DNA of 64,000 nucleotides from Phoronis australis. Its lineage: Eukaryota > Animalia > Phoronida. Under the pieces are notes generated by a model, which was given only the letters and a program-made list of their open reading frames with translations, was not told the DNA's origin and did not search any database. Each line of letters starts with the position of its first letter. Position 1 is the stretch's first letter. The stretch lies in contig NMRA01000378.1 of assembly GCA_002633005.1 (NCBI GenBank), forward strand, positions 1 through 64,000, written 5' to 3'. Both the position numbers and the translations under genes were made by a program. This document shows positions 1 through 64,000 of the stretch, one piece after another.

Positions 1-330
1 TTTACTTTTGAAATCACTTTTGAATATCCGTTAAAATGCGCTAAAACAGTTGTCCCTTCCTGGTTATCTCTTCCTGATGTAGGTCAATAGAGCGTAGACA
101 CGGCAAAATTTCATATTAAAACTGAATCGTGGAAAGTACAACCTTTAAAAGCAAGCACAACAATTCCTTTCAAAACAATATTTAATGTCCCGAGTATTAG
201 CGTATAAACAATAAAGATAAGATGTACAGCTTCAGTCCCGGAAAAGCAAATTATGCAAAACTCGGTCCTACCTAACACCCAGGTGAGGGCACATTGAGAG
301 CTCACGGCAACTTTTCCAATAAGATCTTAC

Positions 331-976
331 CCGAGCAATCAGAGGCAACCATCCTCTTTGCAAGTGCGTTAAGATGTGTGTAGTCAGGTAGAGTGATCAT
401 AAACTTAGACTTGGGTTCGCTTGCGATATCCACCAGGTGTCTGACGTGAAACAAAGAGCGAGTGGAAACCACGTACATAGCTGCGTTCATCTGTCTTAGT
501 TCATCAACCACTGCTGGAAGTTTGTCCAAATGCGCGTTAACAGGTCCATCATCTGTGACGAGAATACCAATTTTTGGAACGTTTGGCCTGGACTTGTGAC
601 GGAAACTGTCGAGTAGCATTTGGAGCGCTTCAACTGTGTTGGTTTTTAATCTGGCTATTCTCTCTGCACTCTTGTACAGCCAATTTAAGGCAAGCAGTAC
701 ACTGTTCTTGTCGGAAGACAAAGACAACACTTCGAGAGGAGCACTGTTGTAGATGATGACTCCAGTACGGTATTCCGTCGAACTGATAGCAAGTTTATCC
801 ACGACGTCCATGGCAAACTGCATTGTGTGGCGAACATTACTCGGTCCTATGCTGGACGATATGTCAAGAACAAATACCAAGTCAGCCCTCTGAAAGCATG
901 ACAGCTGTTGACCGAAAATAATATCACCAGTCCATATGGATAAGGTGGTAAATATTACCAATACTGTGTTGGCCAT
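331..976 (-). CDS. Secreted von Willebrand factor A (VWA) domain protein, first coding exon; gene continues past the left edge
   Basis: ATG at 976 gives a signal-peptide-like MANTVLVIFTTLSIWTGDIIFG. It is followed by ADLVFVLDISSSIG (MIDAS DxSxS), TNTVEAL, RPNVPKIGILVTDDG and LVDIASEP. A phase-1 donor G|GTAAGA follows ...SDCS at 331/330, so the ORF tail to 302 is probably intron read-through. Confidence 0.85.
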
Positions 977-2103
977 CTTTGAGTCAAAGTACAATAACGC
1001 CGACCTAAATTAGTGCAAGCCAACGCTATCTCACATTAAACCCACTATCTATATTTCGAGTCGTGTAATCGTCATTTGTAGGGGCCCCGCCTTTGAGACC
1101 CAGTTTGCTCCGCTAAATAACGGGCATCAAATTTCTCAAAATCCGGGAACCATGATTATCGCCTCGAACTGTGTCAATCTAAGGTCGCTTTACGTACAGA
1201 AACCTGCCGGGGTCCGGGGTCTTATCTCCAGACTCGCACAGCTAGTCAAATTGCTTTCGACACTTAGTTGTACTTTAATACAGTCAAAACAAGACTCCGT
1301 ATCAGCGTGATGCACTACAAGATTGCAACTATTTTTCGGGGTACAAACTCGCGCTTTTGAGTAAGACTCGGTATAGTGGTTTCGATGCTGCGGTTATAAA
1401 GTGTAAACTAGGACTAGACATCAACCACAAAACTATGAACACTGGTCGTGAGTTCGAAACAGCAGAGAATAAATAGTTTGCAATTGGTGTTTGAAAATCA
1501 AATCACAGGTCCTGACACGTTTACTTGGTAACGTTTCACTATTACTCCGGAGTCTTACGCCGTCGGTTACACAAGGAAAGTTGGTTCTGCCAATATTTCC
1601 ATTAGATGACGGTAACCACGGCAGGTAAAAACTACTGTGAAGACAAAATGCTACATTACTGGTATTTAATATTAACGTTTACCCCGTCTCCCTGTCCCTC
1701 TCTGTATCCCTACGTCTTCCCCCCTCCCCGTCTGTCATTTACTTGAGGACAACTATAGCAGGCTATGTATATCAAGAGGCATTTGCACCAACGAACAAAT
1801 TTCAAAATGGAAAAGTGCAAGTTCAAGGAAAATTATATTGGAATTCCAATCAGTTAAACAGATGCCAGCACACGAAATACAACAAAACATGTTAACTGTG
1901 TGCTTACAATATCACAAGTGAATAATGAAACAAACCAACATCAATAAATAAAAATTCGAAAAACCTGACAAATATTACAAACTCAGCATTACAAATGCCA
2001 GACAGTCTTATTTTTCTTTCACACACGTGTCCGAGGGATCACACGTGTGAACAAACTAGCATACTCTGCTGCTTATGGAATATCTGTACTAAGAGCATTA
2101 ACT

Positions 2104-3279
2104 TCAACCTTTCTTCCAAATCCACACAGGCTGCGGCAGCCTCTTTTTATGGGCCAGATAGCCAATTACACCTTTGTTCTGAGCATTCGGAAACTTGTCG
2201 ACATCGTTAACCATGCGGAGGGTATAGTCCGGCTTGCCCTTGATGTCATTTATAACTACACAACAGTAACCACCAGGTTGGAGGTACGACCAGGCTTTCT
2301 TCAAAGAAAACAACAAGAATTCATTGTACCATTTCTCTAGACTGCCCAGTTTGTGTGACTGTGTCTCTTCGTCACAATAAACCTCCAAGTCGAAATAGGG
2401 CGGGCTAGTAAAGATTAGGTCGTATTTTACACTAGGTATCAATGCTTTCTCAAAGGGGGCTTTAATCATGCAGAACCGGGGCAACGGCGGTGATGTTTCG
2501 GTAAACAAATCTTTTCGATTTTTGTACGGCAGCAAAGGTAAAAAGGTTTTGATCATTTTGTCGTAATTCGGGTGTAAGGCACTGTACGGATCAACACCGC
2601 AATAAAACTCAACGTCCGCTGCCATTGCACCAATCAGGCGATCACCCCATCCTGCGCACATGTCGAGCACGCGCGTGCGGTTGAGTTCCCGTATGAACTC
2701 TACCATAAGGGTTGGCCGGAAGGAGGTTGCTTCACCAGTGGCCTTCAGTTCATAGACACTTTCTCGGAGTTCATAGGGAGTTAAATTAAGGAGGTCATCG
2801 GGACCACTCAAACAAACGTCTTTGTCTGTAAGCAAGTCACGTAAACCACACGAGTGTTTCGTATATCTACTCCTATGTGGGTCGTTCTTTTTAGCTCGAT
2901 TAAGTGCATGTGTCAAAACCTTTTCTGGGTGGCTGAGCCAAAAATCATATGGGGAAGATTCGGCGTCATATCGTTTCGCTCGGACACGTGCTTCCTCTTG
3001 AAAGTAGTCGCTGATAACGTCATATTTAAAGTAGTCTTCTGATTTGCACTTCAGAACAAGAGGCGCAGTGTGACCTTGGTTGTCATGAAATACAAGATCA
3101 CGAGACGACACTTGCGGCAAATGAGCAATGGTGAACGGCTTGGTAGATACTGTGAAATGGTACAGTTTTAAATCTTCGAAGCTTGCTTTTACTTCATCAA
3201 TGCTGATAAAATACCGTTTGTAAGGAAATTCTAATTTCTTCTCTCTAATCAGCCGAACGATTTCTTCCATTACAATCAT
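2104..3279 (-). CDS. SPPY-motif amino-methyltransferase (N4-cytosine/N6-adenine DNA MTase-like, prokaryote/giant-virus type)
   Basis: Intact 391-aa ORF with SAM-binding motif I RVLDMCAGWGDRLIGA, motif II YCGVDP, catalytic motif IV YDLIFTSPPYF and AWSYLQPGG. Candidate 5'UTR intron 3293-3395 (AAG|GTAAAA...TTTCAG|). Confidence 0.85.
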   Translation of the reverse strand: MIVMEEIVRLIREKKLEFPYKRYFISIDEVKASFEDLKLYHFTVSTKPFTIAHLPQVSSRDLVFHDNQGHTAPLVLKCKSEDYFKYDVISDYFQEEARVRAKRYDAESSPYDFWLSHPEKVLTHALNRAKKNDPHRSRYTKHSCGLRDLLTDKDVCLSGPDDLLNLTPYELRESVYELKATGEATSFRPTLMVEFIRELNRTRVLDMCAGWGDRLIGAMAADVEFYCGVDPYSALHPNYDKMIKTFLPLLPYKNRKDLFTETSPPLPRFCMIKAPFEKALIPSVKYDLIFTSPPYFDLEVYCDEETQSHKLGSLEKWYNEFLLFSLKKAWSYLQPGGYCCVVINDIKGKPDYTLRMVNDVDKFPNAQNKGVIGYLAHKKRLPQPVWIWKKG

Positions 3280-5017
3280 GGTCGCTCATAATCTGAAACA
3301 GAAATTATGAAATAAGCCAAGTGGATTAACGGAAAGATTGGCACATGCACAAACGTTGATAAGATTTTACAACTCGGACATCTCAAGCGTTTTACCTTAA
3401 ATGCGAGCAGTCACCATAATATAAGCAATTAACTAGGTCTTCGAGCAGCATACAACTGGATGCCTTATTTATGTGCAAAGTGCACGTGAATGCGGATCAT
3501 GTGCACGCGTTTTGAGCGCCCAACTTGTTTCGCGCGATACGGCAGATGAATGCTATATTCAATGTCTGCCTTTATAACATTTATCTGCTACAAATACCGA
3601 AAGTACGCTCTGCACGTGCACGAAATCAGCCTCGCCAATCTCGTATTCACACGGATCGTTAACTCAAAAAGCGCTGTATTATTGCACGTCTGGGAGGAAC
3701 GGGGATAGCATGTATTAGCCGATCAGACAACCTAATGAATGACAACGTGATGAGTGCTAAAATAAATATTTCCCACAAGTTACGCTCTTAAGTTGAAACG
3801 AGGTCAGACCACACGTGAAATGTAAAGGATTGTCACAAACTCTTTGATTGCTACACACTACAGTATTAATTTTTGTACCGCATTTCCAAATACCGATATT
3901 TTTGTAAGAAACAAAGGGGAGTTTTAATAACGCATGGTTTGCCGTGAATTGATTTTGATCGCCCGAGGCGGCACTATGCAGGGTTAGGTACCTTTGAGCA
4001 TATAAATTCTGGGGCATTCATATTTTGATGGAAAGTGATTACTTGTTTGGGAAAATAAAATACGTTCCAGACTAGGGGACTTGAAATTTAATGTTTTCCG
4101 TGATTATATAATAAGACTGGACTGGAGATTGTCAGCACTGAAGTTTTGGGATGTTGGGCCGTTTCCGAAGATTGACTTTTCATAGGAAAATCAAAACACA
4201 TAAAACAACGCAAGTTTTTCTCGGACTATGTTAACAATGGGAATCGAGATTTACATAATCTTGTTGCATTAGTTTAAATATTTTAATATTTCTTGGGCTT
4301 TCAAGTTTCCTCAGTTACGCATGGTTATAAGCTTCAAGATATACATGTATGACGTACAAGTACAGATGCCGAATCAGATAATGACACCTCCAGAAAATTA
4401 CAATTCTCAAAGCACACGCTACTAACTTCGCATGCGCACACCCAACCTTTAATATGGGGGGGGGGGGGNAAAAAAAAGGGGTACCACCTTCACTGTGCGT
4501 CTACGCCTGTTTAGTGGACTTTTGTCTCGTTTTCTCGGACTTTTTGTTTCTCTGAGGCGGACCTTTTTGCCCACTTCGCCAAATGGGGGGCTCGTTCGAG
4601 CCCCGAGCTTCCCTGGGTGCACTTTTAAGCCGATTCCACTAAACGTTTATAACTGCCTAACAGCATATTGAACAAAAGCACCAGTGGAATATGTATCTAT
4701 TCCACAAAGTGTCTAAGCACTTCACTGATTAGTAAAGTAGCATCATATGGGTATATTCATATGTTCTAATTTTAAAATGTGCAATACATATTTTCCAATG
4801 AAGCAGAGCGCATGTGATACTGTTAGATTGGCGCACAGATGCATTTGCTCGGATCTTTCTCAACTCGGTTCACCAATGCAAGGATTCATTTTGTTTCGTA
4901 CAAGAACCAGATCAACCTGCACTGTGTATAACATCAAGTTTAGTAATTCCCAAATCCTCCGTGAACTCGCATTATCAGTTTTCTCCATCATTCCAGATTT
5001 TGCGACAATTGGATATA

Positions 5018-5771
5018 TACGCAAAACGTACCGAGAGTGGCGTTGATGAAGTAATGTACATTTAGTACATTATTCCACGTATCGACCGAGACCGAAGGTC
5101 GAGGTCCATACGAGGAATAATGTGGAGAGGGATATTACTTCATCCACGCCAATCGAGGTGCGTTTTGTATTTATCCCATACGCATCAAATCCCTAAATTT
5201 CTTTCATTTTTTCGGCAGAATTTTAAATACGGTATTTCACCCAGACTGTTCACGTGGTGGATCACATCCTATATGTATCTACTTGCGCGTTAAGTTGCAA
5301 GTTTTCTTGAGTAAACGAAACAGTTTTGAAAGTAACGATTTATTACTTGAAAAGAGAAAACAAAGATGAAAACAACGGCAACTGTGCATTGAACTTGTAA
5401 CATCTGAAAATAGTAAAATAACAACATTTCAAATTCTAGTTACCGAGGAAGCGTCGCCCGAGTTGCAGACGACATATTTAGCAATTGAAAACTGAAACAG
5501 AACTGTCACATAATAAACGGTCCTGTTGCGGATGGATTGAGATCTGATTGCATGTTTAGTGTTACTCACACTGTTGCAAATGCATAACTTTTAACTATTT
5601 TCCGAAAGTTTTGATGATTTAACCGGCTATCGACGTTGAGTCGACATTGACCTACCTTTTGAACTTTCCGTGTCAGAGGTTGCTGTTGAAGTAGTGTGGG
5701 AGGTGAATACGGAAAATATTATTACATGGCCGTATTTCCCTCTACTGGTTTAAGGCTTATGGGATAAATAT
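5018..5771. mobile_element. Palindrome-bearing non-autonomous repeat
   Basis: An imperfect ~150-bp palindrome at 5018-5170 is centred on CGAGACCGAAGGTCG. TATTTATCCCATA (5168) is inverted as TATGGGATAAATA (~5759-5771). Confidence 0.45.
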
Positions 5772-6377
5772 AGGTTATTTCATGGCGAAGTCGTTATCTC
5801 CCGAATTCTAGAGCCCGAGTGGATTTTGAAGAATTATCGTGCGACTATACAAAGGACACGCCTGCGAAATCTGAGCAAATGGGTTTGTAAGCAACACAGT
5901 TAGGTAAACTTTTTAGGAAAATACACCATTTACCGTGTGCACGTGGTTATAAACCAGCCGGGCTTAAAAATCAAAGATTTTCATAAGACCACCTACCGTA
6001 TAATCATGGTACTAACTTTTCCCCCACACCCTGGTCTTGGGAACAACTGACAGCTGGTTATTACGTGAGATCATAATGGGTTAAAGTTGGATTGTCGCGC
6101 CGTGTCATTTTACCCGTGCCAAAAGCACACAGCCTCACTCAAGAACTACCGATCAGTCGCTTCTTTCATAGCCCAGGAACCATCCAATTGAATGCGAACT
6201 TTTAGACTGAATTGTTACTTTTTCGTCTGTAACGATGACGATGTTATGTTGGTTCAGTCATTCTCCATGTCAATTGGTTTTTACTGTTTTAGTGTTTTTT
6301 TTCGTTATTAATGTAATATTATTGTAATGTCTTGCATGTGTCGTGACGTCATGCCTAGCATTTAAACACGAACTTAA

Positions 6378-7673
6378 ATGCGAAGGCAACCTTTTTCATG
6401 TCATTTTTAGCAAAAATAGTGTTCGTTAATTATCTCAGACACATTTTTCACTTATTTACAGGTTTTCGTAATTTAATTAATTACTCGTCGTCTACTCCGG
6501 AAGTGACGTTTTGGGAGGCAAGAATTTCGCGCCAATTTCTTTTCATACAGTCTGACTGTGAGAGCAGTCGAGTCAGTCATTGTTCTACCTCGGATGTGAG
6601 AAGTTCGGTCGTCGTTTGCTTTTGTTTACGAGTCAGTCAACATGCCACACTGTTTCTGCCTACCGAGATGTTCTCATTATCGTCTCAAGTACACAGGAAG
6701 AACTGTCCCACTTGCCCGAGTGTCCCGCGACACACTCCCAGTGGATGGTGACTGCTTACATCCCGCCGTGCGACTCCCTCATCACACACGTGGCACTTTC
6801 TAAATAGCTCCAATACAAGTCCACAATAAACTTATCAAACTTAGGCTCACCGATCTGTTCATTGGATGACGAACTGTCCTTTTCACTGAGTGTCAAACTT
6901 TGCCTGTATTCACTCCCACTACTCAACATCGCTGCAGAGCTCTGGGCTAGAGACAACAGCACACGGGGAATCACTGCTAGTTCCTGGAATTGCACGCTAT
7001 GGGGTACGTTCGGAGGCATGGGTGACAGTAGATGAAGTGCCTCCAGGCACTGTTTATAGTGGCCACAGCTCGCGAGGCTTCTCGCTTCAAAAACGAACTT
7101 CTCGGGGATGGCGACGGTGCACTGCCGGTAATCAACAGCGACGGTATGAAACCCTTCTTTAGGCGTTGTTTCGCAGGGACCTTCATCAATTCAGCGTACA
7201 TACATCATGTATCTCTGTCGTAATCTGACGGCTGAAAATGCCTGCCACTGCTTTGTACGTTGCGTGGACGGGTAGCGCTGCGTTCTTCACACAAATGAGC
7301 TAGCCAAGTACGGCAAAGTGTGTCATCCTTCGGAAAGCGATGCAAGGTACCCAAAGCGCGTCTGAGACGATAATGAGTACATCCTGGTACGCAGCAACAG
7401 CATGGCATGTTAACTGACTCGTAAACAAAAGCAAACGACGACCGAACTTATCACATCCGAGGTAGAACAATGACCGACTTGACAGCTCTCACAGTCTGAC
7501 TGTATGAAAAGAAATTGGCGCGAAATTCTTGCCTCCCAAAACGTCACTTCCGGAGTAGAGGACGAGAAATTAATTAAATTACGAAAAGCTTTAATTAAGT
7601 GAAAAATGTGTCTGGGATAATCAACAGACCGTATTTTTGCTAAAAGTGACATGAAAAAAGGTTGCCTTCACCT
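6378..7673 (-). mobile_element. Non-autonomous Kolobok-like DNA transposon with degenerate THAP ORF (copy 1)
   Basis: TTAA flanks at 6374-6377 and 7674-7677, termini A(T/G)GCGAAGGCAACC...GGTTGCCTTCACCT, TIRs of ~270-300 bp. A frameshifted THAP starts at 7408 (MPCCCCVPGC...HRFPKD...W...RHF...LKKGFIPSL). Near-identical to 28168-29491 in opposite orientation. Confidence 0.85.
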
Positions 7674-8663
7674 TTAAGTGTTTCTAAAGGAACAACCCTA
7701 TTTCCATCAGCAGTTTTTCATAAAAAAACTCGCTCGGTGCGCTCTTTGTGAGTGATTGTGACTGCAAATGTGTTCTGAAACCCACGAATGAATTATAATG
7801 CAATCAAATTATAATGGAAGCCGGACCAGGTCCCAGGGAAGCCATGTGAGTGGTACTACCAACTGTGCAGTATGTTTTTCGCGCTGGGTGAAGAGGAACT
7901 AAAAGCAGTGATTGGATTGTGTGCAAACAAATTTCTGGACAATCCCAATCTATTGCTTTGGTAAAGCATTGGCCAGATGGATTTTATGGAACTGGAATTC
8001 CGCAAGTAGCGTTGTAAAAGATCACCGCATCCGCAAGGTTCAGCTGGTAACTAGATAAACCAACCTGCACAGTTGGTAAGTACACTGTAGAAACACAACT
8101 TGTAAAGTTACAAAATGATCAAGAACATCCTTGTTTTTGTGGTTAGACTTCGGGTACATTACTTGTTTAATGACAGGCATTGTGTTCGACATCACAAAGC
8201 CTAGACCGCGCTCAAATTTCCCGATCGGGGGGGTGCGAGTTAATCGATGTCGGCGAGCAGAGTTTACCTCAACAATTCGACAAGTATAAATTATAATACA
8301 CGACACGACAATGTTCTTTAATTGTTACATACAAAGCATGTACATGGTAGTACGATCGATTAGTTAAGAAGCGCATACATGTACATGCACTGTCTGCGGC
8401 CGGACTGAGAAATTCATTGGCGAAATGAACCGAACTTCGGCGGTTCTCAGACGTTCTTTCCAATTTCTAGAAAACAAGCAGTCACGAACTAAAAAAAATA
8501 AACCACAAATTGAATGTAGCAATATGGGTTCTGCATAGTCAGTTGTTTGATGTTATATATGAGTGTGCAAAACGATTAGGCCAGGTGATGCATTTTTCGA
8601 TTTGTGCCACGAGTGAATTATGCGACACAGTCAGGACCATAGACATCACACAGACCAGCCTCC

Positions 8664-8804
8664 CGTTCAGTAGCGCTAGGACCTCGCTAAAAAGCAAGAC
8701 TTCGCGAGATTACGTGAGATATTGCCGTGTATTTTAAATGAGAACACGTGACTTTGACTAGGTTTGATCTAGGTCCTAGCGTAGGTCCTAGCGTCTACTG
8801 AACG
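8664..8804. mobile_element. Small MITE-like inverted repeat
   Basis: CGTTCAGTAGCGCTAGGACCT and AGGTCCTAGCGTCTACTGAACG form inverted ends about 140 bp apart. Confidence 0.45.
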
Positions 8805-9685
8805 CACGCCGGACGCGCGCCACTCAGATACATGTAACTCGCGTTGCCAATATGACGCCATATTCAGTTGGAGAGTGCTACACAGGACAAAAATGACGGA
8901 AAACACTGGGAGCCCTACGGCATCAGTCAGGAAATGCGGGGGCTCGCAGTGTTATGCCTGCAGCCAAAACGTAATGTTTTTTGGTCCTGCCGTTGAGTCA
9001 TGGGTTTTTTGGTTCGGCCATGGAGTTTAGTGGTGCTGCAACTAGGTTTTTATGTTCTGCCACCATAGTTTAAGCGGAGCGACTATATGCGTTGTTTCCA
9101 CATCAGTCTTGGTGATTGAGACCATATAAGTTCAATTAAAAAGATAATTATTGACCACCATATGCTGTTATCCAATGATGATGCTGTTATCCAGTGATAA
9201 CGTAGTTTGCTAATTATATTTAAGTAAATAATTTGGTATTAATGACAATCATATGTATTTTTACTTATACTGAAAAATAACATCCCGAATTTACTCGCCA
9301 GCCATCGAAATCAGTGAACAATGTACTCTCTATTCAAATATAGACTGATTTAAAAACTTATTTCTTAATATGTATTCCAAAATCAGATGTTTTCTGTTGT
9401 ATCAAAACAAACACATCCCTGCGAAATCTGTACTTGTGTCGAAGTTCATATTAGAAATTTTGTAGATTTGCTTACGAGCTCTCTGTTTTGTGACGAAAAC
9501 TTGGGCAAATAGGCTAAGTAAAGCGCACAGTTACCGAAATATCAAACCTGTACGACTGAATTGCGCATCCAACCTGTACCCAAAATACAGAATTTCCCAC
9601 TCGAAACCGAATGGAATATACCCAACCGAGCCGAGGTAGCATTTATTATGACAATCTATTCCGTCCGAACGTACCAACGTACTTG

Positions 9686-9728
9686 GTTTGACCAATGAGC
9701 TATACCTGGTATAGCTCATTGGTTTGAC
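9686..9728. mobile_element. 29-bp hairpin with 7-bp direct repeats, probable P-superfamily excision footprint
   Basis: GTTTGAC|CAATGAGCTATACC-T-GGTATAGCTCATTG|GTTTGAC: CA...TG termini, perfect 14-bp arms and a 7-bp TSD. Confidence 0.6.
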
Positions 9729-11955
9729 AATACATGCGATCGGTTATAAGCCTGGTAATTTATCTGCATGTTGTCCTACCAGACAAAAGAGTATGCTGGG
9801 CAGTTTACAAAGGAGCTAGATGTTAACACACGCTCACAACAGCTGTACTGAAAGGGAGAACGCCCTAATGAATTTCAAAATCCTGTCACTTATTTATATG
9901 ACCCCAATGAGGTCTTTTTTCAAAGCAGTTCACATCAAATTTAGAACCCCTTAAAAGCGACCCGGATCATATTTTAATTTAATTGTTCAACACTCAGTGA
10001 AAAGGCTTATTGCGGCACCACGAAAGTATGTCCTGAGTGAGTGGCACGTCTCCTAGTCCTGGATACAATGTATTTGCACCGAGCGACACGAATTAAATGA
10101 TAAATTTGCGCGATCTCAGTGGTTTCTCTTGAAAAAAACGAAACTCAGGCTAATTTTGCTGCTTTTGCCTGCCCTCTAGCGTGGGAAGAAAGAACTGGAT
10201 GTTCTGTTACAGAATGGATCTGGTCAAGGTAAATAGACGCAAAATGAATCGCATTTTGTGGTATGCTGCGTTAAACCGGGTTAAAGGATCGGGCATTAAA
10301 ATAATAAAACTAATTAATTTATAAACCGGAATTAATCCGTTTTAGGATTCTAAACATGAATTCAATTATTAAAGTCCAAGAAGCACACGTTGTTAGCCCT
10401 TATTACATGGTTAGAGGACGTTATAAGGATCCAAGAAGTACCTACCCCATAATTAACTAATACACAATCCGTAATCGAATACAGTTTAAATAAACGAGTC
10501 ACTCACGATTCGGACCCGAAGAACACACCGCCATTTTGAACTTACCGCGAACCCGGAAGTACAATTCATTCAGGAACCCCGGCTGTACTACGCCGTCTGT
10601 GCGACCGAAGTGTCTGTTACCAGCCTGCAAACGGGAATAAAATAATCGACAGCGCGCCTTAACGTTAATAAAATCAAACACGGATAATTGTATCGAAATT
10701 GCTGACGAAATGTGGCGAATAAATTTTGACAGAAATTATTTTGCCGGACTCGGGGCTTGCAACCGATCGGACCCCGTGCGGACCGAGACCAGACACTGTC
10801 GAACGGTAAAGGCATGCGGTTGCTAGCTGTTTTGTTGAAGTAAATGTTCAAATCATAAATGCCGTATACATACAAAGGTAGTTTCAGACACTTGCTTAAA
10901 AGTACGGGCTGGTTAGTCCTGTGTCACACTGCCGCGGCAGCCCTTAAGTTAGGTTAGCTAGCCAGCTACCAGTATGAAGATCGACTATCGTCGTAATATA
11001 CAGCTTTGCGCCAAGGCTACCCTTAGGCCTACGTGGTCCCTGGCCACAGCGCTCGCTCAAACGAGGCTTATTTAGAGCTTGGGGTCTTCTGGCGAACTGT
11101 GCAAAGTTGTTGACTTTCAAGAGAGATTTGCCCAGACTTTGAATGAGCGCACCAAGCCTACTAAATAATGGGGGACTCCATTTTTTGAGAATGTGTACCT
11201 TTTACAGTAAGATTCACTGGGTGTGTTCAGAGCTATGAATTGCAGACGCCAAATTTTGGTACTTCCCGTCTTCTAGTGGACTCTTGTCTCGTTTTCTACT
11301 TTTTCGGAGTTCTTGCTTCTCTGAATGAGGCAGACCCATTTCCATTTCTCCAAATAGGGGGCTCGTTCGAGCACATAAGTATGACAAGCCCAATACAAAA
11401 TGTTATCATTCTTATTTATTAAGCAGTGAGTACGAAGGAAGTGACCGTACAACTGAACCACGTCGATAATTGTAATTTGAGTGGAGGTTGCAATCTCAAT
11501 GGCAGAATTGCAAAAAAAAACACGAAAGGAAAGACTTCTAGTGAACTTCGTTTTCAACTGTTTGATGTTTTTTTAATATATTTATTAATTTATTGAAATA
11601 ATAGTAAACCCAAGGCATCAAGAAATGTTGCCTGAAGATGCTAGTTTCTTTTTTGTAGTCAACGTTTGTCAAAATGTATCAATGTGAAATTTTCAAAAAT
11701 TACAAAGTATCCGGTTGAACATGCCTTTCAGCTCAGCCAAACTCGCCATGTTGTCGGTGCCGGCAGAAATGAGACCAAGTCCAACGGGAATTGACCTATC
11801 GCCGGGATTATGACGGACGGATTAATTGACCAATCAGAACGCAGCATCCTTGGCACACCTTCGTCTGCGTTTCCAAGCCGCCATTTTACCCGACAAACCG
11901 CACGTAGTCGAGTAAACTTACTTTAGTCTATAGCTCAAGAAATTGTCCGCTAAGA

Positions 11956-12130
11956 ATGGGGAAACGGTGTTGATATGACGTGTGTAGCCCCGACAGCCGT
12001 TATGCTGCTCCAGAATAATATCCCGTCATTTTTTGGCTTGCCCTAAGTCGAAAAATGATGTTGAAAATCGTAAACTATGGATCAAACTGCCTGTACGGCC
12101 ACACGAGCAGCTGAACTTAGCGATGTTGCT
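11956..12130 (+). pseudogene. Degenerate THAP-type zinc finger from a DNA transposon
   Basis: MGKRC*YDVCSPDSRY then, after a frameshift, CPKSKNDVENRKLWIK..RPHEQLN. This matches the transposon THAP N-terminal pattern C-x4-C...FPK...W but has stops and frameshifts. Confidence 0.6.
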
Positions 12131-12850
12131 TGATAACTCGAAGGCTATAATAAACACAAATATATTAGTTCCTAGATACGCACTTTTCAGCTCGGTGGCT
12201 ATGGTGCAGGGCTATCTCAGATTTTGACTCCCGAGTTGGCTACGTCTGGCCGCCTTTGTCTCGGCACCTGCTGGATCTCAGCACTCTAGCGGTAGTCCCC
12301 GGAAATTGTTGTTTTTGAGGACATTTTTATTTTATTTTTTTATTTATTTCAACCTAATGGACATTATTTTGTTTCGTATCAGAGGTACATTTTTGTTATT
12401 CATAAACCGTAAGCTGGCGTTCAACTGAACTTATCTCCCGGTCAAAATTCCGAGATTCGATCGGCACAGAGAAGGGCACTGGATTACTGCCGGAACCCAA
12501 AGCCTTGGTCGAGCTGTTGTCACTAAAAATAAACTGTTGAATTACTTTTTGAGGTGTACCTCTAGCATACACTATGTCTGTAGAGTTAGAGAGAGCTCAT
12601 TTTGGTGTGGTTCAAACATGATATTTAGATTTATGAAGCTTTAAAAAAGAATTTGAGTTATTTTTGTAAATACCCTGTTTTTGCAACTACCACACCAGAC
12701 TTGTAATCTTTTGTAACCATACTACGACTTAGTGATCATGCTACCTTCAAAATTAAATGAAAGCTATCTTTATGGAATGAAACTACAAAAAATGCCAAGT
12801 TCGTACGAAGGTAGGCCTAATTTAAATGTCTTTAATGGTGCAAACGGTTC

Positions 12851-13163
12851 CATAGGTGGATTTAGGGGGGGTGGGGCAGCCCCCCCCCCGCAAGCAAAAT
12901 GAAAGAGCAAGAGCGTGAAGCGTGAGGAAATATTGAGTTCAGTAACTAGGACCAGTAGCGGAAGAGGGGGGCTCAGACCCCAGATCGCGGCGGAATCGTG
13001 TTCCTGTTTTTTCTAGTCCACCGATAGATTTTCTGAACAGAAGGTCCAAAGGTCAGCATCCCCGGCCCCTGCAACTTTCAAGCCGCCTGTGTACATACAT
13101 ACATTTTGCCCAATTCCACGAGGCAACATGTTGGACCCCCCTTGTGGTATCCTAGATTCACTG
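12851..13163 (+). mobile_element. MITE of the CA(T/G)(A/T)GGCGGAT(T/C)TAGG family
   Basis: Begins CATAGGTGGATTTAGGGGG and ends ...TATCCTAGATTCACTG. The ends are shared with copies at ~33218, 34379 and 58798. Confidence 0.5.
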
Positions 13164-15268
13164 CACCGCCACGGACGATAGCCGCACAAATAAGAAGTTC
13201 ATGTTAATTCAACGTTTCGTCTATTTATTAGACATCATCAAGACAATCATATACAAAAGACAGCAAGTATCAACATACAGCTCAGGTAACATCCATAAGG
13301 TGGCACTGTACAGTTAGGCTGCGGCCGCGGCTAATTTGCACAGCCAAAATATTAAAATCTAGGGGTAGGCCAGGCTTGGGGGCATTTTTTAGTTAGGTAT
13401 TGTGAGTTGGCCAAGTGAATGTAGTGTGTTTGTATTTGTGAACATGATGAGAATAAAAAGGCCACTTTCTCGGCTGTAGCTGCACTCTTCTTCAAGATGG
13501 TGGTCCCCTGATGGAATTGTGCATGGCTGCGTAGTAAATGAGAAATTGGCCGCGATTTCAGGTAGCCCTCAAACAAGCCAGATTTACAAAAAACTAGTTG
13601 GTTGACAGTACTTTTGGACCACATTTTTGTAATCGGATGTTGGCTTTAGTCCATCATAGGCAGGGAAGTGGTTTTTTTGGGGTGAAAAGTGCCGATTGTG
13701 CATTTTTTGACTTCATTTTTCTTAGTCTAACTTGGTTTTTACTGGGTGTGAAAGGGTAAAAAATACAAGAGAATAAAGTTTTTGTGCTCATCTGTAGGGC
13801 TTGTGATGTGAAATGACTCAAAACGGACACATGACAAACGATTCTTGGCATTCACTAAGAATATAGCTCAAAGAAGTCGCCGTCAGGTAAAAGCAAAAAT
13901 ACACACAAAAATGCAGATGTGTGATTAAAAATTACTATGGAACCTTCTAAGTCATAGAATGAGACGTTTTCCATATTAGGACTTTCGATGGATGGTTTCA
14001 AATTATTTGACGAAGCGTTAAGACGAGCAAAATGGTTTTGGTAACAAATGATACCAAACGAAATGGGAAGAAACAGACTGGGCTTTACTGCCTCTCAATA
14101 CAGATCTGCATGGTACTTAGCGTCCATGAACTATGCACCTCTAATACCTATTAATCATCGAGTTTGACCGACTGAGAAGTGAACGTGAAGCGAAGACTTT
14201 GTCACTGATAACCATGCAAATCTCTCTGGGATAACTTATCTTTGACCAAACGCCCAGTGACAACGACGCAGGGATTGGTATTACTTTACAAATTTATTCA
14301 AAATAAAGACATGAAATAAACATGAATAAGCACACACTATTTACACACAATTTACACGTTCTTCCAACATGCATTACGCAAATACGTGACGGTACTCTCA
14401 AATTAAATCGCATACAATGGATGACAGCAGAAGAATAAACACTAATTAGGACACGTAGACTGACAATGAACACACTTTATACAGAACATTCACTATTTCA
14501 AACTATTTTGTAATATCAAATTGTGTCATAAGACCACCTGAGGACACAACACAACTGTGGAGTTCTAAATGTTCTGGATATCATGACTTATTTACAAATG
14601 ATCGTAAAACGAGAAAAGTTTTACAAGACAGAATGATTACCTGCGAGTGGTCAGTTGAGATTCAACTGAAAACACATAACGTACATGGTCCCTGGTTTTA
14701 TTTAATACTAAGTAAACACTACATGTGACACGTTGCGCTCACTCTTCATGCAAGAAGACAGCGCAAGCTCATTCTCTAATACACTATATCAACAAATCAC
14801 GCAAATATTCGACACCTTCGTATTGTCATGGTTACTAACAGCAGACTTCCACAAACAATAACTGATTCAGCTAATTGTCCTTCAGTATGTGCATGTCGTG
14901 CCGTGTTACATCCGTCCCTTCATGCGCAAGTTAAGAGGACTTTTGTTTAGCTTGACCTAACTAAAATGGACACGCTCAGTATTTACAAATAGAGGTGATC
15001 TCTGTTCAGATCACAGCCCCGGACATGTGCCCTGGCTCCTGGATAATTTACAGTTTCAGCCCATAGACTAAACCACTCTTTTCGGCAGAACATGTTTTTG
15101 TAAGAAGTTATTTACTGAGAGATGGATTAATCCCCATCACCATGTTCATACATGTACAAACAGCTTCGTGTACAAGCAGCAAGTGTGGCGGCGAGGTGAT
15201 AACCTTACAGAACAAGGTACATAGTGACATTCCCTCCTGACGTACAGGATGTAGACAGGAAGACGCAT

Positions 15269-18245
15269 TCAGGAGCAGGTCTGGGTACACAATGACGTCC
15301 CCAGGTGTGTGGTGTACATCAGAAGCAGATGTTCATGCTCCTCTCTCAGTTTCTTGATATCTACGGTTAACGTCTCATTCTTGGATTCCAATGCCACAAT
15401 TTCCTGACGAAATAAGGGGAGCGAAATGAATAGTCGTTACACATCATAAGAACCATTTCCTAGATATTAGAACAACGTCCGAACTAATGACACCATTTCC
15501 TGACGAAATAAGGGAGCGACATGAGCAGTGCTTATGCAACTTGAGAACCACGCCATTGACATTAAACAAATTTTGACGAAAGTACAAAAATGCATTACAT
15601 TCCGTTGGTGTAAATAATAATATCGTTTCAAACACAATTCGTACGTTCCCCTTACATGATTATCAAATACTTTAAAATTTTAAAAGAAAGCGCAACCAAA
15701 CATGTGAACTTAAAAGCAAAATTCATGAATCTGTGGTAAATACCAATTTATCACATATACGGAGATATCCAAATTTTCCTATAGCCCATTAGTCAAAAGA
15801 TCTATTAGCAATGTTCCCCCCTACGCATAATCAAACATGGTGTTGCACCATGTCAAAATGTTTTACACTACGTTTGGAAATCTGGAACCATTTTGAAAAG
15901 CTGTGAGACATGTTTGAAAAGAACGATTATTTTTACTTTTAATCCAAATGACTGAAATTGTGTGGTGTATTTTAATTATGAAGCAGTTAGAAAAATAGTG
16001 ACATGCCCAACATGAGAAAATAATTTGTAACTACGTAAATTACCAAAGAGGAAAATTTCTAAGGGAGAAAAATGATATGCAGTTTGAACACTGTTTCAAT
16101 GTTTCTATAGGCAGAACGCCGAATAGTACGAATACCCATTAGCACGAGGACTTAATAGTACAAAAAATTCCATTCCTCTGAAGGCCCACAGGGCCGAAGA
16201 CCCATCCTTCCGAAAATTTACCAATCATTAGACGATTTACCATCCATTCATCCGGGTTTTGCGACGTCGGGCAAATGGAGAATTTTCGAACAAATTGACC
16301 TTCAGACTTACGGCCGCAGCGTTTAAAACCCATCGCATACCCCGCTCATTACACCCTGTCCACCAGGCACTACAGCACTTAGCACAAAATACACGCACAC
16401 ATGTTTTATGTCCTAACAAAAAATATACAAAATATAAATCCTTAGTTAGCTCGACAGTTCAGATGTTTTTTGCTCAACATTATCAGTTTGTCTTGAAAAT
16501 TATGATCTCCTTATCCCCCAAAATAAACAGTTGATGGGTGTCATCTTGGAAATTCTGTCCCCGCTCCCGTGGTTACTTGATTATATTTTGGCGAAGGTGC
16601 GGCGGGAAAATCAGGATAATCAACAGTTTAGAGAATGGATTCTGAAAAAAATATCCCACTTGCAGACTGAGTTTCAAACTCTCAAAGGAAGCTCTTTTAT
16701 TGGGAATTAACTAAAAGGCATACTTTCACAGAGAATTGAGTTGGAAAACAAAGCCTTTCTTAGAGAAACTGGTCGCCAAACAATCCCCCGTCTATGGAGC
16801 CGCAAACTCCCCGTGTCACTAGAAGACTGGGGAAGTACCCCCCNCCCCCCCCCCCCCTCCGGCCATTATCGTATCTGAAGCGAAGCAACATACATTTCCA
16901 TTGACTGTTGAACGTAGGACAATAAGATGAAGTACACGCGCAGACCGAGAGCCTGACACAGCTTACAGGTGAGACAGAGCGCACGCGTAGACCAACTGCT
17001 GACAGAGTTTACAAATGAGACTACACGCAACTTACCTCCTTTAAACAGTCACACCTCTCCTTCTTTTTACTGCGACATTTTCGGGCGGCAAGCTTGTTTC
17101 TCTCCCGTCTTTCGTTTCTTTTTTCTTCAATGTCAGGCGTAATCTACAGCAGAAATAAACATTATAAGCCAGGCCATTAAACAGTCAGAATGCAATAAAA
17201 CAATATTAAGGAGTGCCTGTTGCCGATCCCCTCTCTCCTGACACGACGGTCATCACTATCGGTATAGTGCGCCACCTATTGAAAGATGCATCACAGCCAA
17301 AATTAGTAACAACGTCACCGCGCAACCAGGGCCGCAGTGAGTGATGCAGTGCTAAGCAGTGCCACTTGCCATCACCGCTGATATGATATACGCTACTGAT
17401 AAGGCGATAACTCGCACGACAGTGAGCGGTATATTTGTGTTCAGAAGTTTACAAATACCTTCAATGCGTGTAACGGTGCCTCTATATTCCTTTTCAGAAA
17501 ATAAAATGTTTAAGCTAATCAAATAGTGTGGCTCAAACGGGCATAAACAATGTTCACAGCAACTACGTAAAATAATAGCAAACTTTAAAACTCTAGGCAA
17601 CAGTAAGAGGGTCGTCGAAATTGTCTCCTTCACAAAAATCAAATTAAATCAAGTCTAACAGCGGTCACCGTAACGTCGGAGGAAATCTAGGCACAGTAAT
17701 ATAAAATAATATTCACAAATACGTCAAGGTGAAAATCTAAAAATGACGTATTGAACAGTTTTTTAAAGTGACAAGTGTATCATTTCGAAAAATGATCGAC
17801 TTAAACCGAATACGCGAAAATAGGCTCAATCGAAAAAATCGTTTCAGTCAGCTAACTGCGAAAAGACGTTATTGTTATTTGTTGATACGGGATTGTGTTT
17901 CATGATAAAAATGACTTGATGCCAACAAACCTTTTCAATAATTTTGGTTTAAAATAACAAAAAACATAAATATTGAAATTGAATAGTTTTACAATGTTGC
18001 GCTCTATCGGCAACCAATGACAATTAACATTATATCAGAATAGTTGATCAGGTTATTTTCATCGTATCTTTGATACCATATTTGTCTATCAATTGTACAA
18101 TCGATAGCGGACACCCCGGTTTCAACTTCCATGTACAGTGCACACATTCAAACATTACCATATTTGGAATTCGGAATCATCGACTGAGGTGATAACGGTA
18201 GTCGTTTGACAAGAGTTGGTTAACATGGTACGGACATCGTATGTA

Positions 18246-18310
<65 letters not shown>

Positions 18311-19823
18311 NCGCGCGCGCACACACACACACACACACAGAACAGTCACGTATGACGTACAAGACCCCAGACTGATTTGGAGGACTTATGGACCATGTTA
18401 GCTTTTTGTGCTTCGAAACTTCCAATTTTAATGAGCCGTTGGCAATCACAGAGCCCTCGTGAAGTTCTTTTTGCGCCAATAACGCAGGATGCGCTCCTAA
18501 AATTATCCCTGCACACATACGTACTACACACATGAAAAGCGACAATAATTTTGAATAATTCAGAGAACAGGCCTTGCGTTGTGTATAATTTGAAAGTACA
18601 GGCATTGCGCTGTGGATCATGTCAAAGACAATTATTTTTAAAACTGCACTACGTCGCTGATTTCAATGTTTGAAGTTCTTGATCAAAGCGCTTTGTGGCT
18701 TAAAACATCACTACGTTCACATACGCTTGAATTCTGGCAGGATGAGCCAGCAACTCAAGTCAAATACAAGGAGTGACCGAATACGAAATCTTAAGAGATT
18801 TGGCAACCCCAATAAAAACTGAAAGGTTTTCTTGAGTCGCTGATGTCACTAAGGCTGTGACCAACAGTAACGGGGATTGAATCCTATCACGGTACGGAAC
18901 ATTAGGTAAACAATTTTGCGGGGGTAATAAGTTTTATAGGATTTTGTACTTTAGCCAGCTAAACACGGCGAAGTACAGTCTCATAAGATAACATGTTTGT
19001 CATTGAATCCTTGTTTAGAGAAGTTCACCGCGTGCTCTACCAGGAGTGAACAAAAAGACAGTTTTGGACATTGTGCGGTTGATAGTGTTTTACGGCAACC
19101 TATCTTATTTATCACAGCATCCTTAACAATTACCTCGTCGGGTTCTTCAGGCTTCAAGTCAATAGAAGGCTCTTCAAGACCGTTCTTCTGTCTCTTAGCC
19201 AGTATTGCACTTTTTAGGCCTACTTTAATGATTGGGCTTAAATCCCCACCCGTTAACGTCTCCAAAGCAACTGACGCCAGGTTGTAGTCGAAGACAGTGT
19301 CCTGAGTCAGTTCTGGGCTGGATTCGGCCCCAGGGACCAGTTGGACGGACTCCTTATTTGCTTCGAGCAGTCGAATACTGTTTAATGAATCTAGTTCACA
19401 CCAGTTAGAATTGTCAATGTTTAATTTGTCGTCAAATGACTCGAGCATTACATCATGGTGAGGCTGCAGACTAGGTACAATGGGGACGCTTTCTTCCTCG
19501 CCATGCAATGGTCCCAGAAGAGAGGTGTTCCAGTCATACTCTAGCTGGGTTAAGTCTCCACAGCTGTCTTCCTGCTGGCGTTCTATGACCTCAGTAGTCA
19601 TAACTGTATCCGGCACACTGACTTTGTCATATGGAAATAGTTTACTTTCAAAAACTGGAGTGTTCAGGTCCTCCACAACAGACGAGATGAGAATTTTGCT
19701 AAGCACGTCGTTGTCTAGGATACTGTAGTTATGGTCACTGGAATGGTTGTCAACTGGTGCAATAACGGGTGACTCGAACGTAACTGTTGGTAAAGTTTTT
19801 ACGTCAGAGGATTTGAGAGTCAT
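15269..19823 (-). CDS. ATF3: ATF3/JDP2-like bZIP transcription factor (3 coding exons)
   Basis: Exon 19823-19134 has the ATG after a CAG| acceptor and contains LSPIIKVGLKSAILAKR, resembling ATF3 LTPFVKEELRFAIQNK. Exon 17143-17036 encodes ITPDIEEKRNERRERNKLAARKCRSKKKERCDCLKE. Exon 15403-15269 encodes the zipper EIVALESKNETLTVDIKKLREEHEHL...THLGTSLC. Both introns are GT-AG phase 0. A non-coding exon donor lies at 20442 and AATAAA (minus strand) at ~14293. Confidence 0.85.
18247..18338. repeat. (CA)n microsatellite in ATF3-like intron
   Basis: Long AC run interrupted by a short CG run and one N. Confidence 0.95.
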
Positions 19824-20987
19824 ACCTGGCAAAATAAAGGGGAGGATACGCACATTAATAGAGCTTCGTTTCGACAACATTAACAAGTTCGCAATACTTT
19901 GACAAGGCATTGAGTTAGTTGTTAAACTGCCTTACAACACGGCAGTTAAAGTTGTTGCTCACCCATATTTTAACACATATATAATCCATCATGTCACAAC
20001 ATCGATCTAAGCTGGCACTGTCCAGGGGATTTAATAATATCCAGTAAGATGAGTTCGGTATGCTCAAACGTCACTTTCACGCACTTGCCCTCGAGCGCAT
20101 GAAACTGCCGCGTAACAATTGATGAGTGGTCGATAGGTCGACATGTTCTAAATCGCTATCTACGGACAGCCGCTGTCTCAATGCCAGTATTAAAAGCGAA
20201 CACGTGTGAAAAATGCAAACATCCAATAGACTGGTTTAACCGTTTTCATCAAGTTTCACATTGATGTCCCAGATCATGATAATACGCCCACATACTCAAT
20301 ACACAAACAGTAGCATGCCACAATGACCGAGATTAGTGTGGGGAATCCGACTGAACAATTAAAGAAATGTCGTTAAAAAATACAGCCCATGACATAAATA
20401 TGATGTGTGAACAAATCCAAATGCATTTCCATATGTCTTACCTGTGGATGTTCAATCTGGTGCAGACAAGCAGATAAAACGCAGCAAAACACTTTTCATA
20501 AGCAACTCTCGACTGACGTGGAGCTCGGAATGTTGTGGGTAATATGATGTCGTCATATATGCCGCGTTCATTTCGTGCTATTTTTAGTAACAAGGGTTGC
20601 TCAATCGCCACACGTGATCATCTGCTGCACCGTACGCATGCGCTGGGGTGACGAAATGACATCATTGTCATCATCGCGCATGCTCTCCACAGGTACACAC
20701 AACAATGCAGTGGCAAGATTCAATACAAACATGACACGGTTAACGAATATCGTTTATGCAAATAAACGACACGACTAAAATCGGCTGGTGATTTCGCCTG
20801 ATGGGATTGCCGAGGTCATATGAAACGTCACTAAGAACCCGCTGACTGATCAGCTATGGTGGTTCTCCAGTCATTATTTCAACAGGTGAATCACGCATTA
20901 CCGACCAAACTGAATAACCTTTACAAAGTGAGAACTAAACGGTAGATGTTGAGTATTTAGTTGTGCCTCGGTCTCCGAATATACTGG

Positions 20988-21000
20988 CCACACACACTCT

Positions 21001-21031
<31 letters not shown>
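20988..21031. repeat. (CA)n microsatellite
   Basis: Direct reading. Confidence 0.9.
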
Positions 21032-21035
<4 letters not shown>

Positions 21036-24000
21036 CACTGGTGAAAACTCACAGTAGTTTGATTGGCTCGCTGCGGGTTGTCCACAAATTCACTATAAAT
21101 GCGACTTACCTTGACCAAATGAAGAACATGATTGTTCAACAACTGATTGCATAAGAAACGAGGCAAATCGGCGAGCTCAACTTGATTATAGCTGTGTTGG
21201 CCACGCGTGCAATGTGAGTCACACCACAGCCAGCTCAAGGTGGTGGTGAATCGTTGACCTATATCCAACATGCCACTTTTTACACTGAACACAAGACACT
21301 GGGCAACACGTTCTCAGCAGCCGGTAGGGCTTCTATAAGATATCACACAGTACACGTACGGTATGAAGTGCCAGTTTCAACCGTACGCCTAGTCGTATAA
21401 ACCCTGTGGTTAAGTGGCATATCATGTATTTTGTTGACTGACAACGAATTAAGGCACGTAGAACAGAATTCGATTTGATAGGTCAACTTGATCTCAAATC
21501 CGGGCATGAAACTATAGGCAAATGCGGAAACTAAAACGATGTTTTAGTTAAACGGCTTAGCCTTGCAACAAAAATTAAGAAAAATTTCCACGTTTTACGT
21601 ATAGTAAAAACAAGACAATAGATGAATTACTGCAAATACAATACCACAGTACAAATTTAGTGAGAAAAAACAGTACAGTGTGAGATCCACTACTGACTGA
21701 AGCAGGCCGCGGGACTGGCGCACGGGAGTCGGCATTATAGCCGGGAATAGTCCCGTAAGGGAGCCAGAGAAGCCTCGGGCCCCAGAAACATTTAGAGAAT
21801 TCGCTGAAGTTTCATTTGTTGCATTGGAAAGGCCTCCCGGAATGCTGTTTATTAAAACATAATAATAGTCGCCTTTATTGGTCCTAGTGGCGCACTACGA
21901 AAAAATTTCGATGTTATGTAATGACCTGTTTTTGTGCTGTTCTTGTTTTTTTCTAACGAAAAGTCTTCAAATAGTTCATAAAAATAATTTATCTAGTGCA
22001 CAGGATAATAGGCCTCTGGCAGCTAACGGCTTGTGGCTGGGTGTCAAGTTCCAAGTTTACTATTTCTACTTCTAGTGACAACAGGGGGTTGGTAAGGTGA
22101 TACTTCAGTTCTAGGTGATAAAGAGAACCTCACTACGAGGGCTGTACAGGTGTAGCTGGAGACCAGGCGAGCTTTTCTCGTGTAGGCCCTATTGCCGATC
22201 TCCTCGGGGATTCGCGCACGGATGAGAATTAATCACTACATAAATCCGGCCGGGTATAGGTTAGGTTTCATCCCTTTCAGTTCAACACCCATATACTACA
22301 TGGTAAGCCACGGCAGTTCCAAAATTGCATGGGTTTGCATAACTGATGCATTCACACTGTGCAGCAGTAAATAATAAAAATGGCCAAACTTACATTTTTT
22401 CACAAACAAAATTTCTCTTTAATTTTCAGTTTTTAGAACATTCTTGTTATTATATACATTCAATCAGATCGTGTCAGTTTTTCGAGTCTTTTGGCGCTAG
22501 CGATATTTCCTGGTACAAATTTAAACACCCCGTGTCCCCGGGCCCGATTCAGTCGTGGGACGGACGGCGCGCCGGGTCACCGTCCACCTGGTGGTATATA
22601 CATTCCGAAGCCCTTGCTTTTAGGTATCCCCGCCGTGCCCGCGGCGACAACGGTCGACGAGCGACGTCACCCCTGGCTCAATTCAAGGACGACGTCCCTG
22701 CACCATGGGGTACGTCGCAGTATTGGTTTATTCGCTATCATCATATATTAGCAAACACAAATCTGCATACCGAGCAATAAGTATGACGGAGGCGAAAATG
22801 GCAGGCCTCTCCTGCATCACGCCGCAACTCACACAGATTTGGGCCCGGTTGTCCGGAATCCTCATAATCTGTACCGCCAACGTACGGTGTTAGAGTGACA
22901 CTAAATACCACTGAACACGCCCTAACCCCCGGCAGGAGTCTAATCAGGCTAACCCGATTCTAACGATTCTGCATAACTATAACACTGATTGAAAGCTTCC
23001 AATCACATATTAGCAGCACATCAGCGATTCTTCAAAACAACAAATGTAAACATGCATGCCACGGAGAATTGTACGACGTCAGACACTTTTCTTGGCGTAG
23101 TACCTCAAAATCCAACTCAGTGCTGCCACCTGGTGGTTGGTAATTGGCCCATTATGTTGCACATCCAGCTGCAATTATTTACAAACTTTCAAAACGAAAG
23201 TTTCACAGTCAGCAGGCTGTCGATCTAAAACGATCATTCTGTGGTCGCCGAAGTTGGCCCAATCTCGAGCGATCACGGAACGTCGGAATTCTTTTCATGC
23301 AATCACAGCTAGAGGACAGACACTTTTTACCATGATCTCCAACTAGTACGTGCTTTTGAGCTTCCCTCTGAAAAAAATTGACACCAAAATGCCAATCCGG
23401 TTCTTCATTCGACGCTTAACTAGTCATAAGTTATCGTGCCCGGCTAGCACTAAGCACGTTTCCGGAGACGCAATTTGTCGTATTTTGTTCATTTCCTTTG
23501 ACTAGACTAGGGTACAACAAATAGAACATCTCTGGAAAGATGGGCAAAAACAAACCGCCACGAAACTGATATTTAATTGAAAACAGGTTACATGTATGTC
23601 TCACTTTGAGGTACAACGCCAAATGAGAGAAAATGGGGAGACACTGGCAGGAAGAGTCCAATTGCTCACACATACATGTAGTGTACGAATGAATTACCGG
23701 CATATATTAGTAAACAATTTGCAGTGACAAATAACATGTACATGTCTGAACACACGTACCGACACGCTTAAGCGCTCAAAACCAGGCAGTGACGTCCACT
23801 CCACGTACCCGAGATCGGGCACCCCGGCACCGCTGCTGACGCGAGTCGCTCCCCATGGACATGGGCTCACTCCCCACACTGGCCACTGAGGAGCAGGTAA
23901 TGGGGGATGTCCCACACCCATTGAATACCCAAGACCCTGTTTTGTGTTGACAAATGGGGTACTTTGTGGGAATGGTCGCGTGACGTTCAGTCACTCGTAA

Positions 24001-27000
24001 ACGTTGAAACGTAGGTGATTCTGCAAAGCAGTGCCCTCACGGAGCGACTTATGGGGGAAGGTAAAAACGCTTAACAAAAACTGACCCCACCACGATAAGA
24101 ACGTGCGAATAGCACACATTTTATGAGGCAAAATTGTTTTCACCCCCCTTCCTCCACACAGACCTCAAGCAAATGAATTCATTCAGTTTTGAAAGGGGAA
24201 CTCAGAAGCTGAAAAGACATGTTTCTTGAAGTTTCAAATTCACAGCATAACCCTGGCCAGAGCCTACGTTGGAAAAACTTATTAAGGGGTCACGTGCCCC
24301 CTACTTCTACAATTACGCCAAAATATTAGTTTAGTGATCAATGTTCACGAATAACCGTGGACTGTCTCGGTTATGTACATATGCATTAGTGATGGCATTG
24401 CACTGAGCACTGTTCTTACACCTATGTAGTAGACGGTCAATCCCTCAACACCAGTCACAGCCGATCTACACATTCGTAATGCCTTTCACGACGAGCGTGC
24501 ACTAGTTTTATTTAGGCCTATAGAGCTTTGTTTTATTAAGAAATACTCCGGCATGAATTTCAATCAACCGTGAATACAGTATATTACTCAGAAATAGGCT
24601 GTATTTGTAAATACACATACGATTGTGAACATCAGACTTTAATGATTCAGCATACCAGATTCGTGGTTCTTCAAAATACGTAGTGTTCTTGATTTGTGGG
24701 CGAAGATTTACTTGATTCGAAACATGTGAACGTTGGAAATACGATTTACAGCAATGTCTGATGCATGTACTCCGCCTTGGACTGAATTTTCAAATAGGAA
24801 GACATAAATATCATTCATAAACACACCCAAGTGACTCAAGTCAAGAACCGAACACTGACTTTTTGATTCATATCTTTTTATTCATTACACTCTTAAAGTC
24901 ACCCACATTGGACCGACATGTTTCCCATTTAATTTCAAAACAGGTAGAACATGCATAGAATAGTCAGTTATGATATCACCGAGCCCAATGACAGTTTTCA
25001 CTTGAATTAGGCAGACAGTAGAAGCAGTATCCAGTCTGTAACACTCAGCCTTTACCCCGAGTATGGCACAGTGACGTCAATTTCCAACTAAAAGATCAAC
25101 AATGATTTTTTGACAAACTTTGGCAAAAGGTTTCGTTAGAAATTTGTGTTCTTCGCCCATCTGCACCGGAGATAGGACAATAGGCAGCAAACTTATTTCC
25201 AAACTTCAGCACACGACAAGTATCCAGAGGACAGGTAGATCTGAAGGATGGTATCAAAGGTTTCATAAATTACAACTCACATACCAGCATTACCATCATG
25301 CTTACATTGGTTGCATGGCCATCCATAGTCAGTCACACAACATCAATTCCTGCATTGTGAACAGCATGCAAGTGGTGCTTTACAAGTACCTTTTGAGTTT
25401 GAGGTTTCAAGCTACTGGAGAGGTATGTGCTTTCCAATGAGACTTGAGATCAGCTAGCATAAACACTAGGGCTTCAGAGGCCACACAGTTCTCATTTGGA
25501 CCATCTCACAGATCAACAAACCCTATAGTCTCTGCGTTGGAGGCGTCATGGTTCAGGAGTTTCTTTACTGACACTGCAGCTATTGTAAAACACACGTGGC
25601 CAAACTTGGCAGGACTTTTTGTTTATAAAATTCTTCTAAACCTCCAGCATGGAACTGTTGAGACCAAGTTTCGAATCAACAGAGCTTATCCACCTGTGGA
25701 AAAACAGAATTCAAAGCTGTTTATTACATGTACATTTCATACATAAATACAAAATTAAACCTTGATACAGTGCATACAACAGCCCAAGCTGAAATAGTTA
25801 CCAGCAGATATTTGTGCAGGTATACTGCTGATATTGTAAATAGGAACCTGGTCTGCAAATCCCAAATTTAAATACATGTGGCTTTGACTTTTTACATGTG
25901 GGTAACCACTGACTCAACAACCCAAACAACAATGATAATGAAGATATCGGCACAGGCCTCCATCCAATTAAATATTGTAAATTCAATAAAAGCGGTTTCC
26001 AAGATCCAGCTACTAATGAATGGATTGATCATCAGACAATTGACCTACAGTATCTGAACAGCTCACAGCCAATGCGCTTGTGAACTGAATGGTAATTACT
26101 GCAAAAATCGAAACATTGGGAAGGATGAAATTCACTTCAGTAATTCAGTCACAATTAGCTGGCCCAGGGTAAAATATGTGAATGAGGGAAAGGTTGCTTT
26201 AGATCTATGGAAGTGAAGTTCCATGGAAATTAAGTAGTGCTCCTCATACGCGTATGTGGAATCTCTGGCAACAAAATGAACAGGGACGTCTGGAATAACT
26301 TCCAACATATTTAGTGAGGAAATTAATCACAAAAGGGCAAAAACAAGCAACATAATCCCTTATTCCAGACTGCATAAAATGTCCTTATCTGCACCAGAGT
26401 ATTTCTTGTGCAATGTACAAGCTATTATTTCCACCAGTCTCAAGGCCTTTCATAATTTCAGTATACGTGATACTACTACATAAAGCAAACTTTGCGGCAT
26501 TAATAGTGCAACAAGAACATTAATGTTGTTGCATATTCATAGCTGATAATACAGCCGTCAGAACTACTTTTTTGTATTTCCTCTTAGGAAAGACAACCAG
26601 TATCATCTCTAGAGAAAATAACCCAGGCAATGCTGTCAGAATTATGGTATTTGGCAGGCTATATTCTTTAGAATTACAGTTACCATAATAGTCTAAACTC
26701 ATCTCCTAAAATAGTATCGAACATGGCTCGAATTCTGTACTGGTGTTAGTGTCATCAAATAACTGAAAACCCCTTACAAATGACAATTGAACCAAATATA
26801 TACCACAAATGATTTCTATGAATGTATCTGTTAAATACCATATAAAATTTTGTTCCAACAAATTTGATGAAAATTAAGGTGAAAAAAATGTTTTAAGTGT
26901 GCAAACACACGAAACCTAAATGATACAACTATCTCCTTTGGCCATCTAGTCGTGAATGAGTCATTGCGAGGGTAAACATACATGTATTACTACGCCAAAC

Positions 27001-28167
27001 ACAGAAATCATAACCTCTGGGTCCTAACTCCCAATGGAAACCATGTTGTATTTAGTCAATATAAGCAAATAAAATCGCTGATAGTTACAGCAAAGTTTGA
27101 AATATCACATTCTTTTATTAATTCAATGAAATTTTACCAAGTGATTTTTAACACGTCTTGTTCTGATCGTCAGTTCAACCTACTGCCTGTCCGGTGGTAC
27201 AAGTAGCAGAAGATTTGTTTAAATGCACGTCTTAAAAATAGTTCACGCGATATGTATGATAAATATACACTCATGTACATATGCTTCGCCCTCATTTAAA
27301 TCGGCTTGCATATCACGTACGTATCTTGATATAATAACCCACACTTATCATCACGTCTATGTTTCCAACAACAAACCAAAGGTGAACATTGCAATCTTTA
27401 TAACAAACCTGTGAGTTCCTGTTTGGTGAGATTCTTCTCTCTTAAGACTGTCACGACATTTCTCAATGTTTTTTAATCTGCCTTTCTCTGTCCTTTGTGT
27501 TCCGTAGCTGCTTTTCGAGTTCTTCAATTCTCTTTTGTGGAGAAAACATTCAAGCCCTTACGTCATGTGAATACGAGGATGAGTTACTGTGACCCTGCAG
27601 CACAAAAAAAACAAATTGCTTAGGATTGGCAACATCATTTTCATCGTATTGTGGGTGATTAGAGACTTCACTGCCAATTATTCAAAACCTTCAAACTCAA
27701 TACTGAGATTTGTAATTGAATAAAGCCAAAATTAAACAAATGCCTGACCTCAGTTTTCTCAGTCTTATGAGCAAGAAACTGTCAGAATCAATACTATAAG
27801 TGTACTTTTCATATTGGCGCTCTCTAGAATGAGATCAGGAAAGAGATTTCCCATTGACACCGACTCATACTTTAAAAAAAATAGAGGAATAGATCCCACC
27901 GTCACCCCTTCTCATTTTTTGGTAGTTCAAGTTCACTAATTATTATAGCTTTCCGACAGAGGCTAGGATCGAAAATCTCCTGTCTTATCAGTCGCAGCCA
28001 CCTAGTTGCCGCGGATATTATCTTGGCAGGGGGATATGTATTGAACACGATGTCCTTGTTCATCCACTGATATTTCAAAAGGTTTGCTTTTTTGGTAAGA
28101 CAATACTACATCCCACCACACAGCAGTGGAAATTTGCCAGCATTATGATGGTTGGAAAGGTGTTTAA

Positions 28168-29491
28168 AGGCGAAGGCAACCTTTTTTCATGTCACTTTTA
28201 ACAAAAATAAGGTTCGTTGATTACCCCAGACACATTTTGCACTCAATTACAACTTTTCGTAATTTGATTAATTTCTCGCCCTCTACTCCGGAAGTGACGT
28301 TTTGGGAGGCAAGAGTTTCCCGCCAATTTCTTTTCATTATAGTCTGACTGTGAGAGCTGTCGAGTCAGTCACTGTTCTACCTCGTTTGTGATAAGTTCGG
28401 TCGTCGTTTGCTTTTTTTTACAAGTCAGTCAACATGCCACGCTGTTGCTGCGTGCCGGGATGTACTCATTATCGTCTCACACGCGCTTTGGGTACCTTGT
28501 GTCGCTTTCCGAAGGATGACACACTTCGCCGTACTTGGCTAGCTCGTTCATGTGAAGAACACAGCGCTACCCGTCCACGCAACGTACAAAGCAATGGAGG
28601 GTTATCGAGTGTGTGTGTGGCAAGAATTTTCTGCTGTCAGATTATGACAGATATGTACGCTGAATTGATGAAGGTCCCTGCGAAACAACGCCTGAAGAAG
28701 GGTACCATACCGTCGCTGTTGATTCCCGGCAGTGCCCCATCGCCAATCCCGAGAAGTGCGTTTTTGAAGCGAGAAACCTCGCGAGCTGTGGCGACTATAT
28801 ACAGTGACTGGAGGCACTTCATCTACCGTTACCCGTGCCTCCGAGCGTACACCATTGCGTGCAATTCCGGGAACTAGCAGTGATTGGCCCTGTGCTGTTT
28901 TCTCTAGCCCAGAGCCTGTAAGCAGCCCTGCATCGATGTTGAGTAGTGGGAGTGAATACAGGCCCAGTTCGACACCCAGTGAAGAGGACAGTTTGACAGC
29001 CAATGAACAGATCGGTGAGCCTAAGTTTGATAAGTTTATTGTGGACTTGTATTGGAGCTTTTGGAAGGTGCCAGGTGTGTGGTGCGGGAGTCACACGGCG
29101 GGATGTAAGCAGTTTGGGTGCTCAGATCACCCTCCAGTGGGAGTGTGTCGCGGGACACTCGGGCAAGTGGGACAGTTCTTCCTCTGTACGTGAGACGATA
29201 ATGGGTACACCCCAGTACGTAGCAACAGCGTGGCATGTTGACTGACTTGTAAACGACGACCGAACTTATCACAACCGAGGTAGAACAATGACTGACTCGA
29301 CTGCTCTCACAGTCAGACTATATGAAAAGAAATTGGCGCGAAATTCTTGCCTCCCAAAACGTCACTTCCGGCGTAGACGACGAGTAATTAATTAAATTAC
29401 AAAAAGCAGTGAATAAGTGAAAAATATGTGTGGAATAATCAACGAAACTTATTTTTGCTAAAAATGACATGAAAAAAGGTTGCCTTCGCCT
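28168..29491 (+). mobile_element. Non-autonomous Kolobok-like DNA transposon with THAP ORF (copy 2), nested in the P-like pseudogene
   Basis: TTAA|AGGCGAAGGCAACC...GGTTGCCTTCGCCT|TTAA with ~300-bp TIRs. THAP-like ORF 28434-28877 (MPRCCCVPGC...FPKD...W...LKKGTIPSL). Confidence 0.88.
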
Positions 29492-29669
29492 TTAAGAGCT
29501 TTTAATACCAGTGGTTTGAAACCTCCCGTCCGCAGAACATAGGGTCTGTAAGAGGCGCTAAACGCTTGTCCAACAAAGACCTGATCGCCACATGGCGAGT
29601 CAGTGAATTTCAGTATGGTTTCCAAAGCCATCTATTGTGCAATTTGCAAGAATGGGATGGGTGATTTCA

Positions 29670-30010
29670 AGTGGAACTTACACGTATCGCTGTGATTGCT
29701 TGGTCAAATTTGTTGGAAATGCACCATATAACAACAATGTGAATATGAAGTAGCCAGGTTGAAAATTGCCAAATGTTTTTAAGAACGAGTTCTGCGTACG
29801 AAAATAATCTGCCGTTAATCAATCAACCGTGTCCAGTAAGTATCGTGACCTGGTGTTGAAGAATAACACTGAGTGTATGATGCGGGTTGTGTGAACCCCC
29901 AAGGTACATCATTCGAGCAGCAGTCACCTATTCGTAGAATTTTTTGTTCTCACACTGACAAGTTGCCAATGAATACAGCTGCACTTTGTTTAGCGTGGAT
30001 GATGTTGCTG
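29670..30010 (+). repeat. Dispersed repeat, inverted partner of 31452-31795
   Basis: Shared blocks AAGTGGAACTT, GTGATTGCTTGGTCAAATT, TTGCCAAATGTTTTTAAG, TGATGCGGGTT and TGCACTTTGTTTAGCGT appear reverse-complemented at 31452-31795. Confidence 0.75.
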
Positions 30011-31451
30011 CTACACAAATACCATAGTTAGGAACGAACATGGAAATGCATGTTTAATTTCTCTTATCACCTATACCAGCTTTTCATGACCAAGCACGTA
30101 AAGTAATGAATGACATACTTCACAACATGTTTCCTGACTGCTGTCTCATTCTGTGTTAATGGTAACAGAATCTGGAAGGGAGTGGGCCTCAGTTCCATTT
30201 CCAGAAGCTTTGGTAGACCGGATCTTTACAGGTGCCTGCAATTTTTTAACAACAAATAAATATTACCCATAAATCAGGTCAATACATATGTGTATGAGTG
30301 TATATATATACACAGACACACACACATGCATGTGTGTGTGTGTGCACGCACATGTGTCTGTCTGTCTGTAAGTTTGTATGTATATACAAGCGACCTCGCT
30401 AAACTCGTCATCATGTAACTCGTCAGTCTGCATAAGCCCGGACTTTTTCTTGGTCCTGCTCACACGCCCATTCATTAAAAAGTTCACATTTAAGTCCTCG
30501 TTTTCGCTCAACTTGTAGCTTTAAAGCGGAACCTGTCCTGGCAAGTTGCATGCAACATTTTTACATAAGTCGCAACCAATGAACTTGTACTGTCATGGGC
30601 ATTTGCATCGGGACAGCTTGAGTTCAAGCAAAGTACTGCGCTTGTGACAAAAAATTTTGCAAAGAGCTGCCAATCAAAGCCAGACTTCATTCCTATCAAA
30701 AGAATTTTAAAGAATCAACTATTCATTTCATTCATATCACAGTCTCCAAAGCATCTACAACTGACGGCTAACCTCAGTGAATTTTCCATAGTAGAAGTAT
30801 AGGATAGTTTTAAAACCAGACTTAATGGCTCGCATCCCATTGCTACAGGCTTAAGTGCTATAGCTGAGATCTAAATCTTATTTGTTAAGCATGGATCAGC
30901 ACGATGAAACTCATCTTGTAAAGAGGTTAGCACACTATTAAGAGGGACATCACTCTGTGAGAAGGTCACTTTGAGCTAGATGCAGCCTGTTCCCATAACA
31001 TAACCAACCATCGCTATGGCTGCCCAGTCCTGTCTGTGTCCTCTTCCTGTAAGTGACGACTACACAAACGCATCTCTCCTCAGTGCAATTTCCCAACATC
31101 TCTTCATGTCATTATCTGTTGGAAACCTGTTCAGAAATGCAATACATAAAATTTTCAAAAAGTCGCATTGTGTTCGTCATCTCATCTGTCACAAAAACAT
31201 TACATAAAGACACCACAAAGTGATACAGCCCATCCACCTAAAGGTTTATATCACAATGGTGTAATTTGTGTGAAGCTTGGTGACAACACACCCTAATGAA
31301 GCCTGTATGCCAGAAGCTTTTTGGCAAATTATGCCTCACAATGAATAAATTATCTACGTCATGTTGTTTAAAGTCCCCTTACTGGTAAACATTGCATGCT
31401 CCAAACTACGTATGATAATCTATAGTGCAGGAACTAAACATCAATGTTATT

Positions 31452-31795
31452 GGAACATCATCTACGCTAAACAAAGTGCAGTTGTATTCATTGACAACTT
31501 GTATATGTGAAAACAAAAAAATTGCAAGTAGGTGACCTTTGCACTAATGACATACATGTACATTGGGGGTTCACATAACCCGCATCATGCAATGTTATTC
31601 CCCAACACCACATCACAAAACTTACTAGACACGGTTGAGCGATTTATGGTGGGTCATATTAGAGTAAAACACATCCTTAAAAACATTTGGCAATGTTCAA
31701 CCTAATTCATAATTACATGACCGTTACATGTGGTGTTGCTAGCTAATTTGACCAAGCAATCACAGAGATAAGGAATTAGCGTGCAAGTTCCACTT
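31452..31795 (-). repeat. Dispersed repeat, inverted partner of 29670-30010
   Basis: Reverse-complement similarity to 29670-30010 over about 340 bp. Confidence 0.75.
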
Positions 31796-32549
31796 TCACA
31801 AACTACATAAGAGACAATTTCACCTTAAATTGTGATTTGAGCACTAAGAAGAACCCTTAGTGCTATTTCACGCCTCGCTAATGGTACATGTAAGTTCATG
31901 TCACAGGCTTGAATTTGACTGTTCTCATGGACAGCGGTGGTCGCTTAATGCGAAGTGTTTCGAAGTACAAATCATGACGAACCTGTATATATTCATAGAT
32001 TTGTGAAGTCTACTAGTAGGCACTGCTGAGTGATCTGATCATGTACACGTATACCAGCTAGAAATAGAGTCACAGACACTAACTTATACTGACCTACCAC
32101 GTCTGAAGACGGTGCAATGCCGAACAACCAACAAGTTGTGACATAGCACATATGTTTATCCGGGCACAGTAAAACTTCTAGAACAGGTACAGGTTCAATG
32201 CAAGAGCCTGTAGGCTCTGGTTTTAGAGTTAGACTTAGTCCTTAGCCAGCCAGCTAGCTGTATGAAGACTATCGTCAAAGTACAGCTAGGTACAAAGGTG
32301 AAGTTAGGAAGGGGCCCGGCGACTCCCCCCTTGCCAACAACAAAAACAACGAAACAAACAAAAGAAAACCCCAGTATTAACATAAAATGACTGAAACTGC
32401 ATTGGACAATGAGTGGAGTTTTAGTTTATGTGTGCATGTGAGGGGTGAGGGGTCAGACCCAATTTCAAGGGGTCCAGCTAGTTCACACAACCGGCGCAAT
32501 CGTAACGGTAACTCTAGCTAAGTAATGCTGCTCCCAGTCAATATGGGTG

Positions 32550-33218
32550 TGATATCCCAGGCGACCCGCAGTGGCGCTGTGCACTACCACTGCACTGCCG
32601 TTGTCCGCCCCTGTGCAATCAAGGAAATTATTTCATTTTTCAAAGAAAACGGAAATCGAGTGACGATGAAGAAACAGAAGCTGTTGGTATTATGTAATAG
32701 AAGCCTCAGTGAATCACTGAGAAACTAATAATGCTCTCTTTGACAAACATTAAAATTAAGACGATTTGCAAAGCAATCGCGTAGTTAACGAATTTGATCT
32801 TTTTGGGCAACTTAAGACTGTTTTAAACACAACAATTTGGTATGAACTGATTATAAGCACATGTAATTTAAACATCATGAAACGAAGCAGGTTCGTGTGC
32901 AAACGCTATGGACCATAAACAAGTCTCATATCATATAGTGTTTTAGTTGGTGGCACAGTGGAAGAGCATGCGTGCTCTGACTAATAAGTCAGGAGTTCAA
33001 GTCCCTTCACTTTCCTAATAATATAGTAATTTTTATACATTCTCAGTGTTTTTTTTCTTTGACAATACTTCAGAAATCAAGGAAAATGCTTCTAGACAAA
33101 AACAAAATTCTCCAATGGGCGAGAGGGGAAACCCCCCTCCTCACCTACTCCCATTCGCTACCTTGCGCGAGGCAAAATGTTGGGCCCCTCCTTATATGAT
33201 ATCCTAGATTCCCCACTG
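32550..33218 (+). mobile_element. Non-autonomous repeat family with internal tRNA-like segment (copy A)
   Basis: GATATCCCAGGCGACC...GATATCCTAGATTCCCCACTG, homologous to 34538-35170 and reverse 58798-59535. A/B-box-like TGGCACAGTGG...GTTCAAGTCC at ~32950-33005. Confidence 0.7.
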
Positions 33219-34378
33219 AGGTACCACTGTGTGTTGACCTCCGTTTGTTAAACACCGAATTCCCAAACTGCCCTGGTAGTTCTACTTGTCACCTCGTCTT
33301 GAAAGTTGACTTTGCTATGCCAAGCAGCTCCTAGCTTTCAAGGCCGCAGTCGCCGACAGGCAACGCCCTGAATGTCGAACCATTTCACCAACCAACCAAC
33401 CGAAGTCGAAGGCCGGAAGGGCTATAGGCCTTTACATCATTTTGCCTCAGTAGCCAGGTCGCCGGGGTTAGATCACTGTACTGTATACTATACGGTGCAT
33501 AGGTAACACATAGCCCCTTGGCTGGCTGGCAGCGTATCCAGGCACAGTCAATATATTGCAAAGGCCATGGCAAAGCATGTACAATGCAACGGTAAACCGT
33601 ACTGCCGTTTCGACTGGCCGGCCGCTACCGGCCGTGTCTTAGACTTAGTAAGTAGACTGCCTTACGTCTCTGGAACAACGCCAATGGAAACAGCAAGTGT
33701 GAAGTGACAAGTTTTAACACATTATGCTTACATGTGAAACGTTAACCCTGTTGCCTTGAAGTTCGCCTGCTGCAGCACAGTGTTGTGGATAAGCAACTCC
33801 CAGGCTCAATCGCGACAGGATTTTGACTACTCGACCGCTTGAATGGTGACGATTCAGTTTTTATTACATTCAAAAGATGTCGCTCCGCACGCAGAGAGCA
33901 AACTTTCGCTCAACTTGTACATGTAACTGAACCAGCATACTCACAGGGCTAGGGTGTGTCAGTTTATCCCAAGTCTTAGTCTGATCTTAAGAACGATCGT
34001 CAGTAATTTCCATTCGATATGCAAACCAGTGAACGTTGAGAATTGTGCCCTATGCCACGGACCTGGATATTTAAGTTATTGTGCTGCGAGCTGCCGCCGT
34101 AGGCTGCATTCCGGCTTATTCGCCGTCGGCATTCACAGCGTTCTGTCGTGAGTAACTTTACAGACGCATAGGCAGATTTGGGCCCCGGCCCCCTTTAGAC
34201 CGACTTCATGGGTATCATTTTACTATCAGTACTCCGGGGGTACTGAGTTTAAGCAGTGAGACCATGAGCACACCCATGACGCCTAGTAGTGGCCGGGGGG
34301 GGCTCAAATTTTTCAGAATCAGACTATGAGGACCCTTGAATCACGGCCGGGTTACGTTCAGAGCTATATGAGTTATGC

Positions 34379-35170
34379 CATAGGCGGATTTAGGGGGTGC
34401 CAGGGGGCTCGGAACCCCCCCCCCCTTCGCTGCCGCAAAAAAATTAAAACAGAAGAGCGTAGGGAAATGTTGAATTTATNGGAACTCGGCGCATTCGTAA
34501 CGGAACTAATATATGGCTAAGTATAATCTCTCCCGCGATATCCCAGGCGACCGGCAGTGGCTTTGCGCACTACGACTCCGTTTCCGTCGTCTGCTCCACT
34601 GTGCAATGAAGAAAATTAAATCATTTTTTAAGGAAAATGGATCCTGAGTGACTATCATGAAAAAACAGAAACTGCTGGTAAGATGTGAATTTTAATCGAA
34701 GCCTTGGTAAATCACTCAGAAACTCATAATTCTCTCTTTGTCGAACCTTAACTTAAGACGATTTCCAAAGCAATCCAGTCATTATTGCCAACACGAAAAA
34801 CGGATTTGGTCTTTTGGGCATTTGAAGACTATTTTAAATACAACAAATTTGTTAAGAACCGATTGCACAAAATATAAAACGTATAATAAGCATTACAAAG
34901 AGAAGTAGGTTTCGCGCGCAAACGCTGTGACTATAAACAGCACAAGATTAGTAGGTCAATCGTGGTGGTGTAGTGGTAAAGCACGCGCACTTTATCCGCC
35001 AGTTCGTGAGTTCGAGTAAAATACTATGTTGTACGTGCGGTTTTTCCTGTTTGATACGTTCTCCTTTTTTATTTTCTTGCCTTGTTTTCTTGGATATTTC
35101 AGGAATCAAGGAAAATGCTTGATTTTTAGAGGAAAAAATAGAAAAATTTCCTAGGCGGGAGGGGGCAAAT
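34379..35170 (+). mobile_element. Same repeat family (copy B)
   Basis: Starts CATAGGCGGATTTAGGGGG. The body is nearly identical to the reverse complement of ~58900-59535. Confidence 0.7.
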
Positions 35171-36789
35171 AAGACTGATTTTAATAGAAGAAGCATTTAT
35201 TAGCCGCCCTTGAAATTTTAGTATCGATAAGAGAAATTGGCGAATAGAATTTCATCGACAGCACGTCCAAGCCATGGGCACCACTGAGATTACACTGCTG
35301 GCTATGTAGGCACTTCCAAACTCCCGCCATGCTAAGTTCATTGGCTGGCGGGTACACTGCGTGCTCGAACGATCTCCCCATTTGTCGACGTGGGCAAAAT
35401 GGTCCGCCAGAAACAAAAAATCCGTGGAAGGGACTCACTGAAAAGTCCACTAAAAAGACAGGAACTGCCAAATTCAGTCACTACGTACTCTGAATGTAGG
35501 CCTATCTCGCTTTTTTGGCAAAAGGTCCACATTCCCCTAAAATTCGAGCCCCCACTTTTTAGGCTTGGTACGCGCATGGAGTATGTAGCATGTTTATGCA
35601 ACGATCATTGGCCGACTTGGCCTGCAGTTATAGCCAATATCTTCCAGTGGGTGCTTGGCTGTACATTTTGGCGTAGTATGACGTTGCAATCAGATTGACG
35701 AGGGCGCCATCCGGCAAAAGCGGGCGACATTGACTGCAAAGTTTACCGGATGAGGTATTTTTCGTTTACGTCATCATTTGTATTGACGTGGAATATTCGT
35801 TGATCGAGTTAAGAGACAGAATCTTAATATAATATCTGTGGTTTCGTATTGTTCAGCAACTCAAGTTTCATGACCAGGCACTTGCTGACTTCCTGTTATT
35901 TCAAGATTTAAGCTAACGGTATCGGGCATACGAGCTGAGGCACCTAGACATAAAATTCTCGTAAAGTGTGCCCTGAAACTGCTGGCTTAAATTACGGAGT
36001 CGCGCACTCTCGCATTTATTAGGTGACAAGGGTTGCAAGCCCTCATTTCAAACGTACATGTATTTGGCGCAACATATTGGTAGATTCTTGCATACATGTA
36101 GGCTATTATAACATTTAAGGCTTCTTCCATAAAATGCACGATTCCAACTGATCACGGATGAACAGTTTTATTTTAGCTGAGCGGTGATGACCAGAAAACA
36201 TAAGTTGCTTTGTGATTCAAAATTCGGAATGTGCATCAGCGTTTTCGTCTGTCGGATTTCTTAAAGGAGACAGACAGACTTGAAAACTTCCTTCACGAAG
36301 AACAATCACGGGGCTCTCGCGCTTTTACCTCAGGTGATTTGCGCAACGGGTCTCATAACGGGCCTATGAGGCCTGCTGTCTGATGAACCGCACTGATTTT
36401 TTTTAGTGTTTTTGTCTCGGAATCAGCTGAACGACCAAACAAATACTGACTACGACCACCTCTCCGACCATATGGACTTATTTCATTTGGCACGGGTTAG
36501 CAATCGTTGAACATTTAGAAATGTTACTTTCCATGGTTTATTTCTTAAGACAAAGTAATGACATTCAAGTATTTGAATCAATTTCAGTTATCAGCTACAC
36601 CGGGCTTACCTGTAGATCAGTTCCCATTGTCACCTCGAGGCGACAACTGTGTCTAAGCGGCTAGAACAGTTCTGCTAAAGAGGGCAGCACTTAGCTTCAT
36701 TTATAACAACAACAATCGAATGAACAAGAATTATTATTATTTATATCAAACAGATAACAAATGTACAAGCACAAATGTCCGTCGCTGAC

Positions 36790-36820
36790 AGACACATAAA
36801 TATTATAAATAAATTAATCG
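36790..36820 (-). promoter_or_regulatory. AU-rich element cluster in putative Fos 3'UTR
   Basis: The minus strand reads TTAATTTATTTATAATATTTATG (overlapping ATTTA) about 1 kb past the stop codon. Confidence 0.45.
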
Positions 36821-37802
36821 TTATAAAAATATAAACTTTAAAAAACGAAATACATACAACAACACGGCAGATCTGACGGTTGGTGACTTATACCGTCCTA
36901 AGCTTAGAGTTGTCTACGATAAATACTGGCATGCGACAGGTGTAAGCTGGGCCTACAAGTGAGTGGTGACAAGGTCCGTGTCGAAACTGACGAATGGCAT
37001 ATTACAAGTACATGTATGGGGGCCGGGCGACAACATCTCTTAATTTAGCACAAGGATCACAATCTTAGCGTGAAAATCAGAACCAATAATTCAAAAATTG
37101 CACCAGTAACAATAACGAGATCCCGTCTGCAGAGGGAATCCGTCAGATTTCCGAAATTCGTTGAGACGATCCCGCGGAAATGTCCACCAGAGCCACTTTA
37201 CATGTACCGCTTGAAGTTTGTCAGTCAGACATTGGTTTCAGAGTAACTGATTCAGTGAAATCAAAAATGTGTTACAAAAACCTATTAGAAATTTATAATT
37301 TCAGATTTAGTTCATAAGATGAAGTGTATACGCAAATTAGTTCACGGCATCAAAACAGTCCTTGTGATCAAACTGAATTTACACTGCACCTTACATGCCA
37401 CTTGCAGAGCCAGCAGGTCAAATGAAATGATAATTTACAACAATCAGAACCAGAGATTTCTCAAAAACTAGATTTCTACCACATAACTCTTTTCAAGACT
37501 CCGCGTACACAAAAACGATAACATCACTGACACGCCTATACATACAGTGTTAAAACCAACTTGTGAAACGCACTTCACTGACACCAACGCCTAACTTGGA
37601 AAAAACAAGGTTACTAAGCGGTGTCAACAAACGAATTTCGCCAGTGTTTAGTTCTAAATAACGTTAGAACGGCTAAGCAAACTTTATGTCTCGCTTGAAC
37701 AATAGAGATAGTCAAAACGAATGGAAGACAAACTAAATCAACAACTGGCAAAAGCAAGTATTGCATCTTTCATTACTTAAATCCTAAATAGTTGCCGCGC
37801 TA

Positions 37803-40424
37803 TTACAGCGAAATGAGAGTTGGCGAATTCAGCACATCTGGGCTACTATCGCTAGAATTCCTCTGCTGGGCCGAACACGTCGGTGTCAGACCTGTGCGCA
37901 TTAAACCCTCACTCATGGGAGTTAGGCCAGTCCTGCCCTCAAGGGAGTCAAGACCAAACGAAAACATGCCACTGGACGGCGTAGTGATGGGAACTCCGAT
38001 CTCCGAGCTAGGGTCAATGGGCTCTTGCTTAACGACGACCGGCTTTAGGATGGGAAGAGACTGTGGACGGCTAGGTTTGTCTTCATCGTCAGCGTTCATC
38101 TTCTCAGGTGCCTTGCACATAGGCTTGTGCGCTTGAAGGAGGAACTCCAATTGTTCTTTCTGTTGCTGTAGCGTCTTTATTTGCAACTCCAGACTGCTCG
38201 TTTCCTCTTCTAGCTCCTCAGTTTCCTGTAAGGATTTAAATATTGGCATTGGAGTTATTCGGTTATTACATGAACGGTGTCATTAGATAAAAATAAAAAT
38301 AAATGAGAATTGGACAAACATAAAAACACTCTAACATTTCTACCTAATTGTTTGCTCGAATATTCAAATATGAAAACACTAAAATGTCTTCTTATTGTAA
38401 ACATATTTGGTTCAAGAGAAATAGAATGTTGACCGTCTCATTAGTTTAATTCATTTGATGCACTCAAATATCGAGCAAACACTACAACCAATTACCAACC
38501 TAACAAATTATGACAGCAAACGTGAATATCTTGTCAAAAAAGACGTAGCAGTAATTTGACAGCAACATCAATGAATATCATATGAGCAAGAAAAAGGAGG
38601 ACTCACGTTTATTAGCTCGTTAGTATGGTCTACACGTCTTTGGCGACATTTGGCGGCCGCCATCTTATTGCGTTCACGGCGAATTTGTCTACGCCTCAGT
38701 TCTTCTGGGCTCAGGCGCTGGAAAAATATAAGACCATTCAGAAACTTAAAACAACATTAATCACTTTAAATAAAAAATTAGGACAACTAAAATTCACACC
38801 CAGTAATGAGGGAGGGAAGACCGAGGAGGTCAGTCTGAGGTCAACATCCGACCATTACCGGAAGTCATTGCCGAGTTCAAAGAGTCAACCGGTACACTAT
38901 TGTTTACACCGATGTTTACGGGGGCAGCCTTGTTGTGAACACCGGAATGTTTGTTTACCTTGGGTTACAAAGTACAGGCTGGAATTTCCAGGAAGATTGC
39001 GTAAGGTTCATTTCATCTAACGAGTCATCGACGTTCATAACATCCGACTGCGAATTAAAAATACACGTACTTTCACGTTCCTGGCCCGCAGTAAGGCGAA
39101 CAAGACAGTTGAGATTCAAATTGGACCGATTTTTTAAATTTGATTCGTTTTTAAAAGTCAGGACCTTTGATCACGGTATAAAAATGACTCAAAAAATCGC
39201 GTGTCCTTGCAATTTCGAACAATAATCACCGGTGTTTTTAATCGATGACTTCCAAAAAGTAGTGGTCATAAGAGCACCCACATTTGTAAGAACTCAAGTT
39301 GTTCGCTACAAATTTATGCGTTTGTTGAAAAATCAAAACAATGTAAAATATCGAAACACCTGGTTTAACTTCAATTCCATACATTTCGAAAACCAATAGA
39401 AGTGGTAAAAAGTATTCAGTCACTTAAATTGGCACTGACATGGTGGATTAAGAGAATTTCATAAAAACTTACTGGATCGTCCTTAGATCTCCTTCCACCA
39501 CCCCTGCGCGGAGCAGGCGCCGGGACTTCGTAAGGGTTGACGGAGAAAGTCGGACGACTAGCGGGCTTCCTTCTTGAAGTTGTCAAAGGTACCCACTCTG
39601 GGTCATTGTCATCCATACGTGACACTGGATCAATAACTGGCGGCACGAAGCCGCTACGAGTGCGTGGCACGGTCAAATCTTGGGCAACAGGCATGTCGAA
39701 AGTGCGCTCCAGACTGGCGAGTGTCGTCGGCGTCAAGGTGGGCGTGGATAAAGTGGAGATTACACTGAACTGCTGAAAAAGAATATAGCGTCATATATCA
39801 ATGCAATAAATAAGCACTGGAATTTTTATTGCCTCTTCACGTGGTTTGCAAACAATACAACTGCGTATTATGAAAGCGCGATGGATGGAATGACCGTTGA
39901 ACCCGCATAGTAATGGCATGCGACAGTTTGACCTAGTTCAATACTAACTGCCCAGCTGGCTTGTGTGCATGCATGTAACACAGCGCGAAGCAACAACATA
40001 CTAAATTTCTATAGCATCAGCGTAAATTATCTCAACTTAACGAGTATGAATGAAATAGCATTAAATATGCCAGTACGTGTTAATATTTCCTATGGTGTAG
40101 GATTTCAACGGACTTAAAATTGGTAGTAGATATTTCTTTGTTAGCGCCATGTTGGAAATCGTCCAAGTGAGCGAAGAATTCAGTTGGATGCAAGTGCGCC
40201 AACAACACTCGCCCGCACAACAGTAAAACTCCAGTAGACTATTTTGTAACAAGAACAGTATACATAAAATGTCCAACGGTGCAGAAAGACAGACGACAGA
40301 ACAAGGGCAGAAATCGTGTAATACTCACTGTCGGTGTAATAGGTTGTCCGTTCGCCATGCTTGATAAAATATCTGCCACAGTATACTTGGAGTCGGCGTA
40401 AGTGACTGGATCCATTTTGTACAT
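37803..40424 (-). CDS. fos: Fos-family bZIP transcription factor (4 coding exons)
   Basis: Exon 40424-40329 encodes MYKMDP...ITPT. Exon 39772-39473 encodes [20 protein letters not shown]...SGFVPP. Exon 38717-38607 encodes [37 protein letters not shown]. Exon 38225-37803 encodes ETEELEEE...[16 protein letters not shown]...SPTLISL*, the Fos C-terminal signature. All introns are GT-AG phase 0. Confidence 0.95.
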
Positions 40425-40519
40425 TACTTGCTTGCGTCTATCTCCTAAAATCTTCAACTTCAAACAACTTCCGCCGGTAAAGAATTTTCAGGTCAACTAT
40501 GGAAATCTCTCTCTAGTCG

Positions 40520-40840
40520 TAATGACTCACTCTCTGACTTAGGGTTTACCTCTACTCGGAGACTGGGGAAGCTTATATATTAAATGATTCACTCCGTGGC
40601 TGGTTATTTTTAGGCTATGCGTCATACCTGAAAATAGGGGTCACGTGGCGCCGTTTTCTGTGTTGTGATTGGAGAACGTGATCAAGCTTATTGTAATCAA
40701 TCTGGCTATTTTGAGATAACCTCTGTGTTGTTGCCAGGGCTTATGACGTCAGTCAGTCCACAGCTGTAAATAGCAATGCATTCAATGAATTCCCTACGTA
40801 ATGACATTCCGCGCAATAAACAAATCATCCGTATAAGGAA
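40520..40840 (-). promoter_or_regulatory. Fos immediate-early promoter
   Basis: TATATAAG (minus, 40572-40579), CRE-like TGACGCA 40618-40624, E-box CACGTG 40642-40647, CCAAT ~40668, full CRE TGACGTCA 40744-40751, CArG-like CCTTATACGG 40829-40838 and AP-1 TGAGTCA 40523-40529. Confidence 0.7.
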
Positions 40841-42197
40841 AATGCTAAAGTTTTAGTGTCCATGTAAATTTAATAAAAACTAAAACCTTTATTTCTCAGC
40901 ACTCTCCAAATGCCAATTCCCAACTTGAACAACTACACGCGGGACGCTGTCCACTTAAATTGTGATTCGCTTGTATTTACAACAACATTAAATGCCTGAC
41001 CAAAACCTGGGAGTATTATTGGTCCTAGCCAAAACCAAGATTATGTGCAAATTCCAGAATTGTTTGGATGGTTAAATTTGATAACAGAAAGTTGAGACTA
41101 ACGTTGTATGCAAATGTTTGCATTTAACCATAACATGAAATTGTGATATGACCTCTTTTCAGGAAAGGAAGAAAGAACAAAAAATAATTTTCTCCTATTA
41201 GTTTTCATGCAACTATTGTTTTTTTAATAAACAAAGACGGACGATTTCAATGGCCGTTTCCAAATGAAATAAGATTTTAATACAAGTTATCCATGACGTT
41301 GTCGTGGAAAACCAGACAAACTTCAATAAACTGCGACACTAGCAGGTGAACATCGGTTTGGGAAGCTCAAGCCGTTATTAATTTGCCCTGCGGTGAGTCG
41401 CTGTTGTTTTGTAACAGAAATACCGTATTGAGGTCAAAGCCGGTTCAACCCAGGCTGAGGATTGGTCACGTGTTTTGTGTTAGATACAATGAATGTGCTG
41501 TAGCAACAGTGGATGTATAGTCATATACTTGATCAAAATATTTACCGCCGCTGCGCATGTGCAAGTTATGGGAGAGAGATTCACGATCATCCACAGAATT
41601 CAATAGGTAATTATCATATCATTTTCCCTCGAATATGTTTCTAATATCGTCAGGTTCAAAGTGCAGTAAAAACTAGTTGACGTCGTTGGTTCAAAAGCGA
41701 TTGTGAAGCTTTAGAATCTGATGGGAGCTTCTTGGTTTAGCATGTCATGGCGAAGCCACTCTTTTTAACTCACTGAACCCACGGTCAGTGCCACACTGGT
41801 GCGAGATATATCTCCTCAAGCAATTGTTCCGACACATGTTACATACCAAAGTCTCTCCACCTTCCAAAGGCAGGGGAGATTGTTCTCGTTTTGTTACAAA
41901 TAAGAATTTTGTCTGGGGATGGTCCATCAATATCAATGCGAACCGAACGTCTATTTATAGGCATAGCACGTATAATAGCAGCCGCATTGTGCCGAGTGAA
42001 CGTTGTGTAGGTAACCTAAAAGGAGTTGTATATCGCCTTCTCACCACGAGTAGGATTTACTGGCACAACAACACTGAACTTACGTACACTGTACTGGCGA
42101 CATCTGCTCCTTTTCAGAGCTCCAAGTTCCATAGTCTGGGTGTCCTGAGCTGAATCGGCGAACACGCCATTATAATCGTCGACCTGGTGTGGAATCA

Positions 42198-43661
42198 ATG
42201 ATGGCGAATTCAACTACCAAGGAAATCATTGCGACATCTAGTTACCGCTATGATGTTACGGCTACTACCATTTCAACGGACAACCTTACACAGTCCACAA
42301 ACGACAGTTTGGCTTTAGACATAGGTTTATTAACAAACGGTACAAATGGTACAACTAACACCACGCTATGGCCGCCAGTCACGAGCGGGGTGTTTATTGA
42401 TTTTGGACCAACAGTTCTCGCAATGGCGCTGATTCTAATCGCCACCGCAAGTCTGACGATGAACACTTTAATTCTGATCATTTTTGGGCGAGGGTCACAT
42501 TCGAGAAAACGAGTGTTTTACTTCATGGTAGAGCTGGCTGCATTCGACTGCAGCGCCACTTGCCTGTGGACAGTGTTAACAATTGTTCAGATGTTGATAG
42601 ACCACATGTATTTGGGTGATCCCAGGAAGACATGGTTATCTCTGACTGGTGTTATATGCATGGTTCAAGCATACACTATGTCAATCGTGGCGCTTGTCAA
42701 TATGTATACCCTGTTTGTTATGAGCTTCGAAAGATGCGTTAGGCTAGTCAAGCCATCAAAACATCATGAAATATTTGGAGGTAACAAGACTGTAACTGCA
42801 GTCATCATGCTCACTGTATTTTTGTATTGTTTTACAATAACAATTTTCCCATTGCTGGGTTTTGGAAGCATGGCAGAGTTTGTAAACCAATACCAGTGTT
42901 CCTGGAATTTTGAAGTGAGCTCTTCGCATCAAAATTTTCTGTTTGTGGTTGGATTTGTTTTACCACTTACAGGCAGCATTGTTTGTCACGTGATATGTAT
43001 CTTTAAAGCCAAAAAAATAAGTGGCCAAGTACATCCGGGTGAAACTATGGTGATAGAGGAGAATAAAGACATTCCTCAGTTGACATATGCTCAAAAATTG
43101 AAGAAGATGGAAAACAAATTCAAATATTCTCATCAAAAGATGAAAAAGCGCAAAGGCAAGGAGCGGATTCGTAAAGACTCAAGCGACTCCAGTAGTGACA
43201 GCGATGAAGACGAGGCTGAGAGACGCTATAAAGAAAAACAAAGAAAAAAGCAAAAACGACTTTATAAATTCAAGCACGATGATTTTAAATTAGCCGTCTC
43301 ATTCATTGTTATAACATTTCTAAACTTTTTCTGTTGGCTGCCGTATTTCATTGTCGGCTATATCTGGGTTGTGCCCGGTTATTCTACAGTCAGCGATGCG
43401 GTGTTTGCGGTTGTCATATTTCTCTGTCACTTCACAACTATATTGAAGCCGATAGTTTATCTCACTAACGCAAGACTGAGGCATTTCGCCCGTCAAGCGC
43501 TATCTAGACGTCAGACCGATAACCTGGAGGGCAAAGACTATCGCAAGGAACAAACGGAGACGGCCGATAACGATAAGGTCAACGGACACTATCCTGAAGA
43601 TCTGCCTGGTTCTCGCAGGTCGTCTGTCTCATCTAGTTCTAAAGAACGAAGTGAAAAGTGA
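42198..43661 (+). CDS. Class A (rhodopsin-family) orphan GPCR, single coding exon
   Basis: N-glycosylated Thr-rich N-terminus and seven hydrophobic segments. Motifs: TM3 C...MSFERC, TM4 FPLLGFG, ECL2 QCSWNF, TM6 FFCWLPYF, TM7 KPIVY, helix 8 NARLR. First ATG is at 42198. Confidence 0.92.
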   Translation: MMANSTTKEIIATSSYRYDVTATTISTDNLTQSTNDSLALDIGLLTNGTNGTTNTTLWPPVTSGVFIDFGPTVLAMALILIATASLTMNTLILIIFGRGSHSRKRVFYFMVELAAFDCSATCLWTVLTIVQMLIDHMYLGDPRKTWLSLTGVICMVQAYTMSIVALVNMYTLFVMSFERCVRLVKPSKHHEIFGGNKTVTAVIMLTVFLYCFTITIFPLLGFGSMAEFVNQYQCSWNFEVSSSHQNFLFVVGFVLPLTGSIVCHVICIFKAKKISGQVHPGETMVIEENKDIPQLTYAQKLKKMENKFKYSHQKMKKRKGKERIRKDSSDSSSDSDEDEAERRYKEKQRKKQKRLYKFKHDDFKLAVSFIVITFLNFFCWLPYFIVGYIWVVPGYSTVSDAVFAVVIFLCHFTTILKPIVYLTNARLRHFARQALSRRQTDNLEGKDYRKEQTETADNDKVNGHYPEDLPGSRRSSVSSSSKERSEK

Positions 43662-44112
43662 AAAAATACAGCACTCAAGCTTCGTATTGATTTCTAAGTG
43701 TTGGTCCTTTAAATTAGGTCCATCTTATGTGTACGAATACCGTCCTTACTGCGATTTTATCTAAGACAGGTGGGTGGAACAGATCAGGGACTATAAAATG
43801 TCGTAACTTTGCAACTGGTCGTAAGTGTCCGTTTACAATCTGTCTGAAAACGTTTAAGTAAAGATAGGTTTGGGATGAGCCTATGAGATGCAACATTTTG
43901 CAGGAACCGCTCCTAGGTTTAGTTGTCCATTATTTGGATAATTGTCAATCTTCGTGAAGTCCTTTCGTAAATCATCATCTAATTCTCGATGACTTAGCGT
44001 CGCACAATCGTAGATCATCACATGAACGCCGGAAAGTCTCGGTTTTGATCTGCATATGAATTTTCGAAAACACGAATTGCAGTCGCTCAGTTAGAACTAT
44101 CTATGTAGGCCT

Positions 44113-44222
44113 ATGTATGTGTGTATATGTAAGTTTGTATGTATGTATGTATGCATGTATGTGTGTATGTATGCATGCGTGGATGATAGGACGGATGGAT
44201 GTATGGATATGCATGTGTGTGT
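44113..44222. repeat. (TATG)/(TG)/(GGAT) simple repeat
   Basis: Direct reading. Confidence 0.85.
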
Positions 44223-47200
44223 ATCATAGAGCCGTGCCTTAGATTTTTTGTTAAGCCCAATCACCGTTTCAGAACCTCCTACAGTAGGAACTATGTATAT
44301 GTGGCGAAGATGTCTAAGTTTTTCGAACAAAAATAAAATATAAGACCGCATTCTCTCCGTCGTAGACTTGAATGTCTAAAGTTTCAAAGGAATCGACACA
44401 CGCACCAAGGAGAAATCGGCGTTGGAAACCTGTAAAAGCATCAAAAATCCTAAAATCAACTGATCAAGATATCCATTCGTGGTTACCCCATCCAACATAT
44501 TTAGTGATTTAATTATCAGTTTAAAGAAATCCCTGCTGCAATGAAAAATACTGAGACAATTGTATACAATATGTGAATATTGATTTTTGGAAAAAAATCC
44601 ATGAAGGTTGACAATTAACTTGATAGAATGAAAAAAATGAGAAGCTAGGTATCGTTTCGGTCATCATTTCCTGAAGCTATTCTCAAGTTCTACTGGTGGT
44701 GCCTTTGGCCGTCATGCTTTCGGAGCATACAAGCAGCCGCGTCAAGCTAAGCCTTCATGTGTAATATACAGTAGCCTGGTCTACAGTATTATGGCGCTAA
44801 CGCTACTCCCCAAGCCCAGAAACCACCTCAAATCCCAGTGATTGGGAAAGGTCAAGACAAAATTAGAAGTCTATTAAACATATGTCTTTTTGCAAAAGCT
44901 AGATTCATAGTAATTGTTTCTCAGTTTTCACCACTTGTATATAACATGAGCGGATAGCCATCAATATTCAAATGGACACCCCACTTCCAAGTAAGTAGAA
45001 TGCCGTAGGATTACTTTAGAAGGTAACTGGCTCGTCGGTTGGTAAACTACTGCGCTTGTTAATTGGACTTGGTGTTGCATTTTGTCTTTTTGAAATGTTC
45101 GAAATTTGAGAATAGTCTAGTTTCAAGCATATGCTTTGAAACACTAGTTCAAGTGGGTCAGCTGGTTCTGTTTGTACTTAGATGTTTAGGGGTGAGCTGT
45201 GCTCACCATGAAACTGTTAACCGTAACAAATTCAATGTGTATTTTTATTTTTAATTAATATACTTTATATAACTTTTATTTGCCCTTGCATTTTATTGTA
45301 AGTTATACAACACGTGTTAAATAGACACTAATAGGTTTTACGGTAGAAAAAAGCGCTTTTTGTTGTCTTAGGGTAGGATTGACTACTCGACCATAGCTAT
45401 AAAGCTGCAACATCTGTTGTGTTTAAGGCCATTTTATTACAGACTGCCGATTCCTAACAGAGGCGAAATGTAACTGTAATCGAGGCGGTGACATCAATAG
45501 TGTCGATGCCAGGCGCTGTGAAAACGGCCGAGGGGGCATTGTGTAGTGCTGATCAAATTTAAGACGGCGTAAAAAAGCCGAAGATCACGTGTAACATGTA
45601 TGTGAGAAAAACGACGAAAATCCGATACACAGTGGAGGATTAACTGCTCTGGGATGAGGATTTGTTAACGAAATCATGAGATGGACTGCCTTGCGAGAAC
45701 ACTGATGTTAGAAATCCCAGTTTTGCTTGATTGTGGGATTACATTCCTCTCCCGTATTCTAGAAATATATTACCATTTTTGTTTACTTTTGTTTGGTTCT
45801 GCGCGGAAACCTAAACTTGTTTTTCAAATGCTTACATGTATAACGTGTCCAGTCTTTGACTTTTAGTCAACCTGTTGAAATCCCTCTCTGAACTTTCGTA
45901 TGATCTCGGCCAGTCGGCACCATTATCATACACGCTGTTCTAAATGCCGGACAATCCGATAAGGTTGCTAATTATAACTGCTCATCTATGCAATGTTCGG
46001 TGTAACTATTGGTTGAATGCTGCACGTCTTGTTGGATAGCATTCCTGACTTTAAAATTACGTGCCGGTACAAGACGGCTTGAGAACGATTGAAGGCGGCA
46101 CTTGGAAAGTCACGTGGTTCAATAGCCGGAGAAACAAAGGATCACTGGCTTCGGAAGATTTCTGCGGATACGAAGGCAAAAGAAAAAAAAACATAATCAC
46201 GCAAGAAAATGAAGTATTTTTATGTGAAAAAGCTTCGTACAATTGTTGCAGTGCCGTCTCAGATAAATTCGTAGCATCCTGCTAGTACACTTACCATATC
46301 TTGTATTTTTGACCTGAAATCTCGCGCCTTGTTTTAACCAATGCTTGACTTTTTAGGTGTCTAATTCACAAGAAGTGAAACGCAAGCAAAACATGTAATT
46401 AGCGGCAATGGAGCGTATTGACATTATTATAACGATTTGGTCAAATTACGGAGTTATAAAGTAGTACTACCGAGTCACTAAATCGTCACCAACTGCTATT
46501 ATGGCGACGCCGTTTCAAATTTTCTTTCACGTTTCTTTTTTCTTGAAGTTCCGTCATTGAGATTCGAATCCTGTCGCTCTCAATTGCCATTGCACAACCA
46601 GCACGTCATACAACTCGAAAGCCTGTATTTGAAGATTGACACTGCATTAGTGGAACATCCGGCATGTCATATTTTTTGACATACATGTATAGCGTTTTGA
46701 ACACCCAGGTGGAATGATTTATAACAGTAAAATATTCTCAGTTTGAAAAATTAACGGCTTCAGTGAAATTGTCCCGTTCTTGATTTTGGAGGTAAATGTT
46801 TAATCTGTGGTACCGCCAGTTTTAGAAAATTTTACACAATTGTTGCGAAGTAACCGGAGAACATTTTAGCGTTCTTAGCTTGACTGGTTCTACCCTGAGT
46901 TAGTATGAATACATAAAATGGAAATTTTATTGAAATTTGCCCATATTAACAGGGATGAATCTGCGAGTTATCGCGCTAAGAATGTAGGCTACATTCATTG
47001 GCATTTCCCGGAGCCGCCAACGTTCCGCAGAATAAAGACATACTACTGAGAAAGAGGGTCCTCTGGTGCATCATATTCAGCCCACTCAACACAACCATTA
47101 TTGTCTGTTTACTCGATGGCAGGCGATGCATTAACAGTCCTTTTCATAGTAAAATAACTATAACTCCTTCTTGATCAGTAAACAAAAGCGAAATACATGT

Positions 47201-49875
47201 AGGTCGACTGCTTGAAAGTTAACCTCACGGTGGATACAAAACCTCTTCAACAACTGTGTAAAACACACAGAGCCACCTAGTGTTGGGTTTAAAGACTATG
47301 TGAGCGCTTGTTGCAGACATCTTGTGGTTCAGTTGCTTGGCGTAATTATTAAACAGGAGAAAATGTGTTGCTTACGATGAATTTTTAATCAATGTTCGTT
47401 GAAGTAATTATTTCTGTCCACCATTATTTTTTATCTTGAGTGAATAGACCAATATGACGACTAAAAAAATTGGATTGCTTTCATTAATGGTTAGTTTGCA
47501 ACACGCCGAAGCCCTTTTCCATGATACATGAAAAGTAAGCGGGAGTTAATCAGCCAGTAGAACTAAGGCAAAATATAATTAGTTTTGGGGTGGTACAGGT
47601 CAATTGGCAGTCCGACAGTCTGCAGGGCCAACAGTCTGAAGGGCCGACTGTCAGACGCGCCGACAGTTAGAAGGACAATTTGTACAAAAATTGTTTACAA
47701 AATGTGGAAAAATAAATTTTGACAAATTATTTGACCGGACTCGTACAGCATACACTGGCAGGGTGTACGTGATTTTAAAAAGATACTAAACACTGTTTTG
47801 ATGATTTTAGCCTTTCCTCATTCTATCACCTGTTAATGCACCATTGGCGCCAGTTTTGAAAGATAGAAGAAGGAACCAATTAAAACCTGCCTCTATGTCA
47901 CAGATTGGATGTTACGATTCTCTACATTTGCCTTGTAATTCGCTAAAAGCGTAGACCACGCTACCCGTTTAGCAGACTTAGAAATAAGGAGTTTTCAAAT
48001 TTTCCTCCAAACTTTTGAGGGTTGTCGAGGGTTAGAGAACATTATTTTGTTCTGCAGATACGTGTGGTCACGCGTTTGCAATTTCGACGTATGCAGGTTT
48101 ATATTTGACGTTCAATTCGAGTATGATTTGTATTCACACGTTAGGCCTACAGTCTTCAGTCCTGCTTAAGGGTTTTTTTCGGACTATCGCCATTCATGCT
48201 GAGGAATGTGACGTAGTTTTCCCTTGGTGAGGCAACTTAAAAACGACAAAAATGAAACCATACATTATTCACGTACGACAACTATCATCGACACTATCGT
48301 TTGGGCAATGTTTAAACTTAAAAAAGATTGAAAATATATATATTATTATGAAGAGAGATTCCATTATACATGACCTCATGTGCCTTCAGGAAAATTTTGA
48401 CTTTATTATGTAAATCCATGGCAATAAAAATGGTTTTTAAGTTCTAAAAGTTGTTGGTATCTACTGTACAGATATTATAGTTTCTTCAATTCAACATTGG
48501 CCTCAATATTTTTCTAGTGCTTGCTTGTGTTCTCCTTCAGTGTGGTAGAAAAACACGCAAAACGTTGATGTTGTAAAAATTGTGTGACTTGCGTTAAATT
48601 TGGCTTGTGTGCATCGATGAAACAGTGGTTTATTTACTTTTGTACAGTTGCTATGCAAGTTCTTCGTTTAAACCTGGAACATGACTTAATTTCTTAACAA
48701 AACAGGCGACACAGTTGTGACACGTTGCGTGTTTTGACGCAATAAATTTTCATTTTTAGGTAGCAGAAGCCAAAAGATAGTAATTTGACACTAATGACAA
48801 AATTCGCGACGAGTCATGTTCCGGCCCTCCCAGCCCAACACCTTTTGTCTAAGTGATTCACGCAGAAACTCTCAATCCCATTCATTTCATGCGGATTCTG
48901 ACGCAACATTGTCGTTTGAATAACAGTAAACCATCAAGTAAATATAAATCTTTACCAACACACCACATCTCCCTCCTTCACCCTATTGTACAAAGGGTGA
49001 GTTTTTAAAAGATAAAATATTCTTGCAGTTTGCGTGGACATTAGCTCGAAGACCCTGTGCGTGCTGGCCCACAGCTTGCAATAGCTTTGACACAACCAAA
49101 TGACATTTGACGATTAACGGCCGCTGCATGACCCCAAAACGTACCTTTCAAAAATATAATCGGTCGTTCCTGTGTCCAATTGAAGCATCTCCTGGAATCT
49201 TTTCAATCAACAATGGGGTTTTGCATAAAACGTTGATAGTTAAAAGGATACCTACAAACCTGGTTTTGACCTATGAACAAATAGTATTTTTTATCCAGTT
49301 CTCTGAAACAAATAATGCTCTGTGACCATCGACAACCGTCAAAAGTTGAGAGGGAAGTTTGAAAACATCTTCCAAAGTCTACTAAAGGAGCAAGCCTGGC
49401 CTACGCCATTAACTAGTGGCAGCTGTGGGAAAGACCACCCACTAAGGACCATAATATTCCATCTGTGACATTGGAAGCATGATGAGGTTTTAGTTGATTC
49501 CTGCCTTTCACTTTGCAAGATTGACGCCAGCCAGTGATGTTTTAGCAGGTGACAGAACGAGAATTGGTTGAAATCATCAAAACAGGGTTTACATGTATGT
49601 TCCGTTTAACTGACTGAACAAGTGGTGGATATACAATCGAAAAGCCAAATATGAATCACTTAGCGAATGTAACAATGTCCAATAATTACTGACTTTTAGC
49701 TCCACATCGGCCATTAGCACATTTTTCAGTCTGAAAATCAACATACTGACCTCGATGAAAGTCAGCAATTAAGTTGTAGTTCATTTGGTTTTCTAGGATT
49801 TGTCCAAAATTACGCTGCGATAAACAGGTTTACTCCAGGAGATAGTAAAGGACAAATGACTTTTTATCCTTTATA

Positions 49876-52800
49876 TCAACATTCGGATAAATCTATTCCA
49901 GGACATTTCACTCCAAACTGGTTGAACACCCGCGCCACCTCTGCATTGTCATAGCCATACGTTCTTGCAGCCTCCTCTACGCCACAAGCTCCTGACGACA
50001 TGGTTGTGCACCGCCTCCAGAAGGCGAAGTTGGCCAACGTGAAAACTTGGTGTGCCTTCTTAATGCCCCAGCCAGGTGTCCTGGAAAGGACCATAAACGC
50101 ACGATTATATATCCCACTCCCCTCATGCACGTCATCGCCCGCTTTGTAATCATGGTAATGCCCCCTCGAAGCACCGTCTAACCCTGGACATTCGAAATAT
50201 CGTAAAGCATCCTTATTCATCTGGGTACTTTTTACAACATCATAACTGACTTTCCAATCGACCTTTCCCGTTAAATAATGTTCGAGTGTTTCACCTGTAA
50301 TGTCTGAGTAGGCTTCGTTGACGGCCCCAGGTTCTCCACGGTAAAGAAGGTTAGAGTGGGTTTGAGTAAAACCGTGTGCTAACTCGTGGGGTATGACGTT
50401 TATTCCCGAGAGAGGATACAGTTCTTTATTTCCATCTCCGATGATAAGCTCGAACCTGATGGGGTCCCAGTAGGTCAGCTTTAGATTTTCTCTGTAATGC
50501 ACTCGGATCACTACAGGAAGTTTCGGTACTACGTCAATGTTATAATAATCCCTGAACATTCGCACCGTTTCAGTGCCGTAAACGTGTGCATCATTTAGGG
50601 GCGAAAACGCGCCGTTAACTTCGTCATTATTGTCTGAAGTACAGTCAAATTCGTGAGCGCGAGTTTCCTCGAAGCTATCCTGTTGGTGGTTGTTTATTGT
50701 TTTTACATAAGAATTTTCCATTTGACATCGAAGATTTGGCCTCAGCATAACGTCTAGATAGCGCGATATTTCGCGGCCGAAGTGAATGTCCCCTGTCTTC
50801 ATGTTACCACCAATTCCCGAAGCCTGTAACCCCATCAAGCCTTGTTCCCAGAACTGGATCAACTCCCCAGTAGCTGTGTCCACCCAGCCCACGTAGACGA
50901 AGGATTTGATGAACAATTTCTCCTTGGCTGAGAGCGTGGTGCCAGTGACGTATACTTCGTAATATCGTCGGATTCTGCCAGCAGTGACATCTATCCGTAA
51001 TTCGGATTTTGATTTGGTGAAACAAACGCGTCTTTTTTGATACGCCACATTTTTTTGCCTTGCAGATGCCATTCTTCGGACAGTTCGTTTTGCCATTTCA
51101 CTTGTGATGTTGAAAAATGGACTCAGGTTTTCAATCCTATATATTGTTCCCTTGACTGTTGTAGGATCCAAACTCCCTTAAATAGAATATCGTTTAATTT
51201 AAAGATCAACCAAATTAAACGGCGTCTAACATGTACTTGGGGTTGAAAGCATACAATGTGCCTGGCTGTAATTTGTCTGTAGTCAAAACTCGACTCGAAA
51301 ATTGTCAATGTGGTACTTTGAGAAACTAATCCGCCTTCATCAAGTCAGATACGGGTCGAGCGCTAGTCTTGACGCGCAGGCGGAGATTAGCCCTACGGTT
51401 CGCGGCTTCAGCACAAAACTGAGAACCGTCTTGCACAATAGGGCTACCTGTGCAAGACATCCGAATCTCGTTTTTGCCGCGCCGCGAACCGTAAAGCTGG
51501 ACTATACTACACGAATAATCTACATGTTTTACAAACGAATAAAACGTCACTGAGTCCACTTTTTTCTTTAACGGATTTAACATGAACCAAAAGCAGTCAG
51601 TTCGCCCGCCATTGGACCGCCAGAAGCGTTGCCATGAACTTGAGTCGCAACTTCTATGGTCGGAAGGCGGCTAATAGCAATGAGTTGGAAACAAAACAAC
51701 GTCTAATCATAAAAATAAAAATAAAATAATATGTACTCTAACAGGCCGCTATTTTAATGCTTGAGAACTTGCAGCCAAATACAAGGCGAGAGTATCCATC
51801 TTGCGTGCGTGGCTTGCGTGATAAGTTGGTCACGGCAATCCCTCAAGCACACACAATTAGTAGTGCCTTACCGTAAATAGTGTTTTGTGCCCATGGACTC
51901 GTAAATATCATGTGTTTAATGCCATTACGTGACGTATCTTTGACTTAGCCCATTGAAGGGGATACAATATGGTGAGTTCAAGTGACAAGTACTGTTTAGG
52001 TTCCGTCCTATTGCTCACAAATCACCAAGTTTTCTACGGTGCCACCGGGGATGAGCCTGCAACCGTACCATAGTGCATCGGCGCCGAAGATGAAACCCCC
52101 AGTTAGGAGTAGAAAGTGGACTTTAGTGTGGTAGAGATGAATAATCATTATTTCTCGGCGTCTGTAGGTTTCTTCCAAAACACCCACTGCACATAGGAAT
52201 GACATTTATTTTGGAAAACCTCACAATACAATGGTGAATGAGTAAATACATGTTCTGATCATGTTAGCTTTGCAAACGAAGAGTATTCGACATACAGAGT
52301 TCCCAATGGCCTCTGATGAAGAAGGACTCACTTAAAATACCGGTTAGCTGGAAGATTACCTGATAAAGTACATGTAAGTACACGTATAGTATATTTCAGA
52401 TTTCCAGGTTTGGATCAGATGAAATACATATGTAGATGTTTGTTGTGCTACATAGGATCAGTAATACTTGTAGTCAATACACGTAAATTGTTGATTGTAC
52501 TGTAAGTGGGATCTTGAAAAACACGAGGTGCATCATCCATTAGTGCACTCGAAATTAAGCAAGACATGCATTCAGTTTGTAACATGATTCAAATGGTCCG
52601 TTTAATTACCGTTATCGACAATCTCCTCACTCACGCCGCTGGTGGTATAGGCCTAGGTGCCGAGGATACACACATCGCTGGCTGTGTGTAGGTGATTGGG
52701 GGAAGGGGGTTACCGTCAGGGGCCGATCCAGGATTTTGAGTTAGGGAGGCCAGGGCACAGGAATAACCAGAATTTCGGCAGACGCGCCCGCTCAGCTAAA

Positions 52801-55800
52801 GCGTGGGTATGCGGGAGTCTCGAATTCTTGGGATTCCTTACCTCAGTGTTGACTAAAAAAAAACCCGTAAACGGGGTCTGTTCAAGCCTACGCATTGTTT
52901 ATTCGCCCCCCGAGCCCCCCCCCCTCCCTGGTTGCGCACGCGTGCTAGTCATCAATTTGCACTCGATCTCCCAAAAAGTATCTGGTAGAATTTTAGGGGG
53001 CAATGGCCCGCTTGCCCCCCCCCCCTAACTCCGCCACTGACCGTGACCAACAATGCAATGAATAGTGTCTCAAATCCTCAAATGCGATCATTCAGTCCTT
53101 AATCCTATACTTCAGAAGAGCAATGGTTATTATTCTGACAGTACTGATGACCACAGTGAATAACTGGATGAATTAGCTGTTCAAACGTAGCCTGGTTTAG
53201 TCTACTTTTGAGAGGAATGCACAGCAAGTTCATCAGTGAAAAGACAATATCTTGTATGTTTCTACAGGGCCCACAATCCCTCGAGTTTTGGGACTGAACA
53301 TTGGCCCCATTGCCCTCTGAAAATTTTGTAAAAATCACTCGAAATTCCCCTCATGAAGGCCAAAACTTCTCCTCAAGTGACAAAATATCCTCCTCGAGGT
53401 TCAGATCACCTGCAACACACAAGCGCTGATAGGAAACAGCACAAAATCTTATTTTTGGCTGCTTGGCCGAGGCACAGGCTATATTTAGGCTAGCGAAAGG
53501 GGTGGGGGTACTGACCGGAAGAGGGGTAGAATTTTCCATTGCCGCTAGGTGGTGGGTAGCCAGCACGCAGGTTGCACTTATATTTTCCTCGGAAAATTTT
53601 TTTATACCGGCGTTTCTGATTGGCTGGCCAAATTCTCAACAGGGAGCGCTTTACAAAACAAATTGGCATGACAAATGGAGCAAATGTAAATGTGGTCTGT
53701 TGTACATGTACAGAAAAATCCAGGTGCTTAAAATTTATGTTCAGGAAATCTGAATCCCAGAAATTGTGGTTGCGCCTTTTCGGAGTGCATCTTTCTACTG
53801 TCGATGACTTTTGTTTACGATACTGTCCTGTATTCACACAGTATGGATAACACCGCACCGCTTAAATCGCCGGGTCAGATGTGTTTATTGTACATATATG
53901 TGCTTCAAGCACGCAGCTATTAAACATCACTGCAGAAACGAAATAGTCGCTGCTACGCCATTTGCATGACAAGGCTAAAAATCGTTCACAATCTGCCATT
54001 TTTTCACGTTGATGTAAAACTAACCAATGACTGTCAAGGTTATATCGACCAATGCTAAAGCGGGTGCTACTGCGTGATACCTGCGTGTTGGCTATAGGCA
54101 CGTAGAGAACCAGCGAGTACCTGTCGGCAGAACATCCAGCACGTCTTCGTTGTTTAGAACCAATAAAAGGCAATCTTTCTGCTCGGGTTTTATTCCAAAT
54201 TCTAGCTGCAACAATTCACACACCCGGCCTTCGTGATTGTCTCCATGTTGCGACGATCATCGAACAAAGGTGATAATGTCATGAACGTCGGGGATTCCCT
54301 TAGGGATTCCCCAACATCTGACGTCAAGGGAAATAACTTCGATAGTTCCTGATATTTGAACGACTTCAAAAATAAAGTGGTTAGGACAAAACACTATTAA
54401 CTGACACTAAGTGCTTTGGTAAGGTGATCATGGCAATCACGAATGTTCGCTTTTGGCCATAAATAGGTTCTAAGCACTTTTGTATGTGACACTTGCTTTG
54501 ACAGTGACTAAAGACGGTGTGTTTGAATACGATATTTTTAGGTTGTCTAATTAGGTTAAAATCATGAGGGCGGGAATTTTTGATTGTTCAGAGGGAAATG
54601 TTATGACACGTGACGGAGATTTTGCGTGACAATTTTATACTCTTCAGAGGGGGCCGTGATAGGGCCGATTTTCGACCCCAATTCGACTCGAAGGGAACAC
54701 GGGCCCTGTAATATTTGAACGTACATAATTACGGTACTCAGTGAATTTCGTGACAAGAAGAAAAGGTAGATGAGCAGTGAAGTAACTTCTTTAAGCCACT
54801 GAACTACCATACCGGTGGCCGTTTGTTTCACAACAACATTAGCGTCGGTCTCCAAAAGAATCAGTCTTTAGGTTACAACAAGTTGAGTATCTGTGTACTC
54901 CCCTGTGCCGTCGACGGGTAGCGCCAGGGAGTGACTTCACTACTGAAACGTCTTCCCCGGCCCCCCGACTAGTGATATAGGCTATGCCACAATCTGTGAT
55001 CAGTGGGAGCAATTGTTTCAGGTCAGAAGAAAGTGGTCTCTACTCACGTGGACAGAGAAACTTTATTTCGTAGTCATGGCAAGGATTTCCTGATGTCTGG
55101 TCGGAGTTCTGACAGACAAGACCGTCGACAGGACTGCAGCGGGTTGCCAGGACATCTGGTGGTGTACCGCTATAGTTTCTGAACTGAGACAAGGGTTCTC
55201 CTTTCACTCGGCAGACGGCGTCTTTGGGGATACCTCCATTGCAAACTGGTCGTCCTTTGGCCTGCTCGATTATCAACACTTAATGACAAGAAATTTTATA
55301 AATCATTTTGAACCGTAAAGTACAATGGTTGACGGGCTCCACTATTTTTCTACCCCACGTAAAGTACGAAAGACTGAGAGTGTTTTGAAGGTGCGGCTAT
55401 ATAAAGACCCCTACGAGGGAGCGCGTTATGATTGGGTCCCCCACCGTAGTGAAACACAAATTAATACGCCGGTTATGGCAAATCAAGTTCACTCTCTTGC
55501 GATAATGTCGTTTTCGGAATTCGTTTTAGATCCATGTTTTCCATTTACAGTCAATTCAAATTATATGCATTAAAAAAACTACCATGGCGGCGATGTCCGA
55601 CCGTCGTGCCAAAGATACTGAATACTCGGTTGCAATCACCTTTGATTCAACCAGAGCACTGTAGTAGATATGATGTCGTGAAAGGGGAGATCAACCACAA
55701 TTACCGTCAAAGAAAGAATGTCCGCGTAAGGCTTAGAAAACGTTGTCGTCTCGGCGGGGGGCGCTTTTGACTAGGCAATGACCATCGCCCCTGTTGCCCG

Positions 55801-56618
55801 ACCAGAGGCGATGCAAGCTCCTATAGGCGCTCCATACGCCGGAAGCTTTTCGGCAAATTATGCCTCGCACCGACTAAAACATCAAAGTTACGTTGTTATA
55901 AATACCTTGTGCGCATCACCTTAGTGTTTAATTTCTTCCAACTCGAACAAATACTCCCGTTATTAAACTTTTTCTTCAAATGGGCGCCAGAGAATAAACT
56001 TTGTTACAGTCTCTGCCGACCCACTCATCTCAGAGCAGTGGAGGTAATATGGCTATCACTATGCAAAAACGACTTACCTGGAAGTCTGACGGTCGTTCGA
56101 AGTCACCCTGGCCCGAGCTTGGGGTGTCTATACTCAAAAAGTCTGTCCAGTGCTCTGAAAACATCATGGGCAGGTGACTCAGTATTGTGGAGAGACCTTC
56201 TCTTATAATGTACAGTGGTGTACGTGGTTGAATGATTCAGTGACGAGCAAACTGTTTTTAAATACATTGGTTTTCACATATCATAGAATTACGTTAACGA
56301 TCAATTACCCTTTACAACTTTAATGAATATGCATGCGTCCTGAACTTTGACCCCGGCATAGTACTGGCAGGACAACAGATATTGGCGGTTGTTGTCCAAG
56401 TCGATCGTCTCCCCAGCGCTCAGGGTATTGGGGGCGGGAAGGTCGAAGTAAGCGTTTGGGTCAGGGGATACCACGTCTGTCTTGATAATGTCAGATGGAT
56501 AGTAGCTCAGCAATCCTGCTGACGATGGTTTCAACAGCATAAGTACGACAACTGAAACGATATGAAGTATGTTAACGTGATGATGGCGACGGATGTTCGT
56601 GCATGATTTACAATTCAT
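49876..56618 (-). CDS. Secreted M4-family (thermolysin/pseudolysin/vibriolysin-like) zinc metalloprotease with WxxW cassette in the propeptide
   Basis: Exon 56618-56309 has a signal peptide and FTP-like CQYYAGVKV, ending in a phase-1 donor. Exon 51176-49876 starts at a phase-1 acceptor and has PepSY-like VDTATGELIQFW, GIGGNMKTG, SPLNDAH, HELAH, GAVNEAYSD, DVHEGSGIYNRAF and GACGV. Two WxxW exons lie between them. Confidence 0.88.
52717..53039. mobile_element. GC-ended MITE remnants in protease intron
   Basis: CAGGGGCCGATCCAGGATTTT start and ...CCCCCTAACTCCGCCACTG end, with poly-C/G tracts typical of these MITEs. Confidence 0.45.
55048..56154 (-). CDS. Mucin2_WxxW-like domain encoded by two exons (56154-56078, 55261-55048)
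   Basis: HWTDFLSIDTPSSGQGDFERPSDFQ|AKGRPVCNGGIPKDAVCRVKG...CSPVDGLVCQNSDQTSGNPCHDYEIKFLCP, with canonical splice sites in phases 1-0-1. Confidence 0.82.
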
Positions 56619-58797
56619 ATTTAAAATGGAACATTAAATATCTAGATTTACAAGACATTTTTGTCAGAAAGCCCCCAGTTTTGTAGTTTAGGATATGACG
56701 ATACGAGATCAACCAATTAACCAATGGAATTAGTCCATCAATCGTGTTCTCGTAATGGTTGGTTGAACAATAGTAAAAATGCGTACATAGCACCTACAAT
56801 ATACATAATTTATGTGCTCGCAATAAGTGCAGTTAACCAGCGTGGAAGGTCGTTATTGACCTGTTAGACTGGCTTGCCACCAGGCGCTTATAAAGTTTCA
56901 CTACCCAAGTGGGTATGGCCGTCACAGGAATTCCGGGGTATTTATCGCAACTAAATTAACTTCCAACAAAGAAGAAGAACGCAATGACGCTCTTATTTGT
57001 GGAAGTATAAATACACTGCAGTCCGGACAAAAGGTCGACGTTTTAACTCCAGCACAGGGTTGCATGCTTTAAACTAGGCATAGCAGTATATCACACAACA
57101 TTAATTGAAACAGGTTGTCGTTATTATGATTAAAAGTGTCTCACCTATCAGAGAAAAGCTCAGATGCATCTTGCGGCTAGGTCAGGGCTGAACAAAAATC
57201 GATCTTACTTTGCCGTTAGACAAATTAAAAGATTAATTTTGGTGTCGATTGACAGTTATCATTGGATATTTAATTTGAAAATCGGCCTTTGACTTACGTG
57301 TGAACTGTTTGCAATGCGCAAGCTTAAATGTGTTCTCTGATTAAAAGGCACTGTCGTATATAACGAGCGTTGAAAACAACTACAATCTGCGCGAGATGTT
57401 CATAAAAGTGCTTCATGGAACCTCATCGCCAGCACCTGGACAATTAGAATTTGTGAAAAAGATCATGAAAGCGAAAGCGCAGGTGAGGCCACCACAGATG
57501 TTTCTTTCAGTTTATTAAACTTTCAATGAAATTATCATTTCGTACATAAAGTTTGAAGGACAAGTTCAGCCAGTTCGAGTAATTAAGCTTTACCGCAGTG
57601 TATGGAGATAACCCATATAAACAAAGCAACGATTAGCGATCTTTTGTAAGTGGAGCTTCCCTGCTGAAGAATTCGCTTCCCCATGAACAATACAGCCACT
57701 CACAGATATCTTTGACAACGTGTTTGATGGACGCTCACCATGGCCCAGTCCTATGGAACACCCTTAGCGTCATCTAGTGACTTGTCTTTTCTGACACGTG
57801 ACCAGTCATTTCTAACACACTAACGCGTCACTTAAGCTGTCGAACACATGTCGATGTTCTTAAAAGAACCAATCGGTGTTAAAGGTTATACAGCTAGTGT
57901 GTTCACCAAACCAATGAGACCGTCACGTTTTGACGTGATTGACAAGTACGAAGGCTGTCAATCATATACATTAAGTGTTTCAAGGGATAAATACACAGCA
58001 CGAAAGTGTCCCGGAAAGTGTGCCACATGGACATAGTCTCAAATAGAATTGACACCCTATGAATACCCACAGTCTTCACTAAGCAAAAGTCTACTTATAT
58101 CTTCACTGATCAAGATTATGCAAGATTCGTATCACTGAGTAAGCACACATATACTATAATAATTATTTACACTTTGAAACAAGACAAATACCAACAGAAC
58201 AGCACAATGTCTCACCGAAATGCAACCCATGGAATATCTTGTCTTCATTGAGCGAGACTATTTACGTTTTCATAGACCAAAAACGTAGAATACGTGAACC
58301 CGTTGATGCTTCAATTTAGAGCAAAACATAACTGAAACAAGCCAGCACCATAATGCAACCCAATCTTCACTATGTAAGACTACGCTTACCTGCATGTACA
58401 TTCACTGTCCAAGTGTACAGAATATTTGCATCAGCTCACTCAGCACTTATCATGCTTATGCCATACTTACACGCACAAGTATTTACCTCAAAGAACAAAT
58501 ATATCAACAAGCACACGCTGTCTCACATCAAAAGCAACGTGTCTTAACCGAATAAGGGCATACTTATTCGTACATCTTCACTAACCAAGGATATACAGTA
58601 ATTAGATCTGCTCACTTTAAGGCATTTACTTTAAAGAACAATGACTGTATGAATACCGTTTTAAAACAATGTAAGGTTTGTAAAAAGTAAACCACGGTAA
58701 AACGCATTAAAACGACATTTGTGGTCGATAAAATATATATTTAAAGACTTAAATCTAACGTTTAACGGCCACAGTGTTTTGCTTTTTGGTACTTTAA

Positions 58798-59750
58798 CAG
58801 TGGCGGATCTAGGATATCACAAGGGGGGCCAACATGTTTTCTGAAAACATTTGTGCAAAGCACGATTAGATGCGCCTGGCACCGAATGGCCCAGGAAATT
58901 TTTTCTGTTTTCTCCTCTAAAAATCAAGCATTTTCCTTGATTCCTGAAGTATTATCCAAGAAAAAAGGCAAAGAAAAAGAAAAATAAAAAACAAAAACAC
59001 AGCGAACGTGTCAAACATAAAAAACTACAAAGTTCACGGACGCAAACTCACAACCTGGCAGAAAGAGCGAGAGTACTGTACCACTACACCACCACGACTA
59101 CACTCAAAATTTGATGATAAGAGACCTACTTGTTTATGGTCCACAGCGCTGGCGCGCGAAACCTACTTCTTTTTGTAATGCTTATTACACTTTTTATACT
59201 TTTTGCAATCAGTTCGTAACAAATTTGTTGTATTTAAAATAGTCTTCAATTGCCCAAATTACCAAATCCGTTTTTTTTGTGTGGGCACTAATGAGGCGAT
59301 TGCTTTTTAAATCGTCTTAAGTTAAGGTTTGACAAAGAGATAATTAAGAGTTTCTGAGTGATTAACCGAGGCTTCGATTAAAATTCACATCTTACCAGCA
59401 GCTTCTGTTTTTTCATCGTCACTCAGATTCCATTTTCTTTAAAAAAATGAAGTAATTTTCTTCATTGCACAGTGAAGCAGACGACGGAAACGGAGTCGTA
59501 GTGCGCAGCGCCAATGCCGGTCGCCTGGGATATCGCTGGAGAGCCTATACTTAGCCATAGTTTTTTACGATTGAGCCGTGTTCCGAATTTGACTCTTGAA
59601 ATTGGATCTGAGCCCCCCCCCCCAAAAAAAAACGCTAAAACTGCACACATTAGAATCTTGTTTCCCCCGCATAATGTTAATTACCGGGGTTAATTAATTA
59701 ACTCAACATTGGCCTACGCTCTTGCTGTTTTATTTTTTTCCGGCAGCCAA
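58798..59750 (-). mobile_element. Same repeat family as 32550/34379 (copy C)
   Basis: Begins CAGTGGCGGATCTAGGATATCA. The body is the reverse complement of 34538-35150. The right boundary is approximate. Confidence 0.7.
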
Positions 59751-60809
59751 TGTTTAAAGAAAAAACAATAACATGCCACTGATTTCTCACAAAAACATTT
59801 TGTGGCATACCCTGTTGTCACTCATCAAGAGTACACTTATTTGTATATTTTAACTAATCATGCACTACTCCAGTGTGCTCATTTACGACATTAAAGGAGA
59901 ATGCCACCCAAAAAGCAACCTATTTTGTATCAAGTTAGATCTAGAAGTTCTACTCGATAACGGCACGGCATACGGAGGTGTTGAAATTATCCAATGACGT
60001 CATAGGTTTCACACGCAGTCTGTTCAGCAGTTCACAACACGGATTACTGGTGTCATCTCATTGCTTTAATTCATCGTTTAACACCAATAAATCATCAAAC
60101 TTCGATGTACAGGTAAAACCCTTGGAAATACACCAAGTTCTTATATAAAGCATGTTGTTTTATTTCGCTGTTACGAATTTATTGGTGCTTGGACACACCG
60201 TAGCCTACAAAGTTCGGCAGGCCAATTACCAAGGTCCGTAGCAGGAGTTTGGGACCTATTCGGAGATAAATTCGAAGTATACTTCCGTGAAATACAGACA
60301 GGAGAACTTATAACTGTGTTGTTTAGACTTGTGAGTTTTTGAGTTCTAAGCACATAAAACGCTTGTTATCCCAGCCAGTAGCTCGGAACCCGATTAGGCC
60401 CGTTGCGGCCGGACTAACTCGTTATCCCGGCCAGTGCCCGGCCGGGCTCGGAACCCAATCATAAACCAGCTTGAGTTGGAAACTAAACCTCCAGTCAAGA
60501 AAAGACATAGGGAGCCAAAGAAATAACGTGTATGTAATTATTTATTTGAATTAGCCACTAAACTGAAAATCTACTTACTTGTCCGGGGCCGCGAAGTCGC
60601 CGGGTTCCCATTCCAGAGACCATCATGGCAAAGTTTGTACAGTAACAATGATTTCGATAATGTGTTTGCATTTCTGAATAAAGATTCCCTTAAAATGTGA
60701 CGATAGCATATAAAATCGAGTAATTGTTTCACAACAGCTACATGTATCTGTCAGCAAACACTGAAATAGCATACGCTCACACGGCCTCGGAGCCCGGTCA
60801 ATTACCTTT

Positions 60810-61463
60810 AGTGTGGTTGGAGTCAAGAATGGTATAGTCAAATGCCTTGCATCAAGATCAAAGGAAATCTGCAGTGATACAGCACACCAAGCAGAAATGA
60901 CCAACCTGACGGAGACATTCGAAAGAAATGTCTACCAAGGGATTTTATCAAGTCGGCTTTAACATCGCAGAAGAAAGACAAAGTGGCAGAAGAACGCCCA
61001 CTGCAGGCTATGTGCTTACCGTATATACCCGGAATAACCGAGAAGCTAGGACGCATATGTAGAGAATTTAAAATAAGAACAGTATACTGCAGGTCAGACA
61101 CACTGGGTCGGATGGACAAAAGTCAAACCAAGAACTGACATGGAAAAAAGAAAAATGTCATCTATGAAATCCCATGTGAATGTGGTGAATCGTATATCAG
61201 TGAAACATTAAGACCACTGGAGACAAGAATTGCTGAGCATAAGAGGAGTTGTAGAGAAGGTAATACCTCATCAGAAGTAGCAGAACACATGTGGTCGAAA
61301 CAACACAACATCCAGTGGAATAACATCCGAATACTTGACAATGAAACAGGTTGGACCAAGAGAAAGATCAAGGAAGCCATGTACATGAAAGTACAAGGCA
61401 ATGTCTTCAGTCAGCCAAGCAAACAACCAAGTGACACCTGGCTCAGTCTACTTAGGAAGGTTT
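60810..61463 (+). mobile_element. Penelope-like retroelement fragment (RT C-terminus + GIY-YIG endonuclease)
   Basis: VKNGIVKCLASRSKEICS...LPYIPGITEKLGRICREFKIR...VIYEIPCECGESYISETLRPLETRIAEHKR...VAEHMWSKQHNIQW...RKIKEAMYM, frameshifted. Confidence 0.88.
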
Positions 61464-61539
61464 TTAAACCTTCCTAAGTAGACTGAGCCAGGAATTTTAT
61501 TGTACTTAAAAGTATATTAAAATTCCCTCTAAGTAATTG

Positions 61540-63504
61540 TAGACCGGCAGCCCAGAGCACTTAGCATAGATGAACGAGGTACCCAACATCTGACCATGGG
61601 AGCATTTAGAGTCCACCTCAGTATGTACAGAAATGGACGCCTGCCGTTGTCTGTGCTCTGGGTGTGACCTCTGGAGCCTTACAAAGGGCCCAAAAATGAG
61701 CTAGACTAGATATTCGAGGTACCAACCAAAACTGATTTAAAACCAACAATAGCACCGCACTGACCACTGAATGACCCATGACAGACAAATTGTACTCTGG
61801 AATGGGTCCGGAAGAAACCAAAAGGGTACCACAATAAACAATTCCATGTGATTCAATGTTACTGGTTACCAAATATCCTATGACAGTTAAAACCCAGTGT
61901 TTGTTGGGCTCGCCAGACCGGAAATCTCAACTACTGGTAAGCGGTAATTTTGAAAATGTACGACATATTAGACGATGAGTTTATACTTTTGCGTCTACTG
62001 AGCTCTCACACTGGTAATTGTCAAATGGATGATGGCGGAGAGTAAGCATTTTGGAAAGTACCTGATAACAGTAAAACTTTGGGATACCAGGAACTGTCTA
62101 AAACCAACCCACACAGTGAAGTTTGAGAACGCAGATTGTGTAAAATACAAAACGCTATCAAAACTGCCATCAGAAAGGATACGTCAGCGACAACATATGG
62201 CCCCTAAATTAGCGCCCGAGGAACCACGAAAATTATTTCCAAAGAGCCCTTTCATTCCATTGAGTACTAAACAATACGCTGAAAGAAAAGTAACAGATGT
62301 TTTTAAAAACCTTCTTTAATCAAATTAAACTACATGAAATAGAGCAACACTTTCAAAGAGCATCGTAAGAGATAATTAAAATCACTGTATCGACGAGATC
62401 ATCAAGCTACTACATGTATATGCTGAATGTCAACAGTAGTTTCCTGTTAGTTTTAATACATGTACATATCAGTATCAGATTCGTCACTGCTACTCCAGCT
62501 TGATTTGGCCCGCTTGTGTCGTCATAGCCCATTTCCTCTACCTATTGATCGGTTTGGTTTTCTTGTAAAAAACTAGCACCTTCAAAAAGGAAATAGGAAC
62601 GGTAGATCCACAAAACCATTCGGGAGTGTAATATCCATCTTGTACCTTCCAACCGTAGGTGAGAGGATCCAAACCGTTTCCCGGCCGGATTGGCGGAATC
62701 CACTTGACCCCAGAGCAAAGCAACACAATGGGCTCGTTTGAAATTGTTCAATAGTGTCTTTCGGCAAAGAGGAAGCAATGCGCAGTCAATCTTCTTGATG
62801 TTGGACATCGGCTTTTTCTGAAATAAATAGTGAAAAAATTTTATTGACGATTGTCCAAAAGCTGACGAACAAAAACACAAAACCTCACCACCATTTACTG
62901 TTTTTAGGTATGACGTGAAACTAGGCCTTTTGGTTTAATACTATGAGAACATTTGCAATTATTTTTGTTGCTTTTATGAATTATATTTTATCAAGTACAG
63001 TTATTACCTTGTTTGTTCTTCCGGTCATCTCGGTTAATTTCAGATATCTCGCTTCATGGACTAGTCTAGCTCAAATTTTGATGGCATATCATGGTTGAGA
63101 TTGTTGGGGGTTTCTGCCGGGCACAACCCAGAGTGTATTTTGTTCATCACAGGGGTTTTAGTGATCTGTGATATGTATTGAATCATATGGAATTGGTTTT
63201 GTCTGGTACCTCGAATGTATGTGCTAGCTCATTTTTGGGGGTCATTTTTTGATTTCTGCCGGACCCATACCAGAGTGCAATTTGTCTGTCATGGGTCATT
63301 TGGTGTGCAGTGCGGTACTATTGTTTCCTTTTAAATCAGTTTTGACTGGTACCTCGAATATCTAATCTAGCTCATTTTCTGGGCCTTTTGTAAGGCCCCC
63401 AGGGGTCACACTCAGAGTACATACTGAGGTGGACTCTAAATGCTCCCGTGGTCAGATGTTGGTACCTCGTTCACCTATGCTAAGGGCTCTGGGCTGCCGG
63501 TCTA
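61540..63504 (-). mobile_element. Non-autonomous Academ-like DNA transposon
   Basis: TTG|TAGACCGGCAGCCCAGAGC...GCTCTGGGCTGCCGGTCTA|TTG: 3-bp TSD, TAG...CTA termini and long (~270+ bp) imperfect TIRs. An internal coding remnant at 62540-62880 (LLPLCRKTLLNNFKRAHCVALLW / DPLTYGWK...PEWF) resembles the AcademX C-terminal region. Confidence 0.75.
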
Positions 63505-63510
63505 TTGGCA

Positions 63511-63590
63511 GACTCCGTGGTGTAGTGGTTAAGGTGCTGGACTCGAATTATCTGTAGTTTCAGAAGTCGTGGGTTCCAATCCTGCCGCGC
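63511..63590 (+). mobile_element. tRNA-derived SINE head
   Basis: A box TGGTGTAGTGG and B box GGTTCCAATCC, with no intact cloverleaf. Confidence 0.6.
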
Positions 63591-64000
63591 ACAAAAAATC
63601 ACAGCATGAGTGTACCACGTATACGTGCTCGTTCTTCTAAGAACGCGGGAACACCTGACGATAGCCGGAGAAGAGACCGACATAGTTGTAATACGCCACC
63701 ACCTCAGAGCGGTTTTAGGAAGTCATTAGGTCACAGTTGGCTAACAATAACATCAAACATGTATATATTTGTCGAGTTTAGGGCTACCAGTACCTGTGTA
63801 GTCTATAACAGTTTTACCTTTATTTACAGTTACAAAGCGGTCATTCTAGTTTTTTATCTATAGTTTGTCGATGATTCATGATGCATGGACTGTTTTAAAA
63901 GTGCCCTGTGGTTGGCTGCTGTGTTCATACATGTATCTTCAGTTAGGTAATAATTGGTCTCGCGTGAGAGTTGATATTTCATGCTATTGGTAATGTCGCT

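Follow-up and report, generated by a model that had tools for sequence, protein, structure and literature searches.

The beginning of the window (the whole 64,000-nucleotide stretch of Phoronis australis DNA that was analysed) holds an open reading frame whose predicted product combines a GWGDRL-type SAM-binding loop with an SPPY motif, and the question raised by this locus is whether an animal has kept a foreign amino-methyltransferase as a working gene and, if so, which molecule is modified by the enzyme. SPPY-type motifs methylate planar amino groups generally (PMC8885841, in the part available), so that the motif leaves the substrate unfixed. A term of comparison is N4CMT of a bdelloid rotifer, a bacterial beta-type enzyme fused to a chromodomain that makes 4mC in DNA (PMC8885841, same part). 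In the available portion of the literature, the eukaryotic captures that are named come from a rotifer, a liverwort and early fungi and concern bacterial or prokaryotic DNA methyltransferases.

Gene, transcript and surroundings

The locus comprises the following features, all on the minus strand:

302–994, minus strand: host VWA-domain gene, downstream, separate and weakly expressed (Pfam VWA PF00092, E 2e-25)
1935–2103, minus strand: 3'UTR, with the transcript end at about 1935–1942 (RNA read starts and a contig start)
2104–3279, minus strand: ORF of 391 aa, putative SAM-dependent amino-methyltransferase of the GWGDRL/SPPY family of giant viruses (ORF scan, homologues and model)
2392–2409, minus strand: motif IV, catalytic TSPPYF, residues 291–296, with SPPY at 292–295 (sequence)
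2635–2667, minus strand: motif I, SAM-binding loop LDMCAGWGDRL, residues 205–215 (sequence and alignment)
2704–3279, minus strand: family-specific N-terminal domain, residues 1–192, likely substrate-binding (conservation in homologues)
3293–3395, minus strand: GT-AG spliceosomal intron of 103 nt in the 5'UTR (RNA junction reads and sequence)
3396–3600, minus strand: non-coding exon 1 and start region, the start being placed only to the bin (RNA depth)

The frame is stop-free over its 391 codons and motif I precedes motif IV, both as described in the first-pass annotation. Transcription is strand-specific in all three raw RNA runs, which were chosen by species label and derive from a separate study, and the strand is that expected of a minus-strand RNA. 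RNA cover spans 1801–3400 in the three runs and reaches the bin 3401–3600 in two of them, with depths of 14 and 10 that fall to 0 in 3601–3800; the mean coding depth is 110, 77 and 21, corresponding to about 60, 47 and 13 RPKM. The 5'UTR intron, formerly a candidate, is spliced in RNA-seq, since the joint 3292/3396 is crossed by 54 reads (33 starts) in run X6 and by 36 reads (23 starts) in X7; in run X8, where the 5' depth is low, this joint is not among the listed junctions. At the 3' end, five molecules begin at 1942 in X7 and an X5 contig starts at 1935. The VWA gene, correctly named as an animal neighbour, lies downstream on the same strand with a depth of about 2–13 in X6 and X7, and its transcript is separate, the depth being 0 across 1201–1800.

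Elsewhere the window carries ordinary animal sequence, including a GPCR, a THAP frame and a thermolysin-like frame. The earlier statement that neither terminal inverted repeats nor viral neighbours are visible was borne out: among 13 short inverted pairs in 900–6000 none brackets the gene, and tblastn searches with 1643 ORFs drawn from related loci in viruses and metagenomes and with 358 homologous proteins gave no match in the window beyond the locus of this ORF. The E2F-like site proposed at about 3528 is present as a string, TTTCGCGC at 3528–3535, but it is not evidence of E2F control, because the same 8-mer occurs seven times in the window and TTTSSCGC occurs 13 times versus 6.1 expected.

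A contaminant, or a recent viral remnant devoid of function, is a highly improbable and largely refuted explanation of these data. It would agree with the failure to find an orthologue in other animals and to obtain long-range DNA linkage to the flanking genes; it is opposed by the spliceosomal intron and the strand-specific expression, which come from three raw-read samples of a separate study, by the lack of other viral remnants in the window, and by the presence of the DNA in two samples (four runs of the same organism with 0.90–1.00 of the sampled words present), one of which may be the assembly's own source. Moreover, all 18 columns that are invariant in the family are kept in this protein (68 aligned sequences, itself included), and the contigs of one further sample differ at 2 of 317 coding and 7 of 184 non-coding bases (Fisher p 0.014, small data), a weak hint of constraint. 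The gene is real: an intact, spliced, expressed and working host gene.

Family membership and origin

Of 3441 candidate homologues, 1050 reach E<=0.001, and the top one has E 4e-77 and 40% identity. Most of those listed cover 92–100% of the 391-aa protein, so that the N-terminal part belongs to the family; the N-terminal extension of about 190 aa noticed earlier does exist, but it is not an addition, since it is shared family-wide. The family profile collects 7327 clusters at 50% identity, and the exact 391-aa protein was not found in the 15-billion collection. In the 68 aligned sequences D206 and G210–L215 are invariant, and P19 and R98 in the N-terminal part show little or no variation; the most frequent form of motif IV is SPPYF, with 61 of 64 phage-clade rows and 297 of 442 other rows.

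Relatives are abundant in viral contigs, where an alignment scan recognised 599 of 612 pattern matches; the single-sequence scan of the same contigs gave no relative. By name, 26 of the 70 viral loci returned are giant-virus MAGs, the best locus included. In prokaryotic genomes (21 of 64 collection parts scanned) relatives are 14 of 600 pattern matches, all metagenome-assembled and mostly partial, and in named phage genomes 15 of 50,697 records match, weakly, partially and with at most 28% identity. Protist copies occur in Lithocolla and Stygiella and in the eukaryote-like contigs L074 and L078; among the top 120 of 1130 matches to a eukaryote-weighted profile, two named proteins are from protists and none is from an animal, and no kinetoplastid protein appears by name among the matches listed. 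Judged by its sequence, the protein belongs to a large uncharacterised giant-virus GWGDRL/SPPY family, which also includes a distinct phage branch and sporadic copies in protists. A literature search, with supplements outside its scope, found no study of the family's activity or of the animal copy; the supplements of PMC4738411 and PMC7253447 may list family members.

By Pfam, the protein scores 15.4 bits with N6_N4_Mtase, under the cut-off of 26.7, and matches no other family at E<=1, PCIF1_WW and Methyltransf_15 included, while NCBIfam gives a sub-threshold TrmN match only. The first-pass annotation had led with a prokaryotic-type DNA methyltransferase, which is not supported as the leading reading given the sub-cut-off Pfam score, the rarity of prokaryotic relatives and the cap-enzyme fusions in the protein's own branch. 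The kinship with bdelloid N4CMT is that of a second SPPY amino-methyltransferase apparently acquired horizontally and kept in an animal genome; however, N4CMT is permuted, with the catalytic motif before the SAM-binding motif, whereas here motif I comes first (PMC8885841, in the part available for N4CMT), and this protein has the N-terminal domain of the giant-virus family, no reader domain and cap-linked relatives. The opposite motif order indicates an independent lineage, as previously claimed, and the family profile reaches N4CMT structures at no better than E 0.16–0.36. On motif order, Pfam score and lack of a chromodomain, the protein is neither N4CMT nor beta-class.

The whole-protein model has a mean pLDDT of 92 and matches proteins of Satyrvirus, Pithovirus LCPAC and salmon gill poxvirus over its full length (BFVD; TMq 0.60–0.78, top nine rows). 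The fish poxvirus relative, a 422-aa entry that we take to be SGPV186 by its matching length alone, has a TMq of 0.74 and indicates that animal-infecting viruses carry the family; these proteins are viral, uncharacterised and automatically named, whereas the protein described here is the product of a spliced host gene. Against solved structures the match is confined to the Rossmann core, with Z 15.4, rmsd 2.4 and 173 aligned residues for TrmN and Z 15.2, rmsd 3.2 and 177 aligned residues for aTrm11; an O-methyltransferase match (Z 15.3) is tied with them. The protein resembles Trm11, Trm14 and TrmN, which act on tRNA N2-guanine, and METTL5 in its core (Z 14–15.4, about 175–185 residues aligned) and in the order N-terminal domain, motif I, motif IV; it differs from them in the 10–18% identity and in belonging to a viral and patchy family rather than a pan-eukaryotic one. 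The N-terminal domain folded alone (pLDDT 87) reaches a best Z of 2.5 with four PDB chains at Z>=2 and has no Foldseek match at E<=0.001, neither result implying a new fold. No THUMP match was found by Pfam, nor a THUMP protein at Z>=2 for the N-terminal model, which leaves THUMP possible; membership in Trm11/THUMP finds no support in these comparisons.

In a 50-row IQ-TREE analysis three groups were resolved: the phages (100/100); a Lithocolla/Stygiella group (96/86), which also includes some viruses and one contig from a protist; and a group of 34 rows (95/94) in which this protein stands with giant-virus MAG loci, Satyrvirus, one eukaryote-like contig and the fusions to capping enzymes. Because it forms a long branch, the degenerate L078 paralogue was excluded from the last trees; the present protein is itself a long branch, and its nearest neighbours differ between trees. 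The capture from a nucleocytovirus is favoured and not proven, because AU tests on a 42-row set reject neither the grouping with Lithocolla (p 0.157) nor that with phages (p 0.22). Such a gene would have entered the germ line and would then have gained a promoter and the 5'UTR intron.

As to origin only, an ancient eukaryotic gene passed down by vertical descent and since lost from most animals, without viral capture, is a distinctly unlikely alternative. The protist copies, the Lithocolla grouping kept by the AU test and a host-like GC3 (0.48 versus 0.44–0.53 in host genes, with a host-like CpG content too) would suit it, as would the salmon gill poxvirus gene SGPV186, listed as 'DNA or RNA methyltransferase' with Monosiga as best hit (PMC4542343, in the part available). 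Vertical descent is opposed by the two starred branches that part this protein from the Lithocolla/Stygiella group, by the intronless coding region, by the lack of a named animal protein in three homologue lists (two of them limited to the top 120 entries, out of 1050 and 1130) and by the extra C-terminal helix of the protist-containing group, which by a crude pattern is found in 56 of its 114 rows versus 4 of 265 in this protein's clade and is missing from this protein. The earlier description of a domesticated gene stands, the gene being of giant-virus type, intact, intron-bearing and expressed among animal genes.

Candidate substrates

The fusion partners of the relatives bear directly on the substrate. 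Cap-enzyme Pfam domains (capping enzyme, PCIF1, FtsJ, VP39 and TGS1) are present in 33 of 93 longer homologues (precomputed domains, counted by hand), and in a scan of 28 long proteins, mostly picked for such domains, they are separate from the methyltransferase domain; the capping-enzyme fusions are full, with triphosphatase, guanylyltransferase and N7-methyltransferase. In the 506-row tree 221 of the 442 non-phage rows are longer than 480 aa and 44 have a cap domain, namely capping enzyme in 14, PCIF1 in 13, FtsJ in 10, VP39 in 6 and TGS1 in 4, counts that refer to sequences and not to events, being obtained with local profiles on rows that include seeds and some duplicates. Since there are five partner families, fusion must have happened five times or more; in the phage clade none of 64 rows has a cap, PLP or TTL domain. 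Unfused copies adjoin cap genes in L071 (capping enzyme, TGS1 and VP39) and in L077 and L003 (PCIF1). Among the non-phage loci a cap gene is found in 12 of 100, fused or within two genes in 8, versus 7 for the capsid control; this neighbourhood enrichment is not clearly above controls and the signal is modest. In the phage clade, locus L028 has one guanylyltransferase-profile match that may be a ligase.

The fusions of the non-phage branch suggest an enzyme that acts at the capped end of RNA rather than on DNA, and the proposal that the captured viral enzyme N-methylates a base at or next to the RNA 5' cap is given an even chance; the earlier parenthetical '(or RNA)' was therefore the better guess, that branch being repeatedly fused to mRNA-cap enzymes. 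The N-terminal domain would grip the capped RNA end, while SPPY would position the amino group for transfer of a methyl from SAM to the exocyclic amine of the base. PCIF1/CAPAM and TGS1 are cap amino-methyltransferases that giant viruses carry as fusion partners or neighbours of this family; the enzyme differs from them because they are separate domains in the fusions, and this protein has no Pfam match to either. Likewise, the same viral polypeptides carry the methyltransferases for N7, cap-N2, m6Am and 2'-O in domains of their own, which leads us to expect a different mark: the likeliest product would be a first adenosine with a second N6 methyl or a cap-proximal cytosine with an N4-methyl, N2-guanine being possible. 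The former is attractive because the hypermethylated cap 4 of kinetoplastids contains N6,N6-dimethyladenosine, for which no enzyme is reported in the available part of PMC11417388; this link would, hypothetically, concern the product only. The animal would have retained the cap role and would use the enzyme on some of its own capped RNAs. This reading is favoured by the presence of capping-enzyme fusions, apart from the phages, in the protein's own 34-row group and by TrmN and aTrm11, RNA amino-methyltransferases among the top core structural matches; it is weakened by the tie with O-methyltransferases and by the fact that the fusion partner seen most often is not a cap enzyme but of the PLP type (91 of 442 non-phage rows), with TTL ligase (12 of 442) and GNAT fusions too.

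A DNA amino-methyltransferase writing 4mC or 6mA on host chromatin is considered unlikely, even if several data point to it. Most bacterial N4C methyltransferases, as well as N4CMT, use SPPY as their catalytic motif (PMC8885841, in the part available), the best PDB sequence match of the family profile is 2zie, a putative modification methylase (E 1e-5), PHROG labels its matches DNA methyltransferase, and the names in Atlas and BFVD are cytosine-N4; however, the PDB and PHROG-type matches do not extend beyond the SPPY region and the names were assigned automatically. The phage relatives sit in DNA-modification clusters beside Dam, beta-class methylase, thymidylate-synthase-like and QueC-like genes, and since SPPYF is shared by this branch, activity on DNA is very likely within the fold's reach; the captured gene may also have switched substrate. 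Some relatives are fused to SF2/SNF2 helicases, but one of these (P0164) also carries PCIF1. Further evidence against a DNA writer is that the non-phage branch is linked with cap enzymes, that neither a chromodomain nor another chromatin reader was recognised by Pfam in the 391-aa protein, and that no restriction-nuclease family is present among the domains of the long homologues or at their loci by Pfam, which divergent nucleases escape.

The frequency of the PLP partner brings in a hypermodification step, in which the methyl acceptor would be an amine on a protein or on an amino-acid-like adduct produced by a PLP enzyme, a GNAT and an ATP-grasp ligase; it is also an improbable reading, and in it the animal may have the enzyme with or without these partners. 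The GGTKQR lysine motif is kept in 44 of the PLP domains, nine proteins combine a PLP domain with PCIF1 or VP39, a PLP enzyme adjoins 3 of 39 phage-clade loci, and HemK/PrmC-type enzymes, with a related motif, act on glutamine (PMC8885841, in the part available). On the other hand, roughly every second non-phage row resembles this protein in being short and free-standing, and no PLP-enzyme partner is present in the 64-kb window. A slim chance is reserved for outcomes other than the cap, the DNA and the PLP-linked ones.

Significance for animals and for the viral family

To our knowledge, the cap chemistry of animals is thought to be restricted to a handful of marks. The gene described here represents a foreign amino-methyltransferase tamed by an animal, and what is new is that it is of giant-virus type and probably acts on RNA caps. 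That it is a domesticated giant-virus cap-hypermethylating enzyme producing a cap base mark new to animals, such as N6,N6-dimethyladenosine or N4-methylcytosine, is a tentative proposal held with somewhat less than even confidence. The spliced, well-expressed, single-domain animal copy offers an easily assayed enzyme for a family of more than 7000 clusters at 50% identity; if the cap reading is true, it would be the first testable member among thousands of viral enzymes and would provide a candidate chemistry for the dimethylation of cap 4. Either outcome would matter, since the enzyme would disclose a new animal cap mark or a second independent route to 4mC or 6mA in animal DNA.

Upstream ATGs in the leader of the methyltransferase gene

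The spliced leader of the 391-aa amino-methyltransferase gene contains the following upstream start codons:

window 3289, 3417 and 3451 (-): upstream ATGs

One upstream ATG is out of frame, with the main ATG 10 nt further on, and an upstream frame of 20 codons has its predicted stop two codons ahead of the main ATG. Judging from the sequence, these ATGs could lower the translation of the 391-aa gene, provided that exon 1 extends to them.

Other genes and elements in the window

7205-7408: broken copy related to the THAP-domain frame
28395-28877: THAP-domain frame (E 4e-07)
37803-38279, 39416-39790: bZIP-like exons
42135-43661: rhodopsin-family GPCR, single frame (E 2e-27)
49876-51177 (-): unbroken thermolysin-type frame (Peptidase_M4, E 8e-25)
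61139-61477: nuclease-like fragment

The bZIP-like exons, which we take to resemble a gene of the Fos/ATF3 type, a likeness not confirmed by Pfam, and the GPCR together indicate that the animal context is an ordinary one. The THAP-domain frame and its broken relative are apparently parts of a repeated element. The fragment near the end, presumably similar to a Penelope-type GIY-YIG nuclease, has no Pfam match at 0.01. Since Peptidase_M4 is a family found mostly in bacteria, the thermolysin-type frame is possibly a second foreign gene in the window.

Neighbours and fusions of family relatives

L071, 5432-14700: giant-virus cap cluster
L074, 7311-9992: family member, eukaryote-like contig with an ankyrin-DHHC neighbour
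L078, 4283-8445: two family-related genes, eukaryote-like contig with a RhoGEF neighbour
L151, 4566-6491: 642-aa family member, Parachlamydiaceae MAG

The L071 cluster gathers within ~9 kb a capping enzyme, a GWGDRL/SPPY family member, TGS1, another methyltransferase and VP39. In L078 an intact family member adjoins a gene in which a PLP enzyme is fused to a degenerate family copy devoid of the catalytic motifs; the L074 protein carries a PLP-enzyme domain at its C-terminus and a long arginine/serine-rich N-terminus, as in RNA-processing proteins. The L151 member adjoins a transketolase.

In the phage clade, tandem paralogues (two to four per locus) occur in L015, L023, L025, L032, L035, L039 and L041. 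In the three loci whose neighbour genes were scanned (L015, L035 and L039), the paralogues are surrounded by Dam, beta-class methylase, PLP-enzyme, asparagine-synthase-like, QueC-like, thymidylate-synthase-like and ATPase-GNAT genes; on this gene content, these three represent a candidate DNA hypermodification cluster of an undescribed kind.
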